Source: Candidatus Magasanikiibacteriota bacterium (GTDB lineage: Bacteria > Patescibacteriota > Patescibacteriia > Magasanikbacterales > GWA2-37-8). Taken from it: a DNA stretch of 64,000 nucleotides. This document shows, piece by piece, positions 1 through 64,000 of the stretch (the first letter of the stretch is position 1; every line of letters begins with the position of its first letter). The stretch is taken from NCBI GenBank assembly GCA_041665405.1, contig JBAYIZ010000006.1, positions 407 through 64,406 of the forward strand, in the 5' to 3' direction. The notes beneath the pieces are model-generated. The model was not told where the DNA came from, did no database searches, and saw only the letters and a program-made list of their open reading frames with translations. The position numbers and the translations under genes were made by a program.

Positions 1-630
1 TTTATAAACCAGCTCTCGTAATGGCACACCATCAGTAGCCTCCCCGTCTTCCCAAGAATATTTAAATAAACCAGAAAGCTCATCGCGACGAGCCACAAAC
101 ATTTCTCCGTGCTTTTTTACATCATGAGTACCATCCGCTACCACACCTTGACCTCCACTACTAATTTCTGCCAGAATTCTTCCTTTTGGGTCTACTATAA
201 TATTTCCACCATATTTTTGTGGGCGCATTTCAACGATTGAAACATCATAATCTCCTACGTTTAATTCGTGCTGATTTATTGTGCTCTTAACAAATTCCAA
301 TATTTCTTCACGTTTCAGAGGTGTCTTTCTATATCTCATACCATCTTTCTTTTTGGGTTCTAAAAGCACAAACCAATCACTATCTCCAACTTCCGGTAAA
401 ATCTCTTCTGGACTGTTTAATAAATGTTCCAAAGAGCAAATTCTAGGCACGTCATTTGGAAGGCCTAATTTTTGGATCCTGTCCCATCCTGAAAATCTCG
501 AAGCCCCCAATGCGTTTGATAATTCTCTGACATTATCAACTCTATTTTTATCTGGTGTATCCACAGACCCCAAAGCTTTACCCCAAGCGTACATATTAGT
601 TTCGAGTTTTTTGCCAGCGTTTTCATCCAT
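1..630 (-). CDS. hypothetical protein; the C-terminal part runs off the window start
   Basis: My own minus-strand translation starts at ATG 630-628 (MDENAGKKLETNMYAWGK...) and stays open for 210 codons to position 1. It is absent from the supplied track because it is truncated. I recognise no family. Confidence 0.55.
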   Translation of the reverse strand, partial: MDENAGKKLETNMYAWGKALGSVDTPDKNRVDNVRELSNALGASRFSGWDRIQKLGLPNDVPRICSLEHLLNSPEEILPEVGDSDWFVLLEPKKKDGMRYRKTPLKREEILEFVKSTINQHELNVGDYDVSIVEMRPQKYGGNIIVDPKGRILAEISSGGQGVVADGTHDVKKHGEMFVARRDELSGLFKYSWEDGEATDGVPLRELVYK

Positions 631-713
631 ATATATAATATTAAAACTAATTTTAGTATAAACTTTTTAAACACCCTGGTCAACAAGGTAATTCAAATCA
701 AACATTTAAATAA

Positions 714-740
714 GCAAAAAGTGAGCGTTTAAACTCACTT
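714..740 (-). terminator. intrinsic terminator downstream of tRNA-Ser
   Basis: Hairpin AGTGAG-N8-CTCACT (720-739) is followed on the minus strand by a T-run (A-run 716-720 on plus). Confidence 0.55.
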
Positions 741-752
741 CGTTGCGAACTG

Positions 753-838
753 CGGAAGGGGCGGGATTCGAACTCGCGGTGCCTTTCGACACGACAGTTT
801 TCAAGACTGTTGCCGTAAACCACTTGGCTACCCTTCCA
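753..838 (-). tRNA. tRNA-Ser (anticodon UGA)
   Basis: Reverse complement is GGAAGGGTAGCCAAGTGGT...CAGTCTTGAAAACTG...GTTCGAATCCCGCCCCTTCCG. It has a 7-bp acceptor stem GGAAGGG/CCCTTCC, an anticodon loop CU-UGA-AA, a long variable arm typical of Ser, and a TTCGAAT T-loop. Confidence 0.9.
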
Positions 839-878
839 CTGATTACAAGACATAAACTATCACATATATTAATCTAAA

Positions 879-3386
879 TCAACCCCTCTTTATAATTCCT
901 GTCGCCAAACTGGCTACTTTTTTAATTCCCGCCATTAACAACGCCCCACGTGCTTTGGCTACAAAGCCCAACAGTAACGCCGTCAAACCACCAGCTGTAG
1001 TTGTAAAATACATTTTGGATGTTTCGGTTTGTTTATTTTGATCATTCGCTATGCGACTGGCCAGCACTTCATCGCTATAACCAACTACTTTGATATCAGA
1101 CAACGCTCGTGGCAAAATCTGCCAACCGTCTTTACCTTGATTTAATATCCCAATTATTTCCACCTTGTCTCCTTCTTTCAACTCCTGTTTATTAATTTGC
1201 GCTCCTTTTTTGAAATAAACCGCGACCTCGGTCACACCGTCATCTACGTACATCAGCGTGCTTTTTATTTCCGTTATATCACCAGATATTTTTACCAATC
1301 CGCCTAACATTTCCTCTGAGATATCTTCAATTTTCAAATCAATCGGTTCAATAATTTTATTTGTTGATAAAACATTGATTGCATATTTATTTTTTATCCT
1401 GATTCTTTTTACGCCGCCAACGATAGCAGCCTCTCCCCCGACAGAAATGTAATCACCAATTTTTAATTCTGGAAAATCTTTTTTATATTGATAAATTTGA
1501 AAACCGTTTTGATCATCATCGCTAACATAAAAAAATTGTTGACCAAAAGTCTTTGGCTCTACGGTTACTGATCCGCGTACGGACAACCAATTTACTGTCG
1601 TCTTGGCAGAAGTTGTTTTTGTTTCTTTGGTTGCACTTTTTTCTGTTTTTAATACAACTTTATATACTTCTTTATCATTGGGTGATATTAAAATTATTTC
1701 ATCACCATCTTTATCAAAACTAAGATGGTGAACTGCTCTAAAAAATTTTAAAGTTCCTGAAGCCACTATAGTGGTGTTTACTGGTATCTCATATTCCTTG
1801 CCACTTTTATTTTTTATTTTCCAACCAGATATATTTTGTGACTTATCCAAATAATTGGTGAGTTCAATATACTCTTCCATATCTTCTGTACTGGTAGTAT
1901 ACCAACCACTAATTTTCATATTGGCATTAGCCACAGAAAAGTTTGGCCCAACATAAACTTTAAATTCTTTTTTACCAGTTGTACCAGCGCTACTAGAAGC
2001 CGTCACTGAAACCAAATATATTCCTGAAGTGGCAAATGAATGCCCAGATAAATATCCTGTACTACTAAAGTTATCACCAAAATTCCAAAAATAATTTACT
2101 TCGCCACCGCGTGGATCGGCACTACCTTTGACACTAAAGATTCCTATCTCACCCACATCCAAACCATATGGGAAATCATATTTCCAACTAATGTTGACTG
2201 GGTCTTTTGTTTCAACAATATTAGTTTTTGTAGTGGTCGATGTTTTTGTTGTTTTTGTTGTTTTGGTTGATGTGGTTGAAGTAATTATATGTCCGTTGGT
2301 GTTATCATTCGCTGAGCTACCACCACTATTACCGCCAGTATTCAGATTGACGATAGGAACCACTAACTCGTTGGCAGTTCCTAGAGTTATCTTGTTGGTG
2401 ACCGCCCAATCACTATCCGTGCCAGTATCAAAACCGTCTATTTTTCTAATTAACGACTGTCCTTTATCAGTAATAAGTGAGTTGCTTTCACTATAATCAA
2501 TTCTATCCACGACAGCACCATTGTCATCCTTTAATATCACCGAATCACCACCATTATTAAGATAGCCTCCAGTCAACAAATCAACTATTAGCCAGTCATA
2601 ACCACCGATTCTGCCATTTGCTGGTTTACAATTACTATCCGAAGAATCACAAATCAAACCACTAGATAAATCTACTGTACTTGAACTATTATTATATAGC
2701 TCAATCTGTTCGTTTCCCTCAACTGGATCTGATACAATTTCATTTAATTTTATAAAACTCCAATCAAAAATACTGTCAGAAGAGGTAGACATGTCCATAG
2801 TAGAAGACGACTCTGCTGTAGTAGTAGCGGTGGTAGTAGTGAAATTAATATCAACTATTGAATAATTGCTATTTTGTGCACCCACAGTATTGCCAACAGA
2901 ATTTTCCTGCCAATTATCCAAACTATAATTATCTAAAAATGGATTTCTTCTTTCTAATGAAAAATTTGTGGTAGATACATAACTAAACTTTTCTACAAAA
3001 TTATCCATTTCATCCTTTAAACCAATCTCTTCGCTGTTTTCACTCAAACTTGTCCAAGAAGAATCAAATACTGAACCGATAAAATTGGGATGATCTAACA
3101 TAAATATATCGGCGTCCTGACAAATCACCCCATATTCACCAGACAATATCATACTATCAGTTGAAGTCGTCGCCTTGAGATTGTGTTTGGTACTATTTTC
3201 CCAAAATTTCCAATCTTTAATATCAATCGAGTCTGCTCCCCGATTCCAAATCTCAATCCATTCATGAGTGCTCGTTGGATAGGCACCAATCTCATTTATG
3301 ATAATATCCGTATTGGCCGCCAATAATTTTTGCCCAATAAAAAAACTGCCAAATATAAAGACAGCAACCAAAATAAAATATTTCAT
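879..3386 (-). CDS. large secreted surface protein: 3 lamin-tail-like domains, a PKD domain, 2 OB-fold-like domains and a C-terminal membrane anchor
   Basis: N-terminal signal/TM segment is present. LTD-like motifs: IINEI...EWIEIWN...IKDWKF, LNEIVSDP...EQIELYN, EEYIELTN...ISGWKI. PKD-like motif: NYFWNFGDN...GIYLVSVTASS. Thr/Ser-rich linkers are present, and the C-terminus is hydrophobic (GGLTALLLGFVA). Confidence 0.7.
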   Translation of the reverse strand: MKYFILVAVFIFGSFFIGQKLLAANTDIIINEIGAYPTSTHEWIEIWNRGADSIDIKDWKFWENSTKHNLKATTSTDSMILSGEYGVICQDADIFMLDHPNFIGSVFDSSWTSLSENSEEIGLKDEMDNFVEKFSYVSTTNFSLERRNPFLDNYSLDNWQENSVGNTVGAQNSNYSIVDINFTTTTATTTAESSSTMDMSTSSDSIFDWSFIKLNEIVSDPVEGNEQIELYNNSSSTVDLSSGLICDSSDSNCKPANGRIGGYDWLIVDLLTGGYLNNGGDSVILKDDNGAVVDRIDYSESNSLITDKGQSLIRKIDGFDTGTDSDWAVTNKITLGTANELVVPIVNLNTGGNSGGSSANDNTNGHIITSTTSTKTTKTTKTSTTTKTNIVETKDPVNISWKYDFPYGLDVGEIGIFSVKGSADPRGGEVNYFWNFGDNFSSTGYLSGHSFATSGIYLVSVTASSSAGTTGKKEFKVYVGPNFSVANANMKISGWYTTSTEDMEEYIELTNYLDKSQNISGWKIKNKSGKEYEIPVNTTIVASGTLKFFRAVHHLSFDKDGDEIILISPNDKEVYKVVLKTEKSATKETKTTSAKTTVNWLSVRGSVTVEPKTFGQQFFYVSDDDQNGFQIYQYKKDFPELKIGDYISVGGEAAIVGGVKRIRIKNKYAINVLSTNKIIEPIDLKIEDISEEMLGGLVKISGDITEIKSTLMYVDDGVTEVAVYFKKGAQINKQELKEGDKVEIIGILNQGKDGWQILPRALSDIKVVGYSDEVLASRIANDQNKQTETSKMYFTTTAGGLTALLLGFVAKARGALLMAGIKKVASLATGIIKRG

Positions 3387-3435
3387 ACCCCCAATAAAAA
3401 ATATATTAATGGTTTTAATTATATCAAATTTTAAT

Positions 3436-3469
3436 AAAAAAGAAAGCCTCTTATTTAAGAGGCTTTTTC
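3436..3469. terminator. bidirectional hairpin terminator
   Basis: GCCTCTT-attt-AAGAGGC is flanked by an A-run and a T-run. It overlaps the stop codon of the 3451..3900 ORF. Confidence 0.6.
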
Positions 3470-3900
3470 TTTAATTTTTTTAATATGTCCATCGGTTTTT
3501 CTTTGTGCAAATTTCCCAAATAAACACACTTTATTTTTTTAACAAGCACAGCTGGTAATGTTTTTTTAATATCCAACATGATTTCGGTTGGAGCAAACAA
3601 ATACACCGCACTAAATTTTTGTTCACCAGATATTTGTTTCACAAAGTCTTTAACCAAAACTAGAAAATCGCTATGTTTTGATCTCTTCATTTTTTCTATC
3701 TTTGAGCCAGATTCAAACACCAATGATCCACGTCTGCCAAAGTTTTCACGATCAGAATAATGGCTTTTTAATAAAGTGACCTGCCCCGCTTGCGCAATCT
3801 CTCCTTCGCTGGCGATATAAAAATTTGCCGCTTGAGTACCTGATACTACCAATAAGGCACTTTCATTTATAAACTGATGTAATTGTGCTGAAATTTTCAT
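3451..3900 (-). CDS. host-attachment-protein-like (eRF1-fold/Host_attach-like) small protein
   Basis: The 149-aa length and the C-terminal pattern VYLFAPTEIMLDIKKTLPAVLVKKIK...LHKEKPMDILKKL resemble my recollection of the Host_attach family (LVVVAPPRTLGELRK...DLTKHPVDEI). This is from memory only. Confidence 0.4.
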   Translation of the reverse strand: MKISAQLHQFINESALLVVSGTQAANFYIASEGEIAQAGQVTLLKSHYSDRENFGRRGSLVFESGSKIEKMKRSKHSDFLVLVKDFVKQISGEQKFSAVYLFAPTEIMLDIKKTLPAVLVKKIKCVYLGNLHKEKPMDILKKLKKKPLK

Positions 3901-3921
3901 ATAATCAATTCGAGATATGAA

Positions 3922-4905
3922 TTAATTTAATGGTTCAACTAATGGCATATCAGTATTGGCTGGTTTTGGTTTGTATAATTCCGGATCAATTTTGCGGTTA
4001 AAACAAGTACGTTCTGCTTGATGGCTCCAATTCTGGTTGAAGGAATCAAATGGCTTAGGATAGGCCGGAAGAGTGTTGAAATTATTATCACTCACTGTTA
4101 CAAAGTTAGCACACAACTCAAAATTATATTGATTAATAATGCGATATTCATAATCTAGTTTAGTTTGAGGATCGGTCGGTACCACAAAACCAGAGATGCT
4201 GTCGTTTAGCTGTATTACCTCTCCAGGCAATTCAGACTTTTGAGTCCAATAATTTAAAATCTGATTTTGTATTGTCTGCAAATCCTGTATGCGTTGTTCA
4301 TCAAAGCGGCGATTGCGTTGTTCAAATGGAGTGCCTACAACAAAAAATCCGGCCACTACACTTCCCAGCGCCAAAACCAATAAAATCCCTGCCAAAAGTT
4401 TTGGAACACGAGAAATTAATTCTTTGCGTTTCAAATCCCACATATAATATCCAAAGACTGCTCCCGCTACCAACAACACTATCAAAATCTTTAAAAAGAA
4501 ACGGGTAGTAATCTCACCGCTTAAGAAATTATAAACCAGAATAATCAAATCAACAATTATAGTAACTGCGGAAACAAAAAGTGTAAAATACACTAACCAT
4601 TTTCTTAATTTGAATTCGCGCTTTTCTGGATTAGCATATAAATCTTTGGCCAACAACCAGGCTGTTATCAAATATGCCGGCACCGCAATCAATAAAATAG
4701 ATGACGCCACCCGTACCGACTCGGCAATACCAGTATAATAATAATTCAATGCATCAGGAAATAGCGCATTGATATACTGAAGATACAATGTAATAAAACC
4801 AATAACACTCAAATAAAAAGTCAAAATGTTAAATAGGTGCAAAAACACATCTTTTGGTGTACTGCTCGCTTTTACGACACTCGGTTGCATGTTTGAGTTT
4901 TCCAT
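3922..4905 (-). CDS. polytopic membrane protein (DUF5671-like) with a C-terminal extracytoplasmic domain
   Basis: About 6 hydrophobic helices in the first 200 aa are followed by a soluble tail. This architecture is common in CPR genomes. Confidence 0.5.
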   Translation of the reverse strand: MENSNMQPSVVKASSTPKDVFLHLFNILTFYLSVIGFITLYLQYINALFPDALNYYYTGIAESVRVASSILLIAVPAYLITAWLLAKDLYANPEKREFKLRKWLVYFTLFVSAVTIIVDLIILVYNFLSGEITTRFFLKILIVLLVAGAVFGYYMWDLKRKELISRVPKLLAGILLVLALGSVVAGFFVVGTPFEQRNRRFDEQRIQDLQTIQNQILNYWTQKSELPGEVIQLNDSISGFVVPTDPQTKLDYEYRIINQYNFELCANFVTVSDNNFNTLPAYPKPFDSFNQNWSHQAERTCFNRKIDPELYKPKPANTDMPLVEPLN

Positions 4906-5046
4906 AAATTTATTTAATTATATTATAAGTTTATTATACCACAAATATAACTAGCCCACATCATGCTTGTGTGGGATAAATGGCTAACCATTGACAAAAG
5001 ACCGTTTTTATGCTATTATGGCAAGTTAATTTTAATCGTTATAACT

Positions 5047-6873
5047 ATGCGTTTTTCCTCTGTTTTAGTGACAATTTTGCTCTGTTTGGCCATAACATCT
5101 CCAGTAGAAGCAAAAATTGCTCTACCTGTTACACCAACTGGTTTTACCTATCAAGCTGTACCTACAGGCACTCTTTTGAAGTGGAGCAACCAAAAGTCCT
5201 CGATTGGATATTCTTGTCTTGTTTACAGATCAACATCGCCAAAAACCAAAGGAACCATGATAAAAAAACTTTCCTGTAAGAATGGCAACATGCTTGATAT
5301 TAGCGCGAAAAAGAACAAAGTATATTATTATTCAATTCAGGTACAAAATCTAAAATCATTTTCAAAGCTAACCAAAGCGACGAAGTTTGTTCCTAAAAAA
5401 ATATCCACAACAATTTTAAAAAAGGAATTACCAACGCCTAGTGATGTAAAAATATCAGCAACTCCAATTCCAACTACTACTGTTTTAATAAAGACGGCTG
5501 ACATAATCACTCCTCAACCGACAATCAGTGGTGGTGGCGGAGGCGGTGGTGGCGGATCATCTCAACCGGTTGCTACTCCAGAACCAGTTGTGGTTTCGGC
5601 CCCAGTCTCAAAACAGATTCCGCAAACTAATACCACCGTTATATTGGAGGTACCTAGCTCTACAATTGAAACTATAATTCCTTCCTCCACAACATCTACC
5701 ATTGTTGAGACAACATCGACACCTCCAGCACCAATCGTAGATACATCCGAAAAAACAATTTGCTCTTCTGCAAGCCAGAGAGTCGTTTTAATTGTTGATC
5801 CAAATTTAAGCACACAAATTCAATCAAATCTAACACAATTCGAAACTGATTTGTGTAAAGAATATAGTGTAATAGAAAAAACAAAAAAATTTAATAGCCC
5901 TCAGGAGCTGCGTTCCTATTTGAAGGACATTTATGACAAATCTTCTCTTGTTGGAACTATCTTAATTGGTGATTTTCCTCGCGTCTATCAAAATGTTTCA
6001 TTAAGTTTAGATTCACCAGAAGAAGCGCTAAGTCTTCAATATTACGAAGATTTGGATGGAAATTTTAGTACTTCCACAAACTATCAATCTCCAGGAAACC
6101 GTACATATTCTTATGATATTCATGACGGTGATGTTGATTGGGAAATATGGGTTGGTGTTTTGCCGTATTATAATGGTGACATCGATGCGACAGCTGACGC
6201 AATTAATCGCTTCCTTGTAAAAAACCATAATTATCGAACAAACGGGTCTCTCATACCAAGAGCATATGCTGAAATCGACGAACTTTCAGGGGCGAACCCG
6301 AAGGATTTGGCAGAATATGAACAAGCAAGAACATATCTACGTTCTGGCCAATACTCTTGGTCTCCATTCAGTCTCGCTACCACATCCAAAATATATTTTA
6401 ACGGAGATGGTGTCCCTGAGGAATTTTCAATCAGTAACGCCTACAAAGATTTGTCACTAGGTGTGGCTGATTTCACCGAGGTAGGTGCTCATGGTTATTG
6501 GGGTGGGAGCGGAAAAACTGATATCAGCTGGATAAACAATAATCCTATCAAAACAATATTTTATTGGAATGATGCGTGCTCTGTTGGAAATTTAGATTAT
6601 CAAGAAAACTTTTTGTCTTCCGTATTATATAATCAAAACAGCGAGGTTTTGGTAGCCAGAGGTTCGACTAATAGTTCCGGTGGTATGGGTAGTAATACTA
6701 ATGGTTATTTTGGCCACAACATTGCTACATCATTAACAAACGGAGAAAGCATCGGTCAGGCTATAGTCAACCATGTGAATGTTCCTTTGGTATCTCCATA
6801 TAATAAATCAAGAGAATTCCACTTTGCCCTATCTATCATTCTAGGCGACCCAACACTAAAACTAAGACAATAA
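5047..6873 (+). CDS. secreted FN3-like plus gingipain/C25-like cysteine peptidase domain protein
   Basis: An internal ATG at 5047 gives the signal peptide MRFSSVLVTILLCLAITSPVEA. A Gly10 and Thr/Ser/Pro linker follows. A His-Cys dyad context is present (EVGAHGYWGG ... about 30 aa ... NDACSVGNL), as in C25/clostripain-fold proteases. Confidence 0.55.
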   Translation: MRFSSVLVTILLCLAITSPVEAKIALPVTPTGFTYQAVPTGTLLKWSNQKSSIGYSCLVYRSTSPKTKGTMIKKLSCKNGNMLDISAKKNKVYYYSIQVQNLKSFSKLTKATKFVPKKISTTILKKELPTPSDVKISATPIPTTTVLIKTADIITPQPTISGGGGGGGGGSSQPVATPEPVVVSAPVSKQIPQTNTTVILEVPSSTIETIIPSSTTSTIVETTSTPPAPIVDTSEKTICSSASQRVVLIVDPNLSTQIQSNLTQFETDLCKEYSVIEKTKKFNSPQELRSYLKDIYDKSSLVGTILIGDFPRVYQNVSLSLDSPEEALSLQYYEDLDGNFSTSTNYQSPGNRTYSYDIHDGDVDWEIWVGVLPYYNGDIDATADAINRFLVKNHNYRTNGSLIPRAYAEIDELSGANPKDLAEYEQARTYLRSGQYSWSPFSLATTSKIYFNGDGVPEEFSISNAYKDLSLGVADFTEVGAHGYWGGSGKTDISWINNNPIKTIFYWNDACSVGNLDYQENFLSSVLYNQNSEVLVARGSTNSSGGMGSNTNGYFGHNIATSLTNGESIGQAIVNHVNVPLVSPYNKSREFHFALSIILGDPTLKLRQ

Positions 6874-6891
6874 ATTCATAAACTGCAGACT

Positions 6892-6917
6892 TAAAAAGCA
6901 CCTTGATGGTGCTTTTT
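6892..6917. terminator. bidirectional intrinsic terminator between convergent genes
   Basis: AAAAAGCACC-ttgat-GGTGCTTTTTT. Confidence 0.75.
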
Positions 6918-6984
6918 TGTCCGCTCATGATCTTGATCCACTTTTACAACATGGTGTTGTACCGCTCATCTCCCCAGGAAATAA

Positions 6985-7965
6985 TCACCGAATACCAACC
7001 ATTTTTCGCACTGCTTTCATGTTGGTCATAGCTACCTTTTGAGCTTTTTTAGAACCACCAACTAAAATTTTATCCAATTTTTTAGTATCCTTTAATAGTT
7101 TGGCACGTTTTGTCCTAAACGATTCAAAATGGTCAGCAATCGCTTCACCAAGTACTTTTTTCAGGTCACCATAGCGAATGTTTCCTTGTTTTTCGGCTTG
7201 CAAAAATTGGTCATAAATTTTTTTATCACCAAATTCTTTTAGTAATCCAAGCAGATTGGCAACACCTGGAGTAATAGCTCCACCAACCGTGGCTGTAACT
7301 GCCTTTTTTAACTTGTTTTCTATTTCTTCTGGTGTTTCACAGAGTTGAATTACATGCCCAAACCCCAAACTCTTGCTCATCTTCTTTTCTGGTTCCAACA
7401 AACTCATTACTTTTGGAACATTGGTCAACAAGTGTTTAGTCTCAGGGAAAAATTCACCGTATTTATTATTAAACCAACGAGCAATGTCGCGAGTCAACTC
7501 AACATGTTGAACCTGATCCTGTCCAACCGGCACCATGTCGCCTTTATATATCAAAATGTCGGCGGCTTGCAAAATCGGATAAGTAAACAATCCGGCGGTA
7601 GCCGAAATGTGTTGGGCGGTCTTATCTTTGTACTGCGTCATGCGATCCAATTCACCCATTGGTGTCACACAATTAAATACCCAAGCCAATTCAGCATGTT
7701 CTTGCACATGAGATTGTACAAAAAAGGTGGTTTTCTTTGGGTCTATGCCAGCGGCCAATAGTTCGGCAACTGTAATTCGAGTTTGTTCCCTCAATTGATC
7801 GGCTGTTTGTTTGCCAGTCAAAGAATGTAGGTCCGCAACAAAAATATAAAGTTGATATCTACCATAATTTTGCAATTCCACCCAATTTTTTACCGCTCCT
7901 AGATAATTACCAATATGGAGATTGCCGGTCGGCTGAATACCAGAAACGATTACAGGTTTAGACAT
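6985..7965 (-). CDS. trpS: tryptophan--tRNA ligase
   Basis: Class I aaRS motifs are present: a HIGH-like motif (TGNLHIGNYLGA) and KMSKS. The 326-aa length is typical of TrpRS. Confidence 0.93.
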   Translation of the reverse strand: MSKPVIVSGIQPTGNLHIGNYLGAVKNWVELQNYGRYQLYIFVADLHSLTGKQTADQLREQTRITVAELLAAGIDPKKTTFFVQSHVQEHAELAWVFNCVTPMGELDRMTQYKDKTAQHISATAGLFTYPILQAADILIYKGDMVPVGQDQVQHVELTRDIARWFNNKYGEFFPETKHLLTNVPKVMSLLEPEKKMSKSLGFGHVIQLCETPEEIENKLKKAVTATVGGAITPGVANLLGLLKEFGDKKIYDQFLQAEKQGNIRYGDLKKVLGEAIADHFESFRTKRAKLLKDTKKLDKILVGGSKKAQKVAMTNMKAVRKMVGIR

Positions 7966-8033
7966 AAAAAAACAAATATTATTACCTTAGTATTTTAAAC
8001 TACTTTACCTAGACTGTAAATGGCGACAAAAAA

Positions 8034-8513
8034 TTAATAATGATACTGTCGTCCACCAGATATCATAAAGGCTCGGTAAATCTGTTCCCACAAAAACACT
8101 CTCATCATTTGGTGGGTAAAAGTAAAAGCAGAAAAAGATAATTTTAAATTGGCCAATTGCAAAATCGATTGATCTAATCCACGCGGTCCGCCAATAATAA
8201 AAATAATTTCGCTAATCCCTTCATTGGATAGGCCAGATAATTTTTTAGAAAAGTCCACAGACGAAAATTGCTTACCATGCTCGTCCAACACGATAACATA
8301 CGCGCCCTTAGTTTTTTCTAGGGCGTTTTTTATTTTCTCTGCCTCTTTTGTTTTTATAATATCAGACGAGGTTTTTTCATCAAAACTTTCTTCTTTCAAT
8401 TCCAAAATTTCTACTTTTGCAAAAGCCTGTAAGCGTTTTAAATATTCTTCCTCTGCTTCACGCCAAAAACTTTCTTTCAATTTTCCCAAACAAATTAATT
8501 TCAAATGCAACAT
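8034..8513 (-). CDS. rlmH: 23S rRNA (pseudouridine1915-N3)-methyltransferase RlmH (SPOUT)
   Basis: 159 aa. The N-terminus (KLICLGKLKE...) and C-terminus (FTHQMMRVFLWEQIYRA) are typical of RlmH. Confidence 0.85.
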   Translation of the reverse strand: MLHLKLICLGKLKESFWREAEEEYLKRLQAFAKVEILELKEESFDEKTSSDIIKTKEAEKIKNALEKTKGAYVIVLDEHGKQFSSVDFSKKLSGLSNEGISEIIFIIGGPRGLDQSILQLANLKLSFSAFTFTHQMMRVFLWEQIYRAFMISGGRQYHY

Positions 8514-8514
8514 A

Positions 8515-9525
8515 CTATTTCTTAACCAAGTTATTTATAAAACTCTTGCCAGATTCTTCCCAAGAAAATTGTAATGCTTTTTCGCGGCATTTTTCACGTG
8601 ATAAATTCAAACAAGCCATAGCTGCTGTCTTCAAATCATCGTCAATAAATCCGTCTACACCAGGAGTAATAATGTCGCGCGGCCCCATCACATTGTGAGC
8701 TGCCACTGGCACACCACAGGCCAAAGCTTCCAGTATCACCAAACCAAATGTTTCCGTTAAAGAAGGAAAAACAAAAACATCGCAAATGGATAATAAATTT
8801 ACCAAATCCTCACCTTTTTTATATCCAACAAATTTTACTCTGTCTCCATATTCTTTCTCCAGTTCGTGGCGTTGTGGGCCATCGCCTATAACAAGTTTGG
8901 TGCCTGGTAAATCACATTCCAAAAATTCTTTGATGTTTTTTTCAATCGCTACGCGTCCACAAAAAACAAATACCGGAGATGGATAAGAAGCCGTGTCTGT
9001 AACTAAATTGTCTCTGCGTTTAAAAAATTCTGCATCTACTCCCAAAGGGCATATCGTAATATTTTTGAAGCCACGTAACTCCAATTCGCTTTTTAAGCTT
9101 TGAGTACTCACCATTAATGATTCTGACACACTATGAAACCAACGCAAATAGGCGTAGGTGGTATCAAAAAGAAAGCCCGTTCTAATTTTTAAATATAATG
9201 GTACATTGGTGTGATAAGAAGTTGAAAATTTATATTTTTTATGTAGACAAACCAATCTGGCGGCCAGACCTAGTGTCCCCTCAGAAGTAATATGGATAAA
9301 ATCTGGTTTTTCTTCTTCAAGGATCTTCTCAATCTTTTTTTGCGCAAAAACCGCCAGCTTTACCTCTGGATAAAAAAATACTGGAATGCTATGAAACATG
9401 CCTGGATGTATCAGAACTACCTCAAAACCATTTTTTTTGAGAAGTTCGATAGTTCTTTCTAAGGAAACAATCACCCCACTAACCCATGGATGCCAACCAT
9501 CCGTAAAAATAACTATTTTTTTCAT
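8515..9525 (-). CDS. glycosyltransferase family 4 (GT-B, retaining)
   Basis: A C-terminal EX7E-type region is present (FVFPSLTETFGLVILEALACGVPV). Confidence 0.8.
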   Translation of the reverse strand: MKKIVIFTDGWHPWVSGVIVSLERTIELLKKNGFEVVLIHPGMFHSIPVFFYPEVKLAVFAQKKIEKILEEEKPDFIHITSEGTLGLAARLVCLHKKYKFSTSYHTNVPLYLKIRTGFLFDTTYAYLRWFHSVSESLMVSTQSLKSELELRGFKNITICPLGVDAEFFKRRDNLVTDTASYPSPVFVFCGRVAIEKNIKEFLECDLPGTKLVIGDGPQRHELEKEYGDRVKFVGYKKGEDLVNLLSICDVFVFPSLTETFGLVILEALACGVPVAAHNVMGPRDIITPGVDGFIDDDLKTAAMACLNLSREKCREKALQFSWEESGKSFINNLVKK

Positions 9526-9554
9526 ACCAGGTAATTATATATTACTTTGGGGTT

Positions 9555-10769
9555 TTAAAAATTTATAAATTCTTTAAACCTATCTTCAAAAATAGCTTGC
9601 CGTGCCTGACGCATAAGCTCCAACATAAAATGCACATTATGGATGGTAGCCAAACGCAAACCAGTAATTTCTTGTGCTACAAATAAATGGTGTAAATAAG
9701 CGCGAGAATAATTTTTGCAAGTTGAACAAGCGCAGTCTTTACTAATTGGAGAAAAATCTTTGATAAACGCGGAGTTTTTTATATTCAAACGACGTTTCGG
9801 GTCCTCGGCAGTCGTAACAAACAACATACCGTGTCGAGCCAAACGAGTTGGTGCTACACAATCAAACATATCCGCACCACCAGCTACCACTTTGAGCAAA
9901 TCCTCTGGATCCAAACCGACACCCATAGTGTATCGTGGCTTATCTTTTGGTAATAATGGAGTAATCCAATCCAAAATATTTTTGGTAGCTTCCATGTTGT
10001 AGCCAATGCTTTCACCGCCAATTGCGATACCATCAAAATCTAAACTGGCAATATATTTAGCCGATTCTTTGCGCAGATCTTCATGATTGGCACCCTGAAT
10101 AATACCAAATAAAAATTGTTTGTATTCTTTCGGCACTGTCATCCCCGACTTGATCGGGGATCTATCATCACTAGATTCCCGCTTCTGCGGGAATGACAAA
10201 CGCTTATGTTCGTCCACACATCTTTTTGCCCAGCGATGAGTGCGATCCATAGCTTCCTTTGTATATTTATAATCTGCATCATCAGGGGTACATTCATCAA
10301 AAGCCATAATAATATCCGCACCAATCTTGTGTTGGCACAAAGTAGCGGACTCTGGTGTAAAACGATGAGTAGAGCCGTCAATATGAGATTGAAATGTCAC
10401 GCCGTCTTCATCTATTTTTACCAATTTACCTTGATCTTTGGTGTCGCTTTTTTCTTTTTGCAATCCTAATGAAAAAACCTGAAAACCACCAGAATCAGTC
10501 AAAATCGCCCGGTCCCAATTCATAAATTTGTGCAAACCACCAGATTGAGCAACCAAATCTTCACCCGGTCTCAAATGCAAATGATAGTTATTGGCCAAGA
10601 TAATTTTTGGGTCCAAAATAGCTAGGTCGTTTTGATCTAGGGTTTTAACTGTGGCCTGTGTGCCAACTGGCATAAAGACCGGAGTTTCAATATCTCCATG
10701 GTCGGTATGCAAAATACCGGCTCTGGCACCAGTTTTTTTATCTTCGTGGATTAGTTCAAAAAATGACAT
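9555..10769 (-). CDS. tgt: tRNA-guanine transglycosylase (queuine tRNA-ribosyltransferase) carrying a 20-aa in-frame repeat-derived insert
   Basis: Tgt hallmarks are present: TPVFMPVGT, LTDSGGFQV, and the zinc site CxCxxC...H (CACSTCKNYSRAYLHH). Confidence 0.93.
   Translation of the reverse strand: MSFFELIHEDKKTGARAGILHTDHGDIETPVFMPVGTQATVKTLDQNDLAILDPKIILANNYHLHLRPGEDLVAQSGGLHKFMNWDRAILTDSGGFQVFSLGLQKEKSDTKDQGKLVKIDEDGVTFQSHIDGSTHRFTPESATLCQHKIGADIIMAFDECTPDDADYKYTKEAMDRTHRWAKRCVDEHKRLSFPQKRESSDDRSPIKSGMTVPKEYKQFLFGIIQGANHEDLRKESAKYIASLDFDGIAIGGESIGYNMEATKNILDWITPLLPKDKPRYTMGVGLDPEDLLKVVAGGADMFDCVAPTRLARHGMLFVTTAEDPKRRLNIKNSAFIKDFSPISKDCACSTCKNYSRAYLHHLFVAQEITGLRLATIHNVHFMLELMRQARQAIFEDRFKEFINF
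10138..10197. repeat. double-hairpin palindromic mini-element (ATTCCCG family) inside tgt
   Basis: Sequence GTCATCCCCGActtgATCGGGGAT...ATTCCCGCttctGCGGGAATGAC is exactly 60 nt. On the minus strand it is translated as SFPQKRESSDDRSPIKSGMT. Confidence 0.8.
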
Positions 10770-11006
10770 ACTAATTATATTTAAGCCAATACTACGCTAT
10801 TTTGCACAAAAAATCAAGACAAACAAAAAACTTCCTATAAGAAGAAGTTTTTTCTATTCTCATGTCGTTAACAACAACAGGAAAATGGATGCCTGCTTTT
10901 TTGTACCGTGAGCGCAGGCGAATCTCACATATTTTCCTTGCGGCGACTAGCCACGCATTAATCACATGCGCAACTTATCAAGCCGAATTGTGTTGGTACG
11001 GCGCGA

Positions 11007-11420
11007 TCAGCGCGCCTTGGGGGCGGCTGCTTCTCGCAGTTCGGCCAGCTTCCTGTCTACCTTTGGGGTGCCGAGGTGTTGCTTGGCCGCGAACACGAGC
11101 TTTGCGCGGGCAGATTGCACCGCCCTGTTCGAAGGACGACGGCCGGGTGGAGTCAAAGCCACCACCGCCTGCAACATTGCCTCCGTCGTCTGCTCGTCAC
11201 CCTGCTTGTACTCCCTGAGCGTGAACAGGACCTTCTCCACCTTCTCGTGGAGATCCCAGGACTCGCGCCAATACGGCCTGTCTTCGCCGGAATGGAACTT
11301 GTCGAGCATGGAGTGAGCCCTCCTCGACCTGAAGTAGCAAAGGACCAACACAAGCATCGACACGATGTTCACCGCAACACTGATACTGTGCCACATAGAA
11401 ATCCCCACTTCCTTCACCAT
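11007..11420 (-). CDS. small single-pass membrane protein encoded in G+C-rich islet 1
   Basis: The frame has G/C-rich third positions. It has an N-terminal TM segment (ISMWHSISVAVNIVSMLVLVLCYF) and a helical charged tail. The start could be ATG 11420, or ATG 11396 (preceded by AAGGAAGTGG). The track start at 11486 is probably an over-extension. Confidence 0.5.
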   Translation of the reverse strand: MVKEVGISMWHSISVAVNIVSMLVLVLCYFRSRRAHSMLDKFHSGEDRPYWRESWDLHEKVEKVLFTLREYKQGDEQTTEAMLQAVVALTPPGRRPSNRAVQSARAKLVFAAKQHLGTPKVDRKLAELREAAAPKAR

Positions 11421-11571
11421 TGCTGACGAAGATGTTAGCTCTCTAGTTGGCGCGGGATGACACATCCACGCCCTTGCGACAAGCAAGCGGCAGCCCAGCT
11501 ACCTCTACTTTTTCCTTACCAAAAGAAAAACTAGCCGTAGCTTGGCCAAAATATATTTCAAAGAACGTGTA

Positions 11572-11600
11572 AATATAGCACAAAACAACAATTTTGTCAA
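11572..11600 (-). promoter_or_regulatory. sigma70-type promoter reading into G+C-rich islet 1
   Basis: Minus strand reads TTGACA-17 nt-TATATT (TTGACAaaattgttgttttgtgcTATATT). Confidence 0.6.
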
Positions 11601-11678
11601 CAATACTGAAATAATGCACCGCAAACATCCAGCGGCTTTTGATTTTCTCTTACAGGCATGTTAAAATGAAAACTCAAT

Positions 11679-13715
11679 ATGATAAATTTTGAACAAGAAC
11701 TCAACCCGCAACAGCTGGACGTCGTGAAAAATGGCGACGGGCCTTGTTTGGTTTTAGCTGGGGCGGGATCGGGGAAAACTCGCACTATTACTTATCGGGT
11801 TGCCTATTTGTTGGAACAAGGTGTTGGCCCAGAAAATATTTTGTTGGTAACTTTTACCAATCGAGCGGCGAATGAAATGATTGAACGGGTAAGAAATTTG
11901 ATGAGTGGGGATTCCCGTTTGCACGGGAATGACATGCCGTGGTCAGGAACATTTCACCACATTGCCAATAAAATTTTACGACACTACGCACCACATTTAG
12001 GATACAAAAATAATTTTACTGTTTTGGATTCCGACGACAGCCAGGCGTTGATAAAATTGTGTATCAAAGAATTTAAAACCACCGAAAAATTTCCTTCGGC
12101 GAAAGTTGTGGGCGCAATTATTAGTTTTGCTCGTAATTCTCAAAAAAGTATTGAAGAAGTAATTGAAGATAAATTTAATAGCTGGTGGCACCTGTCTAGA
12201 ACTATTGGCGATGTCAGCTCACGATACGAACAAAAGAAAAAAGAATCCAACGCAATGGATTTTGATGATCTACTAATTAATTTTGCATTGTTATTAAACA
12301 CCCCAGCAATTCAAGAAAAGTTTTCCAATCAATTCAAATATATTTTGGTAGATGAGTATCAAGACACCAACAAACTACAAGCGAATATTATTGATAAATT
12401 AGCCAAAATACACCGTAATTTGTTGGTAGTTGGTGATGACGCCCAAAGTATTTATTCTTTCCGTGCGGCTGATATAAAAAATATTTTAAATTTTGAAGAA
12501 AAATATTCTGATGCGAAAATTTTTCGTTTGGAAATAAATTATCGTTCTCACCAAGAAATTTTGTCTTTGGCCAATAATGTTATCGCCAACAATCGTCATC
12601 AATATCCAAAAAAATTAAAAGCAGTAAAAGAAAATGGCATAAAACCAAATTTATATCCAAAAAATGATCAATCCGACGAAGCGAGTTTTATTGTAAAAAA
12701 AATAAATGAACTGATTGAACAAGGAACTCCAGAACACAAAATCGCTGTGCTGTTTCGTGCCGCTCATCATTCTCAAATGCTCGAAATGGAATTAGCCAAA
12801 GCAGGAATCGCTTATGATTATCGTGGCGGTTTGCGATTTTTTGAACGCGCTCACATCAAAGATGTTTTGAGTTATCTCAGAATATTAAATAATTTATCTG
12901 ACACCTCTGCGTGGTTGCGTATTCTCCAACACGAAGAAGGAATCGGACCGTCGGCTGCCAATAAAATTATTTCTGCCGTGCAAAAACTAGAAAAAATTGA
13001 TGACATAAAAAATCTTGGGGAAGTTTTAGGTGGAAAAACCCAAACCGGTTTTAATAATTTCTTAAAAATTTTTAATGCTCTCTTGGAATCGTATATTCCA
13101 GAAAGCAGCCCTGGTGATTTAATCCAATCCATTATCAGTTCGAATTATAGCGACTATTTGGAAGCAGAATTCATAGATAGTGATGACCGAAAAAAGGATT
13201 TGGAACAAATGGCCACCTTTGCCACCAAACACAAAAATTTATCTGATTTTTTGGCCGAATCTAGTTTGCAAGAGTCGTTTGCCCACCCGACATCCAACCA
13301 AACACAGACAAACAACCAAAAAAGGTTGGTGCTTTCCACTATTCATCAGGCCAAAGGACTGGAGTGGGAAGCGGTTTTTATAATCAATGTAGCCAACGAC
13401 GCCTTTCCCAACAGTCGTGCTTTGGCCGAAAGTGAAGGTCTGGAAGAAGAACGCCGTTTGTTTTATGTCGCTATTACTCGTGCCAAAAAACACTTAATTT
13501 TGACTTATCCAATGTCAAATGAGGGTTGGGGCTCCTCGCTGGGCGGTCCAAGCTTGTTTTTGTCTGAAATTAGCCAAGATTTGATTGATGACCACTCATT
13601 ATTATCCTATAAAAGCACTGTTTTTGATAAAAATGAAGAAATTCAATATATTAACGAAGATGAACCAATAAATATCCAACCTGGTAGTTTTTTGCGCAGT
13701 ATTGATGACTTATAA
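11679..13715 (+). CDS. UvrD/PcrA/Rep-family ATP-dependent DNA helicase
   Basis: Walker A motif (AGAGSGKTRT), motif Ia (TFTNRAANEM), DEYQDT, motif VI (VAITRAKK). Confidence 0.92.
   Translation: MINFEQELNPQQLDVVKNGDGPCLVLAGAGSGKTRTITYRVAYLLEQGVGPENILLVTFTNRAANEMIERVRNLMSGDSRLHGNDMPWSGTFHHIANKILRHYAPHLGYKNNFTVLDSDDSQALIKLCIKEFKTTEKFPSAKVVGAIISFARNSQKSIEEVIEDKFNSWWHLSRTIGDVSSRYEQKKKESNAMDFDDLLINFALLLNTPAIQEKFSNQFKYILVDEYQDTNKLQANIIDKLAKIHRNLLVVGDDAQSIYSFRAADIKNILNFEEKYSDAKIFRLEINYRSHQEILSLANNVIANNRHQYPKKLKAVKENGIKPNLYPKNDQSDEASFIVKKINELIEQGTPEHKIAVLFRAAHHSQMLEMELAKAGIAYDYRGGLRFFERAHIKDVLSYLRILNNLSDTSAWLRILQHEEGIGPSAANKIISAVQKLEKIDDIKNLGEVLGGKTQTGFNNFLKIFNALLESYIPESSPGDLIQSIISSNYSDYLEAEFIDSDDRKKDLEQMATFATKHKNLSDFLAESSLQESFAHPTSNQTQTNNQKRLVLSTIHQAKGLEWEAVFIINVANDAFPNSRALAESEGLEEERRLFYVAITRAKKHLILTYPMSNEGWGSSLGGPSLFLSEISQDLIDDHSLLSYKSTVFDKNEEIQYINEDEPINIQPGSFLRSIDDL
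11911..11933. repeat. ATTCCCG palindromic mini-element inside the helicase gene
   Basis: ATTCCCGTttgcACGGGAATGAC, translated as (G)DSRLHGND between helicase motifs Ia and Ib. Confidence 0.7.
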
Positions 13716-13823
13716 AAAAACATAAATACCAACAATAAAACAAAAGGACTTCACTGAGGTCTTTTTTTATTCTAGTTTTCACATTTTTGTGGTATAATAT
13801 ATTCGTAATTAATTTATAATCAT

Positions 13824-14198
13824 GTGGCTGAAATTAAAAAACACATTTTGATTGTGGAGGATGAAAAACCGATGGCCAGAGCGCTCGAATTAAAGCTAAA
13901 TAAGTCCGGATATAATGCTATTGCTGTCTTTGATGGAGAGCAGGCATTGAATGCGCTCAAAAAAGAAAAGTTTGATTTGGTTTTGCTTGATTTAATTATT
14001 CCAAAAATTGACGGGTTCGGTGTTTTAGAAAAATTAAAAGACAATAATAACAAAACACCGGTAATTGTTTCTTCAAATCTTGGTCAGGAGGACGATATTA
14101 CTCGTGCCAAAGGACTTGGCGCCAAAGGATATTATGTAAAATCAAACACTTCTATCGCCGAAGTCATAGTACAAATCAAAAAAATATTAAACGCGTAA
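13824..14198 (+). CDS. single-domain response regulator (CheY/PilH-like receiver)
   Basis: GTG start. Motifs ILIVEDE...DLVLLDLIIP...K are typical of REC domains. It lies directly upstream of pilB. Confidence 0.85.
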   Translation: MAEIKKHILIVEDEKPMARALELKLNKSGYNAIAVFDGEQALNALKKEKFDLVLLDLIIPKIDGFGVLEKLKDNNNKTPVIVSSNLGQEDDITRAKGLGAKGYYVKSNTSIAEVIVQIKKILNA

Positions 14199-14210
14199 AC
14201 AACAAAAAAT

Positions 14211-15863
14211 ATGCAACTCGACGACAACAAAATTGAGAAAATTTTGCTTGACGGCAGTTATATTTCGGCGGATGACCTGAAAAAAGCACAACAATACGCC
14301 AAAGAGCATCATGCTACTTCATTGGTTTATTTACAAAACGAAGGGCTTATTAATCGCAATCTTTTGGGACAAGCAATTGCTGAATCACTTAATGTTGATT
14401 ACGCATCACTACCCGCACAACAACCAACCAAAGAACAAGTTTTGAAAATTCCCGAAGATATTGCCAACAAATATCATATTGTTTTATTTAAAGAAACACC
14501 AAAAGAAGTAGTTGTTGCTACCGACGATCCTGCGGCCACAGATTTATCCAAAGCATTAAAACAAATTTTCAAAACTCAAAAAATTTCTCTGGCTTATTCA
14601 TTGCCCGAAGATATTGATACTGCTTTTATTGCTTACCGCAAAACTTTGGAAACTCGTTTTGGTGATATTATAAAAAAACAAGAACACATTGCTCCGGAAA
14701 TTATTGATGAAATTATTGAAGATGCGATTGCCTACCACGCCTCGGATATTCACTTTGAACCACAAAGTAAAGAAGTGGTAATTCGTTTTCGTGTAGACGG
14801 CGTACTCAACGAAGCCGGCCGTATTCCCAAGGAATATTTTGGCAATGTTTTGAATCGTATCAAGGTACAATCACATTTACCGATCGATGAACATTATTCT
14901 GCTCAAGATGGGGCGATGCGTTTTGTCAAAGAAAACATGACGGCTGATTTGCGCGTGTCTATTTTGCCAACCTTGGACGGAGAAAAAGTGGTAATGCGTT
15001 TGTTGTCTCAATATGTGCGTGGTTTCAATTTACCGGATTTAGGATTATCGCCAGAAAATGAAATACTGTTAGAAAAAGCATACAAAAAACCGTTTGGGAT
15101 GATACTCATTACTGGCCCAACTGGCTCTGGAAAGACCACTTCTCTGTATGCACTACTTCGCATTTTGAATACTCCCAATGTAAACATCACCACCATTGAA
15201 GACCCGGTAGAATATCGAGTAGAAGGTATAAACCAAATTCAGGTTAACCCCAAAACCAATCTCACTTTTGCTGGCGGACTGCGTTCGATTGTACGCCAAG
15301 ATCCAGATATTATTTTGGTTGGTGAAATCCGCGACAATGAAACCGCTGAAATTGCCATCAATGCTTCACTCACAGGTCATTTATTATTATCCACTTTCCA
15401 TGCCAATGATTCTGCTACCGCTGTCCCGCGTTTACTCGACATGAAAATTGAACCATTCTTGTTGGCTTCAACTTTAGAATTACTTATCGCCCAGCGTTTG
15501 GTAAGAAAAATTTGTGAACAATGCAAAGTAAGTTCGGTGATAAAACAAATTGATATCAAAAAAACCGTGCCGGAATTAGCGAGAAAATATTTTACCGGCA
15601 AATCATATACTTTTTATAAAGGTAAAGGTTGTAGCGCGTGTGGCAATACTGGTTACAAAGGACGCCAAGCAATTTTTGAATTTATTCCCATCTCTCCGGA
15701 AATGAAAGAATTAATCTTAAAAAATCCTTCCACTCAAGAAATTTGGAAGGTTGCTCGCAAACAAGGATCAAAAACTTTGTTTGAAGATGGTTTAGAAAAA
15801 GTAAAAAACGGCATCACCACATTACAAGAATTATTACGCGTTGCAGAACCACCAAAATTTTAA
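14211..15863 (+). CDS. pilB: type IV pilus assembly ATPase (GspE/PilB family)
   Basis: Walker A (GPTGSGKTT), Asp box, His box, and a tetracysteine motif (CEQC...CSAC). Confidence 0.92.
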   Translation: MQLDDNKIEKILLDGSYISADDLKKAQQYAKEHHATSLVYLQNEGLINRNLLGQAIAESLNVDYASLPAQQPTKEQVLKIPEDIANKYHIVLFKETPKEVVVATDDPAATDLSKALKQIFKTQKISLAYSLPEDIDTAFIAYRKTLETRFGDIIKKQEHIAPEIIDEIIEDAIAYHASDIHFEPQSKEVVIRFRVDGVLNEAGRIPKEYFGNVLNRIKVQSHLPIDEHYSAQDGAMRFVKENMTADLRVSILPTLDGEKVVMRLLSQYVRGFNLPDLGLSPENEILLEKAYKKPFGMILITGPTGSGKTTSLYALLRILNTPNVNITTIEDPVEYRVEGINQIQVNPKTNLTFAGGLRSIVRQDPDIILVGEIRDNETAEIAINASLTGHLLLSTFHANDSATAVPRLLDMKIEPFLLASTLELLIAQRLVRKICEQCKVSSVIKQIDIKKTVPELARKYFTGKSYTFYKGKGCSACGNTGYKGRQAIFEFIPISPEMKELILKNPSTQEIWKVARKQGSKTLFEDGLEKVKNGITTLQELLRVAEPPKF

Positions 15864-15872
15864 AATACGACC

Positions 15873-17336
15873 ATGGCCAAAATAAAGGAGCCAAAAATTA
15901 TCAAGAAAAAAGATAGTCGGGTATCACGATTTGATACTTTTGGTTTGGGTGAAGAAAAAGAATATTTGGTAGAAAATCTTGGTGTGCTTTTGGCCTCGGG
16001 CATGGATATTATCGACGCTTTGGAATCAATAAAAATTGAAATCCGTTCTAAAATCCTAAAAAAAATAATTACCAACATCCAGGATGATATCAATGGTGGG
16101 TCTAGCTTGTGGGAAGCGTTGGAGAAATCATATCTTCTACCAAAGCATATTATTTCGCTGATAAAAATCGGCGAGTCCAGCGGACAACTCCAAGAAAGTT
16201 TGGCCGTCATTGTCGTTCAACAACAAAAAAACCGTTCGTTCCGTTCCAAAATTCGTTCGGCCATGATGTATCCCGTGTTTGTGATGGCGCTAGCACTGAT
16301 TGTCGGAATTGGAATTTCCTGGTTTATTTTACCGCGTCTAGCGACAGTGTTTTCACAATTAAATTTAGAGCTTCCATTGGTCACGCGAATTCTTATCGGC
16401 TTTGGGTCATTTTTATCTGCTGAGGGTGTTTGGGCCGTTCCCTCTTCTATCGCTACATTGCTAGTAATAATATATTTTATTTTTATTTTCAAACCGACAA
16501 AATTTTTAGGCCAAAAAATATTATTTCATTTACCAGGAATTAAAAAATTGATTTTAGAAATTGAGTTGTCGCGCATGGGGTATATTGTTGGGACATTATT
16601 ACAAGCCGGATTGCCAATAGTGGACACCATCGAATCCCTAAGCGACGCTTCGCCGTTGCATAATTATAAAAAACTATACTCGCAATTAGCTTTGTTTTTG
16701 AAAGATGGAAAATCATTTCAAGAATTTTTTGCCGCTAACAAAAAAATTAAAAAGATGATTCCAATTCCAGTACAAGGATTAATTGTGGTGGGTGAACGCT
16801 CTGGCAGATTGTCAGAAATTTTTCTAAATGTTGGAAAAACCTACGAGGAACGAACCGATTTAACTACGAAAAATTTGAGTGTGATTTTGGAACCAATTTT
16901 ATTGATAGTAGTTTGGCTCGGAGTAGTGGCTGTCGCTCTAGCGGTTATCCTTCCTATATATAGCTTGGTTGGAGGGCTAAACAAAAAACCGGCTGCCCGC
17001 CCACCAAGACCGGTGTCTACTATAATAACAGAAACAAACACCTCTACGATTGCCGTTGTGGATTTTTCTACCTCGACCACCAGCACAATCAAATTACCAA
17101 CCACCCCACCAGAAATAATGGCGGTGCCTGGTACACAAATGGTAACAATTTTGGATACTGGCATCGGCTATCTCAATGTCCGTAGCGAACCATCCACCCA
17201 AGCCAAAATTTTACAAAAGGTAAATGTTGGAACATCTTATCCATATTTAGATAAACAAAATGGTTGGTATAACATCATATTACCAGACGGCCAAATCGGT
17301 TGGGTCAGCGAACGCTACACCAAGCTCGTGCCGTAA
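15873..17336 (+). CDS. pilC: type IV pilus platform protein PilC/GspF fused to a C-terminal bacterial SH3 domain
   Basis: Two T2SSF-like repeats with TM helices, then a Thr/Pro linker and the SH3b-like sequence GYLNVRSEPS...GWYNIILPDGQIGWVSERY. Confidence 0.85.
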   Translation: MAKIKEPKIIKKKDSRVSRFDTFGLGEEKEYLVENLGVLLASGMDIIDALESIKIEIRSKILKKIITNIQDDINGGSSLWEALEKSYLLPKHIISLIKIGESSGQLQESLAVIVVQQQKNRSFRSKIRSAMMYPVFVMALALIVGIGISWFILPRLATVFSQLNLELPLVTRILIGFGSFLSAEGVWAVPSSIATLLVIIYFIFIFKPTKFLGQKILFHLPGIKKLILEIELSRMGYIVGTLLQAGLPIVDTIESLSDASPLHNYKKLYSQLALFLKDGKSFQEFFAANKKIKKMIPIPVQGLIVVGERSGRLSEIFLNVGKTYEERTDLTTKNLSVILEPILLIVVWLGVVAVALAVILPIYSLVGGLNKKPAARPPRPVSTIITETNTSTIAVVDFSTSTTSTIKLPTTPPEIMAVPGTQMVTILDTGIGYLNVRSEPSTQAKILQKVNVGTSYPYLDKQNGWYNIILPDGQIGWVSERYTKLVP

Positions 17337-17760
17337 AGGTTTCACTCTGCTTGAAGTGATGCTGGTGCTCGCTTTTTTTGCCTTGCTCACTAGTATGTCG
17401 GTCCCGATTATAAATTCTTTTCAGGCGGAAAATAGTGTGAATTTAACGACAGCAACGATCACCCAGTCTATTCACCGTGCTATTTTACTATCACAAGGAT
17501 TAATGTTCGATTCAGCTTGGGGGGTGAATTTAACCACTGGAAAAATTACTATTTTCAAAGGCACTTCTTTTGCGGCACGCGATATTTCGTTTGATGAATA
17601 TTATGAAACGCCTGCCAATATTACTATCGCCGGATTAACTGAGATTACTTTTGCTCCGCTCACTGGGCAGCCACAAAACATTGGTACCATCACCATTACT
17701 GCTCCAGACAACGATCCAAGAGAAATAAATATCAACGCCCGGGGAATGGTCGACTACTAA
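17260..17760 (+). CDS. pseudopilin with a prepilin-type N-terminal methylation motif (start uncertain)
   Basis: Motif KG|FTLLEVMLVLAFFALL is present. The only in-frame start upstream is ATG 17260. That gives a 26-aa leader and a 77-nt overlap with pilC. Confidence 0.65.
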   Translation: MVGITSYYQTAKSVGSANATPSSCRKGFTLLEVMLVLAFFALLTSMSVPIINSFQAENSVNLTTATITQSIHRAILLSQGLMFDSAWGVNLTTGKITIFKGTSFAARDISFDEYYETPANITIAGLTEITFAPLTGQPQNIGTITITAPDNDPREININARGMVDY

Positions 17761-17763
17761 TTT

Positions 17764-18234
17764 ATGCAAATATTAAAACAACAAAATAACCGTGGATTTT
17801 CTTTAATCGAAGTTATTCTAGCTAGCTCGGTTTTTGTTTTGTTGGGATTTATGTTGGTGGGTGGAATTGTATATGGCCAAGAAAGCTCGCTCAAAGGAGC
17901 TTTGCGATCCCGAGCGGCCATGTTGGCTGAGGAAGGGCTCGAGGCAGTGCGCAGTATTCGCAACCAAAATTTTTCTGATTTGAACGTTGGTACATTTGGT
18001 CTTTCTACTTCTACTGGACAATGGTCTCTGGTTGTAGCGGCGGAATATTCAGATAATTTTTTACGTGAAATCACTATCACAGACATAGATGTTCACCAAA
18101 AAAAAATTATTTCCAAAGTAATTTGGCTATCAGAAAATAATCTAGAAAATTCTGTTTCATTAACAACTTTTTTGACCGATTGGTCGTTTGTCACTCCTGA
18201 AAATTTGGATTCTGGTGTTTGTTCTACTTCATAA
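17764..18234 (+). CDS. pseudopilin (prepilin-type N-terminal cleavage/methylation domain)
   Basis: MQILKQQNNRG|FSLIEVILASSVFVLL. Confidence 0.8.
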   Translation: MQILKQQNNRGFSLIEVILASSVFVLLGFMLVGGIVYGQESSLKGALRSRAAMLAEEGLEAVRSIRNQNFSDLNVGTFGLSTSTGQWSLVVAAEYSDNFLREITITDIDVHQKKIISKVIWLSENNLENSVSLTTFLTDWSFVTPENLDSGVCSTS

Positions 18235-18236
18235 AT

Positions 18237-18731
18237 ATGAAAAATATTTACAATAAAAAATCTGGTTTTACACTTATCGAAGTTCTGCTATATGTGGGCA
18301 TTACTTCGTTTATGTTGTTAACTATAAACATTTTTATTGCCACTGTTTTACAATCACGGATAAAAAACCAAACTGTTTTGGTAGTTGAAAACAGCGGTGT
18401 TGCTATAATGCAAACTATCATACAGACATTGAGAAATGCGACACAAATAAATATTTCAAATCCACAAACAATTTCCGCCACTATGCCAGACGGCCAACAA
18501 ATAGTTTTTGGCCTAGAAAATCAAGTAATAAATTCAACTCAAAGTGGCACCATTTATCCACTAATACCAAGCGATGTTTCCGCCACCTCGCTACAGTTTA
18601 CTAATCTTGCACCCGCCGAAAAACCCGCTTCAATACAAATAATTTTTAATCTTGAGAACCTTAGTCCCGAAGGCAGAAACGAAACTACTTACTCACAAAC
18701 TTTTTATGATACTGCCACATTACGAAAATAA
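18237..18731 (+). CDS. pseudopilin (prepilin-type N-terminal cleavage/methylation domain)
   Basis: An internal ATG at 18237 gives MKNIYNKKSG|FTLIEVLLYVGITSFML. Confidence 0.8.
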   Translation: MKNIYNKKSGFTLIEVLLYVGITSFMLLTINIFIATVLQSRIKNQTVLVVENSGVAIMQTIIQTLRNATQINISNPQTISATMPDGQQIVFGLENQVINSTQSGTIYPLIPSDVSATSLQFTNLAPAEKPASIQIIFNLENLSPEGRNETTYSQTFYDTATLRK

Positions 18732-19125
18732 TCCAACCGAAAAAAACGGCTTTGTAATATTACTGAGCGTGCTTATCATGGGCTCGGTTGGTTTGGCTGT
18801 GGCATTGTATTTATTATCTGCCGGCCTTACTTCCTCTCAAAACGGCTCAGTTTTAGAATTATCTAATCAGGCGAAAGCTCTCTCGAATGCATGTGCAGAA
18901 ATTGGTTTAGCAAAAATCGCCAACTGTACATCTACTGTTGGAACTTTTGAGACAATCATCGATGAAAGTAAATGTTCATATTCTATAATCCAAACCGGTG
19001 ACAATGGCCGAACTTTGACCAGCCAAGCGACTCAAAATGATTTAACTAGAAAAATTAAGATTGAAGTTGGACAAGTCAGCCCGATAATAACTATTAATTC
19101 ATGGCAAGAAGTCGCTGGTTTTTAA
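18706..19125 (+). CDS. PilX/GspK-like minor pilin candidate (hydrophobic N-terminus, no G|FxxxE site)
   Basis: N-terminus NGFVILLSVLIMGSVGLAVALYLL. It sits within the pilin gene run. The start is uncertain (18652 or 18706). Confidence 0.5.
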   Translation: MILPHYENNPTEKNGFVILLSVLIMGSVGLAVALYLLSAGLTSSQNGSVLELSNQAKALSNACAEIGLAKIANCTSTVGTFETIIDESKCSYSIIQTGDNGRTLTSQATQNDLTRKIKIEVGQVSPIITINSWQEVAGF

Positions 19126-19175
19126 AATAAATACAAACTCTCCAAATTATGATATAATTTGTATGAGAAAATTTT

Positions 19176-20888
19176 ATGAAAAATAAGTTTGGTTTTACAT
19201 TGTTAGAAATTTTATTGGTTGTAGCTACTATGAGTGTGCTGGCAGGTATTGTGATTGTCGCTGTTAATCCCAGCAGACAGCTTGGAGCCGCCCGCAACGC
19301 TACACGCCAAGCGGATATGGGTTCAATTTTGGGTGCGCTTTATCAATATTCACTTGATCATGATAATTTCTTCCCTACCTCTACTGACAACACTTTGAGA
19401 ATGTTGGGCACGAACACGGCTGGATGCGCGATAGATTGTAGTGGGGCGTCCGACCAGGGAGTAGGAGAAACTCCTGCTGTTACCATCACTGACCAGACTC
19501 AAGCAGATTTTCTTCTTGGACCAAAGGCCTCTACATACTATGATTCAACTGGGGGTTATCTAAAACTATCTGCCAATGCTATTTCTGGCACATACACATC
19601 CAATATAAAAAATTCAAATGAATCTTTGGCGATTTGGAATACTCTAGGATGGACAACCAATCGCCCTATTCAAAAAGAACTACCAAATAATGGCCAAACT
19701 GAAACTGGATATCCATCTGGCAACGCCAACATGTCTGACAATGTTTTATTACTACATTTCAACGAACCAAGCGGTGCGGCTAGCTTCACTGATAGCTCAG
19801 GTAATGGTAACGATGCAAGTTGTGGTGGAGTTTGCCCAAACACTATTAACAATGGACTATTTAATAATTCCATAAATTTTTCTGACACCGCAGATGATTA
19901 TTTAGTTGTTGCCGATAGTGATAGTTTAGATCTTACTAATAAGGCGACAATTGAATTTTGGATAAAACCTAGTAAATTAACAATACCTGTTGTTAATGGT
20001 AATCAGTATGCCATAATACTTTATAAAGGCGCTCTTTATGCAAACAGGTCTCTTAATTTTGATAAAATAGCTTTTTGGTTAACAAGTTTTGGACAACATT
20101 ATCTGCGTATATATGTTGGCAATCCTGCGGGAGGGACAAAAATTTTCGACATTAAATATATATCTCCAACCAAGTGGAATCATGTAGTATTTACTTTTGA
20201 TAATGGTACAGCAAAAGCTTATGTTAATGGCATAAAGGGACCTTCCAATTTGGTCGGCACACCAGTTCCTGAGGAAAATAATTTTGGTTTTCCAGCAATG
20301 CAAGCAAATAACCATAATTTATACATAGCTGGAATAATAAGTGATAGATTAGATGCGGCTCTCGATGATGTTGCGATGTATAAACGAGCATTAACTCAAA
20401 CAGAAATTACGGATCATTATATTCGTGGTGCCGCCAGATTAAAATTCCAAACACGATTCTGCCAAGACGAAATTTGTTCCTCCAACCCTGGTTTTATCGG
20501 CCCAGATGGTACATCCAATAGTTATTTTTCTAATTCGCTTAATCCCGCTACACTTAGCGGAATGAATGGACAATATTTTCAATATAAAGCAACCTTGGAA
20601 AGCGATAAAGCTGGAGTTTCCCCAGAATTAAAGACTGTTTCTGCGTCCTACAAAATAGGCAGTGCTGAACCACAAGTAATAGGCACTTTTAGCTCTTCCT
20701 CCACGGCCGAATCCTGTTTAGATCTTTCGCCAGAATTGGTCAGCGACTATTTAAGCGCCATTCCGTTTGATCCAAAATTTGGTAGTCCAGCCAAAACTTA
20801 TTATGCAGTCCAAAAAGGCGCTGGCGGGAGAATGATGATGCAGGCTTGTGGATCGGAAAACGGAGAGAGTATAATAGTGTCACGCTAA
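19176..20888 (+). CDS. large pilin with a LamG/concanavalin-A-like lectin domain (candidate tip adhesin)
   Basis: N-terminus MKNKFG|FTLLEILLVVATMSVLAGIVIVAVNP. The central region is LamG-like (LDLTNKATIEFWIKP...WNHVVFTFDNGTAKAYVNG...LDDVAMYKRALTQTEI). Confidence 0.75.
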   Translation: MKNKFGFTLLEILLVVATMSVLAGIVIVAVNPSRQLGAARNATRQADMGSILGALYQYSLDHDNFFPTSTDNTLRMLGTNTAGCAIDCSGASDQGVGETPAVTITDQTQADFLLGPKASTYYDSTGGYLKLSANAISGTYTSNIKNSNESLAIWNTLGWTTNRPIQKELPNNGQTETGYPSGNANMSDNVLLLHFNEPSGAASFTDSSGNGNDASCGGVCPNTINNGLFNNSINFSDTADDYLVVADSDSLDLTNKATIEFWIKPSKLTIPVVNGNQYAIILYKGALYANRSLNFDKIAFWLTSFGQHYLRIYVGNPAGGTKIFDIKYISPTKWNHVVFTFDNGTAKAYVNGIKGPSNLVGTPVPEENNFGFPAMQANNHNLYIAGIISDRLDAALDDVAMYKRALTQTEITDHYIRGAARLKFQTRFCQDEICSSNPGFIGPDGTSNSYFSNSLNPATLSGMNGQYFQYKATLESDKAGVSPELKTVSASYKIGSAEPQVIGTFSSSSTAESCLDLSPELVSDYLSAIPFDPKFGSPAKTYYAVQKGAGGRMMMQACGSENGESIIVSR

Positions 20889-20920
20889 TAATTCAATTTA
20901 TAAATTAATAATTTTTATAT

Positions 20921-21367
20921 ATGCAAAATCAAAGAGGTTTTACGCTGTTGGAAATTTTGTTGGTGGTAGCGGCGATTGCCATCTTGGCAGGTATCGTCAT
21001 TGTGGCCATCAATCCAGCAAAACAATTGGCAGACACACGCAATGCGCAACGACGAGTGGATGTTAATACTATATTAAACGCCATTTACCAATATGCAATA
21101 GACAATAGAGGAAATATGCCTCCTGACATCACCACTACAAAAACTGAAATTTGTAAAAGTCAAAATGGTAGTGCGTGTGCAGACGCCGCCTTGGTTGATT
21201 TGTCTCCTGTAACTGTCAACGAGGTTTATATTACAGCCATCCCAAGCGATCCTAGCATTGCCACCACAAATGGCACCGGATATTTTATTTCTAAAACTGC
21301 CAATAATCGCATTACTGTTGAAGCAACCGGCGAACCAGCCAGTCAAATTATCTCCGTAACTAGATAA
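20921..21367 (+). CDS. pilA: type IV major pilin (PilA-like)
   Basis: MQNQRG|FTLLEILLVVAAIAILAGIVIVAINP, 148 aa, with a C-terminal Cys pair. Confidence 0.85.
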   Translation: MQNQRGFTLLEILLVVAAIAILAGIVIVAINPAKQLADTRNAQRRVDVNTILNAIYQYAIDNRGNMPPDITTTKTEICKSQNGSACADAALVDLSPVTVNEVYITAIPSDPSIATTNGTGYFISKTANNRITVEATGEPASQIISVTR

Positions 21368-21369
21368 TT

Positions 21370-22734
21370 ATGCCCTCTCCGGCACAAAAAAGAATTGACG
21401 GCGACATCCACATCACCCTATTAATATTAGGGTGGGTGTTTTTGTTAATCAATTTGATGCTGGCCTATTCATTCAAAAATATTTTAGACAGACAATTATC
21501 AATGTTGGTCGGTGGCGCCTTTTTGATGCAGGGACTTTTTCTTTTATTAACTGCCACATACTTTTCTCACACCATAAAAGCGGCCAAAAAAGTTACTGAA
21601 GAATTGGAATTGGCAAAAATAAAAATAGAAACCGAAAAAGCCAAAGATGAGGCACTATTAAACAGCATTGGCGATGGTGTGGTAGCGACTGATAATACTG
21701 GGGCAATTATTTTTATTAACAAAGTCGCCGAAGAAATGTTGTCTTGGACGGGTGCAGTAATAGGAGAAAAATTGGGTGAGATTTCCTTGTTGACTAACGC
21801 CAATGGAGAACATATTTCAATAGAAAAACACCCACTACACCTGAGTTTAGAAACAAAAAAACAAGTAGTTACCAAGGACTATCGATTTGTGCGTGAAGGC
21901 AAAGTGGATCTGGCAGTATACATCAGTGCCACACCAGTAATTCTCAAAGACGAGGTTGTCGGGGCTATCGAAGTTTTCCGTGATATTACCAAAGAAAAAG
22001 AAATAGACCAAGCCAAAAGTGAATTCGTCTCGTTGGCCTCACACCAATTACGCACTCCCCTATCTACTGTAAATTGGTATACAGAAATGTTGTTGGCCGG
22101 TGATGCAGGAAAAATGAATGCTGAACAAAAAAAATATTTGCGCGAAATCTATGATAGTAACAATCGCATGATTGATTTGGTAAACACGTTGCTAAATGTA
22201 TCGCGTATTGAAATGGGGACCTTCAAAGTAAAACCAGAACCAATAAAAATCAGCGAAGTAATAGAATCGCTTTTAAGTGAATTGTCCGTACAAACTTCCC
22301 AACATAAATTAAAAGTGGAAAAAAAGTTTGGCAAGGATGTTCCAACTATCAATGCCGACCCTAGCTTGATTAGAATTATTATACAAAATCTTTTATCCAA
22401 TGCGGTGAAATATACACCCGATGGTGGAAAAATATCCGCCGAAGTGATGCGTCGTCCACACGATGTCATGATTGAAATAAAAGATAGCGGTTATGGTATT
22501 CCAAAAAACCAGCAAGATAAAATTTTTAATAAAATGTTTCGCGCCGAAAATGTGAAGGATAAAATTACGGATGGCAACGGGCTAGGGCTTTATTCCACTA
22601 AAGCAATAGTGGAACAATCCGGTGGAAAAATTTGGTTTGAATCAGAAGAAAACAAAGGCACTTCGTTTTTTGTTACTATTCCGCTAACAGATCCAAAGAA
22701 AAAAATCGGCAAGAAAAATTTATCGGCCTTTTAA
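21370..22734 (+). CDS. membrane sensor histidine kinase with a PAS domain
   Basis: Two TM segments, a PAS-like region, H-box SEFVSLASHQLRTPL, and N/G boxes (NLLSNAVKYT, DSGYGI, GLGLY). Confidence 0.9.
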   Translation: MPSPAQKRIDGDIHITLLILGWVFLLINLMLAYSFKNILDRQLSMLVGGAFLMQGLFLLLTATYFSHTIKAAKKVTEELELAKIKIETEKAKDEALLNSIGDGVVATDNTGAIIFINKVAEEMLSWTGAVIGEKLGEISLLTNANGEHISIEKHPLHLSLETKKQVVTKDYRFVREGKVDLAVYISATPVILKDEVVGAIEVFRDITKEKEIDQAKSEFVSLASHQLRTPLSTVNWYTEMLLAGDAGKMNAEQKKYLREIYDSNNRMIDLVNTLLNVSRIEMGTFKVKPEPIKISEVIESLLSELSVQTSQHKLKVEKKFGKDVPTINADPSLIRIIIQNLLSNAVKYTPDGGKISAEVMRRPHDVMIEIKDSGYGIPKNQQDKIFNKMFRAENVKDKITDGNGLGLYSTKAIVEQSGGKIWFESEENKGTSFFVTIPLTDPKKKIGKKNLSAF

Positions 22735-22772
22735 TTTATTAAAAACTCCTACGGAGCTCGACCCTAGAAATT

Positions 22773-23159
22773 ATGAAAAATACCAAAAAAATTTTAATAG
22801 TGGAAGACGAAAAACCAATCGTCGAAGCTCTCACTATTAAACTTACTAAAGAAGGCTACGAGCCACATTTTGCCACAACTGGAGAAGCTGGGTTGGCTTT
22901 GACAAAAGATCTTCACCCAGACTTAATTTTGTTAGATTTCATTCTGCCAGATATGGACGGCTTGTCATTCCTCAAAACCCTGCGGCTGGATAAATGGGGC
23001 AAATCTGCTCAAGTGCTAATATTGACCAACCTCAGTGATGGCAAAATAGCCGACGAAGTGGCTGAATATGGGGTTTTTGACTATCTGATCAAAGCCGACT
23101 GGCGCCTAGACGATGTGGTGAAGAAGGTGAAAGAAAAAGTAGGCAGAGGAAACAAATAA
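22773..23159 (+). CDS. single-domain response regulator
   Basis: REC motifs ILIVEDE, DLILLDFILPDMDG, and K near the C-terminus. There is no output domain. Confidence 0.88.
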   Translation: MKNTKKILIVEDEKPIVEALTIKLTKEGYEPHFATTGEAGLALTKDLHPDLILLDFILPDMDGLSFLKTLRLDKWGKSAQVLILTNLSDGKIADEVAEYGVFDYLIKADWRLDDVVKKVKEKVGRGNK

Positions 23160-23348
23160 CTCCACAAACAAAAACATCCCGACTAAATCGAGATGTTTTA
23201 TTTTTAAAGCGTTTATATCACTCGCACAATCTGAAAACAAATTTTATTTTCAAATTGCGCGGCGAGTGACATCTACCGCGTCTGCCCCACCGCCCGCTTG
23301 TAGCGAGTGGGGCTACGATGGCTAGTCTCTACAAATTAGCCCTTCCAT

Positions 23349-23822
23349 CTAGAAGGTGCCCGCCCCCAAGGCGAGTTGGACCTCCCATCCGAAGGAGTTC
23401 TTCTCCACGACGTCCTGTTGCCAGCCGACAGGGGCTTTCAGGAAAACGCGGGCACGCCACAGCTTCATACTGACCATCGGACCAGCCCCGTACAACAGCC
23501 CGTCGTTGCCCTTCTGTCCAGAAAGGACCCCGCCGAAGTTGAACGTGAGCCCATCAACGATCACGTCATAGGTGACGCCGTAGGCCATGCCGTAGCCCGA
23601 TACTTGGGTCGGAACCCAGAACTGGGCGAAGTGGGTCGTGTGACCATCCGGCTGGACCAAGTAGAGGCCCATGCCGATGTCGGTGCCGTCCTCAAACCCG
23701 GCGTGTTGCACGAACAGGCCGGCCCCACCAGTCTCCGGACCAGGACCCTCAGCCAGGGCGACTGAAGGAACTGCGAAAAGGACGACGCTCACGATGACGA
23801 AAAACCACGCGATGTGCTTCAT
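23349..23822 (-). CDS. secreted small beta-barrel-like (OMP-like) protein encoded in G+C-rich islet 2
   Basis: ATG 23822 is preceded by GGAG at 7 nt. Signal peptide is MKHIAWFFVIVSVVLFAVPSVALA|EG. It has Gly/aromatic-rich alternating strands and a C-terminal ...LALGAGTF. Third codon positions are G/C-rich. The track start at 23957 lies in the AT-rich leader and is probably spurious. Confidence 0.6.
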   Translation of the reverse strand: MKHIAWFFVIVSVVLFAVPSVALAEGPGPETGGAGLFVQHAGFEDGTDIGMGLYLVQPDGHTTHFAQFWVPTQVSGYGMAYGVTYDVIVDGLTFNFGGVLSGQKGNDGLLYGAGPMVSMKLWRARVFLKAPVGWQQDVVEKNSFGWEVQLALGAGTF

Positions 23823-23994
23823 GGATTTACTCCGAAAACTAGAGTTCATCGGTACCCAGCCGACACACCACGCGACAATCATTGTCGAGAGGTAAGGGTG
23901 ATTATTTATTCCTATATACATTAGAAATACATAATTTCCTTTACCTCTTTGAGACATTATTTATCCATTATAATTTAAAAAGAACTAACTGAAC

Positions 23995-24023
23995 AGTATC
24001 ACACAAAACAATCAAATTGTCAA
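23995..24023 (-). promoter_or_regulatory. sigma70-type promoter reading into G+C-rich islet 2
   Basis: Minus strand reads TTGACAatttgattgttttgtgtGATACT (17-nt spacer). It sits back-to-back with the rpsL promoter. Confidence 0.55.
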
Positions 24024-24031
24024 CATCTCTA

Positions 24032-24060
24032 TTGACAAACCCGCCTAAATATTATATTAT
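24032..24060 (+). promoter_or_regulatory. sigma70-type promoter of the rpsL-rpsG-fusA operon
   Basis: TTGACA-17 nt-TATTAT, about 150 nt upstream of rpsL. Confidence 0.65.
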
Positions 24061-24207
24061 CTACACAGAACTAGTCCTAAACCATCGTATGTATCTGATA
24101 CTTTGGCTAGGGGCGGACCAAAAGAATCGTGGCTGATTATATATGGTCAGTTTTTTTGTTATATTAAATCCGGCAAATCATCTAAGATTAGCCAAATTAA
24201 TTAAATT

Positions 24208-24636
24208 ATGCCTACAGTAAACCAATTGGTTAAAAAGGGTCGCATTAGCAAAGCCCGCAAGACCAAAGTACCGGCATTGCAATTTACCATTGATAACTTG
24301 CACCGCCGAAAAACCGTATTCGCCAAAGGCTGCGCCTTCAAAAGAGGTGTTTGCACTAAGGTATATACAACAACTCCTAAAAAACCTAACTCTGCTTTGC
24401 GTAAAGTCGCCAAAGTTCGTATGAGCAATGGATCAGAAGTTATCGCATATATCCCAGGTGAAGGTCACAATCTACAGGAACACTCTATCGTGCTTTTGCG
24501 CGGTGGTCGTGTAAAAGATCTTCCAGGTGTACGTTACCATATTGTTCGTGGTGTTTATGATGCTCAAGGTATCGAAAAACGCCGCCGCAGTCGCAGTATT
24601 TATGGTACAAAACGTCCAAAAGCAGCAAAGAAATAA
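24208..24636 (+). CDS. rpsL: 30S ribosomal protein S12
   Basis: [12 protein letters not shown]...[18 protein letters not shown]... is canonical S12. Confidence 0.97.
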
Positions 24637-24669
24637 TTTAGTCACCTAAAAATTTGAATTTATTAAAAT

Positions 24670-25146
24670 ATGAGAGGAAAGCAATCAAAACAACGAGTTA
24701 TTGCTCCGGATCCAAAATATGGAAGCGTATTGGTGGCTAAATTCACCAACTTCTTGATGGAACGAGGCAAGAAATCAGTGGCTCAAGATATTTTTTATTC
24801 TGCTATGGATAAAATCGCTACTGATACAAAGAAAGATCCAATCAAAATTTTTGAAGAGGCAATCAATGTCATCCGCCCACAGGTAGAGGTTCGTTCTCGC
24901 CGTGTTGGTGGTGCCAACTACCAAGTACCACTTCCAGTTCGTGGTGAACGTCAAAATGCTTTGGCTTTCCGCTGGATTATCGGTGCTGCTCGCAACAAAA
25001 AAGGCCAACCAATGTTCCAAAAGCTTGCAACTGTATTAATGGATGCTCAACAAAATACTGGTGATGCCGTAAAGAAACGCGATGACGTACATCGCATGGC
25101 CGAAGCCAACAAGGCTTTTGCGCATTTCGCACGCTTTGCTAAATAA
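24670..25146 (+). CDS. rpsG: 30S ribosomal protein S7
   Basis: ...PDPKYGS...VEVRSRRVGGANYQVP... is canonical S7. Confidence 0.97.
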   Translation: MRGKQSKQRVIAPDPKYGSVLVAKFTNFLMERGKKSVAQDIFYSAMDKIATDTKKDPIKIFEEAINVIRPQVEVRSRRVGGANYQVPLPVRGERQNALAFRWIIGAARNKKGQPMFQKLATVLMDAQQNTGDAVKKRDDVHRMAEANKAFAHFARFAK

Positions 25147-25154
25147 AAATTCCG

Positions 25155-25240
25155 CAAAGGGTAACTTTTTCGCTTTTTTTGCCCGCGAGGGCAAAAGGAT
25201 GAGCCTCGGCTCATAACCCGCTCAAAAGTAACCCTTTGCT
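25155..25240 (+). ncRNA. candidate structured RNA / terminator-embedded repeat, copy 1
   Basis: Outer stem is GCAAAGGGT.../...ACCCTTTGC. It encloses the conserved core TTTTTCGCTTTTTTTGCCCGCGAGGGCAAAAGGATGAGCCTCGGCTCATAACCCGCTCAAAAG. Related copies are at 38645 and 48340. Confidence 0.5.
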
Positions 25241-25266
25241 CCATTTTAAATTAACATAACAAACTT

Positions 25267-27342
25267 ATGCCTCGTGAATATTCACTAGACAAAACACGTA
25301 ACATTGGTATTGCAGCTCACATCGACGCTGGTAAAACAACCACCACAGAACGTGTGCTTTTTTATACCGGTAAAAAACACAAAATTGGTGAGGTGCACGA
25401 AGGTGCCGCTGAAATGGACTGGATGGAACAAGAAAAAGAACGTGGTATTACTATTACTTCTGCCGCCACTACTTGTTTCTGGAAAGATCACCGCATCAAC
25501 ATCATCGACACTCCTGGACACGTAGACTTTACCGTAGAAGTAGAGCGCTCTTTGCGCGTGCTTGACGGTGCTGTCGCTGTGTTTGATGGATCTCAAGGTG
25601 TAGAACCACAGTCTGAAACTGTGTGGCACCAAGCTGACAAATATAATGTACCTCGCGTTCCTTTTATTAATAAAATGGATAAGTTGGGTGCAGATTTTTA
25701 TATGTGCATGGACTCAATCCATGAGCGTTTATCAAAAAACGCCTACGCCATTCAGTTACCACTTGGCGCTGATAGTACTTTTGAAGGTTTGATTGATGTG
25801 ATCGAAAGCAAAGCTTACCATTTCGAAGGAAAAAATGGTGAAATTGTTGTTGAGATTCCAATTCCAGCCGACATGGTAGAAAAAGTAAAAGAATATCGCA
25901 CAAAGTTGGTAGAAAAAGTTTCAGAGGCTAGTGACGAATTGATGGAAAAGTATTTGAATGGTCAAGAACTATCTGTCGACGAAATCAAAAAAGCTATCCG
26001 CACTTTAACTTTGAAAAATTTATTGTACCCAGTTATCTGTGGTTCTGCTTTGGCAAACATCGGCGTCCAATTTATGTTGGATGCAGTTGTAAGTTATTTG
26101 CCAGCCCCAACAGATTTGCCTCCAACCAAAGGTATTAATCCTGACACTGATGCTGAAGAAGTTCGCAATCCATCTGATGACGAGCCTTTCTCCGCTTTGG
26201 CTTTCAAGATCATGACCGATCCTTTTGTTGGTAAGTTGGTTTTCTTCCGCGTATACTCAGGACATGTTTCTGCTGGCAGTTATTTGCACAACGCTACAAC
26301 TGGCGAACGCAGTCGTTTGGGTCGCATTGTTCGTATGCATGCCAATCACCGTGAAGATGTGACTGACGTTTACTCTGGTGAAATTGCAGCTGCCATCGGT
26401 CTCAAGGATGTCACTACTGGCGATACTCTTTGTGACGAAGAACATCCAATCGTCTTAGAAAAAATTATCTTCCCAGAACCAGTTATTTCTGTGGCTATCG
26501 AACCAAAAACAAAACAGGACCAAGAGCGTATTGGTATGGCTATGCAGAAATTGGCTGAAGAAGACCCAACCTTCCGCATCAAGACTGATGAAGAAACTTT
26601 GCAAACCATTATTTCCGGCATGGGCGAGTTGCATTTGGACATTATCGTGGATCGCATGAAACGCGAGTTCAAGGTAGAAGCCAATGTTGGTGCCCCTCAG
26701 GTTGCCTACAAAGAAACTATCCGCACTACTGCCGAAGCTGAAGGAAAATACATCAAACAGTCTGGTGGTAAGGGTCAATTTGGCCATTGTTATCTCACTG
26801 TTGAGCCCCAAGAAGCTGGCAAAGGATTCGAGTTTGTCGATGAAATCAAAGGCGGAACAATTCCTCGTGAATTTATCCCTGCCATTGAAAAAGGTGTTAA
26901 AGAATCCCTAACTCGCGGTATTCAAGCTGGTTACCCGGTAGTAGACATCAAAGTAACTGTTACTGATGGCTCATACCATGAGGTGGATTCCTCTGAAATG
27001 GCTTTCAAAATGGCCGGATCGATGGCTTTCCAGACAGCTTGTAAAAAGGCCAACCCGGTGATTATGGAGCCTATTATGAAAGTCGAGGTAGTTACCCCAG
27101 AACAATATATGGGTGACTGCATCGGCGACTTAAACAGTAAACGTGGCCAAATACAAGAAATGTTTGACCGTGGCCAGATGAAGGTTGTGAAGGCAATGGT
27201 GCCTCTTGCGTCCATGTTTGGCTATGTCACCTCTTTGCGCTCTATGTCACAAGGTCGCGCTAGTTCCTCTATGGAATTCGATCACTATGCAGATGTTCCA
27301 GGTAATGTGGCTCAAAACATTGTCGCTGGAAAACAGAAATAA
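25267..27342 (+). CDS. fusA: elongation factor G
   Basis: G-domain motifs [18 protein letters not shown]. 691 aa. Confidence 0.97.
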
Positions 27343-27364
27343 TACACAAATTCAACTAAACAAT

Positions 27365-27394
27365 ACCCACTTTCTAGACGAGGTGGGTTTTTGT
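27365..27394 (+). terminator. intrinsic terminator after fusA
   Basis: ACCCAC-N12-GTGGGT followed by TTTTTG. Confidence 0.7.
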
Positions 27395-27419
27395 TTATCA
27401 AACAATGATAATTACTAAA

Positions 27420-27567
27420 TTTGTATACACTAGTCTATACAAAAGTGGATAAGTGTGTGCACAACTCCACTCTTGTGTGTATAACTTTTAACTGTTCGCC
27501 TTCTTAGCCACCCTTTTCTTGGCTAACCACAAAAGAAACTCTGTTTGTATAGACTAGTGTATACAAA
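27420..27567. repeat. 148-bp unit bounded by perfect 24-nt inverted repeats (MITE-like element or paired operators)
   Basis: TTTGTATACACTAGTCTATACAAA (27420-27443) has its exact reverse complement TTTGTATAGACTAGTGTATACAAA at 27544-27567. Each copy is itself quasi-palindromic around ACTAGT. Confidence 0.6.
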
Positions 27568-27570
27568 TGG

Positions 27571-27599
27571 TTGACAAAACTCCGTTTGTGTGCTATACT
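27571..27599 (+). promoter_or_regulatory. strong sigma70-type promoter of the unassigned transcript
   Basis: TTGACA-17 nt-TATACT, starting 3 nt after the right inverted repeat. Confidence 0.65.
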
Positions 27600-27605
27600 T
27601 AAATT

Positions 27606-27937
27606 GTAGTTCTTTACTACAATTTATATGTCCACTTATCAGTGGACCAAACCCATCGAACTGCTAAATAGAGAAGGGGATTCACAACTGCTGTACAAAT
27701 ATATTGAAGCGGTAGTGGCGAATCCAAACTTCTTGTCCGGTAACCTCAATCTTTGCGTCAATCTGACCTTTTGTGTCAGAATTACGCCTGAGGTATTACC
27801 TTCAAGCGGTCGGGGGTATCACTGTCTTGGTCTATGACAGCTCATCTATATGGTGACTGCTCTGATCATGTACAGCGCCTATAAGGGCAAGAGCCTTAAA
27901 ACTATGTTTATCGGGTTACTATGCCCTTATTTTTTTA
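27606..27937 (+). ncRNA. candidate about 330-nt noncoding RNA (class not recognised)
   Basis: It is bounded by a consensus promoter and a hairpin (AAGGGCA...TGCCCTT) plus T-run. Local hairpins: AAATTGTAG/CTACAATTT, GTCCAC/GTGGAC, CTGAC/GTCAG. Long-range pairing is possible between GCTGTACA (27690-97) and TGTACAGC (27869-76). The only ORF (69 aa) has no SD. Confidence 0.4.
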
Positions 27938-28004
27938 TAAATATTTTTACTTGACTACATCCGCTAATCTGTTATAATTATCCCATTGAAAATAATTAAT
28001 ATAT

Positions 28005-28391
28005 ATGGCCAAAACGACTTTTAGCAAAGAATTTGTTACAAAAATAAAAACCTTACTACTAAAGGAAAAAGAGACCTTGGAAAAAGAACTAGGTAAATTT
28101 TCTCAAAAAAATAGTCGTGTAGCTGGAGATTATAATAGTAATTTCCCAGAATACGGTGACAAAGACGATGAGAATGCCGCTGAAGTTGCAGAATATGCCA
28201 CTGAACTTCCTTTAGAAGAAAGCTTTGAAAAAACTTTGCGCGATAACATCCAAGCCTTAACGCGCTTGGAAAATGATACTTACGGAATTTGCAAGTATTG
28301 CAAAAAACCAATCGATGAAAAACGATTGCTGGCTCGTCCAACTTCCAACGCTTGTATTACTTGTAAAAAAGCCATCACTCAAGAAATCTAA
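28005..28391 (+). CDS. DksA/TraR-family C4 zinc-finger protein
   Basis: C-terminal CKYCKKPI...CITCK. It has its own TTGACT-16-TATAAT promoter at about 27950-27977. Confidence 0.8.
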   Translation: MAKTTFSKEFVTKIKTLLLKEKETLEKELGKFSQKNSRVAGDYNSNFPEYGDKDDENAAEVAEYATELPLEESFEKTLRDNIQALTRLENDTYGICKYCKKPIDEKRLLARPTSNACITCKKAITQEI

Positions 28392-28392
28392 T

Positions 28393-28839
28393 ATGCAAAC
28401 AAAAGCCCGTCAGTTAATTATTTTTATTGGCGGCTTTTTTTTATTTTGTTTTGACCAAATATTAAAGTATTTTTCTTTACATACTCTCTCTGATGGTCAT
28501 GTGTTCTTCAACTTTTTTGGTTGGGGACCTTTTCAAAACCACGGGGTGGCTTTTAGTTTGCCGCTACCAAATACCCTTACTATAATATTCACTGCACCTA
28601 TAATTATAATTTTGTTGTGGTTTTTGATTAAATATTATTTTATTCCATCAAAACTAAATTTTTTTACAGGTCTGACATTAATTTTTTGGGGGGCTTTATC
28701 AAACCTAATCGACCGTGTTGTTTATCATGCGACCATTGATTATTTTGTGTTTGGAAGAGGGGTTATTAATTTGGCTGACATTCTAATCATTTTGGGTTTC
28801 CTTTTTTATTTATTACCATATAAATTTTTTAAACAATAA
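28393..28839 (+). CDS. lspA: lipoprotein signal peptidase (signal peptidase II)
   Basis: An internal ATG at 28393 gives a 148-aa, 4-TM protein with motifs NHGVAFS and NLIDRVVYHATIDYF. The track start at 28273 overlaps the upstream gene. Confidence 0.85.
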   Translation: MQTKARQLIIFIGGFFLFCFDQILKYFSLHTLSDGHVFFNFFGWGPFQNHGVAFSLPLPNTLTIIFTAPIIIILLWFLIKYYFIPSKLNFFTGLTLIFWGALSNLIDRVVYHATIDYFVFGRGVINLADILIILGFLFYLLPYKFFKQ

Positions 28840-28841
28840 CT

Positions 28842-30350
28842 ATGTTCGTCAAACTTCGGTCGGCGGCTCCAGTGGGGTTGAGCTGTTTGCCGGTGGAGGT
28901 GGAGGTTGACATCAACAAGGGACAAACAAATTTTGGAATAATCGGACTCACAGACACTTCAATCCAAGAGGCAAAAGATAGAATTCATTCGGCTATAAAA
29001 AACTCTGGGTATAAATTCCCTTTTAATTTTCGAATTTTAATTAATCTTGCTCCAGCAAATTTGAACAAAGAGGGGTCGGCTTATGATTTGCCGATGGCCG
29101 TAGGAATTGTGATGGCCAGTATTGGGTCTGAAAAAAATATTTCTGACACACTGATGATTGGTGAACTGGCGCTGGATGGTTCTTTGCGTCCTGTAAATGG
29201 GATTTTACCTATTGCTTTATTTGCCAAAGAAAAAAATATTAAAAACTTAATTGTTCCTTTGGAAAATGCGGATGAGGCTGTGTTGATAGAGGGAGTTTGT
29301 GTTTTGCCAGCAAAAAATTTGAAAGAGGTGGCGCAACATATTTTAGACGAATCTTTGATCGCTCCATATACAAAAACACCGGAAACAGCCAACGAAGAAA
29401 TTTTTAGTCTAGACATGTCACAAGTAAAAGGACAGGAATTCACCAAACGAGCGCTGGAAATAGCGGCCAGTGGGGGACATAATATTTTACTTTCTGGTCC
29501 ACCTGGTTCGGGAAAAACATTGTTAGCTCGCACTCTTCCAACAATTTTGCCCCCTCTTATTGAAAAAGAAATACTAGAAATTACTAAAATATATTCTATC
29601 GCCGGACTGCTTCGTGGTGGATTAATTAAAAAGCGCCCCTTTCGTTCGCCCCATCATTCTATTTCAAACGTGGCTCTGGTGGGTGGCGGAAAATATCCGC
29701 GTCCTGGAGAAATTTCTTTAGCCCATCGTGGGGTTTTGTTTTTGGATGAATTTCCAGAATTTAGCAGAAGTGTTTTGGAGGCCTTGAGACAACCGCTCGA
29801 AGATGGAACTATTTCGATTTCACGTGCACGTGGTAGCCTGCAATTTCCCGCTCAATTTATTTTGGTCGCCAGCCAAAATCCTTGTCCGTGTGGATATGCC
29901 AGCGACCCCGATCAGTTTTGCAATTGTTCTGCATCTACACTTTTAAAATATCAAAAGAAAATTAGCGGACCAATATTGGATCGCATTGATTTACATGTAG
30001 AAGTTCCAAGATTAAAATTTGAAAAACTTTCTTCTAATGAAAGTGGGGAGTTGTCTAGCGACATTCGAAAACGAGTAGAGTCGGCTAGGAAAATTCAGGC
30101 GACTCGTTTTTCAAATTTAAATATTATCACCAACGCAGAAATGGGAAATAATGAAATAAAAAAATTCTGTCAGCTAAATTCTGAATCTATAAATTTATTA
30201 GGTGAAGCGGTAGAAAAAATGCATTTGTCTGCTCGCGCTTATAATAGAATTTTGAAAATCTCGCGAACCATCGCAGACCTAGCAGGTGAACAAAATATTT
30301 CTTTAAACCATCTGGCTGAAGCTCTACAGTTTCGGGTGAAAACTCAATAA
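28842..30350 (+). CDS. comM: YifB/ComM-family Mg-chelatase-like AAA+ ATPase
   Basis: Lon-like N-terminal domain, Walker A GPPGSGKT, FLDEFPEF, and the C-terminal ChlI-C region. Confidence 0.9.
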   Translation: MFVKLRSAAPVGLSCLPVEVEVDINKGQTNFGIIGLTDTSIQEAKDRIHSAIKNSGYKFPFNFRILINLAPANLNKEGSAYDLPMAVGIVMASIGSEKNISDTLMIGELALDGSLRPVNGILPIALFAKEKNIKNLIVPLENADEAVLIEGVCVLPAKNLKEVAQHILDESLIAPYTKTPETANEEIFSLDMSQVKGQEFTKRALEIAASGGHNILLSGPPGSGKTLLARTLPTILPPLIEKEILEITKIYSIAGLLRGGLIKKRPFRSPHHSISNVALVGGGKYPRPGEISLAHRGVLFLDEFPEFSRSVLEALRQPLEDGTISISRARGSLQFPAQFILVASQNPCPCGYASDPDQFCNCSASTLLKYQKKISGPILDRIDLHVEVPRLKFEKLSSNESGELSSDIRKRVESARKIQATRFSNLNIITNAEMGNNEIKKFCQLNSESINLLGEAVEKMHLSARAYNRILKISRTIADLAGEQNISLNHLAEALQFRVKTQ

Positions 30351-30427
30351 CTATTATATTGTTTATTTATAAATACAGAGCGGCCTAAACAAAAAGACAC
30401 TCTCACAAAGGTGTCTTTTTAAATTTA

Positions 30428-30949
30428 TTATATACGATCAATCTTGGCCACCTTTATAGACTTTTCCACAAAATATATTTCTACTGGGGCACGTTTTACT
30501 CCAAACTTTTTTACCTGCGCTATCGGGGCATCCATCCAAATATCCATGCGGCCATAACCATAGCGAGGATTCATACGGTCATCTACCGTGAATACTTTAT
30601 CTCCATAAAGAGCCGGGATTTTAATTTTTGTTCCCAACGGCAACCAGTTGGCCGCCACCATACCGTCATAAACATGTTTCCCAGAAGCGGCTATAAACGG
30701 ATCGCTGTCTGTTTGGTCGGGGGTGCTAGAATAAGCAGTTAAAACGGTCATTACAGTTTTACTTGGAAGTTTGACAATTTGGGCTGGTTGAAATAGTTTA
30801 CCTCCTGAGCTTTCTGTGAACAAAAGCTCTGCCCCGCTATTTTTAGCCAAACTATCAGTTTCTGCAGCAATTACTATTACGGGAAAGACGTTTTGTAAAA
30901 GCAAAGAGGCCAAAACAAGTGTAATTTTGATTGTCTGAATTCTTTTCAT
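30428..30949 (-). CDS. secreted 3D-domain (MltA/RlpA-like double-psi barrel) cell-wall protein
   Basis: Signal peptide, then TPDQTDSDPFIAASGKHV...GTKIKIP...FTVDDRMNPRY...MDIWMD (3D domain aspartates). Confidence 0.75.
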   Translation of the reverse strand: MKRIQTIKITLVLASLLLQNVFPVIVIAAETDSLAKNSGAELLFTESSGGKLFQPAQIVKLPSKTVMTVLTAYSSTPDQTDSDPFIAASGKHVYDGMVAANWLPLGTKIKIPALYGDKVFTVDDRMNPRYGYGRMDIWMDAPIAQVKKFGVKRAPVEIYFVEKSIKVAKIDRI

Positions 30950-31105
30950 CTTGCTTTTTGGCTAACCAAAGCCAGTTTTATGAATAAAAAAAGATACCTT
31001 CGTTGGGTACCCCTCCCTTAATACCGCATTATTGTAGGCCAAAAAGGCAAGTTTGTCAACAACGAAGGGGCGTAGTATAATGTAAGATATAATAATCAAA
31101 AATTC

Positions 31106-33946
31106 ATGCCTATCCAATTCTTAAAAATTAAACACCCATTCAATCGCCGTTTAGACGAAGGCAGAGAACCGGAGAACGGTCGTAAACAAAAACTGGGTGG
31201 CAAAAAACTGTTCTCCTTAATTGGAATAATTGTTCTGGCTAGTTTTATATTAGGGACGATAGCGGTCGTCTGGATTAGCAAAGACCTACCAGACCCAAAC
31301 CGCCTCAGCGACCGCCAGGTTGCTCAAAGCACCAAAATATACGATCGCACTGGCGAACATTTGTTATACGAAGTTTATCAAAACCAAAAAAGAACCTTGG
31401 TTGAACTCGACCAAATGTCTTCGTTTTTGCCAAAGGCGGTGGTATCGGTGGAAGATAAAAAATTTTATGAACACAGTGGTATCCGTGTAGTCAGTATTAT
31501 ACGTGCTGGTTTTAACAATTTGATTGGACGAAAGTCTGGGTCTGGGGGGGCATCCACTCTCACTCAACAGTTGATAAAAATAACTATGGTGGGTGATGAA
31601 CGTTCTATTTTTAGAAAAATCAAAGAAGCGGTTTTGGCTTTGCGTTTAGAAAAAAAATATACCAAAGACGAAATCATCAAAATGTATTTAAACGAAATAC
31701 CTTTTGGGTCAACTAATTATGGTGTTGAATCGGCCAGCCAGAGTTATTTTCATAAAAAAGCAAAAGATATCAGTTTGTCCGAATCGGCCACACTGGCGGC
31801 TCTGATTCAAGCCCCCAGTAGATATTTAAACGACATCAACACTTTGCGCAACCGCCGTGACACTATTTTACGTTTAATGAATGAACAAGGATATATTACA
31901 CTAGAAGAAAAAACCCAAGCCCAAAATGAAGCGTTAAGAATATACCGAAGTGGAGGAATTATGGATGCTCCTCATTTTGTATTATATGTAAAACAACTTT
32001 TGGCCGATCAGTTTGGAGAAAAAATAGTTGATGACGGCGGTTTAAAAGTTATTACCACAATTGATTATGAAAAACAAAAGGCGGCTGAAAAAATAGTAAA
32101 AGAAAATGGAGACAAGTTTGCCAAACAATATAATGCCAACAATGCTGCATTGGTAGCTCTCGATCCTAAAACAGGACAAATTTTGGCCATGGTCGGTTCT
32201 CGTGATTTTGAAAACGAAGAAATCGATGGGCAGTTTAATGTGGCCATACTAGGAAAACGCCAGCCGGGCTCATCCTTTAAACCATTTGTTTATGCCGCCG
32301 CTTTTGAAAAAGGATTTACTCCAGACACAGTTGTCTATGACACGGTGACTAATTTTGATCTTGGTGTCGGTGGTAATTACACACCAAAAAACTATGACGG
32401 CAAAGAACACGGGCTAGTTACTTTCCGAAAATCTCTACAAGGTTCTCTAAACATTCCTGCCGTAAAAGCATTATATTTGGTTGGAACAAATGAAACAATA
32501 GAATTTGCCAAACGGTTTGGTTACACAACCTTTACCGGCAACCCAGGACTAACTTTGGTTTTGGGTGGTGCTGAGGTGAATTTGCTTGAACACACCAATG
32601 CTTATGCCACTTTGGCTGACAATGGAGTCTACCACACTCCTGTAAGTATCCTGAAAGTTACCGATCCAAAAGAAAATGTCCTAGTAGAATGGAAAGAAAA
32701 TTCTGGTTCGGAAGCGATAAAACCAGAGCTCGCTGCCACTGTTTCAAACATACTTTCAGATGATCTGGCTCGTGCCTATATGTTTGGTAGAAATGGTTCG
32801 CTCACTTTGCCTGGCAGACCAGTCGCGGCCAAAACTGGTACTACCAATGATTATAAAGATGCCTGGACACTGGGGTATACTCCTTCGCTTGCCGCGGGTG
32901 TTTGGGTGGGAAATACTACTCCCTCAACAATGAAGGGCGGTGGAAATACTTTGGCTGGCCTTATTTGGAATCAATTTATGCGTGAGTCCACAAAAAATAC
33001 TCCTGTAGAAACTTTTCCAATTCCACCAGCAAACGATGCCACCAAACCAGTTCTACGCGGCGCCGATGGTGGAATTAAATTAAAAATAAATACTGTCAGC
33101 GGACGCATTGCTACCCCTTCTACTCCTTCTGCTTTGATTGTCGAAAAAACATATTTGCCACCGCATGACATTTTATATTATGTAAATAAAGACGATCCTC
33201 GTGGACCCGCGCTTATAAATCCTTTCTCAGACCCTCAATATCAAAACTGGGAAAATTCCTTAGCCGACTGGGTACAAAGAGAAAATAATGCTGGGCGCGA
33301 AGTGTCTTTTGAAGAACCTCCGACTGAATACGACGATGTAAATTATAGCCCTGAACTAATACCCCAAGTACAAATTATTTCACCCACTTCTAATGAAATC
33401 ATAAATGGCCGACAAATTGATATTGAAATAAAAGCCACTGCCCCCCGGGGAATAAAGCAGGTGTTTTACACCATAGACAAAGAACAGATTGGATCTAGTG
33501 AACAATTTCCTTTTAGCTTTTCCTATACACTTACAAAACTTTATTCTGAGCAACATGTTTTAAAGGTGTCCGCCATAGACGACCAGGGTAATGCCGGTCA
33601 AGCACAGGTGGTTTTTTTGACTAACACCCCTTATGACCCAGCTACTTTTAGTTGGACAGAAGAAGCTGGTATCAAGTTGGTAAAAGAAGATTTTCCACGA
33701 ACAATCCAAATCAAGCCGGTTCGTTGGGATGATATTAAAAATATCAAAATTCAACTTATCAACTCCAAAGGGGTGACAAAAAATATTTTTGATTTTAACC
33801 ACAAAGAAGATTCTTTGACCGACACTGGATTGCTCGAGTTTGTCTGGAAAACCTATCCTGGTGTCGGACAATACACACTCAAAGCAACCTTGTTAAACAA
33901 TGGGGGACAGACTGAAGAAAAAAGCATTATGGTTGAAATAAAATAA
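31106..33946 (+). CDS. bifunctional class A penicillin-binding protein (glycosyltransferase/transpeptidase) with C-terminal Ig-like domains
   Basis: GT51 motifs EDKKFYEHSG and GASTLTQQL. Transpeptidase motifs SSFKP, SLN, KTGT. Confidence 0.93.
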   Translation: MPIQFLKIKHPFNRRLDEGREPENGRKQKLGGKKLFSLIGIIVLASFILGTIAVVWISKDLPDPNRLSDRQVAQSTKIYDRTGEHLLYEVYQNQKRTLVELDQMSSFLPKAVVSVEDKKFYEHSGIRVVSIIRAGFNNLIGRKSGSGGASTLTQQLIKITMVGDERSIFRKIKEAVLALRLEKKYTKDEIIKMYLNEIPFGSTNYGVESASQSYFHKKAKDISLSESATLAALIQAPSRYLNDINTLRNRRDTILRLMNEQGYITLEEKTQAQNEALRIYRSGGIMDAPHFVLYVKQLLADQFGEKIVDDGGLKVITTIDYEKQKAAEKIVKENGDKFAKQYNANNAALVALDPKTGQILAMVGSRDFENEEIDGQFNVAILGKRQPGSSFKPFVYAAAFEKGFTPDTVVYDTVTNFDLGVGGNYTPKNYDGKEHGLVTFRKSLQGSLNIPAVKALYLVGTNETIEFAKRFGYTTFTGNPGLTLVLGGAEVNLLEHTNAYATLADNGVYHTPVSILKVTDPKENVLVEWKENSGSEAIKPELAATVSNILSDDLARAYMFGRNGSLTLPGRPVAAKTGTTNDYKDAWTLGYTPSLAAGVWVGNTTPSTMKGGGNTLAGLIWNQFMRESTKNTPVETFPIPPANDATKPVLRGADGGIKLKINTVSGRIATPSTPSALIVEKTYLPPHDILYYVNKDDPRGPALINPFSDPQYQNWENSLADWVQRENNAGREVSFEEPPTEYDDVNYSPELIPQVQIISPTSNEIINGRQIDIEIKATAPRGIKQVFYTIDKEQIGSSEQFPFSFSYTLTKLYSEQHVLKVSAIDDQGNAGQAQVVFLTNTPYDPATFSWTEEAGIKLVKEDFPRTIQIKPVRWDDIKNIKIQLINSKGVTKNIFDFNHKEDSLTDTGLLEFVWKTYPGVGQYTLKATLLNNGGQTEEKSIMVEIK

Positions 33947-33950
33947 AAAT

Positions 33951-33987
33951 AAAAAAAACGCCGCATTTATTCTTGCGGCGTTTTTTT
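33951..33987. terminator. bidirectional intrinsic terminator
   Basis: AAAAAAAACGCCGCA-N8-TGCGGCGTTTTTTT lies between convergent genes. Confidence 0.8.
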
Positions 33988-33990
33988 ATA

Positions 33991-34440
33991 TTATTTTTTT
34001 ATATTATCCAGCACAGTAATCATGGCCAGTGCGGTGTTGGCCGCTTCAACACCACGATTGTCTTTCACTTGAGTAGATCTGTCTATGGCGTCCTGGATAT
34101 CATATACCGCTAATACTTCAAAAATTACAGGAACCTCAAATTCCAAAGACAAATTCATACACGCTCGCGCGCACTCGTTGGCAACTAACTCGAAATGATA
34201 GGTTTTGCCTTTGTGTATAGCCCCAAAGGTGATTATCACATCATAGATGTTTTTCTCGGCCAGCTTTTTTACGGCCAATGGTATTTCAAATGAGCCTGGA
34301 ACTCGAAATATTTCTATTTGGGAAGCTTCCACCCCTTTACGCAACAGGGTTTCAACACAGTGTTTTTCCAAGTTTCCGACAATTTCTTCCCAGAAAGCCC
34401 CACTCACTATTACAATTTTTAGTTCTTTTTCTGCCTTCAT
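33991..34440 (-). CDS. ribH: 6,7-dimethyl-8-ribityllumazine synthase
   Basis: 149 aa. VPGSFEIPLAVKKL and G...HFE...V patterns are typical of RibH. Confidence 0.85.
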   Translation of the reverse strand: MKAEKELKIVIVSGAFWEEIVGNLEKHCVETLLRKGVEASQIEIFRVPGSFEIPLAVKKLAEKNIYDVIITFGAIHKGKTYHFELVANECARACMNLSLEFEVPVIFEVLAVYDIQDAIDRSTQVKDNRGVEAANTALAMITVLDNIKK

Positions 34441-34452
34441 AAAAGATAAAAA

Positions 34453-35034
34453 TTATTTTTCTAAAAACTTTTTTAAATATTTACCCAAAATGTCTGTTTC
34501 AATGTTTATTGAATCGCCAATTTTAATATCATGTAACATTGTCTTTTCCCATGTGAAGGGAATAATTCCAACCGTAAAAAACTTTGTATCTACGGAAATT
34601 ACTGTAAAAGAAATCCCGTTGATTGCGACTGATCCTTTTTTTACCACAAACTCTAAAACGTCACCAGGTGCTTTTATTTTTAACAAATGACTGTTGCCAT
34701 CACTTTCGATGGTTTGAACTGTCCCAACCCCATCCACGTGTCCTTGAACCACATGCCCAGACAAAAACGTGTTTACAGTTGCTGGTAGTTCGAAATTTAC
34801 CGTGTCTTTTATTTTTAATTTACCCAACATGGTTTTTTTCTGAGTTTCTGGCATTATTTCAACCAAAAAACTTTTTTTGCTTGGTTTTTTTACTATCGTC
34901 AAACAAACACCATTGATTGAAACGCTAGTTCCTTTTTTTAGTTTGTTACAAAAACTTTGGTCAGCAGAAAAAACAAACGACACGCCGTTCGTTTTTTCCA
35001 ACTTTCCCAAATTTTCTATAATTCCTGTAAACAT
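34453..35034 (-). CDS. ribE: riboflavin synthase alpha chain
   Basis: MFTGIIE N-terminus, with duplicated lumazine-binding repeats (SINGVCLT / AINGISFT). Confidence 0.9.
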   Translation of the reverse strand: MFTGIIENLGKLEKTNGVSFVFSADQSFCNKLKKGTSVSINGVCLTIVKKPSKKSFLVEIMPETQKKTMLGKLKIKDTVNFELPATVNTFLSGHVVQGHVDGVGTVQTIESDGNSHLLKIKAPGDVLEFVVKKGSVAINGISFTVISVDTKFFTVGIIPFTWEKTMLHDIKIGDSINIETDILGKYLKKFLEK

Positions 35035-35047
35035 AAAGAAAAAAACA

Positions 35048-36172
35048 TTATTGTCTTATCGGCATCACTATATAAACAAAACTGTCGTCGTTGGTTGGTA
35101 CAAAGAGACACGGGCTGTCTGCGTTTATCATTTTCAGCATACTGGTTTCTGATTTAATATTATTTAAACCATCCAAAACATATCGGTGGTTCAACATAAT
35201 AGCATTGTCGTCGCCGTTTGTTTCCGCACTTATTTCAGAACTATATTCACCCGTCTGGGAAGAAGTGGAGGAAAGTTTTACGACGCCTTCTTTACTACTA
35301 ATTATACAAGATATAGCGTTTACACCTATTGTGGTAAACAAACTGGCCATTTTAATTTCTTTACTCATCTTTCCAGTATCAAACATCGCAGATGTTTTGA
35401 ATTCTTTTGGTATAATTTGTGCATAGTCTGGATAATTTCCTTCTACTAAGCGAGAAACTAGTTGAATATTACCGTAGTGCATAGCAATTTGATTCTCTCC
35501 AACTAATATTCTAACGTTTTTTTCTTTTTCTTCATTATCCGCTAACGACAGTATGTGGATTATTTCTTGAGCAGTTCTACCCGGAACAATAATTTTAAAA
35601 TCTCCTTCTCCTTGTTGAATTTTAATTTTCTTTTCAGCCAATCTATAACTATCTGTAGCCGCCAATATTAAACCGGCATAATATGAAGTATTAAATCCAA
35701 AATACATTCCTGATAATTCCGGTCTTATTTCTGATTTAGCCAAAGAGGAAACAGTTTGTCCTAGTCCGCTCTTTAGTTGTTCTGCATCAAACAAAAATCC
35801 ATTTCCATCACTTACAGAAGGAATAACTGGAAATTCGTCAGCTGGTATTCCTTTTATTTTCGTTGATGATTTTCCACAGGTTATAACTAGCTCATTTTCT
35901 TTTAATTCCATTTCAATCTTTTCGTCAGAAAGTAAACTAACAAATTCACTAAGTGTTTTGGAAGGAACTGTAAACGAACCAGATTCATCCACTTTTGATC
36001 TCACGTGAGCAACTATTGCCAATTCTAGATTGGTTGCAATTATTTCTGTTTTTTGATCATCTGCTTTAATCAATATATTTCCCAGTATTGGAAGATTCAC
36101 ATTTTTATTTGCTATCCCTCCTACTATAGAAAGTGCTTTCGATAAATTATCTTTTGTACAAGTTATTTTCAT
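35048..36172 (-). CDS. dnaN: DNA polymerase III beta sliding clamp
   Basis: 374 aa, three-domain clamp pattern, located downstream of dnaA. Confidence 0.92.
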   Translation of the reverse strand: MKITCTKDNLSKALSIVGGIANKNVNLPILGNILIKADDQKTEIIATNLELAIVAHVRSKVDESGSFTVPSKTLSEFVSLLSDEKIEMELKENELVITCGKSSTKIKGIPADEFPVIPSVSDGNGFLFDAEQLKSGLGQTVSSLAKSEIRPELSGMYFGFNTSYYAGLILAATDSYRLAEKKIKIQQGEGDFKIIVPGRTAQEIIHILSLADNEEKEKNVRILVGENQIAMHYGNIQLVSRLVEGNYPDYAQIIPKEFKTSAMFDTGKMSKEIKMASLFTTIGVNAISCIISSKEGVVKLSSTSSQTGEYSSEISAETNGDDNAIMLNHRYVLDGLNNIKSETSMLKMINADSPCLFVPTNDDSFVYIVMPIRQ

Positions 36173-36447
36173 AAAGGATGGTGCGGGTTACATTATTTAA
36201 TTAAGTATATATATAAAATAATAATAGTAATAAGGCTGTGGAAAGGGTTAATAAGTCGTTTTTTGTTTTCAAATTAGCCAAGTTTAAGGTGAATAATTTT
36301 TTAACAGTTTGGTATAAAAGTGTGTGTGAAAAACGATTTATTTAAGTTTATTTATTTTCTGTTGATAAGTGGTTGACTTGTTCTTTTTATATTAACAACT
36401 TATTAACATTCTTTGCACACCATTTAGCGAAGAAAAAAAACCATGTT
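36173..36447. other. oriC candidate, part 1 (dnaA-dnaN spacer): AT-rich unwinding region plus degenerate DnaA boxes
   Basis: 275-nt noncoding spacer. AT-only tract at 36205-36232. TGTTGATAA (36360-68, 8/9 match to TGTGGATAA) and TGTGGAAAG (36237-45). Confidence 0.55.
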
Positions 36448-37842
36448 TTAGATATTATTGATATATAAACGCTGTCTTATTAATTCTAGTTCTTGTTTTA
36501 GTTTTAAATCATTATCTATTTCTTTGGTAATTTTTTCGTTGGCATGCATCGCTGTGGTGTGATCGCGTCCGCCCAGCTCATCGCCAATGGAAGGGAAAGA
36601 CATTTTAAGATCATTACGCAAAATATACATAATAATCTGGCGAGGATAAGAGAGCTTCTTTTCTCGGCTTTTACCACAAACATTTTCGGTGGAAACATTG
36701 AAAAAGGTGCAAACAGTCTCTATGGTCTGTTGTGATGTGACTGAACGTCTAGCCGAAGCAGAATCAAAACTAGAAAGAATTGATTTTACTGATTCGGCTG
36801 TCGGGGCCATATTTTTTAATTGATGATAAGCAATAATTTTATTTAGGGCGCCTTCAAGCTCACGAATGTTGCTCTGAACAATAGTAGCAACTGTATTTAG
36901 GGTTTTGTCGTCCAAAACAAAATTCTTTTCTTGGCACTTTTTGCCCAAAATAGCGACACGTGTTTCAAAATCAGGGGCAGAAACATCCACAATCATTCCC
37001 CACTCGAAGCGAGATTTGAGGCGATCCTCAAGGGCAGGGATGGCTTTTGGTGGGCGGTCAGAAGTTAAAATTACCTGCTTGTTTGCCTGGTGGAGCTCGT
37101 TAAAAGTATGAAAAAACGATTCTTGGCTGGCATCTTTGCCAGCGATGAACTGAATATCATCAATTAACAAAGCGTCGATAGTACGATAGCGGTTTTGGAA
37201 GTCTCTCGCTCCACCACTACGCAAAGAAGTAATAAAATCGTTGGTAAATTTCTCAGCACTAACATACAAGATATTGGTTTGAGGGTTTTTTTTCAACAAT
37301 TCATTGCCAACCGCCTGTAAAAGATGGGTTTTCCCCAAACCTACACCACCGTAGATAAACAGTGGATTGTAGGCCTCACCAGGACGGTCTGCCACTGCCT
37401 TGGCGGCGGTGAAAGCCAATTCGGAGCCTTTGCCAACCACAAAACTATCAAAATTGTATTTTGGGTTAATGGTAAATCCATGAGAAGCGACAGATTGGTG
37501 ACTAGTTTGTTGAGAGTATGAAGGTGTTTTTTCGTTTTCATGAGATACCGACGGGGAAGGAGGGGTGTTTATTGGTTGTTCCACAACATTTTTGATATTT
37601 TCGATCTTGTATTCCATCCTTCTAATAGGAAGGGCGGTGACCCTCTCTAAAGATTGGATGATTTGGTGGTGGTGTTTTTTTTCAATCCACGCCTGATTAA
37701 AGGTGTTTGGGACGCAGACAATAACATGGCCTTCTTGAAAACTAACAATACCAGTATTTTTGAACCAGGTGTTAAAATTCGCTTTGGAAATGGTTAATTC
37801 TAATTCAGATAAAACAGCCTGCCAAATTTCATTATTAGTCAT
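36448..37842 (-). CDS. dnaA: chromosomal replication initiator DnaA
   Basis: AAA+ Walker A GGVGLGKTHL, a sensor region, and the C-terminal DnaA signature (GGRDHTTAMHA). Confidence 0.96.
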   Translation of the reverse strand: MTNNEIWQAVLSELELTISKANFNTWFKNTGIVSFQEGHVIVCVPNTFNQAWIEKKHHHQIIQSLERVTALPIRRMEYKIENIKNVVEQPINTPPSPSVSHENEKTPSYSQQTSHQSVASHGFTINPKYNFDSFVVGKGSELAFTAAKAVADRPGEAYNPLFIYGGVGLGKTHLLQAVGNELLKKNPQTNILYVSAEKFTNDFITSLRSGGARDFQNRYRTIDALLIDDIQFIAGKDASQESFFHTFNELHQANKQVILTSDRPPKAIPALEDRLKSRFEWGMIVDVSAPDFETRVAILGKKCQEKNFVLDDKTLNTVATIVQSNIRELEGALNKIIAYHQLKNMAPTAESVKSILSSFDSASARRSVTSQQTIETVCTFFNVSTENVCGKSREKKLSYPRQIIMYILRNDLKMSFPSIGDELGGRDHTTAMHANEKITKEIDNDLKLKQELELIRQRLYINNI

Positions 37843-38017
37843 AGATTGATAGTTTTATAAAACTTTTATGTTATTTTAGCACAGAAACACATCTATTAAA
37901 ACGTCGGAAATTAGCTAAAAGTGCAAAATATGTGGATAAACTGGGGATACTGTGGATTGTTGACTAAAAGCCGTTTATATGGTAATATATTCAACATAAT
38001 ACATTAAATAAAAAGGT
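37843..38017. other. oriC candidate, part 2 / dnaA promoter region with DnaA boxes
   Basis: Perfect TGTGGATAA at 37931-37939 and TGTGGATTG at 37951-37959. Confidence 0.6.
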
Positions 38018-38197
38018 ATGGCAACTAAACGAACTTATCAACCAAGTAAAAAACATCGTGCAAAAGCACACGGATTCATGGAAAGAATGTCCACAAAGAA
38101 TGGACGGACAGTACTTTCTAGACGTCGTGCCAAGGGGCGCAAGAAGCTAACAGTGTCAGATGAAAAATCTGGAAAATTGTTAAGAAAAGCCAAATAA
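38018..38197 (+). CDS. rpmH: 50S ribosomal protein L34 with a C-terminal extension
   Basis: My own translation: [59 protein letters not shown] (59 aa). It is below the track cutoff. A hairpin terminator follows at 38202-38227. Confidence 0.9.
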
Positions 38198-38245
38198 TCT
38201 TAAACCCCCGATTGAATCGGGGTTTTTATTTGGTATAATATTGTT

Positions 38246-38641
38246 ATGTATAGAAAAGAAAACCATTTGACCAAGGTGCGAGATTTCAATCTCGTTTTAA
38301 AACAAGGATATTGGATAAATGATCTGTTTTTTAGTTTAAAAGTATTAGACTTAGCCAAAAAAGAGGCTTATTTTCCACCCAAAGAAGATAAGGATAAGTT
38401 CAAAAAACAGCTTAAGTTAGCGGTGAATGTTGGGTTAAAGGTGTCTAAAAGTGCTGTTGTGCGCAATCGGGCAAAAAGGCAGGTTGTGGAGGTGTTGAGG
38501 GCGATGATGGCCAAAGATGAAATATTGGAAGGGTATTATTTGTTTTTTGTGGCGAAGCCGAATATCAAGGAGAAAAGTTTTGCTGAGATAAGCGATGAAG
38601 TGAAACTATTATTGCAAAAGGCAAACGTGCTAAAGAGGTAA
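38246..38641 (+). CDS. rnpA: ribonuclease P protein component
   Basis: Position after rpmH. The RNR motif context is present (VVRNRAKRQVVEVLR). Confidence 0.85.
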   Translation: MYRKENHLTKVRDFNLVLKQGYWINDLFFSLKVLDLAKKEAYFPPKEDKDKFKKQLKLAVNVGLKVSKSAVVRNRAKRQVVEVLRAMMAKDEILEGYYLFFVAKPNIKEKSFAEISDEVKLLLQKANVLKR

Positions 38642-38644
38642 TTT

Positions 38645-38739
38645 AAAAAACTTTTATTTTATTTCGCTTTTTTTGCCCGCGAGGGCAAAAGGATGAAGCC
38701 GCGGCTTCATAACCCGCTCAATTAAAATAAAAGTTTTTT
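38645..38739 (+). ncRNA. candidate structured RNA / terminator-embedded repeat, copy 2
   Basis: A 17-bp outer stem (AAAAAACTTTTATTTTA/TAAAATAAAAGTTTTTT) encloses the core TTTCGCTTTTTTTGCCCGCGAGGGCAAAAGGATGAAGCCGCGGCTTCATAACCCGCTCAA. Confidence 0.5.
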
Positions 38740-38744
38740 AAATT

Positions 38745-39020
38745 ATGCCTAAAAACCTTCTTTATTACATTAAACAAGCAACTATATTTTTGGGAATGCC
38801 GATTGTTTTTTTGATTTGGGTTTATCAAAAAACATTTTCGCCGGATCATGGGCCGTTGAAAAGATTTTTTCCTTATGGGTATTGTCGGTTTTATCCTAGT
38901 TGTAGTGAATATGGAAAACAATCTATAAAAAAACACGGCCTGTTTGTTGGAACAATCAAGGCCGGGTGGAGATTGCTAAGATGTAATCCATGGAATAAAG
39001 GGGGGATGGATTTGCCGTGA
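38745..39020 (+). CDS. yidD: membrane protein insertion efficiency factor YidD
   Basis: YQKTFSP...CRFYPSCSEYGKQSIKKHG...G...RLLRCNPW is the canonical YidD pattern. Confidence 0.9.
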   Translation: MPKNLLYYIKQATIFLGMPIVFLIWVYQKTFSPDHGPLKRFFPYGYCRFYPSCSEYGKQSIKKHGLFVGTIKAGWRLLRCNPWNKGGMDLP

Positions 39021-39022
39021 TT

Positions 39023-39069
39023 GTCATTCCCGTGAAAGCTTGTCCCCACGAAAGTGGGGACGGGAATCC
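39023..39069. repeat. nested-hairpin palindromic mini-element (ATTCCCG family), intergenic
   Basis: GTCATTCCCGtgaaagcttGTCCCCACgaaaGTGGGGACGGGAATCC lies between the convergent stops of yidD and the DUF167 gene. Confidence 0.75.
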
Positions 39070-39073
39070 GTTC

Positions 39074-39301
39074 CTAATTTTCAATCTCAATCATTTTATT
39101 TTTGCTCGTGTTGCCGGACACGATTTTTATTTTGCTTTTTGAAATATTAAAATAATCGGCGAGTAATTTTATTAAGGCGTCGTTCGCTTTTCCATCGACG
39201 GGTGGAGCGGTGAGTTTTATTTTTAAAGTGCCATCGGACATTTTTCCGATGACTTCATTTTTTGAAGAGCGGGGGAGGACGCGGATTTTTAATTTTGGCA
39301 T
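39074..39301 (-). CDS. DUF167/YggU-family protein
   Basis: 75 aa. ...LKIKLTAPPVDGKANDALIKLLADYF...I..G..S..K is typical of UPF0235. Confidence 0.8.
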   Translation of the reverse strand: MPKLKIRVLPRSSKNEVIGKMSDGTLKIKLTAPPVDGKANDALIKLLADYFNISKSKIKIVSGNTSKNKMIEIEN

Positions 39302-39431
39302 ATGTTTTACGCTTTTGTAATATGAATTTTCTTGCGCTCAGACTTGCACCGAATTTATATTACTACAGACAGCCTAGTTTGGTTCTCGGTGCTTCAGACA
39401 ATTCGCGCGGCGAAAATTAATATTAAAAAAG

Positions 39432-40280
39432 CTATTTGTTATTCCTGATGTCTTTTAAAATTTGCAAATCTTCGCGGACTTTGTCGTGTTCGGTTTCTAA
39501 GTAGTAATTTATTTTTTGAAGTCGTTTGTTTGTCAACAGAGCCTCAAAACCCGTCTTGCCAATTAGGCCTTCGCCTAAATGTTCATGACGATCTTTGTGT
39601 CCGCCTAGCTCTATTTTGCTGTCGTTGCAGTGAGACATTTTTAGCTTGTCTATACCGATTAGTTGATCAAATTTTTTGAATGTTTCTTCAACTGCTTTTG
39701 GGGTGCGAATGTCATATCCTGAGGCAAAACCATGTTGGGTATCATAGCAGACACCGATATCATATTTTTTTAATTTTTTATGATTTATAATTTCGGCAAT
39801 TTCTTCAAAAGTGTCACCAATAATTGCGCCGGCACCAGCAGAAATTTCTATTAAAAATTGGGCGCTGCCTTTGTAGCCATTTAGCATTTTTTCTAAACCG
39901 TCTACGAGCTGTGTCAGTCCTTCTTTTTCGCCAAGGTCTTTGTAACTACCTAGATGAGCCATAACATACGCCGCGCCAAGTAGAGAAGCGCGTTCGAGCT
40001 CTTCACGAACAACAGTGATTGACCCATGTTTGATTCGTGGGTTGGCACTGGCGAAGTTTATAAAATATGGGGCGTGAACCACCCATTCTTTTTGGTTATA
40101 TTCCTTGCACAAACCTCTGAATTCGTCGGCAAGTTTCTTGTTTAACGGTGCGACAAAACCACCCTGTGGAGAACGGGTAAATATTTGAAAAACTTCACAG
40201 CCAAGAGCGGCCGAGTTTTTTGGGGCGTTGGTTAGTCCGCCAGCGATAGAGACGTGGGCGCCAAAATACATAGACAACAA
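39432..40280 (-). CDS. nfo: deoxyribonuclease IV (AP endonuclease family 2)
   Basis: TIM-barrel Nfo motifs: HAPYFINFAS, HLGSY, and H..D/E metal ligands through the C-terminus. Confidence 0.88.
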   Translation of the reverse strand: MLSMYFGAHVSIAGGLTNAPKNSAALGCEVFQIFTRSPQGGFVAPLNKKLADEFRGLCKEYNQKEWVVHAPYFINFASANPRIKHGSITVVREELERASLLGAAYVMAHLGSYKDLGEKEGLTQLVDGLEKMLNGYKGSAQFLIEISAGAGAIIGDTFEEIAEIINHKKLKKYDIGVCYDTQHGFASGYDIRTPKAVEETFKKFDQLIGIDKLKMSHCNDSKIELGGHKDRHEHLGEGLIGKTGFEALLTNKRLQKINYYLETEHDKVREDLQILKDIRNNK

Positions 40281-40394
40281 GTTAAAACAGTGTTAAAATT
40301 AATCTACTTGTTTGTGAAACATGAAGTCAAACAGATATTGATATAATAACACAATATTCGAAATAATAAAAAATTAATTATTAATAATGAACAT

Positions 40395-40841
40395 ATGGAA
40401 GACACCTGCAAAGTGTGTGGTGGAAGGCATAAAACCGGCGAGTGTACCGAAAAATCGTCCAAAAAAGAAGGAAACAAAAAACGCGAACTATTTAAAGACG
40501 CCATCTGCAAAAAAATAGAAGAAAAGCTTGCCAAAATAAACTTTGGAAGTTATGATGCCGCCGAAAATTATGGTGGTGGTGATAGCGTAGACCTGTACGA
40601 TGAAGCCGACAACATAGAAGAGGTGTTAGACGAAGCAGAAGAGACTATTGATTTAGCATACAAAGAAGACTGGTCAACAGACAAGCTAATAGCAGAATTA
40701 AACAAAATAATAGTAAAGATAGACACCGAGCCCCAGGAAAAACACCTTAGCTTTGTTTCATATGGTATGGAAGAAAAACCGCTTTCGTATTATGTAGACA
40801 TAAGTGAAGAAGTGGAAAGTCACTACGGGAAACGCGGCTAG
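40395..40841 (+). CDS. hypothetical acidic protein with an N-terminal CxxC...H....C knuckle-like motif
   Basis: The motif is CKVCGGRHKTGEC. No family recognised. Confidence 0.4.
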   Translation: MEDTCKVCGGRHKTGECTEKSSKKEGNKKRELFKDAICKKIEEKLAKINFGSYDAAENYGGGDSVDLYDEADNIEEVLDEAEETIDLAYKEDWSTDKLIAELNKIIVKIDTEPQEKHLSFVSYGMEEKPLSYYVDISEEVESHYGKRG

Positions 40842-40845
40842 TTTT

Positions 40846-42840
40846 ATGAATCTTTTTTCAGGAATTAAAATTTTAGATCTCACGCGCGTTTTTAGCGGGC
40901 CTTTTGCGACCAGGCATTTTTCTGATTTTGGGGCAGAGGTGATCAAGATAGAGCCATCACAAGGAGATGACAGCCGAAAATTTCCGCCACACATTGGCAA
41001 TTGGAGCGGATATTTTGAGATTTTAAATAGGAACAAAAAATCTATTATATTGGATTTAAAAAACGACAAAGACTTGGAGAAGTTTTATAAGCTTTGCAAA
41101 AACTGCGATGTAGTGGTTGAAAATTTTTCGCCCGATGTTGCCAAAAGATTGAAAATCGATTATCAAACAATCGCAAAAATAAACTCGAACGTTATTTACG
41201 CCTCTATTTCTGGTGTCAGCGAAAATATTGTAAAAAAATATTATGATGTTATCGCGCAGGCTGAGTCTGGGTTGATATCGCTCAACGGAGAATGTGAGGA
41301 CATGAAAAATGCAACATCAGTCGTAGATGCATTTTCTGGCATGAAGTTGGCCTTTGCCATTTCATCGGCCTTGTATGGTAGAGAAAAAACAAAAAGAGGC
41401 TGTAAAATTAATGTTTCTATGAAAGGGACGGCTTTTGATCTGCTCGAACAAAACCTCATCAACACTTCAGTAACAAATATAAATCCAAAAAAAGTAGGAA
41501 ATATGGATAGTGCCATTGCACCATTTGGCGTGTTCAAAACAAAGAACGGGGCGGTAGTGGTTGCGATCGGGAACAATGATCAATGGGAAAGATTTGAAGC
41601 ATTTTTGTTAAAGCACGGACCCAAAAGAATTTTTAAACACTTTGCAACAAATATTCTTAGACTTAAAAATATTCAAAATTTAAAAACAGAAATAGAGCAG
41701 GTATTTTCTCTATATTTATCAAAAAATATAATAAAAATACTTGAAGAAAAAAATATACCATGCGGACAAGTAAAAACCATGCGCGACGTAATTAATGATG
41801 AGGAAAACTACGAGGAAAATTTGTTGGAAAAAATAAAGCACCCTATAGTGGGAGATATTGTGGTTCCAACTGGAGGTATATTTTTCTCAAAATTTAAAAA
41901 AGAAAAATATCGAATAGCCCCAGCTCTAAACATGGAATATAAGGAATATAAACAGGAACACACGAGCCAAGTGGTTGAATTACTTAACAAGTGTTTTCCT
42001 AATAAAAAAGTTACTGAAAAATCTTTCTTGTGGAAACACTTTGATAAATTTTTTAATAATAAATCAGTCGGCATAGTCGCACTCGAAGAGGGTGTGGTAT
42101 GTGCGTTTGTGTGTTTTACTCCAATTGCTATTGTAAATGGAGAAAATATTTATAATCATTTTTATTCTTGCGCGATTCAAGCCACTCACCCAGATTTCAG
42201 GCGCCAGGGGATTGTTTCCAAACTTACATTGATGGTTGAAGACAAACTTGGCCCCGCCGTTGAATATATAGGATTTTCCAATAGCGAAGGGGTTAAAATC
42301 GATAAATTTTCAAAAAAAATTAACTACGAAATTTTAGGACAAATGGCCACTAAATATGTTGTTTCGTTGCCATATTTTTCAAATTTTCATATAAAACAAA
42401 TAGACGAAATTAATTTCCAACCGAAATCTCAACACAACACAAGTGGGTTTCTTATATTGAAGAATAATGAATACTTAAAATGGAGATACAAAAATAACCC
42501 CAAAAATATATACGAATATTTTGAAATATCTAAAGAAGACGTTGTCGCCGGTTATATTATTTGTAAAAACAGCAAGTTGAAATACGAAGTTAACGAAGTG
42601 GCATTGTTTGAAAACAAAGAAAAGACATACAAAGAGGCTATTAAAGCATTTTCAAAATTTTCAATTAACAGGGGAAAGTTTTTTGTTTCTTATTCATATT
42701 TACAAAATAAATTTTGGAAGCAATGTTTTCCATTACTATCGTTTACAAAAAAAATCAACATTTATTTCACTATAAAGACCGCGGACACCAACCTAGAAGA
42801 TGTTGATAAGTGGAGAATTCAAGGCGGAGATGTCCAATAA
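40846..42840 (+). CDS. family III CoA-transferase (CaiB/BaiF-like) fused to a GNAT/FemAB-like acyltransferase domain
   Basis: An internal ATG at 40846 gives MNLFSGIKILDLTRVFSGPFATRHFSDFGAEVIKIEP, the CoA_transf_3 N-terminus. The C-terminal half has a GNAT-like FRRQGIVSKL motif. Confidence 0.65.
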   Translation: MNLFSGIKILDLTRVFSGPFATRHFSDFGAEVIKIEPSQGDDSRKFPPHIGNWSGYFEILNRNKKSIILDLKNDKDLEKFYKLCKNCDVVVENFSPDVAKRLKIDYQTIAKINSNVIYASISGVSENIVKKYYDVIAQAESGLISLNGECEDMKNATSVVDAFSGMKLAFAISSALYGREKTKRGCKINVSMKGTAFDLLEQNLINTSVTNINPKKVGNMDSAIAPFGVFKTKNGAVVVAIGNNDQWERFEAFLLKHGPKRIFKHFATNILRLKNIQNLKTEIEQVFSLYLSKNIIKILEEKNIPCGQVKTMRDVINDEENYEENLLEKIKHPIVGDIVVPTGGIFFSKFKKEKYRIAPALNMEYKEYKQEHTSQVVELLNKCFPNKKVTEKSFLWKHFDKFFNNKSVGIVALEEGVVCAFVCFTPIAIVNGENIYNHFYSCAIQATHPDFRRQGIVSKLTLMVEDKLGPAVEYIGFSNSEGVKIDKFSKKINYEILGQMATKYVVSLPYFSNFHIKQIDEINFQPKSQHNTSGFLILKNNEYLKWRYKNNPKNIYEYFEISKEDVVAGYIICKNSKLKYEVNEVALFENKEKTYKEAIKAFSKFSINRGKFFVSYSYLQNKFWKQCFPLLSFTKKINIYFTIKTADTNLEDVDKWRIQGGDVQ

Positions 42841-42876
42841 AAAAACCACCGACTAAGCGGTGGTTTTTTGATATTA

Positions 42877-44157
42877 TTATTTCAATATTTTTTCTTTCAG
42901 CCAGGCGACCACTTTTTTGTTTTGAATAGTGGCGGCTAGAGTGTCTAGGACTTCTTGGCGCTTGAGAGCCTCTTCTACTTTTGGATCGTTCTTGTATGTT
43001 ACTTTGATAAGTTCGATTTCTTTGTTGAGTTCTTCTTTTTCTACTTTGATATTGTTTTCTTTGGCGATCTGACGAGAAATAATGGCGGCCTTCACGCGAG
43101 TGAGAGCACGCTCGGCAAAATCATTGGCAATTTCTTCCTCAGTCTTTTTTACATCCTTCAAATATTTTTCAAATTCTATTCCTTGTTCCTGCAAACTGTT
43201 TTTTAATTCATAAAACATTTTTTGTTTTTCTGAAGTTATCAAAACATCTGGCACCTCACTAAACTCACTGGCCAAAATTACTTTTTCCAAAAGTTCCGCT
43301 TCGATGCGTTGGTCTTCTTTGCTCTCCGCTTCTTGTTTTAGGTTGGTCATCAAAATGTCTTTCAAAGCCTCAACGCTTTTTTGTCCAAGCTTGGCGGCAA
43401 GCTCGTCGTTGATTTCTGGGTATTCGATTGAATATACTTCGTTTACCTTGATATTGAAATCAACATTTTTTCCAGCCAAATGTTTTTGGTAATGTTCGTC
43501 TGGAAATTTTAGAGAAAATTCTTTAACTTCATCTTTTTTCAAACCAACCAATTGTTCAGCAAATCCTGGAATATAGTGTGGTTCGTTCAAATATACTTGA
43601 TGTTTTGGAGCTTGACCACCCTCAACACCCACTTTGTCGATAGACATGTTCATCGCTACTTCTACCTTATCTTCTTTGGTAGCGGAGCCTTCCTTGATCA
43701 CTTCTATCGCTTGCATTTTGCGCAAGTTGTCCAACACGTCATTAATTTCTTTGTCTCCAACCACCACTTCTTTTTTCTTGGCATTAATTTTTGTTAAGTC
43801 AGCCAATTTTACAGAAGGCAAAAGTGCGGCCACAGCTTTGAAAACAAAATCATTGTTTGGAGCCATTTTTTCAATAGTAATTTCTGGCATACCAACAGTT
43901 TCTAACTTTTCTGCCTTTACTGCTTCAAAAAAATTCTTTTCAACAATGGACTGTAACGCTTCTTCCAAAATTTTAATCTCACCAAGAGATTGTTTCACAA
44001 TATCATAAGGAGCTTTGCCTGGACGGAAACCGTGAATGGCGGCGCGCTGGGAAAGACGACCGGCGGCATCCTCCATGTTTTTTTGGTAATCGGTAGGAGT
44101 GACAGTGATCACCAGTTCTACTTGTGATTTTGGTAGTTGTTTTAAAACGTGAGCCAT
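42877..44157 (-). CDS. tig: trigger factor
   Basis: The internal start MAHVLKQLPKSQVELVITV... and GFRPGKAP (ribosome-binding signature) are present. The track start at 44202 is probably an extension. Confidence 0.9.
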   Translation of the reverse strand: MAHVLKQLPKSQVELVITVTPTDYQKNMEDAAGRLSQRAAIHGFRPGKAPYDIVKQSLGEIKILEEALQSIVEKNFFEAVKAEKLETVGMPEITIEKMAPNNDFVFKAVAALLPSVKLADLTKINAKKKEVVVGDKEINDVLDNLRKMQAIEVIKEGSATKEDKVEVAMNMSIDKVGVEGGQAPKHQVYLNEPHYIPGFAEQLVGLKKDEVKEFSLKFPDEHYQKHLAGKNVDFNIKVNEVYSIEYPEINDELAAKLGQKSVEALKDILMTNLKQEAESKEDQRIEAELLEKVILASEFSEVPDVLITSEKQKMFYELKNSLQEQGIEFEKYLKDVKKTEEEIANDFAERALTRVKAAIISRQIAKENNIKVEKEELNKEIELIKVTYKNDPKVEEALKRQEVLDTLAATIQNKKVVAWLKEKILK

Positions 44158-44271
44158 ATATGTATGATTAAAAATACTTCGCAATATTATCTTAAAACAC
44201 AAAAAAAGTCAATTTTATGGCTGTGGTATTGCTTTTTTGAGGATGTTGGTGTATATTTTTTAAATCCACCC

Positions 44272-44529
44272 GTGGCCAGGTCGTGTTATATAGACACAGC
44301 CTCGGCGACTATAGCGAAAGAGGGGAAACCATGGCGCGAGCCAAACCGGCAACGGACACGTGTTGAGGTACATGTTCGATTCCAGTTCAACCTCAGGCCG
44401 CAACAACGGGCTGAGGAGGCCACGCAGAAGGCCAAGAAGTGGCAGAGGGACAACCCGGGCTGGGGCTGTGATCCCAACCCCACGACGATCGGCAACGGCT
44501 ACGCTACCTTCAGGGCTCGTCGCACCTGA
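44272..44529 (+). pseudogene. G+C-rich islet 3 ORF with unresolved start (possibly frameshifted or a gene fragment)
   Basis: G/C-rich third positions mark this frame from about 44380 to TGA 44527-29 (...QQRAEEATQKAKKWQRDNPGWGCDPNPTTIGNGYATFRARRT). The only SD+ATG (GAGGGG-N6-ATG 44331) is in another frame and stops after 11 codons. The in-frame candidates are GTG 44272, or the AT-rich extension at 44149. Confidence 0.3.
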
Positions 44530-44660
44530 CGACGATCAACCTCTTCGACGCACACCCCCAGTCGAGCACAAGTTGCTCCTGGGGGCGGGGCTTAGATGAA
44601 ATTATCCTTCCTGTCCTAAGTAGAAAAAATATTTTCTTTTTAGGACAAGGATAATTTCTT

Positions 44661-44698
44661 AAAATAAAAAATCTCGACGTTATGGTCGAGATTTTTTT
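44661..44698. terminator. bidirectional intrinsic terminator
   Basis: AAAAAATCTCGAC-gttatg-GTCGAGATTTTTTT. Confidence 0.75.
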
Positions 44699-44707
44699 GT
44701 GTTTGAG

Positions 44708-44731
44708 GATTCCCGCTTTCGCGGGAATGAC
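44708..44731. repeat. ATTCCCG palindromic mini-element, intergenic
   Basis: GATTCCCGCtttcGCGGGAATGAC, about 20 nt from the hppA stop. Confidence 0.75.
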
Positions 44732-44752
44732 AACACACGAAGAATGGTGTTT

Positions 44753-46747
44753 TTATTTTAGTAATAACCCTACAATTAACAGTGCTACGATATTAGCCAC
44801 CTTTATCATCGGATTGATAGATGGACCAGCAGTGTCTTTATATGGATCACCAACAGTGTCACCAGTGACAGCGGCTTGATGTGCAAAAGAACCCTTGCCA
44901 CCATAATTTCCAAGTTCAATATATTTTTTTGCATTATCCCAAGCGGCACCACCAGTAGTCATAGAAATAGCTACGAAAATACCAGTGACAATTGTTCCTA
45001 CCAACAAACCACCCAACGCTTCGATACCCAAGAAGTAACCAACCAAAATTGGCACGACCACAGGAATCAAAGATGGCACAATCATTTGTCCGATAGCTCC
45101 TTTGGTAACAATATCTACAGCTTTGCCGTAGTCTGGTTTTCCAGTGCCCTCCATAATTCCAGCGATTTCACGGAACTGACGACGAACTTCTTCAACTACT
45201 TGTCCGGCAACTTTACCAACAGATTCCATCAACATAGCACCAAACAAATATGGCAACAAACCACCAATAAATAATCCAACTAAAACTTTTGGATCATTAA
45301 TTAAAAATTGATATGAATCAGGAAGCTTGTGAGTGAAGTCAGCAAACAAAACTAGTGAAGCCAAACCAGCAGAGGCAATCGCATATCCTTTGGTCACAGC
45401 TTTGGTAGTATTACCAACTGCGTCTAGAGGATCAGTAACATTGCGTACGTCTTGAGACAGCTCAGCCATCTCTGCGATACCACCAGCATTATCAGTGATA
45501 GGTCCAAAAGCATCAATAGTAACGATAATACCAGCCAAAGACAACATACTAACTGCGGCCACAGCCACGCCGTACAAACCAGCTAAATAGTGAGAACCCA
45601 TCATGGCGGCCATAATCAAAAGTACTGGCAAAGCAGTGGACTTCATGGAAACAGCCAAACCAGCAATCACATTGGTACCATGACCAGTAGTACTAGCTTT
45701 GGCAATATGTTGAACTGGAGAATATTTTGTTGAAGTATAATAATCTGTCAAAGCTACCATCAAAGCAGTGAGTACCAAACCGATAATAGCACAATAAAAA
45801 ATGTTCATTACACTATATCCAACCAAACCACTCATCAACCATTTTGTAGCTGGATAAAAACCAATCAAAGCAATTACGCCAGCGGCAATTAATCCCTTGT
45901 ACAATGCTTTCATTACATTTTTGTCTTCACCTAATCGGATGAAGAATGTTCCTAATATAGAAGCGACGATAGAAATACCACCAAGCACAATTGGATAAAC
46001 TGCAACTTTATCATTGCTTGGGAAAAGTAATCCGCCCAAAATCATTGCGGCGATAGTAGTGATAGCATAAGTTTCAAAAAGATCGGCGGCCATACCAGCA
46101 CAGTCACCAACATTGTCCCCGACGTTGTCGGCAATCACAGCTGGATTGCGTGGATCATCTTCTGGAATTCCTTTTTCTACTTTGCCAACCAAGTCTGCAC
46201 CCACATCAGCGGCTTTGGTAAAGATACCACCACCGATACGAGCAAAAATTGAAATTAAACTTCCGCCAAAACCTAAACCAATCAAAGCGGACAAATCATG
46301 TGTTAAATAATAAAAACCAGAAACACCGAGTAGCCCCAAACCAGAAACTAACAAGCCAGTAACCGAACCACCTTTTACAGCCACATCAAGCGCTGGTTTG
46401 AAACCTTTTTTTGCGGCCTCAGCAGTACGCACGTTGGCTTTGACCGAAACCAACATACCAATAGTACCTGCCAAGCCAGAAAATACTGCACCCACTACGA
46501 AACCAAAAGCAGTAATCCAATCGATAGATAGTCCTAATAAAATAAAAACGATTACAGCGACATAAGCGATTGTCTTGTATTGTCGAGAAAGATAAGCTTT
46601 GGCACCATCTTGGATGGCACGAGCGATTGCCTGCATGCGATCATCGCCAGCTGGCTGTTTGAGAACCCAACGAATAAGCACACCGCCGTAAATGATGGCG
46701 ATAAGTGCTGGTAAAATTCCGCCTAACACTATAATCATAAGTGTCAA
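44753..46747 (-). CDS. hppA: membrane-bound proton/sodium-translocating pyrophosphatase
   Basis: 664 aa and polytopic. Signature motifs GGG(I/L)(F/Y)[24 protein letters not shown] and AAWDNAKK are present. Confidence 0.95.
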
Positions 46748-46843
46748 AGTTAAGATTTAAAAATTAAATTAAGAAGCAACGATGATTGGCTACAAGGTTG
46801 CCTCAGCCGATATCTTATGATAAAATAGCCCAATCGTCAAGGT

Positions 46844-48190
46844 ATGAAATATAACCTTTTATTAAAAATTTTGCGCTTTTTAGTGCATATTAAGCGATTC
46901 TCCTGGTGGATAGGTTCCGGCCTGTTTTTTGTGTCATCCGAGTTTATTGGGAAAACTTACCGGTTTTTTGCTTATTTTGGATTTAAAATCAATTTCTATT
47001 TAAAAAAAATAGGAATCGGTGGTGAGGCGGGATTGATAGCTCGCGACATTATTCAGCCCATAATTTTTATTTTATTGTTTATAGTAGCTATCCCACAAAC
47101 CAAACTTTTTACCCAAAAGAACGTTTTTTTGCCAGGCCAAAAAACACTAGCATTTAATTTGTTTGGTGGAACAGAAGAATATGAATTCGAGGAAGTGTCT
47201 GCCGAAGCCCCCCAGAGCAACATTACCCCTACTTACAATTGGAGAGCAGGTATAATTAGTGCAGATAATATTTCGAACCAATCCGAGCCAATAATTTTTG
47301 ATCAGGATTTGGCGGGGACATATGCTGGCGGTATGGCAATAAACAAACCACATATCATGACCGGAAGTATCACAACTGGTGGTTCTGGTAGAAAACAGAC
47401 GGTGGATTATGTGGTAGTGGCCGGCGATTCTCTCAGTGGTATTGCTAGTCGGTTTGGAGTGAACGTTGCCACTATTTTATGGGAAAATGGTCTGACATCA
47501 AAGGCTACATTAAAATTGGGACAAAAAATTAGTATTCCTCCTGCTAGTGGCGTGATGCATGTGGTGAAAAAGGGAGATACGCTTTTGAGAATTGCGAAAG
47601 TATACGGTGCCAAAGTTGAAGACATTGTTCAATTTAATAATTTGGATGAAGGCGGAAAAGATTTGCGTATTGGAGAAAAAATAATGGTGCCAGGTGGTGT
47701 GAAGGCAGAAGCAAAAGTGGCAGTGACGACGGTGAAGAATGGGAAAACTTATGTGACCGAACAAACAAGTTATAGTGCGGTGATTCGTCCGCCGGCTTCT
47801 TCACGTTCGGCTAGTGCGTCTGGTTTTGTGTGGCCGTCTGGAGTGAAAACTATTACTCAGTATTTTGGTTGGAAACACAATGGCCTAGATATTGCCGGTC
47901 CTTTTGAAACACCAAACTATGCCGCCAAAGCGGGCACGGTAGAATTTGCACAGTGTGGATGGAATCGCGGCTATGGTTGTTATGTGCAGATTAATCATGG
48001 CAATGGCGTGAAGACTTTGTATGGACACCACTCTCGTTTGTTAGTGTCGGCAGGTGAATATGTTGAGGCTGGACAGGTGATTGGTTTGATGGGCAATACT
48101 GGAAATGTACGCGGACGCACGGGTATTCATTTGCATTTTGAGGTGCAGGTGAATGGTGTGAGAGTGAATCCACTGGGGTATGTGAGATAG
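46844..48190 (+). CDS. LysM-domain M23 peptidoglycan metalloendopeptidase
   Basis: Two LysM repeats (YVVVAGDSLSGIA, HVVKKGDTLLRIA). M23 motifs HNGLDIA and GNTGNVRGRTGIHLHFEV. Confidence 0.9.
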   Translation: MKYNLLLKILRFLVHIKRFSWWIGSGLFFVSSEFIGKTYRFFAYFGFKINFYLKKIGIGGEAGLIARDIIQPIIFILLFIVAIPQTKLFTQKNVFLPGQKTLAFNLFGGTEEYEFEEVSAEAPQSNITPTYNWRAGIISADNISNQSEPIIFDQDLAGTYAGGMAINKPHIMTGSITTGGSGRKQTVDYVVVAGDSLSGIASRFGVNVATILWENGLTSKATLKLGQKISIPPASGVMHVVKKGDTLLRIAKVYGAKVEDIVQFNNLDEGGKDLRIGEKIMVPGGVKAEAKVAVTTVKNGKTYVTEQTSYSAVIRPPASSRSASASGFVWPSGVKTITQYFGWKHNGLDIAGPFETPNYAAKAGTVEFAQCGWNRGYGCYVQINHGNGVKTLYGHHSRLLVSAGEYVEAGQVIGLMGNTGNVRGRTGIHLHFEVQVNGVRVNPLGYVR

Positions 48191-48241
48191 TAAAAACTTT
48201 GACTTTTTATTTAAAAGTGGTATTATTTGAATACAAAATTT

Positions 48242-48312
48242 GGTACCGTTGCCAAGCAGTAAGGCAGAGCTCTGCAAAAGCTCTATGCGTGGGTGCAATT
48301 CCCACCGGTACC
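48242..48312 (+). tRNA. tRNA-Cys (anticodon GCA)
   Basis: Acceptor stem GGTACCG/CGGTACC, anticodon stem GAGCT/AGCTC with loop CU-GCA-AA, T-arm GTGGG-TGCAATT-CCCAC. A TTGACT-16-TATTAT promoter lies upstream. Confidence 0.85.
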
Positions 48313-48339
48313 TCGAAATAGCAGTAGTGCTGTAGAACA

Positions 48340-48437
48340 AACATCCCAGACAATGACTTTTTCGCTTTTTTCGACCGCGAGGTCGAAAGGATGAGCCTCG
48401 GCTCATAACCCGCTCAAAAGTAATTGTCTGGGATGTT
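48340..48437 (+). ncRNA. candidate structured RNA / terminator-embedded repeat, copy 3
   Basis: A 15-bp perfect outer stem (AACATCCCAGACAAT/ATTGTCTGGGATGTT) is followed by a T7 run. It encloses the core TTTTTCGCTTTTTTCGACCGCGAGGTCGAAAGGATGAGCCTCGGCTCATAACCCGCTCAAAAG. Confidence 0.55.
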
Positions 48438-48453
48438 TTTTTGTACCATAAAA

Positions 48454-48482
48454 TTGACTTTGTGTTTTTTATCAAGTAAAAT
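48454..48482 (+). promoter_or_regulatory. sigma70-type promoter reading into G+C-rich islet 4
   Basis: TTGACT-17 nt-TAAAAT. The composition switches to G+C-rich about 6 nt downstream. Confidence 0.6.
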
Positions 48483-48576
48483 ATTTTTGTGTCCCAAACG
48501 ACCGACGGTTCGCCGTTCGGTCACAACGACCACTTGCACCGCTCATCGGTGGTGGTCTCGAAAAGGAGAGAGAGCC

Positions 48577-48798
48577 ATGCGTGTGCTTCCCTCGATCCTG
48601 AACCAGAGCCGGAGACGGAGCGACAATTCCGCCGATTGCGGGCAGGTCGCGAGCTCCGAGGCCGACTTCATCCACAGGCAACTGCTCGAGCATGGCTTCT
48701 GCTCGGACATGAAGGAGGGCGCCGTCGGCACCGCCAACATGGTCGGCATCGTCTGTTCGACCGCGGCCGGCCGCGGAGCAGTAGTCCTCCTGGTGTAG
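48577..48798 (+). CDS. 73-aa protein of unknown function encoded in G+C-rich islet 4
   Basis: AAGGAG sits 8 nt before the ATG. By my codon-by-codon read, G/C at codon position 3 is very high in this frame only. Sequence: MRVLPSILNQSRRRSDNSADCGQVASSEADFIHRQLLEHGFCSDMKEGAVGTANMVGIVCSTAAGRGAVVLLV. Confidence 0.55.
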   Translation: MRVLPSILNQSRRRSDNSADCGQVASSEADFIHRQLLEHGFCSDMKEGAVGTANMVGIVCSTAAGRGAVVLLV

Positions 48799-48827
48799 GG
48801 CTCAGCTTCGTACGAGACAACCAGTGC

Positions 48828-48881
48828 GGCCGGACCGGGAGCTCCTTCGGGGGTTTCTGGTCCGGCCGTCGTTTCCTTTTT
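48828..48881 (+). terminator. GC-rich hairpin terminator after the islet 4 ORF
   Basis: GGCCGGACC...GGTCCGGCC (9 bp), followed by gtcgTTTCCTTTTTATT. Confidence 0.55.
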
Positions 48882-48962
48882 ATTATATTTAATACTCAAA
48901 GCGGGTATTTTTTTATTGCTCAAAAAAGGGTTTGCGTGTAAAATAAGAACGAATAATATTTT

Positions 48963-51638
48963 ATGTCAAAATTTGTAATTATTGATGGGAACGCTATTGT
49001 GCATCGTGCTTATCACGCTTTGCCTCCGATGAACACCAAAGACGGGGTGATGGTGAATGCGGTGTATGGATTTACTTCCATGTTGCTCAAGGTTTGGAAA
49101 GATTTGAGGCCCACGCATTTGTGTGTGAGTTTTGATGTGGCCGGTGGGACTTTTCGTCATGAGAAATTTGAGCAATACAAAGGTACGCGCGTGAAGGCGG
49201 ATCAGGAATTGTATGATCAGATGCCTTTGGTGCATGAAGTGGTGGAGGCGTTTAGTATTCCGATTTATGAAATGAAAGGGTATGAGGCGGATGATGTGAT
49301 TGGAACTGTGGTGCGTAGGATTGAAAACGAAGTGGACGAGGTGTATATTGTGACGGGTGATATGGACACCCTGCAATTGGTGGATGAAAAAATAAAAGTT
49401 TATACTTTGCGCAAAGGCATGAGCGATATTGTGATATATAATCCAGAAGAAGTAAAAAAGCGTTTTGGTTTTGGACCGGAATTGGTAATAGATTACAAAG
49501 CTTTGCGCGGAGATCCTTCGGATAATATTCCGGGGGTGCCTGGAATTGGTGAAAAAACAGCGACGGATTTGATTTTGAAATTTGGTGATTTGAAAGAAAT
49601 ATATAAAGTGGTAAACGCAGAAAAAGATAAAAAGAAAAGTGATTTATTTAGTTCGTCGGTTTTGAATAAATTATCGCAGGGTGAAAAAAGTGCACAGATG
49701 AGTTATGAATTGGCGACGATAGATTGTGCCGTACCGGGTTTGAATTTTAGTTTGGAAAATTGTGCGATGAGTGAATTTGATCATGATAAAATTTTGAAAT
49801 TATTTCAGAAATTTGAGTTTGTGTCTTTGATGAAACGGATTCCTGGGTTTGATAAGTATGATGTGGTGGAACCAGAAAAAACTACGACAGTAAAAAGCAA
49901 GAAAATGGCTGAATTAAATTTTAAAGAACTAGGGAATAAAAGCGAGGCAAAAGAATTGGTGGAGAAAATAAAAAAGAACGGGCAGTTTGCCTGTCGGGCG
50001 GCGATGAGTGGGAAAGATGTTTTGACCAGTGACTTTTTTGGGTTGGTGGTGATTGTGGAAAGTGAAGGGTATTTTGTTAAAAATAATTTGGTGGAAGAAT
50101 TTTTGCCGATTTTTGACGATGAAAAAATTGAATTGGTGGGGCATGATTTGAAACAATTGGTGAAGGTTTTATTATTGCAAAAACAGGAAATAAAAAACTC
50201 TTTGTTTGATGTAATGGTGGGGTCGTATCTGCTCAACCCAGGCAGTCGTGCTCATGATAGTGCCAGTGTGGTGTTGAAAATATTGGATAAAGAATTAAAG
50301 GTGGGTAGTGGGCAAGAAAGTTTATTCGGGGTAGATGCAAAAGCGTTGGCGGCGGAGTTATATTTAATATTACAAACTGTTGAAAAAATTAAAACTGAAT
50401 TGAACAAGACAGATAATTTGGGTTTGTTACAAAAAATAGAAATGCCGTTACTTTTGGTGTTGGCACAGATGGAATTAAATGGGATTGCGGTGGATTTGGA
50501 GATGCTCCAAAAATTATCGGTAGAAGTAAATGATAGTATTAAAAAAGTTTCCAAAAAGATTTTTGATTTAGCCGGAATGGAATTTAATATTTCTTCACCG
50601 TTGCAATTGAGGGAAGTATTATTTGAAAAACTGGATATTCCTGTCGAGGGAATAAAAAAAGGCAAGACCGGTTTATCTACTTCGGCTGAACAATTGGAAA
50701 AAATGCACGGGCTACATCCGATTATTAAAGAAATTGAAATTTATCGTGAGTTGGCTAAATTGCAAAATACTTATGTGGACGTATTACCGACTTTGATTAA
50801 TAAAAAAACAGGACGAATTCACACCACCTTTAATCAGGCGGTGACGGCCACCGGCAGGCTGTCTAGTTCTGAACCGAATTTACAGAACATTCCAATTCGT
50901 ACCGAGATCGGTCGTGAAGTGCGCAAGGCGTTTGTGTCTGAAAAGGGTAACGTGTTGATTAGTGCAGATTACTCACAGATTGAATTGCGAATTGTGGCTT
51001 CGATGGCGCAAGACAAACGGATGATGGAAATTTTTGAAAAAGATTTAGATATTCATAGAGCCACAGCGGCGGCGATCAATGGAGTTCCGCTAGAAGAAGT
51101 CACCAAAGAAATGCGTCGCGCGGCCAAAGAAATTAATTTTGGTGTGTTGTATGGTATGGGAACATACGGTCTAAGTTGGCGCGCGGAAATTTCTCATGCT
51201 CAGGCGAAAGAATTTATCCAAAAATATTTTGAACAATTTAGCGGGGTAAAGCAGTATATAGATCAGACATTGGAATTCACTAAGACAGAAGGATATTGTG
51301 AAACGCTATTTGGGCGCCGAAGATATTTGCCAGAATTGAGATCACAAAATTTTCAGATGCGCAGTGCGGCCGAACGCATGGCGATTAACCACCCTATCCA
51401 AGGCACAGCTGCCGATCTGATCAAGATGGCGATGATTGAAGTGGGAAAAAAATTGAAAGAATATCCAGAGGTAAGAATGCTTTTGCAAGTACACGACGAA
51501 TTGGTGTTAGAAGTGAAAAAAGGTGAAGAAGAAAAGATCGGCAAGATTCTCAAAGAGACGATGGAAAATGTGGTGAAGCTGAGGGTGCCGGTAAAGGTAG
51601 AGGTGAACATCGGACATAGTTGGGGGGAGATGAAATAA
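48963..51638 (+). CDS. polA: DNA polymerase I
   Basis: 5'-nuclease domain, central domain, and family A polymerase motifs (DYSQIELR, RRAAKEINFGVLYG, QVHDELV). Confidence 0.95.
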   Translation: MSKFVIIDGNAIVHRAYHALPPMNTKDGVMVNAVYGFTSMLLKVWKDLRPTHLCVSFDVAGGTFRHEKFEQYKGTRVKADQELYDQMPLVHEVVEAFSIPIYEMKGYEADDVIGTVVRRIENEVDEVYIVTGDMDTLQLVDEKIKVYTLRKGMSDIVIYNPEEVKKRFGFGPELVIDYKALRGDPSDNIPGVPGIGEKTATDLILKFGDLKEIYKVVNAEKDKKKSDLFSSSVLNKLSQGEKSAQMSYELATIDCAVPGLNFSLENCAMSEFDHDKILKLFQKFEFVSLMKRIPGFDKYDVVEPEKTTTVKSKKMAELNFKELGNKSEAKELVEKIKKNGQFACRAAMSGKDVLTSDFFGLVVIVESEGYFVKNNLVEEFLPIFDDEKIELVGHDLKQLVKVLLLQKQEIKNSLFDVMVGSYLLNPGSRAHDSASVVLKILDKELKVGSGQESLFGVDAKALAAELYLILQTVEKIKTELNKTDNLGLLQKIEMPLLLVLAQMELNGIAVDLEMLQKLSVEVNDSIKKVSKKIFDLAGMEFNISSPLQLREVLFEKLDIPVEGIKKGKTGLSTSAEQLEKMHGLHPIIKEIEIYRELAKLQNTYVDVLPTLINKKTGRIHTTFNQAVTATGRLSSSEPNLQNIPIRTEIGREVRKAFVSEKGNVLISADYSQIELRIVASMAQDKRMMEIFEKDLDIHRATAAAINGVPLEEVTKEMRRAAKEINFGVLYGMGTYGLSWRAEISHAQAKEFIQKYFEQFSGVKQYIDQTLEFTKTEGYCETLFGRRRYLPELRSQNFQMRSAAERMAINHPIQGTAADLIKMAMIEVGKKLKEYPEVRMLLQVHDELVLEVKKGEEEKIGKILKETMENVVKLRVPVKVEVNIGHSWGEMK

Positions 51639-51683
51639 AATTAAAAAAATCGACCACACAAAGTAGTCGGTTTTTTTGTTTGT

Positions 51684-53282
51684 TTATTTTTTTATACTTC
51701 TCAACATTATTCTTTTAAAATCTTGCGCAATTTCATAACGCAAGCCTTTTCTATTTAAGTTAACCTTGTTTCTAAGAGTTTCTAAGTATGTTTTATGTTC
51801 TGAACTTGTTAAGTATTCTCGCATGATTTCATCCCTTAATTTTGCCCAATCCTCAGAGTTTTTAAGCCATTGTTTTTCTAGAGGGACACCTAATGTTTTG
51901 TACATTTTTGCTGGATCCATTACGCTATGCATAGTATCATGTTTTCTAAAAAGTTTTGGATTCTCTCGGGCGTTTTTTTCTTTTTCAAACATGTTACTAT
52001 ACATACCAAAATCGATAGTTCCAACGATAGGTGTCCAAATATTTATACGGTAGTTGGTTTGAGGATTTTTTTTCATAAATGTAAGCATGGTCTTCTTTAT
52101 TTCATCTTTTGTATATCGAAAATGTTCGGGTAACCCTAAGATTAGCAAGGTTCTCACCATGAGAAATTTTTTTGCAGAATTAATAAACTCTGTAGCCACT
52201 TCAAGACTATCGCCTTTTGCTAAATCTTTTCTATTGCCGATAACATCTTCTACACCAACGGCAATTTCAATACAGCCAGCTTCAGCCATTTCTTTAAATT
52301 TTCTTAAACCCTCAAACTGCTTGACGCTCATAAAAGCAACCCACCCCATCTTATTTTTATGTTGCTGATTGAAGTGTTTCATAAAATTTATAAAATCTTC
52401 AAAGTGTTTCGGGTTGGCATTTAGTAAGGCATCACGTACAAAAACAAAATCCTTACCTTGTTTATAAAGTTTTTTTATTTCATTTTTGGCTGTGTCAAGA
52501 CAAGACACATATCCACCATAAAAAGAATCACTAGTGCAGAAAGTGCATTTATGAATACATCCGGCGCTAGTAGCTGTCGAACCGGCATTTTTGAAGTGTT
52601 TGTCTAATTCTAAAAAAGGCATTTTATTTATTTGAGAGCCATCGGTAGAAGCCGCTACAGGTATCAATATCTCAAGAGCATTGTTTTCTGTTAGCCGAGG
52701 AAAATTTTTACCAGTTTTTTTAGTGTTTTCAACAATACATAAATTTGTGTTTGTATCCTTTGTTGTATACGCAATTGAGCCTATTTTTTTCAAAGGAACC
52801 CCTAACGATAGAGCCAACATTGGCAATTCTCCTTGTCCGGTACAACAAATATCTATCCCAGTAATTTCTGGGTGTTGTAAAATCCATTTATAATCAAGCG
52901 CAAAATGTTCAGCCCCTCCGATTACTGTTTTTTGAGGATACTTGTTTTTTATTTTACGACACAACTCAAAGGATTCATTTATACTAGTAGACTGACTACT
53001 AATGCCAATAATTTCGGATTGTTGAATAAGATTTTCCATTGCGGACGTTTTTTGGTCTTGAAGATATGCTATGTCCACCGATATGCCAAATTTTTTTAAG
53101 TATCCAGCTATTCTTTTGATGCCGAGATTTTCTAATCTTAAATGATATTCGTCGGCTTCATATTTGGATTCGGTTATGTTGCCGTCAATAAGTAGAACCC
53201 TTTTTCTGGGTAGTTTTTTGTTGAAAGCCATTTTTTGCAGAGCATTCAATGAAATAATTTGTGTTGTTGTCGAAGTTTCCAT
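51684..53282 (-). CDS. B12-binding-domain radical SAM enzyme (class B rSAM)
   Basis: N-terminal Rossmann-like B12-binding region, then CIHKCTFC (CX3CX2C). 532 aa. Confidence 0.75.
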   Translation of the reverse strand: METSTTTQIISLNALQKMAFNKKLPRKRVLLIDGNITESKYEADEYHLRLENLGIKRIAGYLKKFGISVDIAYLQDQKTSAMENLIQQSEIIGISSQSTSINESFELCRKIKNKYPQKTVIGGAEHFALDYKWILQHPEITGIDICCTGQGELPMLALSLGVPLKKIGSIAYTTKDTNTNLCIVENTKKTGKNFPRLTENNALEILIPVAASTDGSQINKMPFLELDKHFKNAGSTATSAGCIHKCTFCTSDSFYGGYVSCLDTAKNEIKKLYKQGKDFVFVRDALLNANPKHFEDFINFMKHFNQQHKNKMGWVAFMSVKQFEGLRKFKEMAEAGCIEIAVGVEDVIGNRKDLAKGDSLEVATEFINSAKKFLMVRTLLILGLPEHFRYTKDEIKKTMLTFMKKNPQTNYRINIWTPIVGTIDFGMYSNMFEKEKNARENPKLFRKHDTMHSVMDPAKMYKTLGVPLEKQWLKNSEDWAKLRDEIMREYLTSSEHKTYLETLRNKVNLNRKGLRYEIAQDFKRIMLRSIKK

Positions 53283-53288
53283 AGTATT

Positions 53289-53978
53289 TTATTTTTTACA
53301 CACAATCAAAGCGGTGTTGGTGCGCAAGAATTTGAGTTCGACTTTGAATCCGACATTCTTTAACCATTTAATCTGATCTTCAATTGGAGCAAGATCGTTT
53401 AAGAACATGTGGTGGTATGCCCACTCGGTCAAAGTTTTTTTGTCTGTCGCATTTTCCACCAAGTGATGAAAGTGCAAAGCGTTATTAAGCGCGGCGGTAT
53501 GTTTGTCTTGGTAAGTCACCAAATCTCCAAAAATAAATACGCCGCCTGATTTAAGCAAAGAATATATTTTTTTGAATAATTTCTTTTTACCGGCTGTGTT
53601 TTGGTGATGAATGCCGATTACTGAAACTATTAAATCATATTTAATATCAAATTTAATTTTGGAGTAATCACCATAAACATATTTTACATTTTTGCCAAGT
53701 TTTTTCTTGGCACTGTTTATCATTTGTCTGGAGAAATCCACCACCGTTAGTTTGCTATTTGGTAGAACATCTTTTATTAATTTGCTAGTAAGACCAGTAC
53801 CAACTCCAAGATCCAACATTTTAATATTTTTGTTCACAAAAGCTTTTTTTGCGTAATTCAAAATATTATAATGAATTTCTAAGTGGTGCGGAATGGAATT
53901 TACAATATCTCGGTCATATTTGTTTAATGAATAATGGTCGTAATTCAACTGAGACGGTTTTACATTGGTTGTTTTCAT
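53289..53978 (-). CDS. class I SAM-dependent methyltransferase
   Basis: Motif I MLDLGVGTGLTS, followed by post-I/II acidic residues. Confidence 0.8.
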   Translation of the reverse strand: MKTTNVKPSQLNYDHYSLNKYDRDIVNSIPHHLEIHYNILNYAKKAFVNKNIKMLDLGVGTGLTSKLIKDVLPNSKLTVVDFSRQMINSAKKKLGKNVKYVYGDYSKIKFDIKYDLIVSVIGIHHQNTAGKKKLFKKIYSLLKSGGVFIFGDLVTYQDKHTAALNNALHFHHLVENATDKKTLTEWAYHHMFLNDLAPIEDQIKWLKNVGFKVELKFLRTNTALIVCKK

Positions 53979-53980
53979 AT

Positions 53981-55336
53981 TTATGAGGTTATTTTATTTA
54001 TAGCGACGATCAACCGTTCGATATCATTGTTTGTATTGCATAGAGCGATAGAGGCGCGAATTAGGGCTGGAATGGTTTTGACGTTGCCATGTTTAACTGA
54101 ATCGACAATGGCATTATCGTTCTTTATTCCTAAAAGTTTTCGTATTACGTGATAGGTACAGAAACTTCCCGCTCTTACACCGATTCCGTATTCGCTATTA
54201 AGTCTTTCGGCCACTTCGTTGGAATCCATATTTTTTATACGAAACGGTATAACGGTTCCTAATTTTTCTTTTTTAACAAACATTTCTACGTTGGGGTTTT
54301 TCTTTAGTGCATCAAACAGTTTGTTTGTTAAAGTTGATTCATACTGACAAATTTTATCTATGCCAATTTTTTTGAGTTGCTCAAGTGCAATAGCCATGGT
54401 AACCGCACCGATAGCATTAGGCGTGCCTGGATCGTGTGCGAGTTGATTTCTGTATCGCAAGAACTCGCCAGTTTTTGTTATGTAAGGAAGATTACCGCCA
54501 CCAATTTGATAAGGTAAAAAAGAATCAAGAAAGTTTTTTGGTCCGATTAAGAAACCTCCGCCATATGGGGCGTAAAACTTATGACCAGAAGCGGCCAAAA
54601 AATCTATTCCCATTTCTTTCATATCCAATTTGTGATGTTGTAAAAATTGGCAGGCGTCAACCAGAAAATATGCGCCATATCGGTGAGCAAGCATTCCAAT
54701 TTTTTTAATATCAGGACAATATCCCGTAACATTTGAAGAAGCAGTAAGAACTAATACTTTGATATGATTTTTTTTGAGTAAATTTTCTATTATGTCTAAA
54801 TCAAATTCAAAATTTTCATTAACATCATATTGTAATACTTGGCGACGTCCTAAGTATTGAATTTGTTCGTTGACGCTATCCATTTCTCCAAAAGTATTTT
54901 GTTGTCCACCCAAAGCTTTGATACCTTCAGATTTTATCCAAGGCAACCAAGATGAACTATGCTCAATAGACGACACAGCGATTTTTCCTTTTAGGAAAGA
55001 AAAAAAGTGGGCGGCTGTATTGATTGCCCCAGTAGTATTATTGGTAAACAAAACATATGAATCAGACGGAGCATTAACAAAGGATTTGATTATCTCGCGA
55101 CTGTTTTCATATACATCGGTGGAGATTTTTGATTTTTTCCCCGCGCCACGATGTACCGATCCGTAGCTAGTTATGTATTTTGATAGTCCGCGTTCGACTG
55201 TTTTAAGGGGAGGAGTGGTGGCAGCATTGTCCAAGTTCACATAATCAACTTTTCCTAAAATTGAGGTTGTGACTGCGTATTTTAGGATTTTGGTTGAAAA
55301 CAGTTTGGTAGGGTCAATTTGGCTTGGTTTGTTCAT
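53981..55336 (-). CDS. class V aminotransferase / cysteine desulfurase-like PLP enzyme
   Basis: The PLP-lysine context ASGHKFYAPYGGGFLIG is present. The fold-type I pattern runs throughout. Confidence 0.8.
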   Translation of the reverse strand: MNKPSQIDPTKLFSTKILKYAVTTSILGKVDYVNLDNAATTPPLKTVERGLSKYITSYGSVHRGAGKKSKISTDVYENSREIIKSFVNAPSDSYVLFTNNTTGAINTAAHFFSFLKGKIAVSSIEHSSSWLPWIKSEGIKALGGQQNTFGEMDSVNEQIQYLGRRQVLQYDVNENFEFDLDIIENLLKKNHIKVLVLTASSNVTGYCPDIKKIGMLAHRYGAYFLVDACQFLQHHKLDMKEMGIDFLAASGHKFYAPYGGGFLIGPKNFLDSFLPYQIGGGNLPYITKTGEFLRYRNQLAHDPGTPNAIGAVTMAIALEQLKKIGIDKICQYESTLTNKLFDALKKNPNVEMFVKKEKLGTVIPFRIKNMDSNEVAERLNSEYGIGVRAGSFCTYHVIRKLLGIKNDNAIVDSVKHGNVKTIPALIRASIALCNTNNDIERLIVAINKITS

Positions 55337-55485
55337 ATATGCTATTTGTTATTAAATAACGCGTTATAATAGCATTTTTTACACATTCCGTCAATCATTT
55401 GGGACACACAAACTTGACAAAAGATAGTAAATAAGCTAAAATACAGAATATATTATTCCGTGTCGTAAATTATTGACAACTAAAT

Positions 55486-56220
55486 ATGGAAAATTTGAAT
55501 ATTCTAAAAGAACTCGGTTTAGACGACCAAGAAGCGAGTGTATATATGGCTTTATTAAAATTGGGTGGATCTCAAGCCAGTGTTGTAGCCAAAGATGTTG
55601 GCATTAAACGGACAACAGTTTACCCTGTTTTGCAGGCGTTGGCGGCCAAAGGGATGGTAAATGTTTATTTTCGAAAAAACCGCCATTTCTATTATGCTCA
55701 AAAACCAAATAGAGTGGTGGGTATTTTCAAAAAGAAAATAGAATCATTTGAAAGTATTATTCCAATGTTGGAACTAGTTGAAAAAAAACAAGTGATGGCC
55801 ACGGGTTTGCGCTTTATTGAAACAGTTGAAGAATTAAAACAATTTTATAACGGAATTTTAGATGAGTATAAAGGGAAGCAATATCTGGCAATTGGAAATA
55901 CGGCGGCATGGGAGGGATTGGAACCAGAATTTTTTGTAAACTTTCGTAGACAAAGAGCAGAAAATAAAATTAAAACGAAATTACTATTAACATTTAATTC
56001 TGTCGAAATAAATCCAATAGAAACCTCGCTATTAAGAGAGTGGAAATATCTTCCTGAAAAATATAAATTTCAAAGTACGATAGATATTTTTAATGATAAA
56101 ATTTTGATTGTGAGTCCGGAGCTAAGTTCGTTGGCGGTGGTGATCGCGGTGCCGGCGATGACGGATATTTTTAAATCTGTTTTTGAGATGTTGTGGCAGA
56201 TGTTGCCGGAGGTGAAATAA
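55486..56220 (+). CDS. TrmB-family winged-HTH transcriptional regulator (paralog 1, short form)
   Basis: N-terminus LKELGLDDQEASVYMALLKLGGSQASVVAKDVGIKRTTVYPVLQALAAKGMV. A TTGACA-17-TAAAAT promoter lies at about 55413-55441. Confidence 0.8.
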   Translation: MENLNILKELGLDDQEASVYMALLKLGGSQASVVAKDVGIKRTTVYPVLQALAAKGMVNVYFRKNRHFYYAQKPNRVVGIFKKKIESFESIIPMLELVEKKQVMATGLRFIETVEELKQFYNGILDEYKGKQYLAIGNTAAWEGLEPEFFVNFRRQRAENKIKTKLLLTFNSVEINPIETSLLREWKYLPEKYKFQSTIDIFNDKILIVSPELSSLAVVIAVPAMTDIFKSVFEMLWQMLPEVK

Positions 56221-56226
56221 TTAAAA

Positions 56227-56261
56227 CAAAAAACCGATTGCAATATGCAGTCGGTTTTTTT
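56227..56261 (+). terminator. conserved terminator shared by the TrmB-like modules (copy 1)
   Basis: AAAAAACCGATTGCaataTGCAGTCGGTTTTTTT. Near-identical copies are at 61129 and 63042. Confidence 0.8.
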
Positions 56262-56269
56262 AGTTTATT

Positions 56270-57910
56270 TTACTCAATAAAAAGATTTTCCGTAGAATAA
56301 TTATTTTTTATTAATTTATCATTTATTAAAACTTTTATAATTTCATCAACCACTGAATTAAAATCATCTGGAATTGTATCAAAGAATTCTATCTTTTTTA
56401 ATGATTCGGTTAATTCGCGCTCAGGTATCCCAACATGAGATGAGGCAATATTTATTACCTCTTTTTCTTGTTTTTTCCATATCGCGACGGATTGATTCCA
56501 CACCTTCTTAATTTTTTCAATCTCTTTGGTTTTTTGTTGTAGTAATTTATTGTTTACAATCAATACATCATATAGGATAGGATAATCGTTTGTGGTTTTT
56601 AAAATATTTATATTTGAAAGTTCAAGCGCTTTTTCAAGCCATGGCTCCCAAATAATTCCAGCTTCAATATTACCCGCGATAATTCCAGCTCCAATTTCAG
56701 AGCATTGCATATCTTTAATTTTTACATCTTTAGAGGTCATCCCTTCTTTTTGGAGAATATATGAGAGAAAAAATTCCGCCACCGATCCTTTTTCGAGTCC
56801 TATGGTTTTACCTTTTAATTCAATTACGGATTTTATATTTGACTGTGCAACTAACGCATCGCCACCGACGGAGCGATTCAATACCTTTACTATTCTAAGA
56901 TCTGTTATTTTTGAGTGTAATTCGATGGCTTTATCTAGGGTAACATTTATTGCGTCTAGCTTTCCTTGCTCCCACAGCTCAACTTTTTTCTTGTTATCTT
57001 CAAAATTGATTTGTTCCACATCAAGCGACTCGTCGATAAACAGACCGCTATCTTTTGCATAGTAAAGGGGGGTGTTTCCAGACCAAATATATAATCCCAT
57101 TTTGAAAACATCAGTATCAGTAACAATCCCTTCTTCCAAGCTCGCCTTGATTGATTCTGAACGAATAATGTAACTGATGAACTTTTTTAGTTTTATAAAA
57201 TCTTCATGGAATCTGATTTCAGGTTTTCGTGGTCGTTTGATATTTACTTTTACTACCTGTTTGACAGTTCCTGGATTTAGTCCTAAGACAATAATTCTAT
57301 CCGCTAAGTATATTGCTTCATCAATGTCATGGGTGACTAAAATCATTGTTTTTTGTTCTTCTTCCCATAGTCTTGCTAAAAATTCTTGCATTTGAGATCT
57401 CGTTTGTACATCAAGAGCGCCAAAAGGTTCGTCAAATGCAATTAGGTCAGTCTGTTGTGCTATTGCTCTGGCAATAGCGATTCTTTGTTGCATGCCTCCT
57501 GAAAGCTTGTTGGGGAAATAATCTTTGACCTTGTAAAGGCCAACTCGTTTAAGTAATTTGTTAGTTTCAGTACGTACTTCAGTCTCAGACATATTTTTAC
57601 CGTAAAATCCAATGGCAATATTTTCGAAAACATTCAACCAAGGAAAATTAGAGTATTGCTGAGAAACTAATGCAATTCTATTATTTTCTAAATATTTGGA
57701 GCTGTCTAAACCATTGATTTTTATATTTCCTTCGAATACAGTGTCCAAACCTGTTACGCATTTTAAAATAGTGCTTTTACCTGAGCCGCTTGGGCCAACT
57801 ATACACACTATCTCCCCCTTTTTTATATCAAAAGAGATATCATTTATTGCGATAAAAGATTTATTTTCGCGATCATAATAATGTTTAGTTAGTTTGTGGA
57901 CTTCAATCAT
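56270..57910 (-). CDS. ABC transporter ATPase (NitT/TauT-type) fused to a C-terminal periplasmic-binding-protein-like domain
   Basis: An internal ATG at 57910 gives MIEVHKLTKHY... Walker A GPSGSGKST, signature LSGGMQQR, Walker B LIAFDEP. About 300 further aa resemble an NMT1/SsuA-like fold. Confidence 0.8.
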   Translation of the reverse strand: MIEVHKLTKHYYDRENKSFIAINDISFDIKKGEIVCIVGPSGSGKSTILKCVTGLDTVFEGNIKINGLDSSKYLENNRIALVSQQYSNFPWLNVFENIAIGFYGKNMSETEVRTETNKLLKRVGLYKVKDYFPNKLSGGMQQRIAIARAIAQQTDLIAFDEPFGALDVQTRSQMQEFLARLWEEEQKTMILVTHDIDEAIYLADRIIVLGLNPGTVKQVVKVNIKRPRKPEIRFHEDFIKLKKFISYIIRSESIKASLEEGIVTDTDVFKMGLYIWSGNTPLYYAKDSGLFIDESLDVEQINFEDNKKKVELWEQGKLDAINVTLDKAIELHSKITDLRIVKVLNRSVGGDALVAQSNIKSVIELKGKTIGLEKGSVAEFFLSYILQKEGMTSKDVKIKDMQCSEIGAGIIAGNIEAGIIWEPWLEKALELSNINILKTTNDYPILYDVLIVNNKLLQQKTKEIEKIKKVWNQSVAIWKKQEKEVINIASSHVGIPERELTESLKKIEFFDTIPDDFNSVVDEIIKVLINDKLIKNNYSTENLFIE

Positions 57911-57914
57911 AATT

Positions 57915-58664
57915 TTAAATTTTGTATTTGAAGATGTGTGGGTATAGTTTTTTGAAAATATAATCTGAGAAAAAACCAATTATTCCAATGACAACGATTC
58001 CGACATATAAATCCGGTATATTAGAAAACCTTTGTGCTTCCTTGATCATGTGACCAATACCAGAATTTGCGGCAACCAACTCTGCAATTACGAGATAAGT
58101 CCAACACCACCCCAATGTTATTCGGGAATTATTAAATAATTGCGGAGCGATACTCGATAGTTTTATCTTTAGCACTTTATATTTACTAAAATTTAAGGTA
58201 TGAGATAAATCTAGATATTCTTTAGGAACATTATTTAAATCATCTATTACTAATAAGATAAGTTGAAAAAAAGTGCCAATGAATAAAAGTGATATTTTAG
58301 CACCTTCTCCTATACCAAAAAATAAAATTGTTAATGGGATTAAGGCTGGCACGGGTAAATATCTAATAAAGTCTATATATGGCGAAAGTAAATCGTGTAG
58401 TTTTTTCCACGAACTCATCAATAGCGCGAGCGAAAGAGCAATAACAAAAGCTAACAAGAACGCTACTAAAACTCGAAAAATAGAAATACCAATATCTAAC
58501 ACAAAGGATTTTTCTAAAAACAATTTTTGTGTCGCTGTTAAAAAATCCTGTATTGTCGGAAAGAATATGGGGTTTATAAGTTTAATCCATGAACCCAAAA
58601 TCCACAGTGATAATAAAATCACTATGGAAATTGGGAAGATATAATTTCCTCTAAACAGTTTCAT
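57915..58664 (-). CDS. ABC transporter permease (NitT/TauT family)
   Basis: 6-TM BPD_transp_1-type protein with an EAA-like loop. It lies between the SBP and ATPase genes. Confidence 0.85.
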   Translation of the reverse strand: MKLFRGNYIFPISIVILLSLWILGSWIKLINPIFFPTIQDFLTATQKLFLEKSFVLDIGISIFRVLVAFLLAFVIALSLALLMSSWKKLHDLLSPYIDFIRYLPVPALIPLTILFFGIGEGAKISLLFIGTFFQLILLVIDDLNNVPKEYLDLSHTLNFSKYKVLKIKLSSIAPQLFNNSRITLGWCWTYLVIAELVAANSGIGHMIKEAQRFSNIPDLYVGIVVIGIIGFFSDYIFKKLYPHIFKYKI

Positions 58665-58676
58665 GGAGATATTAAT

Positions 58677-59678
58677 TTACTTATAACTTGTAATTGTCTT
58701 GTCTGATAATTTATCGCTTGATTTTACCCTTACTCCTGCCGAGTTGTTGCTTTCTAAAATATTACCCACAAGATCAAAAGTTAAATAAGCATTGTTGACT
58801 TGTTTCTTGTCAAACAATTTTTGATTATCTTCTAGCGTCAGCCAACTAACTCCTGATTTGATATCATTCATTTCAGCCTTATCTACACCAAAGGCGTCAG
58901 CCATAATTTGCATTGATTCATCTGGATTCTTTTGCCAATAATCGACAGCTGAAAACCAACCATCCGAAATCTTTTTAAGAACTTCTTGGTCGTTTTTAAC
59001 TAAATTTTCTGAGGCAAATAATAAATCGACAATTAAACCTGGTGTATCTGCACTTGAAACCAATATCTTTGCTCCGGCTCTTTTATCTGCGCTAATAGAT
59101 AAATAAGGTTCATAAGTAGCAGCAACATCTACCTGGCTCGCAACAAATGCATTTCCTGCGTCTGCTGAAGGAAGGTCTTTGAAGCTTACATCTGCCAAGC
59201 TTAATCCTTCTTTATTTAACAAATATTGTAAGATGAAATAAGGAGGAAAACCAGGTTCAGCGGCGACTGTTTTACCTTTTAAGTCTTTCAGTTCTGAAAT
59301 GTTACTAGAAACAACCACGCCATCGCCACCATGTGATTCGTCTATAGCAAGGAATCCAACCCCTGGAGGTTCATTACCTTCTACAGCTTGAAAAATATCA
59401 TACGTTGCAGCGTACATGTCGATCTGTCCGCTGTTCATAGCGGCCCTAAGATCACCGATTGATTCAATTCGAACCAAATTTACATCTACATCATTAAAAA
59501 AATTTTTTTCTTTTGCTAAGTATAGCGGTGCATATCCAGGAAATGTAACCATCCCGATAGTAACTGATTTTTTAGATTGTAGATTTTTTGTGTCATTCTT
59601 GTTACTTTGTGTAAAAACAATTACTAACACAACCACGACGAATAGGGCAACGATTGTCCTGATGATTTTCTTATTCAT
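58677..59678 (-). CDS. ABC transporter substrate-binding protein (NMT1/THI5/SsuA-like)
   Basis: N-terminal anchor or signal sequence, type 2 PBP pattern, first gene of the operon. Confidence 0.8.
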   Translation of the reverse strand: MNKKIIRTIVALFVVVVLVIVFTQSNKNDTKNLQSKKSVTIGMVTFPGYAPLYLAKEKNFFNDVDVNLVRIESIGDLRAAMNSGQIDMYAATYDIFQAVEGNEPPGVGFLAIDESHGGDGVVVSSNISELKDLKGKTVAAEPGFPPYFILQYLLNKEGLSLADVSFKDLPSADAGNAFVASQVDVAATYEPYLSISADKRAGAKILVSSADTPGLIVDLLFASENLVKNDQEVLKKISDGWFSAVDYWQKNPDESMQIMADAFGVDKAEMNDIKSGVSWLTLEDNQKLFDKKQVNNAYLTFDLVGNILESNNSAGVRVKSSDKLSDKTITSYK

Positions 59679-59809
59679 ACTTTTTATGTTAATTAAGGAA
59701 TTATTTGATTATGTGTTTATTGTAGCATTTTTTTTGGCAGTTGAAAAACAGCGGTAGACGTTAACATTGTTAACAGAACATAATATCACAAAACTAAGGT
59801 TTTGTCAAT

Positions 59810-59909
59810 GGTGTCACTTGACTTATGGTGACACTTATGATATGATAGTATTGCCTCTGTAAAGAGCAAAAACAACACAGTGTGTCACTGGTATGGTGAC
59901 AAATGTGAC
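59810..59909. promoter_or_regulatory. GTGTCAC/GTGACA(C) operator cluster overlapping the promoter of TrmB-like paralog 2
   Basis: GGTGTCACttgacttatGGTGACAC (IR, 59810-59833) overlaps TTGACT-17-TATGAT. A second set is GTGTCACtggtatgGTGACAaatGTGACA (59882-59909). Confidence 0.55.
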
Positions 59910-59948
59910 AAAAACCATGTTATTCTATAATTTTTATCCACACCATTT

Positions 59949-61118
59949 ATGCTGATAAAAGACCTCCAATCTATCGGTTTTACCAAGAATCTATCTGAGG
60001 TTTATTTGTCTTTAGCCCAATTGGGAGGCCAGGCCAAAGCTGGGGAAATCATCAAAAAGACAGGTTTACACCGAAATATCGTTTATATTTGTTTAGACAA
60101 ACTAATAGAAAAGCAATTATTAACTAAAACCGAAGAACGCGGTGTTACTATTTATAAAACACTAGATCCAGCCCGACTAATGAATGAAATTCGAGAAAAA
60201 GAACAATTAACAACAAATATTATTGAAGAAATTGAAGCATTAAAAAAGCATCCAGACACTCAAGAAATAATTGTCCACGAAGGTTTGGAAGGTTTTAGAA
60301 ATTTCAATCTCTATACTTTGAAAAAAATCGAAGAAGGTGGCACATTGCAAGTGCTTGGTTCCATTGGAGATAAATGGTTTGAATACATGGGTGAAGAAAA
60401 GTACAAAGAATATATAAAAATACAAAACAAGAAAAAAATTAAGTGGGAGATGATTACTTATTTTGATTCAAAACGCGACAAACAATTTATTAATGACTAT
60501 CCAGAATTATGCGAGGTAAAATTATTACCGCAGACATATGATAATCCGGCCAGCATTTATATTTTTGGAGATACAATTTCAATAAATATTTTTACCGAAC
60601 CATTTTCGGTGATTGAAATAAAAAATCGCGCGGTGGCGGATGTATATAGAAATTATTTTAGTTTGTTGTGGAACCAAGAAGTGTTTACCTATCGCGGTTG
60701 GGATGCGATTGATAAAATTTTGTGTGCGAATTTGGAAGATGGATTTACTTATGATGTTTTTGGGGCAACATATGGTGTGGGTACAAAAGAGGAACAAGAT
60801 CGCGTGTTGGAATTTTTTATGGAGAACCACAGAAAGACCGCACACTTTAAACCAAATAGACGATTGATATTTTTTGAACAAGATCGTGAGCAGGCGGCTA
60901 AAGAAGTTTCTCCGTTGGATGCAGACACTCGTAAAAATGTTCGTTTGCGTTTTCTGTCAGACAAATATTTTTCGCCGATGGAGACACATTTGTTTAAAGA
61001 TAAAGTAATTTTAATTTTTTCTTTTGGCGAACCAATCGCGACAGTTTATACCAATCCAAAAATAATTGAAGTTTACAAAAAACAATTTGAGTTGTGGTGG
61101 GGGATGTCGGTGGAATAA
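59949..61118 (+). CDS. TrmB-like wHTH regulator with a large C-terminal domain (paralog 2)
   Basis: N-terminus LQSIGFTKNLSEVYLSLAQLGGQAKAGEIIKKTGLHRNIVYICLDKLIEKQLL. It shares GLHRN(I/L)VY and (L/F)WNQE with paralog 3. Confidence 0.75.
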   Translation: MLIKDLQSIGFTKNLSEVYLSLAQLGGQAKAGEIIKKTGLHRNIVYICLDKLIEKQLLTKTEERGVTIYKTLDPARLMNEIREKEQLTTNIIEEIEALKKHPDTQEIIVHEGLEGFRNFNLYTLKKIEEGGTLQVLGSIGDKWFEYMGEEKYKEYIKIQNKKKIKWEMITYFDSKRDKQFINDYPELCEVKLLPQTYDNPASIYIFGDTISINIFTEPFSVIEIKNRAVADVYRNYFSLLWNQEVFTYRGWDAIDKILCANLEDGFTYDVFGATYGVGTKEEQDRVLEFFMENHRKTAHFKPNRRLIFFEQDREQAAKEVSPLDADTRKNVRLRFLSDKYFSPMETHLFKDKVILIFSFGEPIATVYTNPKIIEVYKKQFELWWGMSVE

Positions 61119-61128
61119 AATTTAAAAA

Positions 61129-61162
61129 CAAAAAACCGATTGCAGATTGCAGTCGGTTTTTT
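61129..61162 (+). terminator. conserved TrmB-module terminator (copy 2)
   Basis: AAAAAACCGATTGCagatTGCAGTCGGTTTTTTG. Confidence 0.8.
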
Positions 61163-61308
61163 GATAACTTCTTGAGCTCAACAAGATGTTGGAGTGAATG
61201 AGCGGTCACTACCAGCCGCGTGACTTTTTGTTTTACCGGTAGTCACAAACCGGATGATCCCAGACCCCTCATCAGCGGACCATTGAATTGTCCTGAAACT
61301 TTGCACCT

Positions 61309-61707
61309 CTACGCCTGTTCGCGACAGGGCAGGCATTCGTAGCCCACCCAAAGGCCGTTGGCAAAGGTGAAGTCGAAGTCCCAGCGGTTGTCACCACCGT
61401 ACCAGCAGAGGCTGGCAGTGTATTTGAATCCATTGGGGGCGAGAAGAGTGGTGCCAGTGAGCACGATCTTCTTCTTACGCATTTTCATCGGAATCTGGTC
61501 TTGGTGGTCAAGCAGTTGCTGGCCGTCACGCACTCCAAGGACGCCATTCCGACGACGTGCGCGTTCGCGCAATTCGGAGCCCTTGATGCATTCCTCGCCA
61601 CGCTTGAGGCACGACTCGATCCGGAGCTTGTTGATGTGAAGATCTGCAATTGGATCACAGTCTTCCACAACCTTAAACTCCACCCTGTTCCAAACGAATG
61701 TATTCAC
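61309..61707 (-). CDS. 132-aa cytoplasmic protein of unknown function encoded in G+C-rich islet 5
   Basis: The GTG start is preceded by AAGGAGG at 6 nt. The frame is open across the whole G+C-rich segment. No signal peptide and no family recognised. Confidence 0.6.
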   Translation of the reverse strand: MNTFVWNRVEFKVVEDCDPIADLHINKLRIESCLKRGEECIKGSELRERARRRNGVLGVRDGQQLLDHQDQIPMKMRKKKIVLTGTTLLAPNGFKYTASLCWYGGDNRWDFDFTFANGLWVGYECLPCREQA

Positions 61708-61775
61708 CTTTCACCTCCTTGCGGTTCTGACAGGTTGGTTGCTCTGAAGAGAGCAATTGTTGTTAACAACTCAAT

Positions 61776-61804
61776 AAAATATCATATTTCACTTTATTGG
61801 TCAA
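61776..61804 (-). promoter_or_regulatory. sigma70-type promoter reading into G+C-rich islet 5
   Basis: Minus strand reads TTGACC-17 nt-TATTTT. It is homologous to the islet 6 promoter. Confidence 0.5.
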
Positions 61805-61865
61805 TCATTTTATCCCTAAAATTAGCAAAAAAATCAGATAAAAGCTGACAAAATTATGTTGGGGG

Positions 61866-61894
61866 TTGACTTTTTGGCTAAATTCATATAAAAT
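61866..61894 (+). promoter_or_regulatory. promoter of TrmB-like paralog 3
   Basis: TTGACT-17 nt-TAAAAT, followed by the shared TCATAAATAATATGAcAAT-ATG leader. Confidence 0.6.
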
Positions 61895-61918
61895 AATCAT
61901 CATAAATAATATGACAAT

Positions 61919-63031
61919 ATGTTAGAACAAAAACTAGAAAAACTTGGTTTTGGAAAAAACGAAGTGAAAGTATATCTAGCTCTTTTTGATTTGGGTAAAT
62001 GTAAAGCCAAACAAATCATTGATAACACAGGTCTTCATCGTAATCTTGTCTACACGGCACTTGATGATTTGATTGGAAAGAAATTAATTTCAAAAGTCGA
62101 GAGTAATGGAATTTTTTTATTTTGGGTTAATAGCCCTGAACTTTTGAACGAAATAATAGAAGAAAAAGCTATAACGGCAAAAGAAGTGATTGAACAATTA
62201 AAAAAGAAAAGCGCCAGTCAACCTCGTGAGATATTAATTTATGAAGGTGAAGAGGGTGTGAAGAAAAGTCGCACCAAAGTTTTAACATATGGAAAAGGAG
62301 ATACATTTTATATGTTAGGAACAAAAGCGAGTTTCTCGCCTTCGATGGAAAAATTTTCAAAGGAGTTTGATTCGCTAAGAATTAAAAAGGGAATTTATTC
62401 AAAAATTTTAGTCGAACATGATGTGAATAAAGATGAACTTAAACATCTTAATAAAATGCCACTTAGTGAAGCCAAGCACCTTCCTCTTGATTTGGAAATG
62501 CCTATTTGGTTTTCAGTTATTCAAGATTATTTGGAAATTGGCATCCCAGGCGTTGATCCACTGATTTTTTCGATAAAAAATAAAGCGGTGGCTGGGGCAA
62601 TAAAAAAATTTATAGATTTTTTCTGGAATCAAGAATCCGAAGTTGTTACAGGCGCAAAGGCTTTACAAGAGATTATGTTGGAATCCATTGATTATGGTGA
62701 GTTGAAAGGTATCGGCGCAAAAGGCAATTTTTTTGAAAATTATCCGGGATTTTTTAATGATATAAAAAAGCGAGCAGTAATGAAACAAGGACTGGTCTGG
62801 AGAAACATTGTTGATCCAAGTATGAAAGGGCATGAGATTACAAAATTTTTGTGGACTAAAACAAAATATAATTTATCCGATACAAAAAATCCCAATGTTG
62901 TTTGGTTGTATGGCCCGAAAGCTGTGATTATAAATTGGGCGGATAAAGAACCTGTGATGTTTGTTTCTACAAATAAGGCGCTAGTGCAAAGTTATAATGA
63001 TTATTTTGAGGAGATGTGGGGTAAAGATTAA
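61919..63031 (+). CDS. TrmB-like wHTH regulator with a large C-terminal domain (paralog 3)
   Basis: N-terminus MLEQKLEKLGFGKNEVKVYLALFDLGKCKAKQIIDNTGLHRNLVYTALDDLIGKKLI. Confidence 0.75.
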   Translation: MLEQKLEKLGFGKNEVKVYLALFDLGKCKAKQIIDNTGLHRNLVYTALDDLIGKKLISKVESNGIFLFWVNSPELLNEIIEEKAITAKEVIEQLKKKSASQPREILIYEGEEGVKKSRTKVLTYGKGDTFYMLGTKASFSPSMEKFSKEFDSLRIKKGIYSKILVEHDVNKDELKHLNKMPLSEAKHLPLDLEMPIWFSVIQDYLEIGIPGVDPLIFSIKNKAVAGAIKKFIDFFWNQESEVVTGAKALQEIMLESIDYGELKGIGAKGNFFENYPGFFNDIKKRAVMKQGLVWRNIVDPSMKGHEITKFLWTKTKYNLSDTKNPNVVWLYGPKAVIINWADKEPVMFVSTNKALVQSYNDYFEEMWGKD

Positions 63032-63041
63032 CACTAAGAAC

Positions 63042-63075
63042 AAAAAACCGATTGCGATATGCAGTCGGTTTTTTA
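63042..63075 (+). terminator. conserved TrmB-module terminator (copy 3)
   Basis: AAAAAACCGATTGCgataTGCAGTCGGTTTTTTA. Confidence 0.8.
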
Positions 63076-63168
63076 ATTACTTCTTGAACCAAAATGATTT
63101 AGTTCGAAAAGTAGCTGCGCGTCTTTTTGACCGGGACGCGCAACCGGGTGAGAGGGTGGAACCGGACG

Positions 63169-63660
63169 TCACAGGAATGCGATTCCCAGTGACGGCTGGA
63201 ACAGCAACGAGTAATCGCCGCCATCCAGGGTCTTCGCCAGTCCAAATGCCATGGACAGCGACAGACCGTTTCCGATTCCGTAGGCCAGGCCGGTGCCCAG
63301 ACCAACCAAGTCGGAAGACGGCTTGCCGCCGTAACCGACATTGCGCTGGTAGAGCACGCTGGCCTGGGTGGACCAACGATCAGTCAGTCCCAGCGACACA
63401 CCTGCAGAGAGGCGTGGGCTGGGCTTGCAACTGTCGTTGGGGGTGGCCAGCCCGATTCCGCCCGCGATGGACACCTTGTTGGAGACCTTCTCCGACAGCG
63501 AGATGTCGTAGCGGGTGGAGGCCGAGGCGGGGGTGAGCCCGTCCTTCAGGAGGACGACGTAGCCCTCCCGGATGTTGAAGACCGGGGTCAGGGCGCTGGC
63601 CGAAGCCGAGACACCGCTCAGAACCACGGCCACCAGGACGATCAGGGTGGAGATCTTCAT
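63169..63660 (-). CDS. secreted small beta-barrel-like (OMP-like) protein encoded in G+C-rich islet 6
   Basis: GAGGTG lies 4 nt before the ATG. Signal peptide is MKISTLIVLVAVVLSGVSASASA|L. The protein has Gly-rich alternating strands and a C-terminal ...QPSLGIAFL. Confidence 0.6.
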   Translation of the reverse strand: MKISTLIVLVAVVLSGVSASASALTPVFNIREGYVVLLKDGLTPASASTRYDISLSEKVSNKVSIAGGIGLATPNDSCKPSPRLSAGVSLGLTDRWSTQASVLYQRNVGYGGKPSSDLVGLGTGLAYGIGNGLSLSMAFGLAKTLDGGDYSLLFQPSLGIAFL

Positions 63661-63736
63661 GGGACACCTCTGCAGACCAGAAGGCCTGCCATCTGCATTA
63701 GTCAGTCAGGTTGCATTTGCGAACCCATACTGCTTT

Positions 63737-63786
63737 TGCCAGACGAAATAGTTCACAATAGATCTTATGGACTATTTCGTCTGGCA
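63737..63786 (-). promoter_or_regulatory. 16-bp perfect hairpin in the 5' leader of the islet 6 gene
   Basis: TGCCAGACGAAATAGT-N18-ACTATTTCGTCTGGCA lies between the promoter (63829-57) and the ATG (63660). No T-run follows it. Confidence 0.5.
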
Positions 63787-63828
63787 GTTGTAAAGAACAG
63801 TGTTACGGGTTATTGATCGTAACAAGCC

Positions 63829-63857
63829 AGTATATCATATATTTGTATACTTGTCAA
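63829..63857 (-). promoter_or_regulatory. sigma70-type promoter reading into G+C-rich islet 6
   Basis: Minus strand reads TTGACA-17 nt-TATACT. Confidence 0.6.
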
Positions 63858-63920
63858 GGGTTTTTTGGCTAAAACTAGCTAAAAACAAGCATAAATAAGG
63901 ATGACAAAAAAATCATAAAC

Positions 63921-63949
63921 TTGACAAATTTGGCTAATCATAGTATAAT
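63921..63949 (+). promoter_or_regulatory. promoter of TrmB-like paralog 4
   Basis: TTGACA-17 nt-TATAAT, followed by the shared TCATAAATAATATGAtAAT-ATG leader. Confidence 0.6.
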
Positions 63950-63975
63950 AATATTGTCATAAATAATATGATAAT

Positions 63976-64000
63976 ATGTTAGAAAACGAGCTTTTAAAAC
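63976..64000 (+). CDS. start of a fourth TrmB-like paralog (truncated by the window end)
   Basis: ATG TTA GAA AAC GAG CTT TTA AAA gives MLENELLK, compared with MLEQKLEK in paralog 3. The upstream region is homologous. Confidence 0.5.

Follow-up and report, generated by a model that had tools for sequence, protein, structure and literature searches.

The helicase gene and its palindromic insert

Analysis of a 64,000-nucleotide window from a Candidatus Magasanikiibacteriota bacterium placed a short palindromic repeat in frame within a gene for a PcrA/UvrD-type SF1 helicase of 678 aa. The product of the open reading frame shares 100% identity with a Ca. Magasanikbacteria protein that bears the Pfam domains UvrD-helicase and UvrD_C, and it was matched to PcrA 1PJR with E = 1.4e-114. 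Type IV pilus / T2SS-type genes lie directly downstream of the helicase gene. The window and two extensions together covered 77.4 kb of the 97.6-kb contig, in which the repeat forms a small family of five units at four places. The features concerned are listed below, with the evidence used for their placement in brackets.

11679..13715, plus strand: PcrA/UvrD-type helicase gene that bears the repeat in frame (open reading frame, homologues and Pfam, PcrA 1PJR)
11901..11942, plus strand: coil, codons 75-88 (MSGDSRLHGNDMPW) (AlphaFold2 secondary structure, loop lengths, DNA alignment)
11907..11934, minus strand: solo CGTC-1 REP / Ssn-related motif (SRM) unit (sequence, SRM pattern match, fold)
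9555..10769, minus strand: tgt, tRNA-guanine transglycosylase, host of the dimer (open reading frame, Pfam TGT, insert-free orthologue)
10137..10198, unstranded: head-to-head dimer of 62 nt inside tgt, heads outward, reading TGTC-ATCCCCGA-cttga-TCGGGGAT, a 12-nt spacer plus G, and ATTCCCGC-ttct-GCGGGAAT-GACA (sequence, orthologue comparison)
39022..39070, plus strand: intergenic unit TGTC-ATTCCCGT...ACGGGAAT-CC, whose loop encloses a second hairpin, GTCCCCAC-gaaa-GTGGGGAC
44705..44732, minus strand: intergenic solo unit TGTC-ATTCCCGC-GAAA-GCGGGAAT-CCTC, between the trigger factor and H+-pyrophosphatase genes

Positions 11910-11934 read G-ATTCCCGT-ttgc-ACGGGAAT-GACA on the plus strand. On the minus strand the helicase unit is TGTC-ATTCCCGT-GCAA-ACGGGAAT-CCCC, composed of the head TGTC (11934-11931), the stem ATTCCCGT (11930-11923), the loop GCAA (11922-11919), the returning stem ACGGGAAT (11918-11911) and the tail CCCC (11910-11907). 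The 8-bp stem is free of mismatches and closes on the 4-nt loop. As a DNA hairpin the unit had a centroid energy of -7.7 kcal/mol, and its 53-nt context scored z = -2.5 against shuffled sequences. Five of the six reading frames through the unit lack a stop codon. The initial annotation had read the palindrome in frame as GDSRLHGND, and this was borne out, the peptide being codons 77-85 (G77-D85) of the helicase frame.

According to AlphaFold2 the coil 75-88 lies between helix 61-74, which follows motif Ia, and strand 89-90 (GTFHH), with pLDDT values of 76-78 compared to 87-96 in the flanks. The distance from motif Ia (TFTNRAANEM) to GTFHH is 37 aa, as opposed to 32 aa in 92 of 120 orthologues, giving a net insertion of five residues (+15 nt) that results in ...SGDSRLHGNDM.... 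Alignment to PcrA 1PJR likewise returned a net five-residue gap in the loop, split as 4+1 positions opposite RLHG and M. The orthologue alignment, which had been proposed as a check on the initial annotation, thus showed that the loop exceeds the normal length. The earlier placement of the palindrome in a variable loop was confirmed.

The dimer in tgt accounts for a 20-aa insertion in Tgt relative to a 78%-identical insert-free orthologue, and the insert is read in the GMT frame here as well as in an independent assembly (L002). A second intragenic case, as claimed earlier, is therefore confirmed, while the description of the host as an essential-type gene is loose for tgt. No target-site duplication was found at any of the four places, where the solo unit measures 28 nt and the dimer 62 nt. 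A connection with the neighbouring GC-rich island (10901-11501) was considered and rejected, its borders being free of repeat units and Pfam, PADLOC, NCBIfam and Rfam giving no match. For the window as a whole Rfam returned two tRNAs only.

Identity and occurrence of the repeat

CGTC-tagged REPs were described by Di Nocera et al. 2013 (BMC Genomics 14:522; PMC3733652), and the helicase unit was assigned to their class CGTC-1 on account of its TGTC head, AT-first 8-bp stem, 4-nt loop and C-rich tail. The class is defined by an unpaired CGTC, TGTC or CCTC 5' of the stem, here TGTC, and by an 8-bp stem with A and T at its first positions and a 4-nt loop, as observed. The tail is CCC(C) here compared to the consensus CCA, agreeing at the first two positions but not at the third. 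The units are repeated at four places within the 77.4 kb, once as a head-to-head dimer. CGTC-1, the Neisseria dRS3/NTS repeats, the SRM and Rickettsia RPE-6 belong to the same sequence family, RPE-6 having been equated with CGTC-1 in PMC3733652. The dRS3 pattern ATTCCC-N8-GGGAAT was matched exactly at 11911-11930, and the published SRM pattern HGTCWYN(0-2)YYVSBRHN(0-5)WNVSBRGN(0-2)RNCYNB (PMC11893778) exactly at 11907-11934 on the minus strand. The strict 28-nt NTS consensus CGTCATTCCCGCGMAVGCGGGAATCYRG, for which at most one mismatch was allowed, differs from the unit at five positions (1, 12, 17, 27 and 28), 12 and 17 forming a compensated pair and 27 and 28 being the last two tail positions. 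The earlier view that the helicase carries one hairpin of the repeat family found elsewhere in the window was upheld.

The palindrome pattern, at up to two mismatches, was found three times in the window against 0.01 expected, and the SRM pattern three times in the 77.4 kb, for which first-order Markov simulations of the contig gave 0.12. GTDB species genomes from many phyla contained the exact 25-nt frame GATTCCCGYNNNNRCGGGAATGACA in more than 120 stretches, where about 0.07 would be expected at random by our own estimate with uniform bases. Across these units the innermost stem pair covaries (CG 136, TA 15, TG 2 and CA 1). Between 57 and 87 of 154 units in other genomes have an inverted partner upstream, and 57 partner units, which the search left unconstrained, displayed 18 different perfectly paired 8-bp stems, with TGTC or CGTC as heads and CCAG or CCAT as tails. 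Intragenic placement was recorded for 6 of 18 matches in CPR genomes compared to 11 of 136 elsewhere. A coincidental match, which had been named as what would refute the initial annotation, is incompatible with this strong enrichment in the contig and in public genomes. Chance or faulty assembly as the origin of the palindrome, for which the short length of the unit alone speaks, is next to impossible given these counts and given that the same unit sits at the same helicase site in L002.

The SRM is an oriented repeat forming a hairpin in single-stranded DNA that flanks ssnA in other bacteria and is cut by SsnA (Nat Commun 2025; PMC11893778), with cleavage confined to the head strand as a defining property. 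SsnA is a single-domain GIY-YIG (cd10448) single-stranded-DNA nuclease of about 95 aa. The GTC 5' of the stem and the C directly after it, both reported as critical for SsnA cleavage and binding (PMC11893778), are present in the helicase unit. A motif search of the window and the two extensions (77.4 kb of the 97.6-kb contig) detected neither an ssnA-like nor any other GIY-YIG gene, and no Y1 transposase/RAYT was found among the genes called on the contig stretches beyond the window ends. Among the fetched loci from other genomes, six contain SsnA-type GIY-YIG reading frames (L018, L061, L063, L077, L118 and L122), and in all of these except L063 the exact pattern lies directly beside the SsnA-type gene. 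One CPR genome, Ca. Doudnabacteria (L129), holds an SRM-ssnA-SRM cassette with heads outward, and head-to-head dimers look like such a cassette minus the gene. The small GIY-YIG genes of two further CPR loci (L099 and L120) were rejected as SsnA type, being of another type and lying beside duplicated tRNA 5' halves without flanking repeats.

A functional cis element was considered as a rival reading. The hairpin could serve an Ssn nuclease as a single-stranded-DNA site and so limit how far transforming DNA replaces the gene, or it could modulate expression as a structure in the mRNA. The stem is perfect and includes a compensated T·A variant, the head GTC and 3' C required by SsnA are intact, NTS repeats in Neisseria lower integration of transforming DNA (PMC11893778) and the genes directly downstream are of Type IV pilus / T2SS type. 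Most close orthologues, however, have no insert at all, and units with T·A are a frequent subtype within the family, so that the variant need not have arisen in place. Moreover, the RNA fold was no better than that of shuffled sequences (z = -1.3), no T-run follows the hairpin and ssnA is lacking from the 77.4 kb of contig examined. We therefore regard a cis-acting role as quite improbable. A reading as terminator or structured RNA was rejected on the same RNA fold and missing T-run, and on Rfam matches confined to the two tRNAs.

Recurrence of inserts at the motif Ia-GTFHH loop

Inserts in the motif Ia-GTFHH loop were found in 23 of the 120 orthologues. Ten of these end in [GRQ]ND, the translation of ..GGAATGAC, and at least 10 of the loop inserts derive from the same repeat superfamily; in the DNA of four [GRQ]ND-type orthologues and of L002, CGTC-superfamily units ending ..AATGACA were located at the loop. 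The motif Ia-GTFHH loop of PcrA/UvrD is a recurrent insertion site. Of 27 insertion positions along the full helicase, 21 are in coil, compared to 44% expected, and other coil positions likewise hold repeat-derived inserts.

In the DNA alignment with orthologues about 10 nt of the ancestral loop are missing where the helicase insert lies, with neither a target-site duplication nor a clean empty-site junction, and as a result the insertion event cannot be reconstructed. Gain, loss and replacement of an older insert are not strictly separable. A single old ancestral insertion, whose content later gave way to that of other REP copies through recombination and which was lost precisely in some lineages, would fit the successive basal branches P0001 and P0002, both of which read 'LMS' at the left junction. 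It would also fit the right-end frame (AAT GAC = ND), identical in all REP-derived inserts of the helicase loop, and the like behaviour of tgt with its shared GMT frame. Such a history is nevertheless unlikely. The canonical 32-aa loop with L-T-G-x-x-x-x-L-P-W is common to ingroup and outgroup, so that losses would have to be exact and many times repeated. Insert-bearing and insert-free helicases adjoin at 90-97% identity in at least six separate parts of the family. In the tree, insert-bearing P0006 branches within a group formed with the insert-free P0003 and P0004. Insert types and junctions also vary, the distance from GACA to the P-W codons ranging from 2 to 20 nt.

The constant right-end frame could alternatively be taken as a sign of targeting to this pcrA position, whether through homing or through microhomology with the TGACA of the Leu-Thr codons, as opposed to random insertion followed by selective filtering. 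The insert-free site of L001, CTGACAGG, contains the terminal TGACA of the element, and in L127 the insert falls precisely between the Leu codon (CTG) and the Thr codon (ACG). Targeting would also be in line with the excess of REPs in repair genes that is noted in the literature, where it is given without explanation. Against this, the tgt site of insert-free L003 has neither TGAC nor GTCA, the helicase junctions vary at the nucleotide level, repeat-derived inserts occupy other coil positions of the helicase and the published UvrD cases lie elsewhere (aa 278-288 and 914-923). Targeting is in our estimation improbable. TGACA as a general insertion rule was rejected, as it fits the helicase site (L001 and L127) and fails at the tgt site in L003. 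We give even less credence to the broader proposal that SRM/CGTC repeats are specifically drawn to, or retained at, the pcrA codon position and a few other CPR sites through function or homing, for example if a head-strand hairpin in core genes were to provide a handle for an Ssn-type nuclease on incoming or replicating single-stranded DNA.

That the five added residues alter the helicase surface adaptively is highly improbable, even though the reading frame is unbroken and the insert is located in a coil at the surface of domain 1A. The peptide is set by the DNA palindrome, DSR[LF]RGND being the commonest frame of the repeat in unrelated genes of unrelated phyla, and at this site neighbouring lineages have either an unrelated peptide or no insert. 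Nothing suggests that helicase function is altered by the repeat. The bias of genic copies to lengths divisible by three, which had been put forward for testing, is simply survivorship in intact genes.

It is very probable that the palindrome is a solo CGTC-tagged REP of class CGTC-1, in frame in a surface coil of PcrA/UvrD and retained because the loop tolerates insertions. One CGTC-1 unit would have come to sit in the DNA for the coil between the motif Ia helix and the GTFHH strand, arriving either as a solo unit or as the remnant of a dimer. With five of six unit frames free of stop codons and a net addition of 15 nt, the gene would stay open with five added residues. The copy would then persist through tolerance of the loop and not through any need of the helicase. 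Neutrality for the protein is suggested by the variability among relatives. Family identity, the insertion relative to orthologues, its location in coil and the recurrence at this site are observed directly, while the mode of spread, and whether the copy remains a nuclease site here, we infer. The helicase copy is most likely a selfish or relic repeat.

Relation to known repeats and significance

CGTC-1 REPs share with the contig units the CGTC/TGTC head, AT-first 8-bp stem, 4-nt loop and C-rich tail, the occurrence both as head-to-head dimers, which predominate in the class, and as solo copies, and the lack of a transposase gene beside the copies (PMC3733652). They also occur in frame in genes, notably those of DNA repair and replication including UvrD/REP helicase (PMC3733652), and both CGTC and GTAG REPs have been published inside UvrD/REP helicase, uvrABC, polA, dnaE2 and recBCD. 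The differences concern the host, the published ones being Proteobacteria, Chlorobi, Bacteroidetes, Spirochaetes and Thermotogae (PMC3733652) as opposed to CPR (Patescibacteria) here, the positions within UvrD, which are not those of the present loop, and the third tail base (CCC compared to CCA). The dRS3/NTS-SRM repeats agree in the exact dRS3 and SRM patterns, in the GTC head that sets the orientation and the C that follows the palindrome, and in flanking ssnA-type genes in the fetched loci, one CPR genome included, whereas the mismatches to the NTS consensus and the low copy number on this contig set the units apart. A word search of PMC11893778 returned no discussion of intragenic copies.

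RPEs are similarly palindromic repeats in frame in housekeeping genes and translated within the protein, and their insertions are predicted in reviews to be compatible with protein fold and function. The helicase unit is likewise an in-frame palindromic repeat missing from 92 of 120 orthologues, but classical RPEs are about 150 bp with a conserved peptide, as compared to 25-28 nt and a net five residues here, and it falls outside their size range. GTAG REP/REPIN-RAYT systems have in common short oriented hairpins, inverted doublets and, in some genomes, a repeat-flanked single-copy gene. They differ in the head, GTAG compared to TGTC here, which places the unit outside that class, and in their partner, a Y1 (HUH) transposase instead of the GIY-YIG nuclease of CGTC repeats. 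Bacterial MITEs (Correia/NEMIS, ERIC) are also non-coding and multi-copy with inverted ends and can fuse in frame with genes, but at 70-300 bp they are far longer than the present unit, which shows no visible target-site duplication and does not qualify as a MITE. To our knowledge no parent insertion sequence exists for the CGTC repeat unit.

The repeat family and its intragenic copies in UvrD/Rep-type genes are already known, and the helicase copy is a real but largely ordinary example of the described repeat. What is added here is the CPR host and the PcrA/UvrD loop as a recurrent site. A literature search for the encoded peptides (VIPAKAGIQ, DSRFRGND and others) and for palindromic, in-frame repeats in CPR/Patescibacteria gave nothing relevant. 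For annotation this means that odd peptides such as DSRLRGND, VIPAKAGIQ and HSREGGNP in CPR proteins are repeat-derived loop inserts and not lineage-specific functional motifs. The host range of the CGTC / dRS3 / NTS-SRM family, together with at least one SRM-ssnA-SRM cassette, is extended to Patescibacteria, and the PcrA motif Ia-Ib loop, filled and emptied again and again among close relatives, provides a handy natural marker for repeat movement.

The repeat unit in the helicase loop

The forward-strand sequence ...gagtgggG-ATTCCCGT-ttgc-ACGGGAAT-GACA-tgccg... at window positions 11907-11939 lies within a 678-aa open reading frame (11679..13715, +) in which codons 77-85 read GDSRLHGND, as the initial annotation had claimed for a UvrD/PcrA-like helicase. 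The product was 100% identical to a Candidatus Magasanikbacteria MAG protein (97.6-kb contig), contained the Pfam domains UvrD-helicase and UvrD_C and was matched to PcrA 1PJR at E = 1.4e-114; by homology the gene is a PcrA/UvrD-type helicase.

Of 120 aligned homologues (54-100% identity), 92 had a spacing of 32 aa between TFTN(K/R)A and GTFH(H/S), compared to 37 aa in the window helicase, and alignment to PcrA left a net gap of five residues in the motif Ia-GTFHH loop. The nearest insert-free relatives read L-T-G-T-E-x-P-L-P-W where the window helicase reads L-M-S-G-D-S-R-L-H-G-N-D-M-P-W. At the DNA level this corresponds to 18 nt replaced by 33 nt, meaning that a 25-nt unit is present and roughly 10 nt of the earlier loop sequence have been lost. 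AlphaFold2 modeling from 65 sequences (mean pLDDT 85.5) gave a coil for residues 75-88, which connect helix 61-74 to strand 89-90, with pLDDT values of 76-78 compared to 87-96 on both flanks. Loop lengths, the PcrA gap, the DNA alignment and the modeled coil thus bear out the earlier placement of the palindrome in a variable loop, one that is longer here than in most orthologues.

The palindrome pattern, allowing up to 2 mismatches, had 3 matches in the window where 0.01 would be expected, which argues against coincidence, and the asymmetric frame G-ATTCCCGY-N4-RCGGGAAT-GACA was common to all copies of the pattern in the window. The match counts, together with L002, a locus from another genome and an independent assembly, rule out chance or an assembly artefact. 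Searching 77.4 kb of the contig resulted in five repeat units at four places, among them another in-frame case, in the tRNA-guanine transglycosylase gene tgt, in line with the two independent genic cases of the initial annotation. At 39022-39070 one repeat appears to have inserted into another.

Repeat units in 77.4 kb of the contig
11907..11934, minus strand: solo unit in the helicase gene
10137-10198: head-to-head dimer of 62 nt in tgt, making Tgt 20 aa longer than an orthologue of 78% identity
39022-39070: unit whose loop contains another perfect hairpin, GTCCCCAC-gaaa-GTGGGGAC
44705-44732: intergenic solo unit

As DNA, the helicase copy has the 8-bp hairpin as its centroid structure (-7.7 kcal/mol), and its 53-nt context folds with z = -2.5, as expected for a CGTC-type family. 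A regulatory role of this hairpin in the helicase gene is unlikely, as it is missing from most orthologues, the region folds unremarkably as RNA (z = -1.3) and no T-run follows downstream. Stop codons occur in only one of the unit's six frames, and the frame used here, DSR[LF]RGND, is the commonest encoded peptide among the public-genome matches listed. That the peptide is adaptive for the helicase is likewise unlikely, since the palindrome dictates the peptide and the inserts of relatives are unrelated or absent.

Family membership and distribution

The minus-strand sequence of the helicase copy, TGTC-ATTCCCGT-GCAA-ACGGGAAT-CCCC, agrees with the CGTC-1 class among CGTC-tagged REPs, in which a CGTC or TGTC head precedes an 8-bp stem beginning with AT, the loop has 4 nt and the tail is CCA-like; the class has been equated with Neisseria dRS3 and Rickettsia RPE-6 (PMC3733652). 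Head-to-head dimers are the predominant form of these REPs, which have no associated transposase gene, none having been found in 2013; many intragenic copies lie in DNA synthesis and repair genes, with UvrD/REP helicase explicitly named (PMC3733652). Repeat family and in-frame copies in repair genes, UvrD/Rep-type helicases included, are therefore already known, although the published helicase examples (supplement) lie at aa 278-288 and 914-923 (PMC3733652) and the present one at codons 77-85.

In 2025 the Neisseria repeat was redefined as the 28-nt NTS, CGTCATTCCCGCGMAVGCGGGAATCYRG, and shown to be the target of a nuclease, not a transposase (PMC11893778). SsnA, a 94-aa GIY-YIG protein, binds and cuts NTS in ssDNA only and on this strand only; cleavage needs the three bases upstream of the stem and binding needs the C immediately 3' of it, while the loop is dispensable, and ssnA genes are typically repeat-flanked (PMC11893778). 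The helicase copy differed from the strict Neisseria consensus by 5 mismatches, two of them a compensated stem pair, and matched exactly the degenerate Ssn-related motif (SRM) published in the same study (PMC11893778). The SRM pattern occurred 3 times in 77.4 kb of contig compared to 0.12 in shuffles. By these matches the copy belongs to a described, oriented repeat family that forms a hairpin in ssDNA. It is a candidate for a present-day nuclease site, which would depend on an Ssn homologue in the same genome; none was found in the 77.4 kb.

The exact 25-nt frame was scanned for in GTDB species genomes and occurred in more than 120 stretches among the matches listed, against an estimated 0.07 or so for random sequence. 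Hosts among the matches listed were Proteobacteria, Bacteroidota, Planctomycetota, Chloroflexota, Nitrospirota, Cyanobacteria, Omnitrophota, many lineages of the candidate phyla radiation (CPR) and one Nanoarchaeota MAG. The single stem pair left unconstrained covaried (CG 136, TA 15, TG 2 and CA 1 in the 154 matches listed), the 15 TA cases making the T·A pair of the helicase copy a regular subtype. Head-strand loops among these matches were GAAA, GAAG, GCAG and similar. Upstream of the matches listed lay 57 partner units, not constrained by the search pattern, with heads TGTC (42) or CGTC (14) and mostly CCAG tails. Their 18 different 8-bp stems were all perfectly paired, strongly supporting selection on the hairpin itself within the family. 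When long ORFs served as a crude criterion of genic location, 6 of 18 listed CPR matches were intragenic compared to 11 of 136 others (Fisher p = 0.006).

SsnA-type ORFs (92-97 aa, Pfam GIY-YIG) were present in six of the loci retrieved and directly adjoined by the exact repeat pattern in five of these. A profile search with the SsnA-type proteins gave one named CPR match, a 96-aa ssnA-type gene of Ca. Doudnabacteria between grpE and dnaK (L129 3972-4332). Two units of the repeat superfamily, TGTCATCCCCGCGCAGGCGGGGATCCAC and GGATTCCCGA-N16-TCGGGAATGACA, enclose this gene, one at each end, their heads pointing outward. An SRM-ssnA-SRM cassette thus exists in a CPR genome, and we infer that head-to-head dimers such as that in tgt resemble such a cassette without its gene. 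GIY-YIG genes of a different type (81-84 aa), without flanking palindrome, were seen in two CPR genomes, one of Moraniibacteriota (L099 1840-2250) and one of Paceibacterota (L120 4090-4529), between a duplicated tRNA 5' part and a second copy of that part, which runs into an apparently complete tRNA in L099 and meets the locus end after 20 nt in L120. This unit looks like a small mobile cassette targeting tRNA genes.

Surroundings on the contig

Six islands of 400-650 bp and at least 52% GC stand out from the contig (~37% GC). They showed no similarity to one another, and for their ORFs no match exceeded the curated cut-offs of Pfam, PADLOC or NCBIfam. The first, without a convincing Rfam match, occupies the whole spacer between tgt and the helicase gene; in the orthologous locus L003 this spacer measures just 72 bp, and in L002 it contains three accessory genes, one of them AbiEii. 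A distance of 54 nt separates the end of the third island from the intergenic unit at 44705-44732.

Landmarks of the contig
10901-11501, 23251-23901, 44251-44651, 48451-48951, 61201-61751, 63101-63751: GC-rich islands
35048-36172, minus strand: dnaN
36448-37842, minus strand: dnaA
38246-38641, plus strand: rnpA

The same 20-nt hairpin, TTTTGCCC-gcga-GGGCAAAA, is present at 25177-25196 and at 38671-38690, each time about 30 nt past an ORF end, with a similar one, TTTCGACC-gcga-GGTCGAAA, at 48369-48388; these terminator-like hairpins may represent another small family of repeats. To the left of the window, 340 nt from its end, a 331-aa ORF gave a weak LAGLIDADG_3 match (L124 13725-14720). Cumulative GC skew is minimal near 36 kb, at the dnaN-dnaA-rnpA cluster (35048-38641), and replication probably starts at about 37.9-38.2 kb. 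With an origin there, transcription of the helicase gene and the downstream pilus-type genes (11.7-34 kb, +) would run head-on to replication.

Recurrent occupation of the loop

The inter-motif distance exceeded 33 aa in 23 of the 120 helicase orthologues, and 10 of these, the window helicase included, end the insert in [GRQ]-N-D, the translation of ..GGAATGAC. CGTC-superfamily units ending in ..AATGACA were found in the loop DNA of five other loci, as a solo unit in L002 and as dimers of several stem types in L003, L126, L127 and L128. Insert-bearing and insert-free proteins were as close as 95% (P0054/P0039), 93% (P0084/P0100), 97% (P0092/P0099), 92% (P0060/P0021) and 91% identity (P0006/P0003). 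In a neighbor-joining tree P0006 grouped with the insert-free P0003 and P0004 in essentially all of 200 bootstrap replicates, P0001 and P0002 branching earlier. These pairs and the tree indicate that the loop has been filled many times, and perhaps emptied many times as well.

The tgt site is recurrent too: in L002, 80% identical, this position is taken by a different unit, and in L003 it is empty.

Unit in tgt of L002
about 540-700, minus strand: GGATTCC...CGGAATGACA, CGTC superfamily, peptide ...GLGMTHP

The head end is read as N-D in all helicase-loop inserts and as G-M-T in both tgt inserts. Such constant frames would also follow from one old insertion whose content was later replaced, with exact losses in some lineages; this is rather improbable, as it needs many exact losses, each restoring the conserved 32-aa loop. 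Site-specific targeting via TGACA in Leu-Thr codons agrees with L001 and L127, loci from other genomes, but is at odds with the tgt site and appears unlikely.

Repeat-like inserts occurred at about a dozen places across the whole helicase. In the model 21 of 27 alignment-defined insert positions fell in coil compared to 44% expected (binomial p = 4e-4, the positions not being fully independent). Peptides from several other repeat families (CHPERSEGSL.., RAEP..SKDPL..GIPPLA..LGRNDx, CHSE(R/Q)SEESLSQ.. and ..GGPASGG) were seen at about a dozen coil positions of CPR PcrA proteins, mainly after query residues 436-448, 469-471 and 539-543, in P0043, P0046, P0054, P0055, P0060, P0074, P0080, P0116 and others.

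The helicase copy is thus an insertion relative to orthologues, in coil, at a recurrently occupied site. The unit is most likely a selfish or relic element without a role for the helicase, retained because the loop tolerates added residues and most of its frames are open, while insertions elsewhere would be removed by selection. No paper on REPs in Patescibacteria turned up in the literature searched. New here are a CPR host of the CGTC/dRS3/NTS-SRM repeat, its higher intragenic share in CPR, and the PcrA motif Ia-Ib loop as a repeatedly used insertion site.

What the first reader, a model, noticed from the sequence alone, without database searches (positions are those of the whole stretch)
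23225..24023. Islet 2: GC-rich signal-peptide beta-barrel-like protein next to the str operon
Seen:
- ORF 23349-23822 (minus) encodes MKHIAWFFVIVSVVLFAVPSVALA|EGPG...
- It has Gly/aromatic amphipathic strands (YGMAYGVTYDVIV, LTFNFGGVL, WEVQLALGAGTF) and a terminal Phe.
- A 5' leader of about 165 nt contains an imperfect hairpin, AGAGGTAAGG...CCTTTACCTCT (23888-23948).
- The 3' flank has two hairpins: GCCCCAC/GTGGGGC, and TCACTCGC...GCGAGTGA enclosing TGAAAA/TTTTCA.

Established knowledge: a terminal aromatic residue plus a Gly-rich beta pattern is the signature of outer-membrane barrels assembled by BAM.

Inference: if the host cell is a monoderm CPR bacterium, it would have no obvious place for an OMP. 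The protein could instead be exported toward or inserted into a partner cell, act as a pore-former, or be non-functional baggage.
Basis: partly seen in the sequence, partly recalled or inferred. Interest (0 to 1): 0.7.

Follow-up and report, generated by a model that had tools for sequence, protein, structure and literature searches.

The report
GC-rich orphan secreted-protein gene islet
A 0.63-kb GC-rich insert beside the ribosomal str operon of an AT-rich Candidatus Magasanikbacteria (CPR) genome is a real, self-contained gene for a small exported beta-strand protein with no detectable relatives, and a related species carries a different GC-rich gene at the same spot; the outer-membrane-barrel reading is not supported by any test run here.

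Summary
The ORF at 23349-23822 (-), its signal peptide, terminal Phe, leader hairpin and two 3' hairpins are all present, inside a 61% GC tract in a 38% GC genome. Three independent assemblies reproduce the junctions. Codon-position GC (0.64/0.42/0.78), a GGAG ribosome-binding site and a sigma-70-like promoter support a real monocistronic gene.

The protein is an orphan: about 15 billion proteins, Pfam, NCBIfam, PHROGs, PADLOC, PDB, phages and plasmids gave only itself.

The more interesting result is context. The window holds six such GC-rich single-gene islets. In a related species with syntenic flanks, the stretch from the promoter to a conserved 52-nt hairpin holds an unrelated GC-rich lipoprotein gene. 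Islet 2 therefore looks like replaceable cargo in a conserved expression slot, probably imported from an unsampled GC-rich gene pool, encoding a surface or secreted protein.

Interest is moderate; mechanism and donor are unknown.

The parts
23995..24023 (-). Sigma-70-like promoter of the islet gene: TTGACA, 17 nt, TG-GATACT. It lies back to back with the rpsL promoter.
   Evidence: 10 of 12 matches, TG extension. The -35 box is conserved in species B.
24032..24060 (+). Divergent promoter-like site for rpsL (TTGACA-17-TATTAT). It belongs to the conserved backbone, not the cargo.
   Evidence: 11 of 12 matches. The region from about 24029 to the rpsL start is largely conserved with L028 (81% nt identity over 24029-24485; alignment).
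23823..23988 (-). 5' leader of about 166 nt (start site inferred). It has an AT-rich part (23893-23990, 22% GC) and a GC-rich part (23823-23892, 51% GC).
   Evidence: The transcription start is inferred from the -10 box.
23886..23948 (-). Stable leader hairpin (AGAGGTAAAGG...CCCTTACCTCT).
   Evidence: -22.8 kcal/mol, z = -5.7. There is no significant Rfam match.
23830..23833 (-). Shine-Dalgarno GGAG, 7 nt upstream of the ATG.
   Evidence: Read directly from the sequence.
23349..23822 (-). ORF of 157 aa plus stop. It is an orphan exported protein, NCBI MFA6424137.1 / WCV83_02360, annotated 'hypothetical protein'.
   Evidence: Codon-position GC is 0.64/0.42/0.78. Codon usage is unlike host genes. 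No homologues were found.
23751..23822 (-). Signal peptide codons 1-24 (MKH, then a 16-residue hydrophobic core, then PSVALA|E). The predicted SPase I site follows Ala-Leu-Ala.
   Evidence: Manual reading of the translation. SignalP was not available.
23270..23892 (.). GC-rich cargo tract of about 620 bp. It includes non-coding flanks: 58% GC on the 3' side and 51% GC on the 5' side.
23270..24028 (.). Segment with no homology to the syntenic locus of species B (L028 7174-7754). This is the swapped unit, running from just after the -35 box to the conserved hairpin.
23285..23312 (-). Weak 3' hairpin GCCCCAC...GTGGGGC inside the cargo. A hairpin of similar shape ends the species-B cargo.
   Evidence: z = -0.9 here; z = -4.3 in L028.
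23218..23269 (.). Long conserved palindromic hairpin TCACTCGC...GCGAGTGA at the 3' border of the swapped segment. It is part of the backbone.
   Evidence: unique in the window, expected 0.00. (z = -7.7; L028 copy z = -8.5). Alignment.
23171..23199 (.). Bidirectional intrinsic terminator shared by the response-regulator gene (+) and the islet gene (-).
   Evidence: z = -6.7. T-runs are present on both strands.

Best explanation
Islet 2 is a genuine, independently transcribed accessory gene. It sits in a conserved 'slot' between a two-component system and the str operon of a Candidatus Magasanikbacteria (CPR) genome.

How it is expressed (partly shown, partly inferred):
- A host-type sigma-70 promoter, back to back with the rpsL promoter, drives a leader of about 166 nt with a stable hairpin.
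- A GGAG ribosome-binding site precedes a 157-codon ORF.
- The transcript runs through a conserved 52-nt hairpin to a bidirectional terminator shared with the response-regulator gene.

What the product is (inferred from sequence):
- It is exported by Sec and cut after Ala24.
- The mature protein is about 14 kDa and 133 aa, acidic, Gly- and aromatic-rich and essentially all beta.
- It probably acts at the cell surface or outside the cell.

Where it came from:
- About 620 bp have foreign composition, covering the ORF and its immediate non-coding flanks.
- The whole transcribed unit is replaced by an unrelated GC-rich lipoprotein gene in a related species.
- The most likely history is horizontal import from an unsampled GC-rich gene pool, with cargo turnover by recombination in conserved flanks.
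- This makes it a miniature 'replacement' flexible islet encoding variable surface or secreted proteins, probably involved in partner or phage interactions.

Shown: gene structure, composition, orphan status, reproducibility, and slot replacement.
Inferred: export, surface role, HGT origin, and recombination mechanism.
Not established: whether the protein is a membrane beta-barrel.
For: Reality of the sequence:
- The identical sequence occurs in Logan, JGI and ENA assemblies.

Coding status:
- Codon-position GC is 0.64/0.42/0.78.
- A Shine-Dalgarno site and signal peptide are present.
- NCBI and JGI both call the 157-aa protein.

Expression signals:
- Promoter and terminator sites were found.
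- The hairpins fold far better than shuffles.

Foreign composition:
- The tract is 61% GC against 38% for the window.
- Valine codon GTC is 55% in the islet against 10% in host genes, and the non-coding cargo flanks are 51-58% GC.

Orphan status:
- The 5.8 billion cluster search and phmmer against 1.84 billion representatives returned only itself, plus two spurious repeat proteins.
- Nothing was found in viral contigs, plasmids, phages, PHROGs, PADLOC or PDB.

Slot replacement:
- L028/L029 have syntenic flanks at 76-81% nt identity.
- They carry a different GC-rich 149-aa lipoprotein gene between the same -35 box and the same hairpin.
- The two cargo proteins resemble each other only in 15 residues of the signal peptide.

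The class is functional and flexible:
- Islet 5 has a 78% identical orthologue with dN/dS of 0.23.
- Islet 6 plus a TrmB gene is absent from that relative.
- There are six islets in 64 kb, each with a promoter-like site.
- Such islets were not seen in about 450 kb of other CPR loci, where the one GC-rich patch examined lay inside an ordinary 460-aa gene.
Against: - No donor or homologue was found for any tested islet. That is awkward for a recent import from ordinary bacteria.
- No integrase, transposase, tRNA target, direct repeats or shared end motifs were found.
- There is no divergent copy of the islet 2 gene, so selection on it cannot be measured.
- Export and cleavage were judged by eye only.
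- Only one relative is available for this slot, so 'replacement' rests on a single comparison in which dS between flanking genes is saturated.
- Four-fold sites of islet 5 are not decaying faster than host genes (28/82 against 55/117). This hints that the GC-richness may be maintained rather than a fading import signature.
Confidence: 0.55

Rival explanations
1. One reading: the mature protein is a small, roughly 8-stranded transmembrane beta-barrel of the OMP type. Because CPR cells are thought to lack an outer membrane, it would insert into a partner cell's outer membrane or act as a pore-former.
For: - It has a Sec signal peptide, high Gly (18.8%), 13.5% aromatic residues, few charges, and a terminal Phe.
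- About eight candidate strands can be read by eye, with short and longer connections alternating.
- AlphaFold secondary structure is a beta-hairpin meander.
- A sister islet protein (63169-63660) and its orthologue both give sub-threshold hits to OMP_b-brl PF13505, E about 1e-3 to 2e-3.
- Absence of an outer membrane in Patescibacteria is the proposed state (PMC12102498).
Against: - No OMP family hit at E <= 1 for this protein.
- There is no relation to the islet 5 protein.
- Beyond the final Phe, the beta-signal is not canonical.
- Strand amphipathicity is not significant against shuffles.
- The species-B cargo in the same slot is a Cys-rich lipoprotein, not barrel-like.
Confidence: 0.2
2. 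Transient baggage: a recently captured foreign fragment that happens to lie downstream of a promoter. It would be expressed or not, with no function in this organism.
For: - It is an orphan, present in one species only, with un-ameliorated GC and foreign codon usage.
- The slot turns over between species.
Against: - The ORF is intact, with a ribosome-binding site, a well-formed signal peptide and protein-like GC2 (0.42).
- It is identical in three sampled populations.
- The comparable islet 5 gene is under purifying selection, dN/dS 0.23.
- Each islet is a tidy promoter-ORF-terminator unit.
Confidence: 0.13
3. Cassette capture by a site-specific system of the integron, Xer or hairpin-targeting type. 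The conserved 52-nt hairpin would act as the recombination site and the promoter as a fixed expression platform.
For: - The swapped segment is bounded on one side by a promoter and on the other by a conserved long palindrome.
- The cargo is a single small orphan ORF, as in integron cassettes.
- Both cargos end in a similarly shaped CCCAC...GTGGG hairpin.
Against: - No attC R''/R' core pairs occur in any islet.
- No recombinase gene was seen near any islet.
- The islets are dispersed singles, not arrays.
- The hairpin is unique in the window, and the other islets share no end motif.
Confidence: 0.07
4. The GC-richness is not an import signature. It would be maintained in place by selection or a biased process acting on these transcripts, in lineage-specific fast-evolving genes.
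For: - No donor was found among about 15 billion proteins.
- Islet 5 keeps GC4 of 0.78 and 0.62 in two species.
- Its four-fold sites differ no more than those of a host gene, 0.34 against 0.47.
Against: - Non-coding cargo flanks are also GC-rich, while the promoter and part of the leader are AT-rich.
- The cargo is non-homologous between species.
- No known mechanism is available.
- The four-fold-site contrast is only marginal (about p = 0.06, small counts).
Confidence: 0.05

Closest known systems
Small 8-stranded outer-membrane beta-barrels (OmpX, OmpA N-domain, Pfam OMP_b-brl PF13505)
   Same: It has a Sec signal peptide, a mature size of about 130-170 aa, a Gly- and aromatic-rich and poorly charged composition, predicted antiparallel beta hairpins, and a C-terminal Phe.
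   Different: There is no HMM match, the beta-signal is non-canonical, no confident barrel model was obtained, and the host phylum is thought to lack an outer membrane and BAM (PMC12102498).
Replacement-type flexible genomic islands (same locus, non-homologous surface-related genes in related lineages; concept known from Prochlorococcus, SAR11 and others, cited from my own knowledge)
   Same: The flanks are conserved and syntenic. The cargo at the same position is unrelated in two related populations that co-occur in one sample. Both cargos encode exported proteins.
   Different: The unit is a single gene of about 0.6-0.75 kb rather than a multi-gene cluster. The cargo is GC-rich in an AT-rich host and entirely orphan. 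The swap boundaries are a promoter and a conserved hairpin.
Integron gene cassettes
   Same: It is a small, single, mostly orphan ORF filling nearly the whole unit. An imperfect palindrome lies at the 3' end, and expression comes from an external promoter.
   Different: There are no attC core sites, no integrase, no tandem array, and part of the leader belongs to the cargo.
Secreted soluble up-and-down beta-barrels or beta sandwiches of monoderm bacteria (for example streptavidin-like or calycin-like folds; analogy from my own knowledge, not tested)
   Same: It has a signal peptide, a mature domain of about 125-135 aa, roughly eight antiparallel strands, and Gly- and aromatic-rich composition. 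This fold class suits a cell without an outer membrane.
   Different: No sequence or fold match to these families was found.

Membership tests
BAM-assembled outer-membrane beta-barrel protein | N-terminal Sec signal peptide with an SPase I site | tested here: met
   MKH, hydrophobic core, A-L-A|E, read from the translation. No predictor was run.
BAM-assembled outer-membrane beta-barrel protein | Significant match to an OMP family profile (OMP_b-brl, OmpA_membrane, Ail_Lom, OmpW and others) | tested here: not met
   Pfam returned 0 families at E <= 1. NCBIfam gave nothing relevant. PDB sequence search gave nothing relevant.
BAM-assembled outer-membrane beta-barrel protein | C-terminal beta-signal: polar-x-Gly-x-x-aromatic/hydrophobic-x-aromatic/hydrophobic, ending in Phe or Trp | tested here: not met
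   The last eight residues are L-A-L-G-A-G-T-F. The terminal Phe is present, but position -3 is Gly and the motif's Gly position is Leu. The hydrophobic face of the last strand is out of register with the Phe (read from the sequence).
BAM-assembled outer-membrane beta-barrel protein | Closed antiparallel barrel with an even number of strands | tested here: inconclusive
BAM-assembled outer-membrane beta-barrel protein | Host has an outer membrane and BamA/Lpt/Lol machinery | not testable with these tools
   Only about 75 kb of the genome was available. None was recognised by eye among the window's ORFs or in the Pfam scan of ten of the less recognisable window ORFs; the extra ~9 kb of L050 was checked only through its precomputed Pfam labels. 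Patescibacteria are proposed to lack an outer membrane (PMC12102498).
Horizontally acquired genomic islet | Atypical base composition and codon usage relative to the host | tested here: met
   The tract is 61% GC against 38%. GC3 is 0.78 against 0.34-0.43 in host genes. Codon preferences differ.
Horizontally acquired genomic islet | Patchy distribution: absent or different at the syntenic locus of relatives | tested here: met
   L028/L029 carry unrelated cargo between conserved flanks.
Horizontally acquired genomic islet | Identifiable donor lineage or homologues elsewhere | tested here: not met
   No homologue was found in any database searched.
Horizontally acquired genomic islet | Mobility signatures (integrase or transposase, tRNA target, flanking repeats) | tested here: not met
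   No flanking direct repeats and no shared end motifs were found. No tRNA is adjacent to islet 2.
Integron gene cassette | attC site with R''(RYYYAAC)/R'(GTTRRRY) cores in an imperfect palindrome | tested here: not met
   The pattern scan of all six islets, on both strands, found none.
Integron gene cassette | Tandem array next to an intI integrase and attI | tested here: not met
   The islets are dispersed singles between housekeeping genes. No integrase-like ORF was seen in the window by ORF survey and partial Pfam scan.
Structured non-coding RNA (alternative meaning of a GC-rich island in an AT-rich genome) | Match to an RNA family, or lack of coding signal | tested here: not met
   Rfam at gathering threshold found only two tRNAs elsewhere in the window. 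The E-value scan of 23150-24210 gave only chance-level hits. Three-base GC periodicity fits the ORF frame.

The most novel reading that the evidence does not exclude
This Magasanikbacteria lineage would keep dedicated expression slots, each a fixed promoter plus a conserved 3' hairpin and terminator. Single GC-rich orphan genes for exported proteins would be swapped into these slots from an unknown GC-rich gene pool by a mechanism not yet described. Some of the cargos (islet 2, and more plausibly islet 5) would be small beta-barrels delivered into the outer membrane of a diderm partner cell as part of the episymbiotic lifestyle.
Probability: 0.1. Interest if true: 0.85.

Novelty: new variant of a known kind. 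Interest (0 to 1): 0.45.

Why it matters
CPR bacteria are thought to live attached to other cells, but very few of the proteins that mediate contact are known.

A class of compositionally foreign, orphan, exported proteins would be a concrete candidate set for partner- or phage-facing surface molecules. These genes sit in conserved, promoter-equipped slots and differ between co-occurring sister populations.

The combination of un-ameliorated GC-richness with no donor among about 15 billion proteins also raises the question of where such genes come from.

If any of these proteins proves to be a real membrane barrel in a phylum without an outer membrane, that would bear directly on how episymbionts breach a host envelope.

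By itself, islet 2 is currently just a well-formed hypothetical secreted protein.

Tried and rejected
- Assembly chimera: rejected, because three assemblers and samples give the same junctions.
- Non-coding RNA: rejected on Rfam results and codon periodicity.
- A known gene in another frame: five alternative-frame ORFs have no Pfam match.
- Homology searches: phmmer gave two weak hits, P0004 and P0005. They are multi-repeat proteins (one with MAM domains, the other with only repeat-inflated weak Pfam matches) scoring by summed weak stretches, so they are not homologues. Viral contigs, phages, plasmids, PHROGs, PADLOC and PDB gave nothing.
- Relation between the islet 2 and islet 5 proteins: none by BLASTP or hhalign.
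- Integron attC scan: negative.
- Shared end motifs among islets: none beyond backbone terminators.
- Synteny in GTDB genomes: the histidine-kinase relatives were too distant, with no RR-rpsL linkage.
- Metagenome scan: it yielded only one informative relative, L029, which is identical to L028.
- Exact look-up of rpsL found no record.
- GC patches in other CPR loci: the one examined lay inside an ordinary 460-aa gene, which is not the same phenomenon.
- Literature searches found no description of GC-rich mini-islets in CPR genomes.

Full report
**1.

The minus strand of 23000-24300 and the ORF list show the 157-codon ORF at 23349-23822. Its N-terminus is MKHIAWFFVIVSVVLFAVPSVALA|EGPG, it contains the quoted Gly- and aromatic-rich segments, and it ends in Phe.

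The ORF lies in a sharply bounded GC-rich tract. 100-nt windows reach 0.57-0.67 GC from about 23250 to 23890, in a 64-kb window averaging 0.384.

The hairpins behave as follows.
- The leader hairpin at 23886-23948 folds at -22.8 kcal/mol, z = -5.7.
- The TCACTCGC...GCGAGTGA hairpin at 23218-23269 folds at -30.5 kcal/mol, z = -7.7. It is unique in the window, with 0.00 expected by chance.
- The GCCCCAC/GTGGGGC hairpin exists but is no better than shuffled sequence, z = -0.9.

The neighbours are a histidine kinase, a stand-alone receiver protein, and then rpsL-rpsG-fusA.

**2. It is not an assembly artefact, and the host is a CPR bacterium**

- A Logan contig from SRR6484324 is 100% identical over 23240-24151.
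- A JGI contig from 3300037810 spans 21970-24381 with five mismatches, all in rpsL.
- An ENA contig of 97.6 kb is identical to the window over 12,082 bases.
- NCBI holds the same 157-aa protein as MFA6424137.1, 'hypothetical protein WCV83_02360 [Candidatus Magasanikbacteria bacterium]'.
- Patescibacteria are proposed to lack an outer membrane (PMC12102498).

**3. It is a protein-coding, independently expressed gene**

- Codon-position GC is 0.64/0.42/0.78 in the ORF frame. This is the pattern of a real gene from a genome of about 60% GC. Host genes have GC3 of 0.34-0.43.
- Codon choice is unlike host genes. Valine GTC is 55% against 10%. Leucine uses CTG and CTC instead of TTA and TTG.
- GGAG lies 7 nt before the ATG.
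- A promoter-like site, TTGACA-17-TG-GATACT, sits at 24023-23995 on the minus strand. It is back to back with a TTGACA-17-TATTAT site for rpsL.
- A bidirectional terminator at 23171-23199 follows the gene.
- Rfam finds nothing credible, and alternative-frame ORFs match no family.

**4. The protein is an orphan**

- The search of 5.8 billion protein clusters returned only itself.
- phmmer against 1.84 billion representatives returned itself plus two repeat proteins. Their scores are sums of weak stretches, so they are not homologues.
- Pfam, NCBIfam, PHROGs, PADLOC, PDB sequences, IMG/VR, phage records and plasmid records gave nothing.

**5. The beta-barrel interpretation is neither confirmed nor refuted, and no positive test came back**

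Points in favour:
- The signal peptide.
- Gly 18.8%, F+W+Y 13.5%, only 18 charged residues of 133, net charge -6.
- About eight candidate strands by eye.
- An AlphaFold secondary structure of consecutive beta hairpins.

Points against:
- No OMP family match, even at E <= 1.
- The final eight residues, LALGAGTF, satisfy only the last position of the BAM beta-signal.
- The 180-degree hydrophobic moment is not significantly above shuffles, z = 1.6 and 0.16.
- AlphaFold confidence is poor, pLDDT 49.3 and 49.6, pTM 0.43.

A soluble secreted beta protein fits a cell without an outer membrane at least as well.

**6. The context is the more interesting finding**

The window holds six GC-rich tracts of 375-680 bp:
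- 10878-11508
- 23223-23892
- 44259-44633
- 48469-48916
- 61196-61698
- 63079-63756

More lie in the next 10 kb of the same contig.

Five of the six contain one small ORF preceded by a near-consensus promoter in AT-rich DNA. The products are unrelated to each other and have no family.

The islet 5 protein is also signal-peptide bearing. It and its orthologue give sub-threshold OMP_b-brl hits, E = 1.3e-3 and 2e-3.

Comparable islets were not seen in about 450 kb of other Patescibacteria loci; the one GC-rich patch I examined there lay inside an ordinary 460-aa gene.

**7. Comparative evidence**

Species B (L028, identical to L029):
- It comes from an ENA assembly and a JGI metagenome.
- It is syntenic with the window from the pilin genes through the kinase and receiver to rpsL, at 76-81% nt identity.
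- Homology stops at window 23269 and resumes at 24029.
- Between those points species B carries a different GC-rich gene (50-59% GC) for a 149-aa lipoprotein whose signal peptide ends in LVGC.
- That protein resembles the islet 2 protein only over 15 signal-peptide residues, and these use different serine codon families.
- The -35 box and the 52-nt hairpin at the borders are conserved.
- Species A and species B contigs occur in the same ENA assembly.

Species C (L027):
- It has an orthologue of islet 5 that is 78% identical at the protein level and still GC-rich.
- For islet 5, dN/dS = 0.23, with dS 0.60 and dN 0.135.
- For the adjacent TrmB gene, dS is 0.88 and dN is 0.031.
- At least one islet gene is therefore under purifying selection while evolving about four times faster than the backbone.
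- L027 lacks islet 6 together with one TrmB paralogue. That segment is flanked by copies of a terminator repeat.

So the islets are the flexible part of an otherwise syntenic genome. One is replaced, one is retained, and one is present or absent.

**8. Most likely explanation**

Islet 2 is replaceable cargo in a conserved expression slot. It is a miniature replacement-type flexible islet encoding an exported protein.

The foreign composition covers the ORF and its immediate non-coding flanks (51-58% GC). It does not cover the promoter or the first 100 nt of the leader (22% GC). This argues for import of a GC-rich segment rather than codon-level selection.

Turnover through recombination in conserved flanks is plausible. 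A cluster of five SNPs within 19 bp of rpsL separates two otherwise identical populations, which looks like a short recombination tract.

No mobility gene, attC site, target duplication or shared end motif was found. The mechanism is therefore inferred.

**9. What remains unexplained**

The GC signature is strong, yet no donor exists among about 15 billion proteins.

Islet 5's four-fold sites are not diverging faster than host sites, 28/82 against 55/117. Neutral decay toward the host's AT bias predicts faster divergence. The contrast is only marginal, but it leaves two possibilities open:
- GC-richness is maintained in place.
- Islets moved between lineages after those lineages split.

**10. 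Verdict**

- The OMP interpretation is only partly supported: exported beta-rich protein in a CPR host, yes; barrel, unproven.
- The finding is best filed as a new variant of a known kind, namely flexible horizontally acquired islets. Its unusual features are GC-rich single orphan genes, conserved promoter and hairpin borders, and high density.
- Interest is moderate.

Noticed in passing
window 10878-11508, 44259-44633, 48469-48916, 61196-61698, 63079-63756: Five further GC-rich islets (54-60% GC) lie in intergenic positions. Four carry one small orphan ORF behind a near-consensus promoter: 11007-11420 (-), a protein with an N-terminal hydrophobic (putative membrane) segment by eye; 48577-48798 (+), 73 aa; 61309-61707 (-), 132 aa; and 63169-63660 (-), 163 aa and exported. 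None has a family.
   Followed up: partly
window 63169-63660 (-); L027 643-1128: The islet 5 protein has a signal peptide. It and its 78% identical orthologue both give sub-threshold OMP_b-brl hits (E = 1.3e-3 and 2e-3). dN/dS is 0.23, and GC3 is 0.82 against 0.66 in the relative. It is a better outer-membrane-barrel candidate than islet 2.
   Followed up: partly
window 44259-44633: Islet 3 has no convincing ORF with a start codon and ribosome-binding site. It could be a very small protein gene or a structured RNA. Rfam found nothing at gathering threshold.
   Followed up: no
window 61184-63035 (L050 9266-11117): Islet 6 plus one TrmB-family gene is absent from relative L027. The segment is bracketed by two copies of a 53-nt terminator repeat (61123-61175 and 63035-63087), which suggests gain or loss by recombination between the repeats. 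The region holds a run of TrmB-family paralogues interleaved with GC-rich orphans.
   Followed up: partly
L050 17280-18617 and 19627-20475 (same contig, beyond the window end): More GC-rich genes (52-58% GC) of 194, 201 and 184 aa with no Pfam family. The phenomenon continues outside the window.
   Followed up: partly
window 25164-25231, 38658-38725, 48356-48423: A 68-nt repeat (69-94% identical) contains two GC-rich hairpins. Two copies are framed by 26-nt inverted repeats (38639/38720 and 48336/48416). It looks like a miniature mobile element or a small RNA family. One copy abuts islet 4.
   Followed up: no
window 24237-24255 (rpsL codons 10-16): Five SNPs within 19 bp are the only differences from JGI contig L026 over 2.4 kb. 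They change Ile13 to Thr and Ala16 to Val, which are the residues found in species B. This is a likely short recombination tract next to the slot.
   Followed up: partly
window 24061-24207: Much of the roughly 150-nt rpsL 5' leader is nearly identical to species B, well above the 76% nt identity of the kinase-side flank. This suggests a conserved regulatory leader for the str operon.
   Followed up: no
window 35048-37842: dnaN (35048-36172, -) and dnaA (36448-37842, -) coincide with the minimum of cumulative GC skew near 36 kb. rnpA and yidD follow nearby. The window probably spans the replication origin.
   Followed up: no
window 27419-27443 / 27544-27568: A perfect 25-nt inverted repeat, with arms separated by 100 nt, lies just downstream of fusA.
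   Followed up: no
window 23349-23957 and 62997-63536: Public gene calls disagree on the GC-rich tracts. The islet 2 product is recorded as 157, 177 and 202 aa. At islet 5 the ENA record (L050 table) calls the antisense ORF (179 aa) instead of the signal-peptide ORF. GC-rich tracts in AT-rich genomes mislead gene callers.
   Followed up: yes
window 28273-28839: A signal peptidase II (LspA) gene is present. The lineage can therefore process lipoproteins such as the species-B cargo.
   Followed up: no

Follow-up and report, generated by a model that had tools for sequence, protein, structure and literature searches.

A family of branched palindromic repeats with a covarying two-hairpin centre in Candidatus Magasanikbacteria

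Three copies of the element in the window and their neighbours

The window, by which we mean the whole 64-kb stretch of DNA that was analyzed, carries three copies of one palindromic element. They lie between the genes for ribosomal protein S7 and EF-G, between rnpA and yidD, and between tRNA-Cys and polA. The copies, their parts and the adjoining genes are as follows.

24670-25146, + strand: rpsG (ribosomal protein S7; Pfam Ribosomal_S7, E 3e-59), 5′ neighbour of copy 1
25154-25239, + strand: copy 1, whole palindrome, in the rpsG-fusA spacer (covariance model score 98.8 bits)
25154-25169, 25170-25223 and 25224-25239, + strand: left arm, core and right arm of copy 1
25176-25197, + strand: hairpin 1 of copy 1, stem UUUUUGCCC/GGGCAAAAG with a GCGA (GNRA-type) loop
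25199-25214, + strand: hairpin 2 of copy 1, stem AUGAGC/GCUCAU with a CUCG loop
25215-25219, + strand: unpaired AACCC joiner of copy 1, directly 3′ of hairpin 2
25267-27342, + strand: fusA (EF-G; Pfam GTP_EFTU, EFG_IV and related domains), 3′ neighbour of copy 1
38246-38641, + strand: rnpA (RNase P protein; Pfam Ribonuclease_P), 5′ neighbour of copy 2
38639-38745, + strand: copy 2, whole palindrome, in the rnpA-yidD spacer
38639-38663, 38664-38719 and 38720-38745, + strand: left arm, core and right arm of copy 2
38745-39020, + strand: yidD (Pfam YidD), 3′ neighbour of copy 2
48242-48314, + strand: tRNA-Cys (GCA), 5′ neighbour of copy 3
48339-48438, followed by a T-run at 48439-48442, + strand: copy 3, palindrome, 24 nt past tRNA-Cys and upstream of polA
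48339-48361, 48362-48415 and 48416-48438, + strand: left arm, core and right arm of copy 3

An initial annotation of this DNA had described three same-strand loci sharing one core, and our analysis confirmed this. All three copies lie on the + strand and contain the 14-mer CATAACCCGCTCAA exactly, against 0.27 matches expected with two mismatches permitted. When the 64-kb window was searched with a covariance model of the family with filters off, exactly these three copies were found at 84-99 bits and nothing else rose above noise. Each copy folds into a long stem with two hairpins on top, with fold z-scores of -6.6 to -9.4, and the reverse strand folds about equally well. The architecture originally proposed, a three-way junction with an outer stem unique to each copy, is correct. 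The sequence of the outer stem indeed differs from copy to copy, but the lengths first given did not hold, since with the inner P1 counted the stems measure ∼16, 25, and 23 bp.

Copy 1 sits inside the str operon and is followed by TCCATTTT. It is a lineage-specific copy, and the copy that relatives carry at this place is independent or flipped: in the rpsG-fusA spacers of L075 and L090 the element is flipped relative to the window and its arms are unrelated, and in the more distant relative L105 the spacer is 17 nt long with no hairpin. The rpsG-fusA spacers collected through a metagenome search with S7 came only from distant relatives (≤75% identity) and none held the element; these relatives are too distant to give a fine-grained history of the site. 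At the level of whole contigs, the S7 search returned only the window's own contig (ENA ERZ27249449 k141_170678) and one identical fragment.

Copy 2 begins exactly on base 1 of the rnpA stop codon and ends exactly on base 1 of the yidD start codon, and its T-run is located within the arm, immediately 5′ of the yidD ATG. It is an old, conserved insertion that occupies the rnpA-yidD spacer. In copy 2 and in its orthologs in L016, L017, L033, and L044, the element spans the distance from stop to start to within 0-3 nt. As an observation only, a folded mRNA at this site would bring the stop and start codons together. At copy 3 the element is part of a terminator-shaped hairpin past tRNA-Cys, with a 23-bp arm followed by T7. 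Functions of the window copies at the RNA level, such as termination or 3′-end protection, are possible as a by-product.

In Rfam searches of the window only the two tRNAs reached the gathering threshold, and near copy 1 a search at E up to 10 returned only noise, with nothing relevant. This agrees with the initial annotation, in which no named class had been recognized.

Pairing and covariation across the family

To describe the element beyond the window, we built the covariance model and the covariation statistics on 102 aligned copies. Each copy has an asymmetric conserved centre of 54-56 nt that forms, as single-stranded DNA or as RNA, two side-by-side covarying hairpins within a long stem unique to that copy. 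The centre is flanked by semi-conserved, lineage-specific inner repeats in inverted orientation (10-16 bp), and the arms beyond them are copy-unique. The whole Y/T-shaped hairpin measures ∼90-130 nt.

Across the 102 copies, 93.7% of alignment cells pair compared to 80.9% in shuffles, and both sides have changed in 20 of the 30 pairs, which no shuffle or slid register comes close to. None of 500 shuffles reached any of the covariation measures, and the compensatory changes that had been reported for both hairpins from the window copies are upheld. Hairpin 1 is 99% paired across the family, with 21 stem variants and both sides changed in six of eight pairs. Its extent had been drawn too short in the initial annotation, because the U-run pairs with the A-run. 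Only 2 mismatches occur in its ∼790 pairs, none of them G·T, and wobble pairs are almost absent. Hairpin 2 is 96.9% paired, with both sides changed in five of seven pairs, and its mismatches comprise 10 G·T versus 9 A·C. The inner P1 shows covariation at all nine of its pairs. In P1 and the outer arms, read on the supposed sense strand, we counted 29 A·C versus 6 G·T mismatches, many of them at one conserved mismatch position. RNA under selection is expected to tolerate G·U and to avoid A·C.

At the top of P1, UCGC and GCUC oppose each other and form two G-C pairs and a UC/UC internal loop. This loop becomes Watson-Crick in the TGGC..GCCA and GAGC..GCTC variants, and the 5′ tetramer covaries with the 3′ GCTC. 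The same UCGC had been suggested to form a pseudoknot with the GCGA loop. We found neither covariation nor both-sided change for that pairing, and it is broken in TGGC..GCCA, GAGC, and TCAC variants that keep GCGA; we therefore discard it. Nor are the single-stranded joiners invariant, as had been concluded from the three window copies. A diverged subfamily, type B, reads TCGCTTTCCTCG..GCGA..CTCAGGGATG and coexists with type A, to which the window copies' relatives at the rnpA-yidD site mostly belong, and AACCC is the sole joiner that is clearly unpaired and conserved. At its base, hairpin 1 has two U·G pairs in type A, which are C-G in type B.

Several smaller features of the core were also considered. 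The GG(39,40):CC pairing across hairpin 2 never varies and hence carries no information, and type B suggests that these G residues may instead pair with the 5′ pyrimidine run. A mini-ORF (AAGGAUG AGC CUC GGC UCA UAA) was rejected, as its frame is not conserved across cores of 54, 55, and 56 nt and its ribosome-binding-site spacing is too short. A promoter within the core was likewise rejected: inspection by eye gave no acceptable -35/-10 pair on either strand.

Distribution, orientation, and presence or absence at orthologous sites

The initial annotation had guessed a CPR origin and had proposed a covariance-model search of the genome and of CPR metagenomes. We scanned one genome per species with the pattern TCGCTTTTTT N10-22 AAGG N12-24 AACCCGCTC, in which just the putatively unpaired segments are fixed and both hairpins are left free, and obtained 102 DNA stretches, made up of ∼96 real copies and 6 chance matches in unrelated bacteria. 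The covariance model, run on the collected loci, gave 112 copies, type B included, at 68 unique sites in ∼15 MAGs. The guess proved right. Nearly all hosts are Candidatus Magasanikbacteria, joined by one Tagabacteria MAG and one labelled 'Patescibacteria group'; relatedness to the window is also clear for several TPA assemblies that carry the label 'uncultured Gammaproteobacteria'. The genome of the window itself is absent from the reference genomes, where its nearest relative is ∼82-92% identical over aligned stretches. Viral contigs scanned with the family pattern gave 0 matches.

The element is found in independent assemblies from many projects, and its copies are single and dispersed, not arrayed. 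In the richest genomes there are ∼17-19 copy-bearing loci, adjoining unrelated genes. Copies of the same genome have extended lineage-specific inner repeats in common and then diverge. For instance, copies of genome CAZHYJ share inner repeats GTTTGRTAATTTTT/AAAAAATAYCAAAC over 14-16 bp, and L055 and L072 have 20 bp of arm in common. Decayed copies are also present (L093:186 and L048:6981).

With respect to the neighbouring genes, the element occurs in both orientations. Between tandem genes, 23 sites are sense and 12 antisense, an excess that is not significant by our own binomial estimate (p ∼0.09). A further 18 sites lie between convergent and 6 between divergent genes, and 7 have one neighbouring gene called. 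The remaining 2 of the 68 lie within ORF calls; one is the confirmed in-frame case in ksgA described below and the other we judged to be a spurious ORF call. Counts of T-runs and A-runs did not separate the gene contexts, all flanks being AT-rich. Among 71 ortholog pairs, orientation was kept in 55 and the core was flipped in 16. In the comparison of L045 with L048:4583 and L050:1645, the arms are shared and only the asymmetric centre is reversed.

We then compared filled sites with their empty counterparts. Seven filled sites could be set against short orthologous empty sites, in eight comparisons, and each time the entire unit of 115-130 nt was missing; at all seven empty sites no bare stem remains. 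These comparisons are all between species, with flanks only ∼70-90% identical. Gain is not separable from loss in them, and we saw no recent insertion. Some syntenic spots bear a plain terminator with an unrelated stem (window 33952-33987 versus L096:6888; L061/L070 versus L101).

Other sites have retained the element. At rnpA-yidD it is kept in six genomes, always in the same orientation, with type A copies in the window, L016, L017, L033, and L044 and a type B copy with differing joiners in L096:514. Five genomes carry it in the same orientation at the tRNA-Cys site (window, L011, L038, L025:1339, and L066). In the five type A copies at rnpA-yidD the junction nucleotides are identical, hairpin 1 shows the compensatory change TGCCC/GGGCA versus TGGCC/GGCCA, and the hairpin 2 stems are ATGAGC, ATGAGGC, ATGAAGC, and ATGAGCC, with the arms likewise differing by compensation. 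The unpaired core nucleotides at orthologous sites are fully conserved. Since the rnpA-yidD orthologs are more like one another than like other copies of their own genomes, homogenization between copies is not the cause. This conservation of the core at each site looks like purifying selection at each locus, and such constraint is not expected for a dead selfish insert without hairpin-templated conversion or a host function. Two explanations remain: selection on resident copies, for host function or continued mobility, or hairpin-templated repair that keeps the pairing mechanically.

In L043 and L054 the element lies inside ksgA (rRNA dimethylase, Pfam RrnaAD), in frame and in sense orientation, and is translated as ..SCSLFSRASAKGCDCGRITRSQ... 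The gene stays open through the element in both L043 (381 aa) and L054, compared to 289-aa orthologs without it, and the ksgA orthologs of L069, L094, and L057 are exactly 96 nt shorter. With the common hairpin 2 stem ATGAGC a TGA stop would arise in this frame; the stems found here, ATGCGAC and ATGGTCC, do not create one. The 21-bp arms of the ksgA element are absent from the empty coding sequence, which has no hairpin; therefore, the arms either arrived together with the element or were generated along with it. For L043, homology to host codons was found in the outermost right arm, of which the left arm is an inverted copy; this implies that the palindrome extended into its flank. Protein-database searches for further in-frame insertions, using peptides encoded by the core, gave no matches.

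Lastly, we looked at the bases that border the palindromes. Of 97 copies, 53 have C at -1 and 52 have T at +1, whereas plain perfect hairpins of the same DNA have C at -1 in only 11 of 55. Flanks of the form TC|..|TC occur in 21 of the 97 copies. A 2-bp duplication may account for the C/T signal, as may insertion at C|T without duplication; no clean case of a target-site duplication was established among the 97 copies. In ∼770 kb of copy-selected DNA, tblastn gave no match to the Y1 transposases of IS200 and IS608 (TnpA) and no RAYT gene was seen, which is a weak test with two query sequences. Among the covariance-model matches there was no split or half-site pair enclosing a gene, as an autonomous element might show.

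Interpretation and comparison with known repeats

Taken together, the presence of many dispersed copies in both orientations, the gain or loss of whole hairpins as units, the flipping of the centre, the lineage-specific subfamilies, the in-frame insertion in ksgA, and the similar numbers of G·T and A·C mismatches suggest that the family is, on balance, a non-autonomous palindromic mobile DNA element, now or recently mobile in Candidatus Magasanikbacteria. It has no coding capacity of its own and is therefore presumably non-autonomous. It is neither a new RNA class nor a member of a named family, and it has not been described before; in the literature searched we found nothing relevant on CPR, Patescibacteria, or Magasanikbacteria. 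In this proposal the moving unit would be the whole hairpin, which an enzyme supplied in trans may recognize through its shape and conserved junction nucleotides, and insertion would occur preferentially between C and T. The arms would diverge, and sometimes extend into the flank, through hairpin-templated copying, and such copying would keep perfect complementarity without selection at the RNA level. Once resident, a copy with its long stem and T-run likely serves for intrinsic termination or as a hairpin at the mRNA end, as in copy 3 and perhaps in copy 2, and within operons the element may be merely tolerated, as between rpsG and fusA in copy 1.

One could go further and picture a hairpin transposon defined by structure, in which a host or trans-acting enzyme (e.g., an HUH/Y1-type or other structure-specific nuclease) that reads the junction and not the ends cuts out the Y/T hairpin as single-stranded DNA and reintegrates it at C|T, with arms that lengthen and diverge in situ as the hairpin templates copies of the flank, and with a centre that flips. 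We give this detailed version a low but appreciable probability.

A different reading, which we consider unlikely, is that of a functional cis-acting structured RNA: a three-way-junction module atop terminator or intercistronic hairpins that binds a protein or sets 3′ ends or stability, with a P1 in which only pairing matters. The strong covariation in P1 and both hairpins is what such an RNA would show, as are the conserved unpaired nucleotides, the GNRA-type loop, and the UNCG/CUYG-type loops. The same-orientation retention with compensatory changes across genus-level divergence at rnpA-yidD and tRNA-Cys also speaks for it; the change from U·G in type A to C-G in type B at the base of hairpin 1 fits the + strand, a co-directional gene precedes most copies, and T-runs follow in many. 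However, 12 of the 35 tandem-context sites are antisense with no significant sense bias, the core is flipped in 16 of the 71 ortholog pairs, and at one site the element is translated in frame within ksgA. The mismatches do not follow the pattern of an RNA either, since G·T and A·C are about equally frequent in hairpin 2, hairpin 1 lacks G·T, and the outer stems have 29 A·C to 6 G·T on the supposed sense strand. To this we add the lack of an Rfam match, even at E up to 10, and the unrelated genes that adjoin the ∼17-19 loci of the richest MAGs. The family is thus probably not a dedicated regulatory RNA, and the suggestion in the initial annotation of a structured RNA with a freely covarying P1 fails on the occurrence of copies in both orientations and in varied contexts.

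The other suggestion made there, an element that inserts into the loops of pre-existing terminator hairpins, comes closer in that it invokes a mobile element, but its mechanism fails where it could be tested, in the arms of the ksgA element and at the empty sites. Under this reading, which we regard as quite improbable, a mobile core homes into hairpin loops and the outer stems are host terminators. Many outer stems are built like plain terminators (A-tract, GC-rich stem of 5-11 bp, T-tract), copies lie at gene 3′ ends or between convergent genes, and a plain terminator stands at some syntenic spots (the pairs given above). Yet the plain hairpins at the same spot have unrelated stems, the seven short empty sites all lack a hairpin, and the 21-bp arms in ksgA are not in the empty coding sequence. 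In addition, no loop nucleotides are left over where the arms pass into the inner repeats, the preference for C at -1 is not shared by plain hairpins, and some copies inside operons have GC-rich arms of the GTAG..CTAC type with no A/T tracts. It is hardly credible that the family is a known ribozyme or riboswitch, a CRISPR repeat, chance, or an assembly artefact. A weak, sub-threshold match of CRISPR-DR57 to hairpin 1 on the minus strand (20.5 bits versus a gathering score of 39, E 0.022) is all that could be cited in favour, against the lack of any family at threshold, the single and dispersed copies in independent assemblies, and statistics far beyond chance.

Returning to the mobile-element reading, we compared the family with known repeats. 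MITEs that double as terminators or RNase targets (Correia, SPRITE) resemble it in being small, non-coding, multi-copy, mostly intergenic, and bounded by inverted repeats that fold into a long transcript hairpin, and the family has the corresponding size and number (units of 90-130 nt, 112 copies at 68 sites, ∼15 MAGs). Terminator activity, inversion, and in-frame insertion are all known from MITEs, and Correia elements are reported to invert (PMC10969869). The build of the family, however, is the reverse of theirs, as the initial annotation had noted: the centre is conserved and the ends vary. Its 10-16 bp inner repeats are conserved and lineage-specific, while the ends of the palindrome differ in every copy, and the centre itself, unlike that of a MITE, is a branched two-hairpin structure with compensatory variation. 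A clear target-site duplication and a parent insertion sequence, both traits of MITEs, were not found in the family, with only ∼770 kb searched for the latter.

Rickettsia palindromic elements (RPEs) are similar to the family in behaviour, as palindromic repeats of a reduced genome that are intergenic and also lie in frame in a housekeeping gene. In the family, a gene that stays open around an in-frame insertion is seen for ksgA in two genomes. RPEs occupy dozens of coding-gene sites (PMC10969869), compared to only one site here. Unlike the family, RPE copies are alike along their whole length, and the host phylum is unrelated.

The REP/BIME/REPIN sequences and their RAYT (TnpAREP) form a third comparison, as extragenic hairpins with a required stem mismatch and C|T features. 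TnpAREP is a Y1 nuclease associated with REP sequences; its cleavage of single-stranded DNA falls at C|T adjacent to the REP hairpin and requires the stem mismatch (PMC3333891). The counterpart in the family would be palindromes that typically have a left-hand C and a right-hand T at their borders and, within P1, a conserved mismatch and a UC/UC loop. The family differs in having no general GTAG signature (a minority of arms start GTAG, GTAA, or GTTG), in stems that are not conserved between copies, and in tens rather than hundreds of copies per genome. We offer the parallel between TnpAREP and these C|T-bounded palindromes as a lead, not as a test.

By analogy only, the family also recalls the terminal hairpins of AAV, with a long stem topped by two small hairpins, a three-way junction, and a centre in both orientations. 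The T-shaped terminal hairpins of parvoviruses (AAV ITR) exist in flip and flop forms; there, they cap a linear viral single-stranded DNA as telomeres that Rep processes. The family differs in being embedded in a bacterial chromosome, with no Rep, Rep-binding repeat, or viral context.

To our knowledge, descriptions of repeat families in CPR/Patescibacteria are scarce, and the genomes of these bacteria are very small and considered poor in mobile elements. The family is a clear case in which strong covariation alone is no proof of RNA function, as palindromic DNA can stay paired through templated repair or through selection on single-stranded DNA. If its centre is an enzyme recognition module, the family would point to an uncharacterized DNA-processing activity in these organisms. 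If the hairpin-transposon version is true, it would be a mobile element inverse to MITEs and a natural source of new terminators and in-frame peptide inserts in minimal CPR genomes. Since the element lies in housekeeping operons and in ksgA, it will confuse predictions of terminators, sRNAs, and riboswitches and should be masked or annotated. It accounts for a considerable fraction of the long hairpins close to genes: in the ∼770 kb of copy-selected DNA we counted 112 core-bearing hairpins versus 55 plain perfect hairpins.

Copy 2 at the rnpA-yidD junction

Copy 2 of the branched palindrome (38639-38745, plus strand) lies between rnpA and yidD, about 400 nt to the right of the dnaA-rnpA region (36448-38246), which is probably the replication origin region. 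In this region dnaA (minus strand) and rnpA (plus strand) face one another across a 400-nt gap. Cumulative GC skew reaches its minimum at about 32-36 kb in the window.

36448-37842, minus strand: dnaA

In five genomes, those of the window and of the orthologous loci L016, L017, L033, and L044, the palindrome ends outward at the stop codon of rnpA on one side and at the start codon of yidD on the other, in each case to within 0-3 nt. This implies that both codons would be adjacent in the folded mRNA, a juxtaposition by which translational coupling of rnpA to yidD may be kept across the insert.

Tandem, decayed, and additional repeats

At L012:2233-2430 (minus strand), two branched palindromes occur in tandem in identical orientation, about 50 nt apart and each with its own arms. 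Decayed copies were found at two loci.

L093:186-256, plus strand: truncated beyond hairpin 2, without enclosing arms
L048:6981-7056, minus strand: hairpin 2 broken

The ksgA gene (rRNA dimethylase) of L043 hosts the branched element together with an additional in-frame insert, so two different repeats are tolerated within one essential gene of this genome. This second insert includes two GTCATTCTGAGC..GAAGAATC units, translated as CHSEP.. and CHSERS...

L043:3975-4215, minus strand: the additional insert, in frame and about 70 residues long, inside the ksgA ORF (3799-4944)

A second repeat family, unrelated to the branched palindrome, is a plain REP-like hairpin with a GAAA loop and the sequence GTCATTCCCGCGAAAGCGGGAAT(GAC), for which the chance expectation is none.

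Window 10175-10197, minus strand: REP-like hairpin
Window 11911-11933, minus strand: REP-like hairpin
Window 44709-44731, minus strand: REP-like hairpin
L040:6450, L061:2612, L070:4683, L088:488, L090:7877, L095:1109: REP-like hairpin

Some syntenic spots carry this hairpin in one genome and the branched palindrome in another.

Titles of related MAG records

Several MAGs in TPA records that bear the title "uncultured Gammaproteobacteria" are syntenic with the Magasanikbacteria window and 70-92% identical to it at the nucleotide level; like it, they contain the branched palindrome (L005, L010, L014, L015, L023, and others; sources CAZXEV01, CAYXJO01, CAYZHG01, and CAZHYJ01). Given the identity, synteny, and common repeat, the titles of these records look mislabelled.
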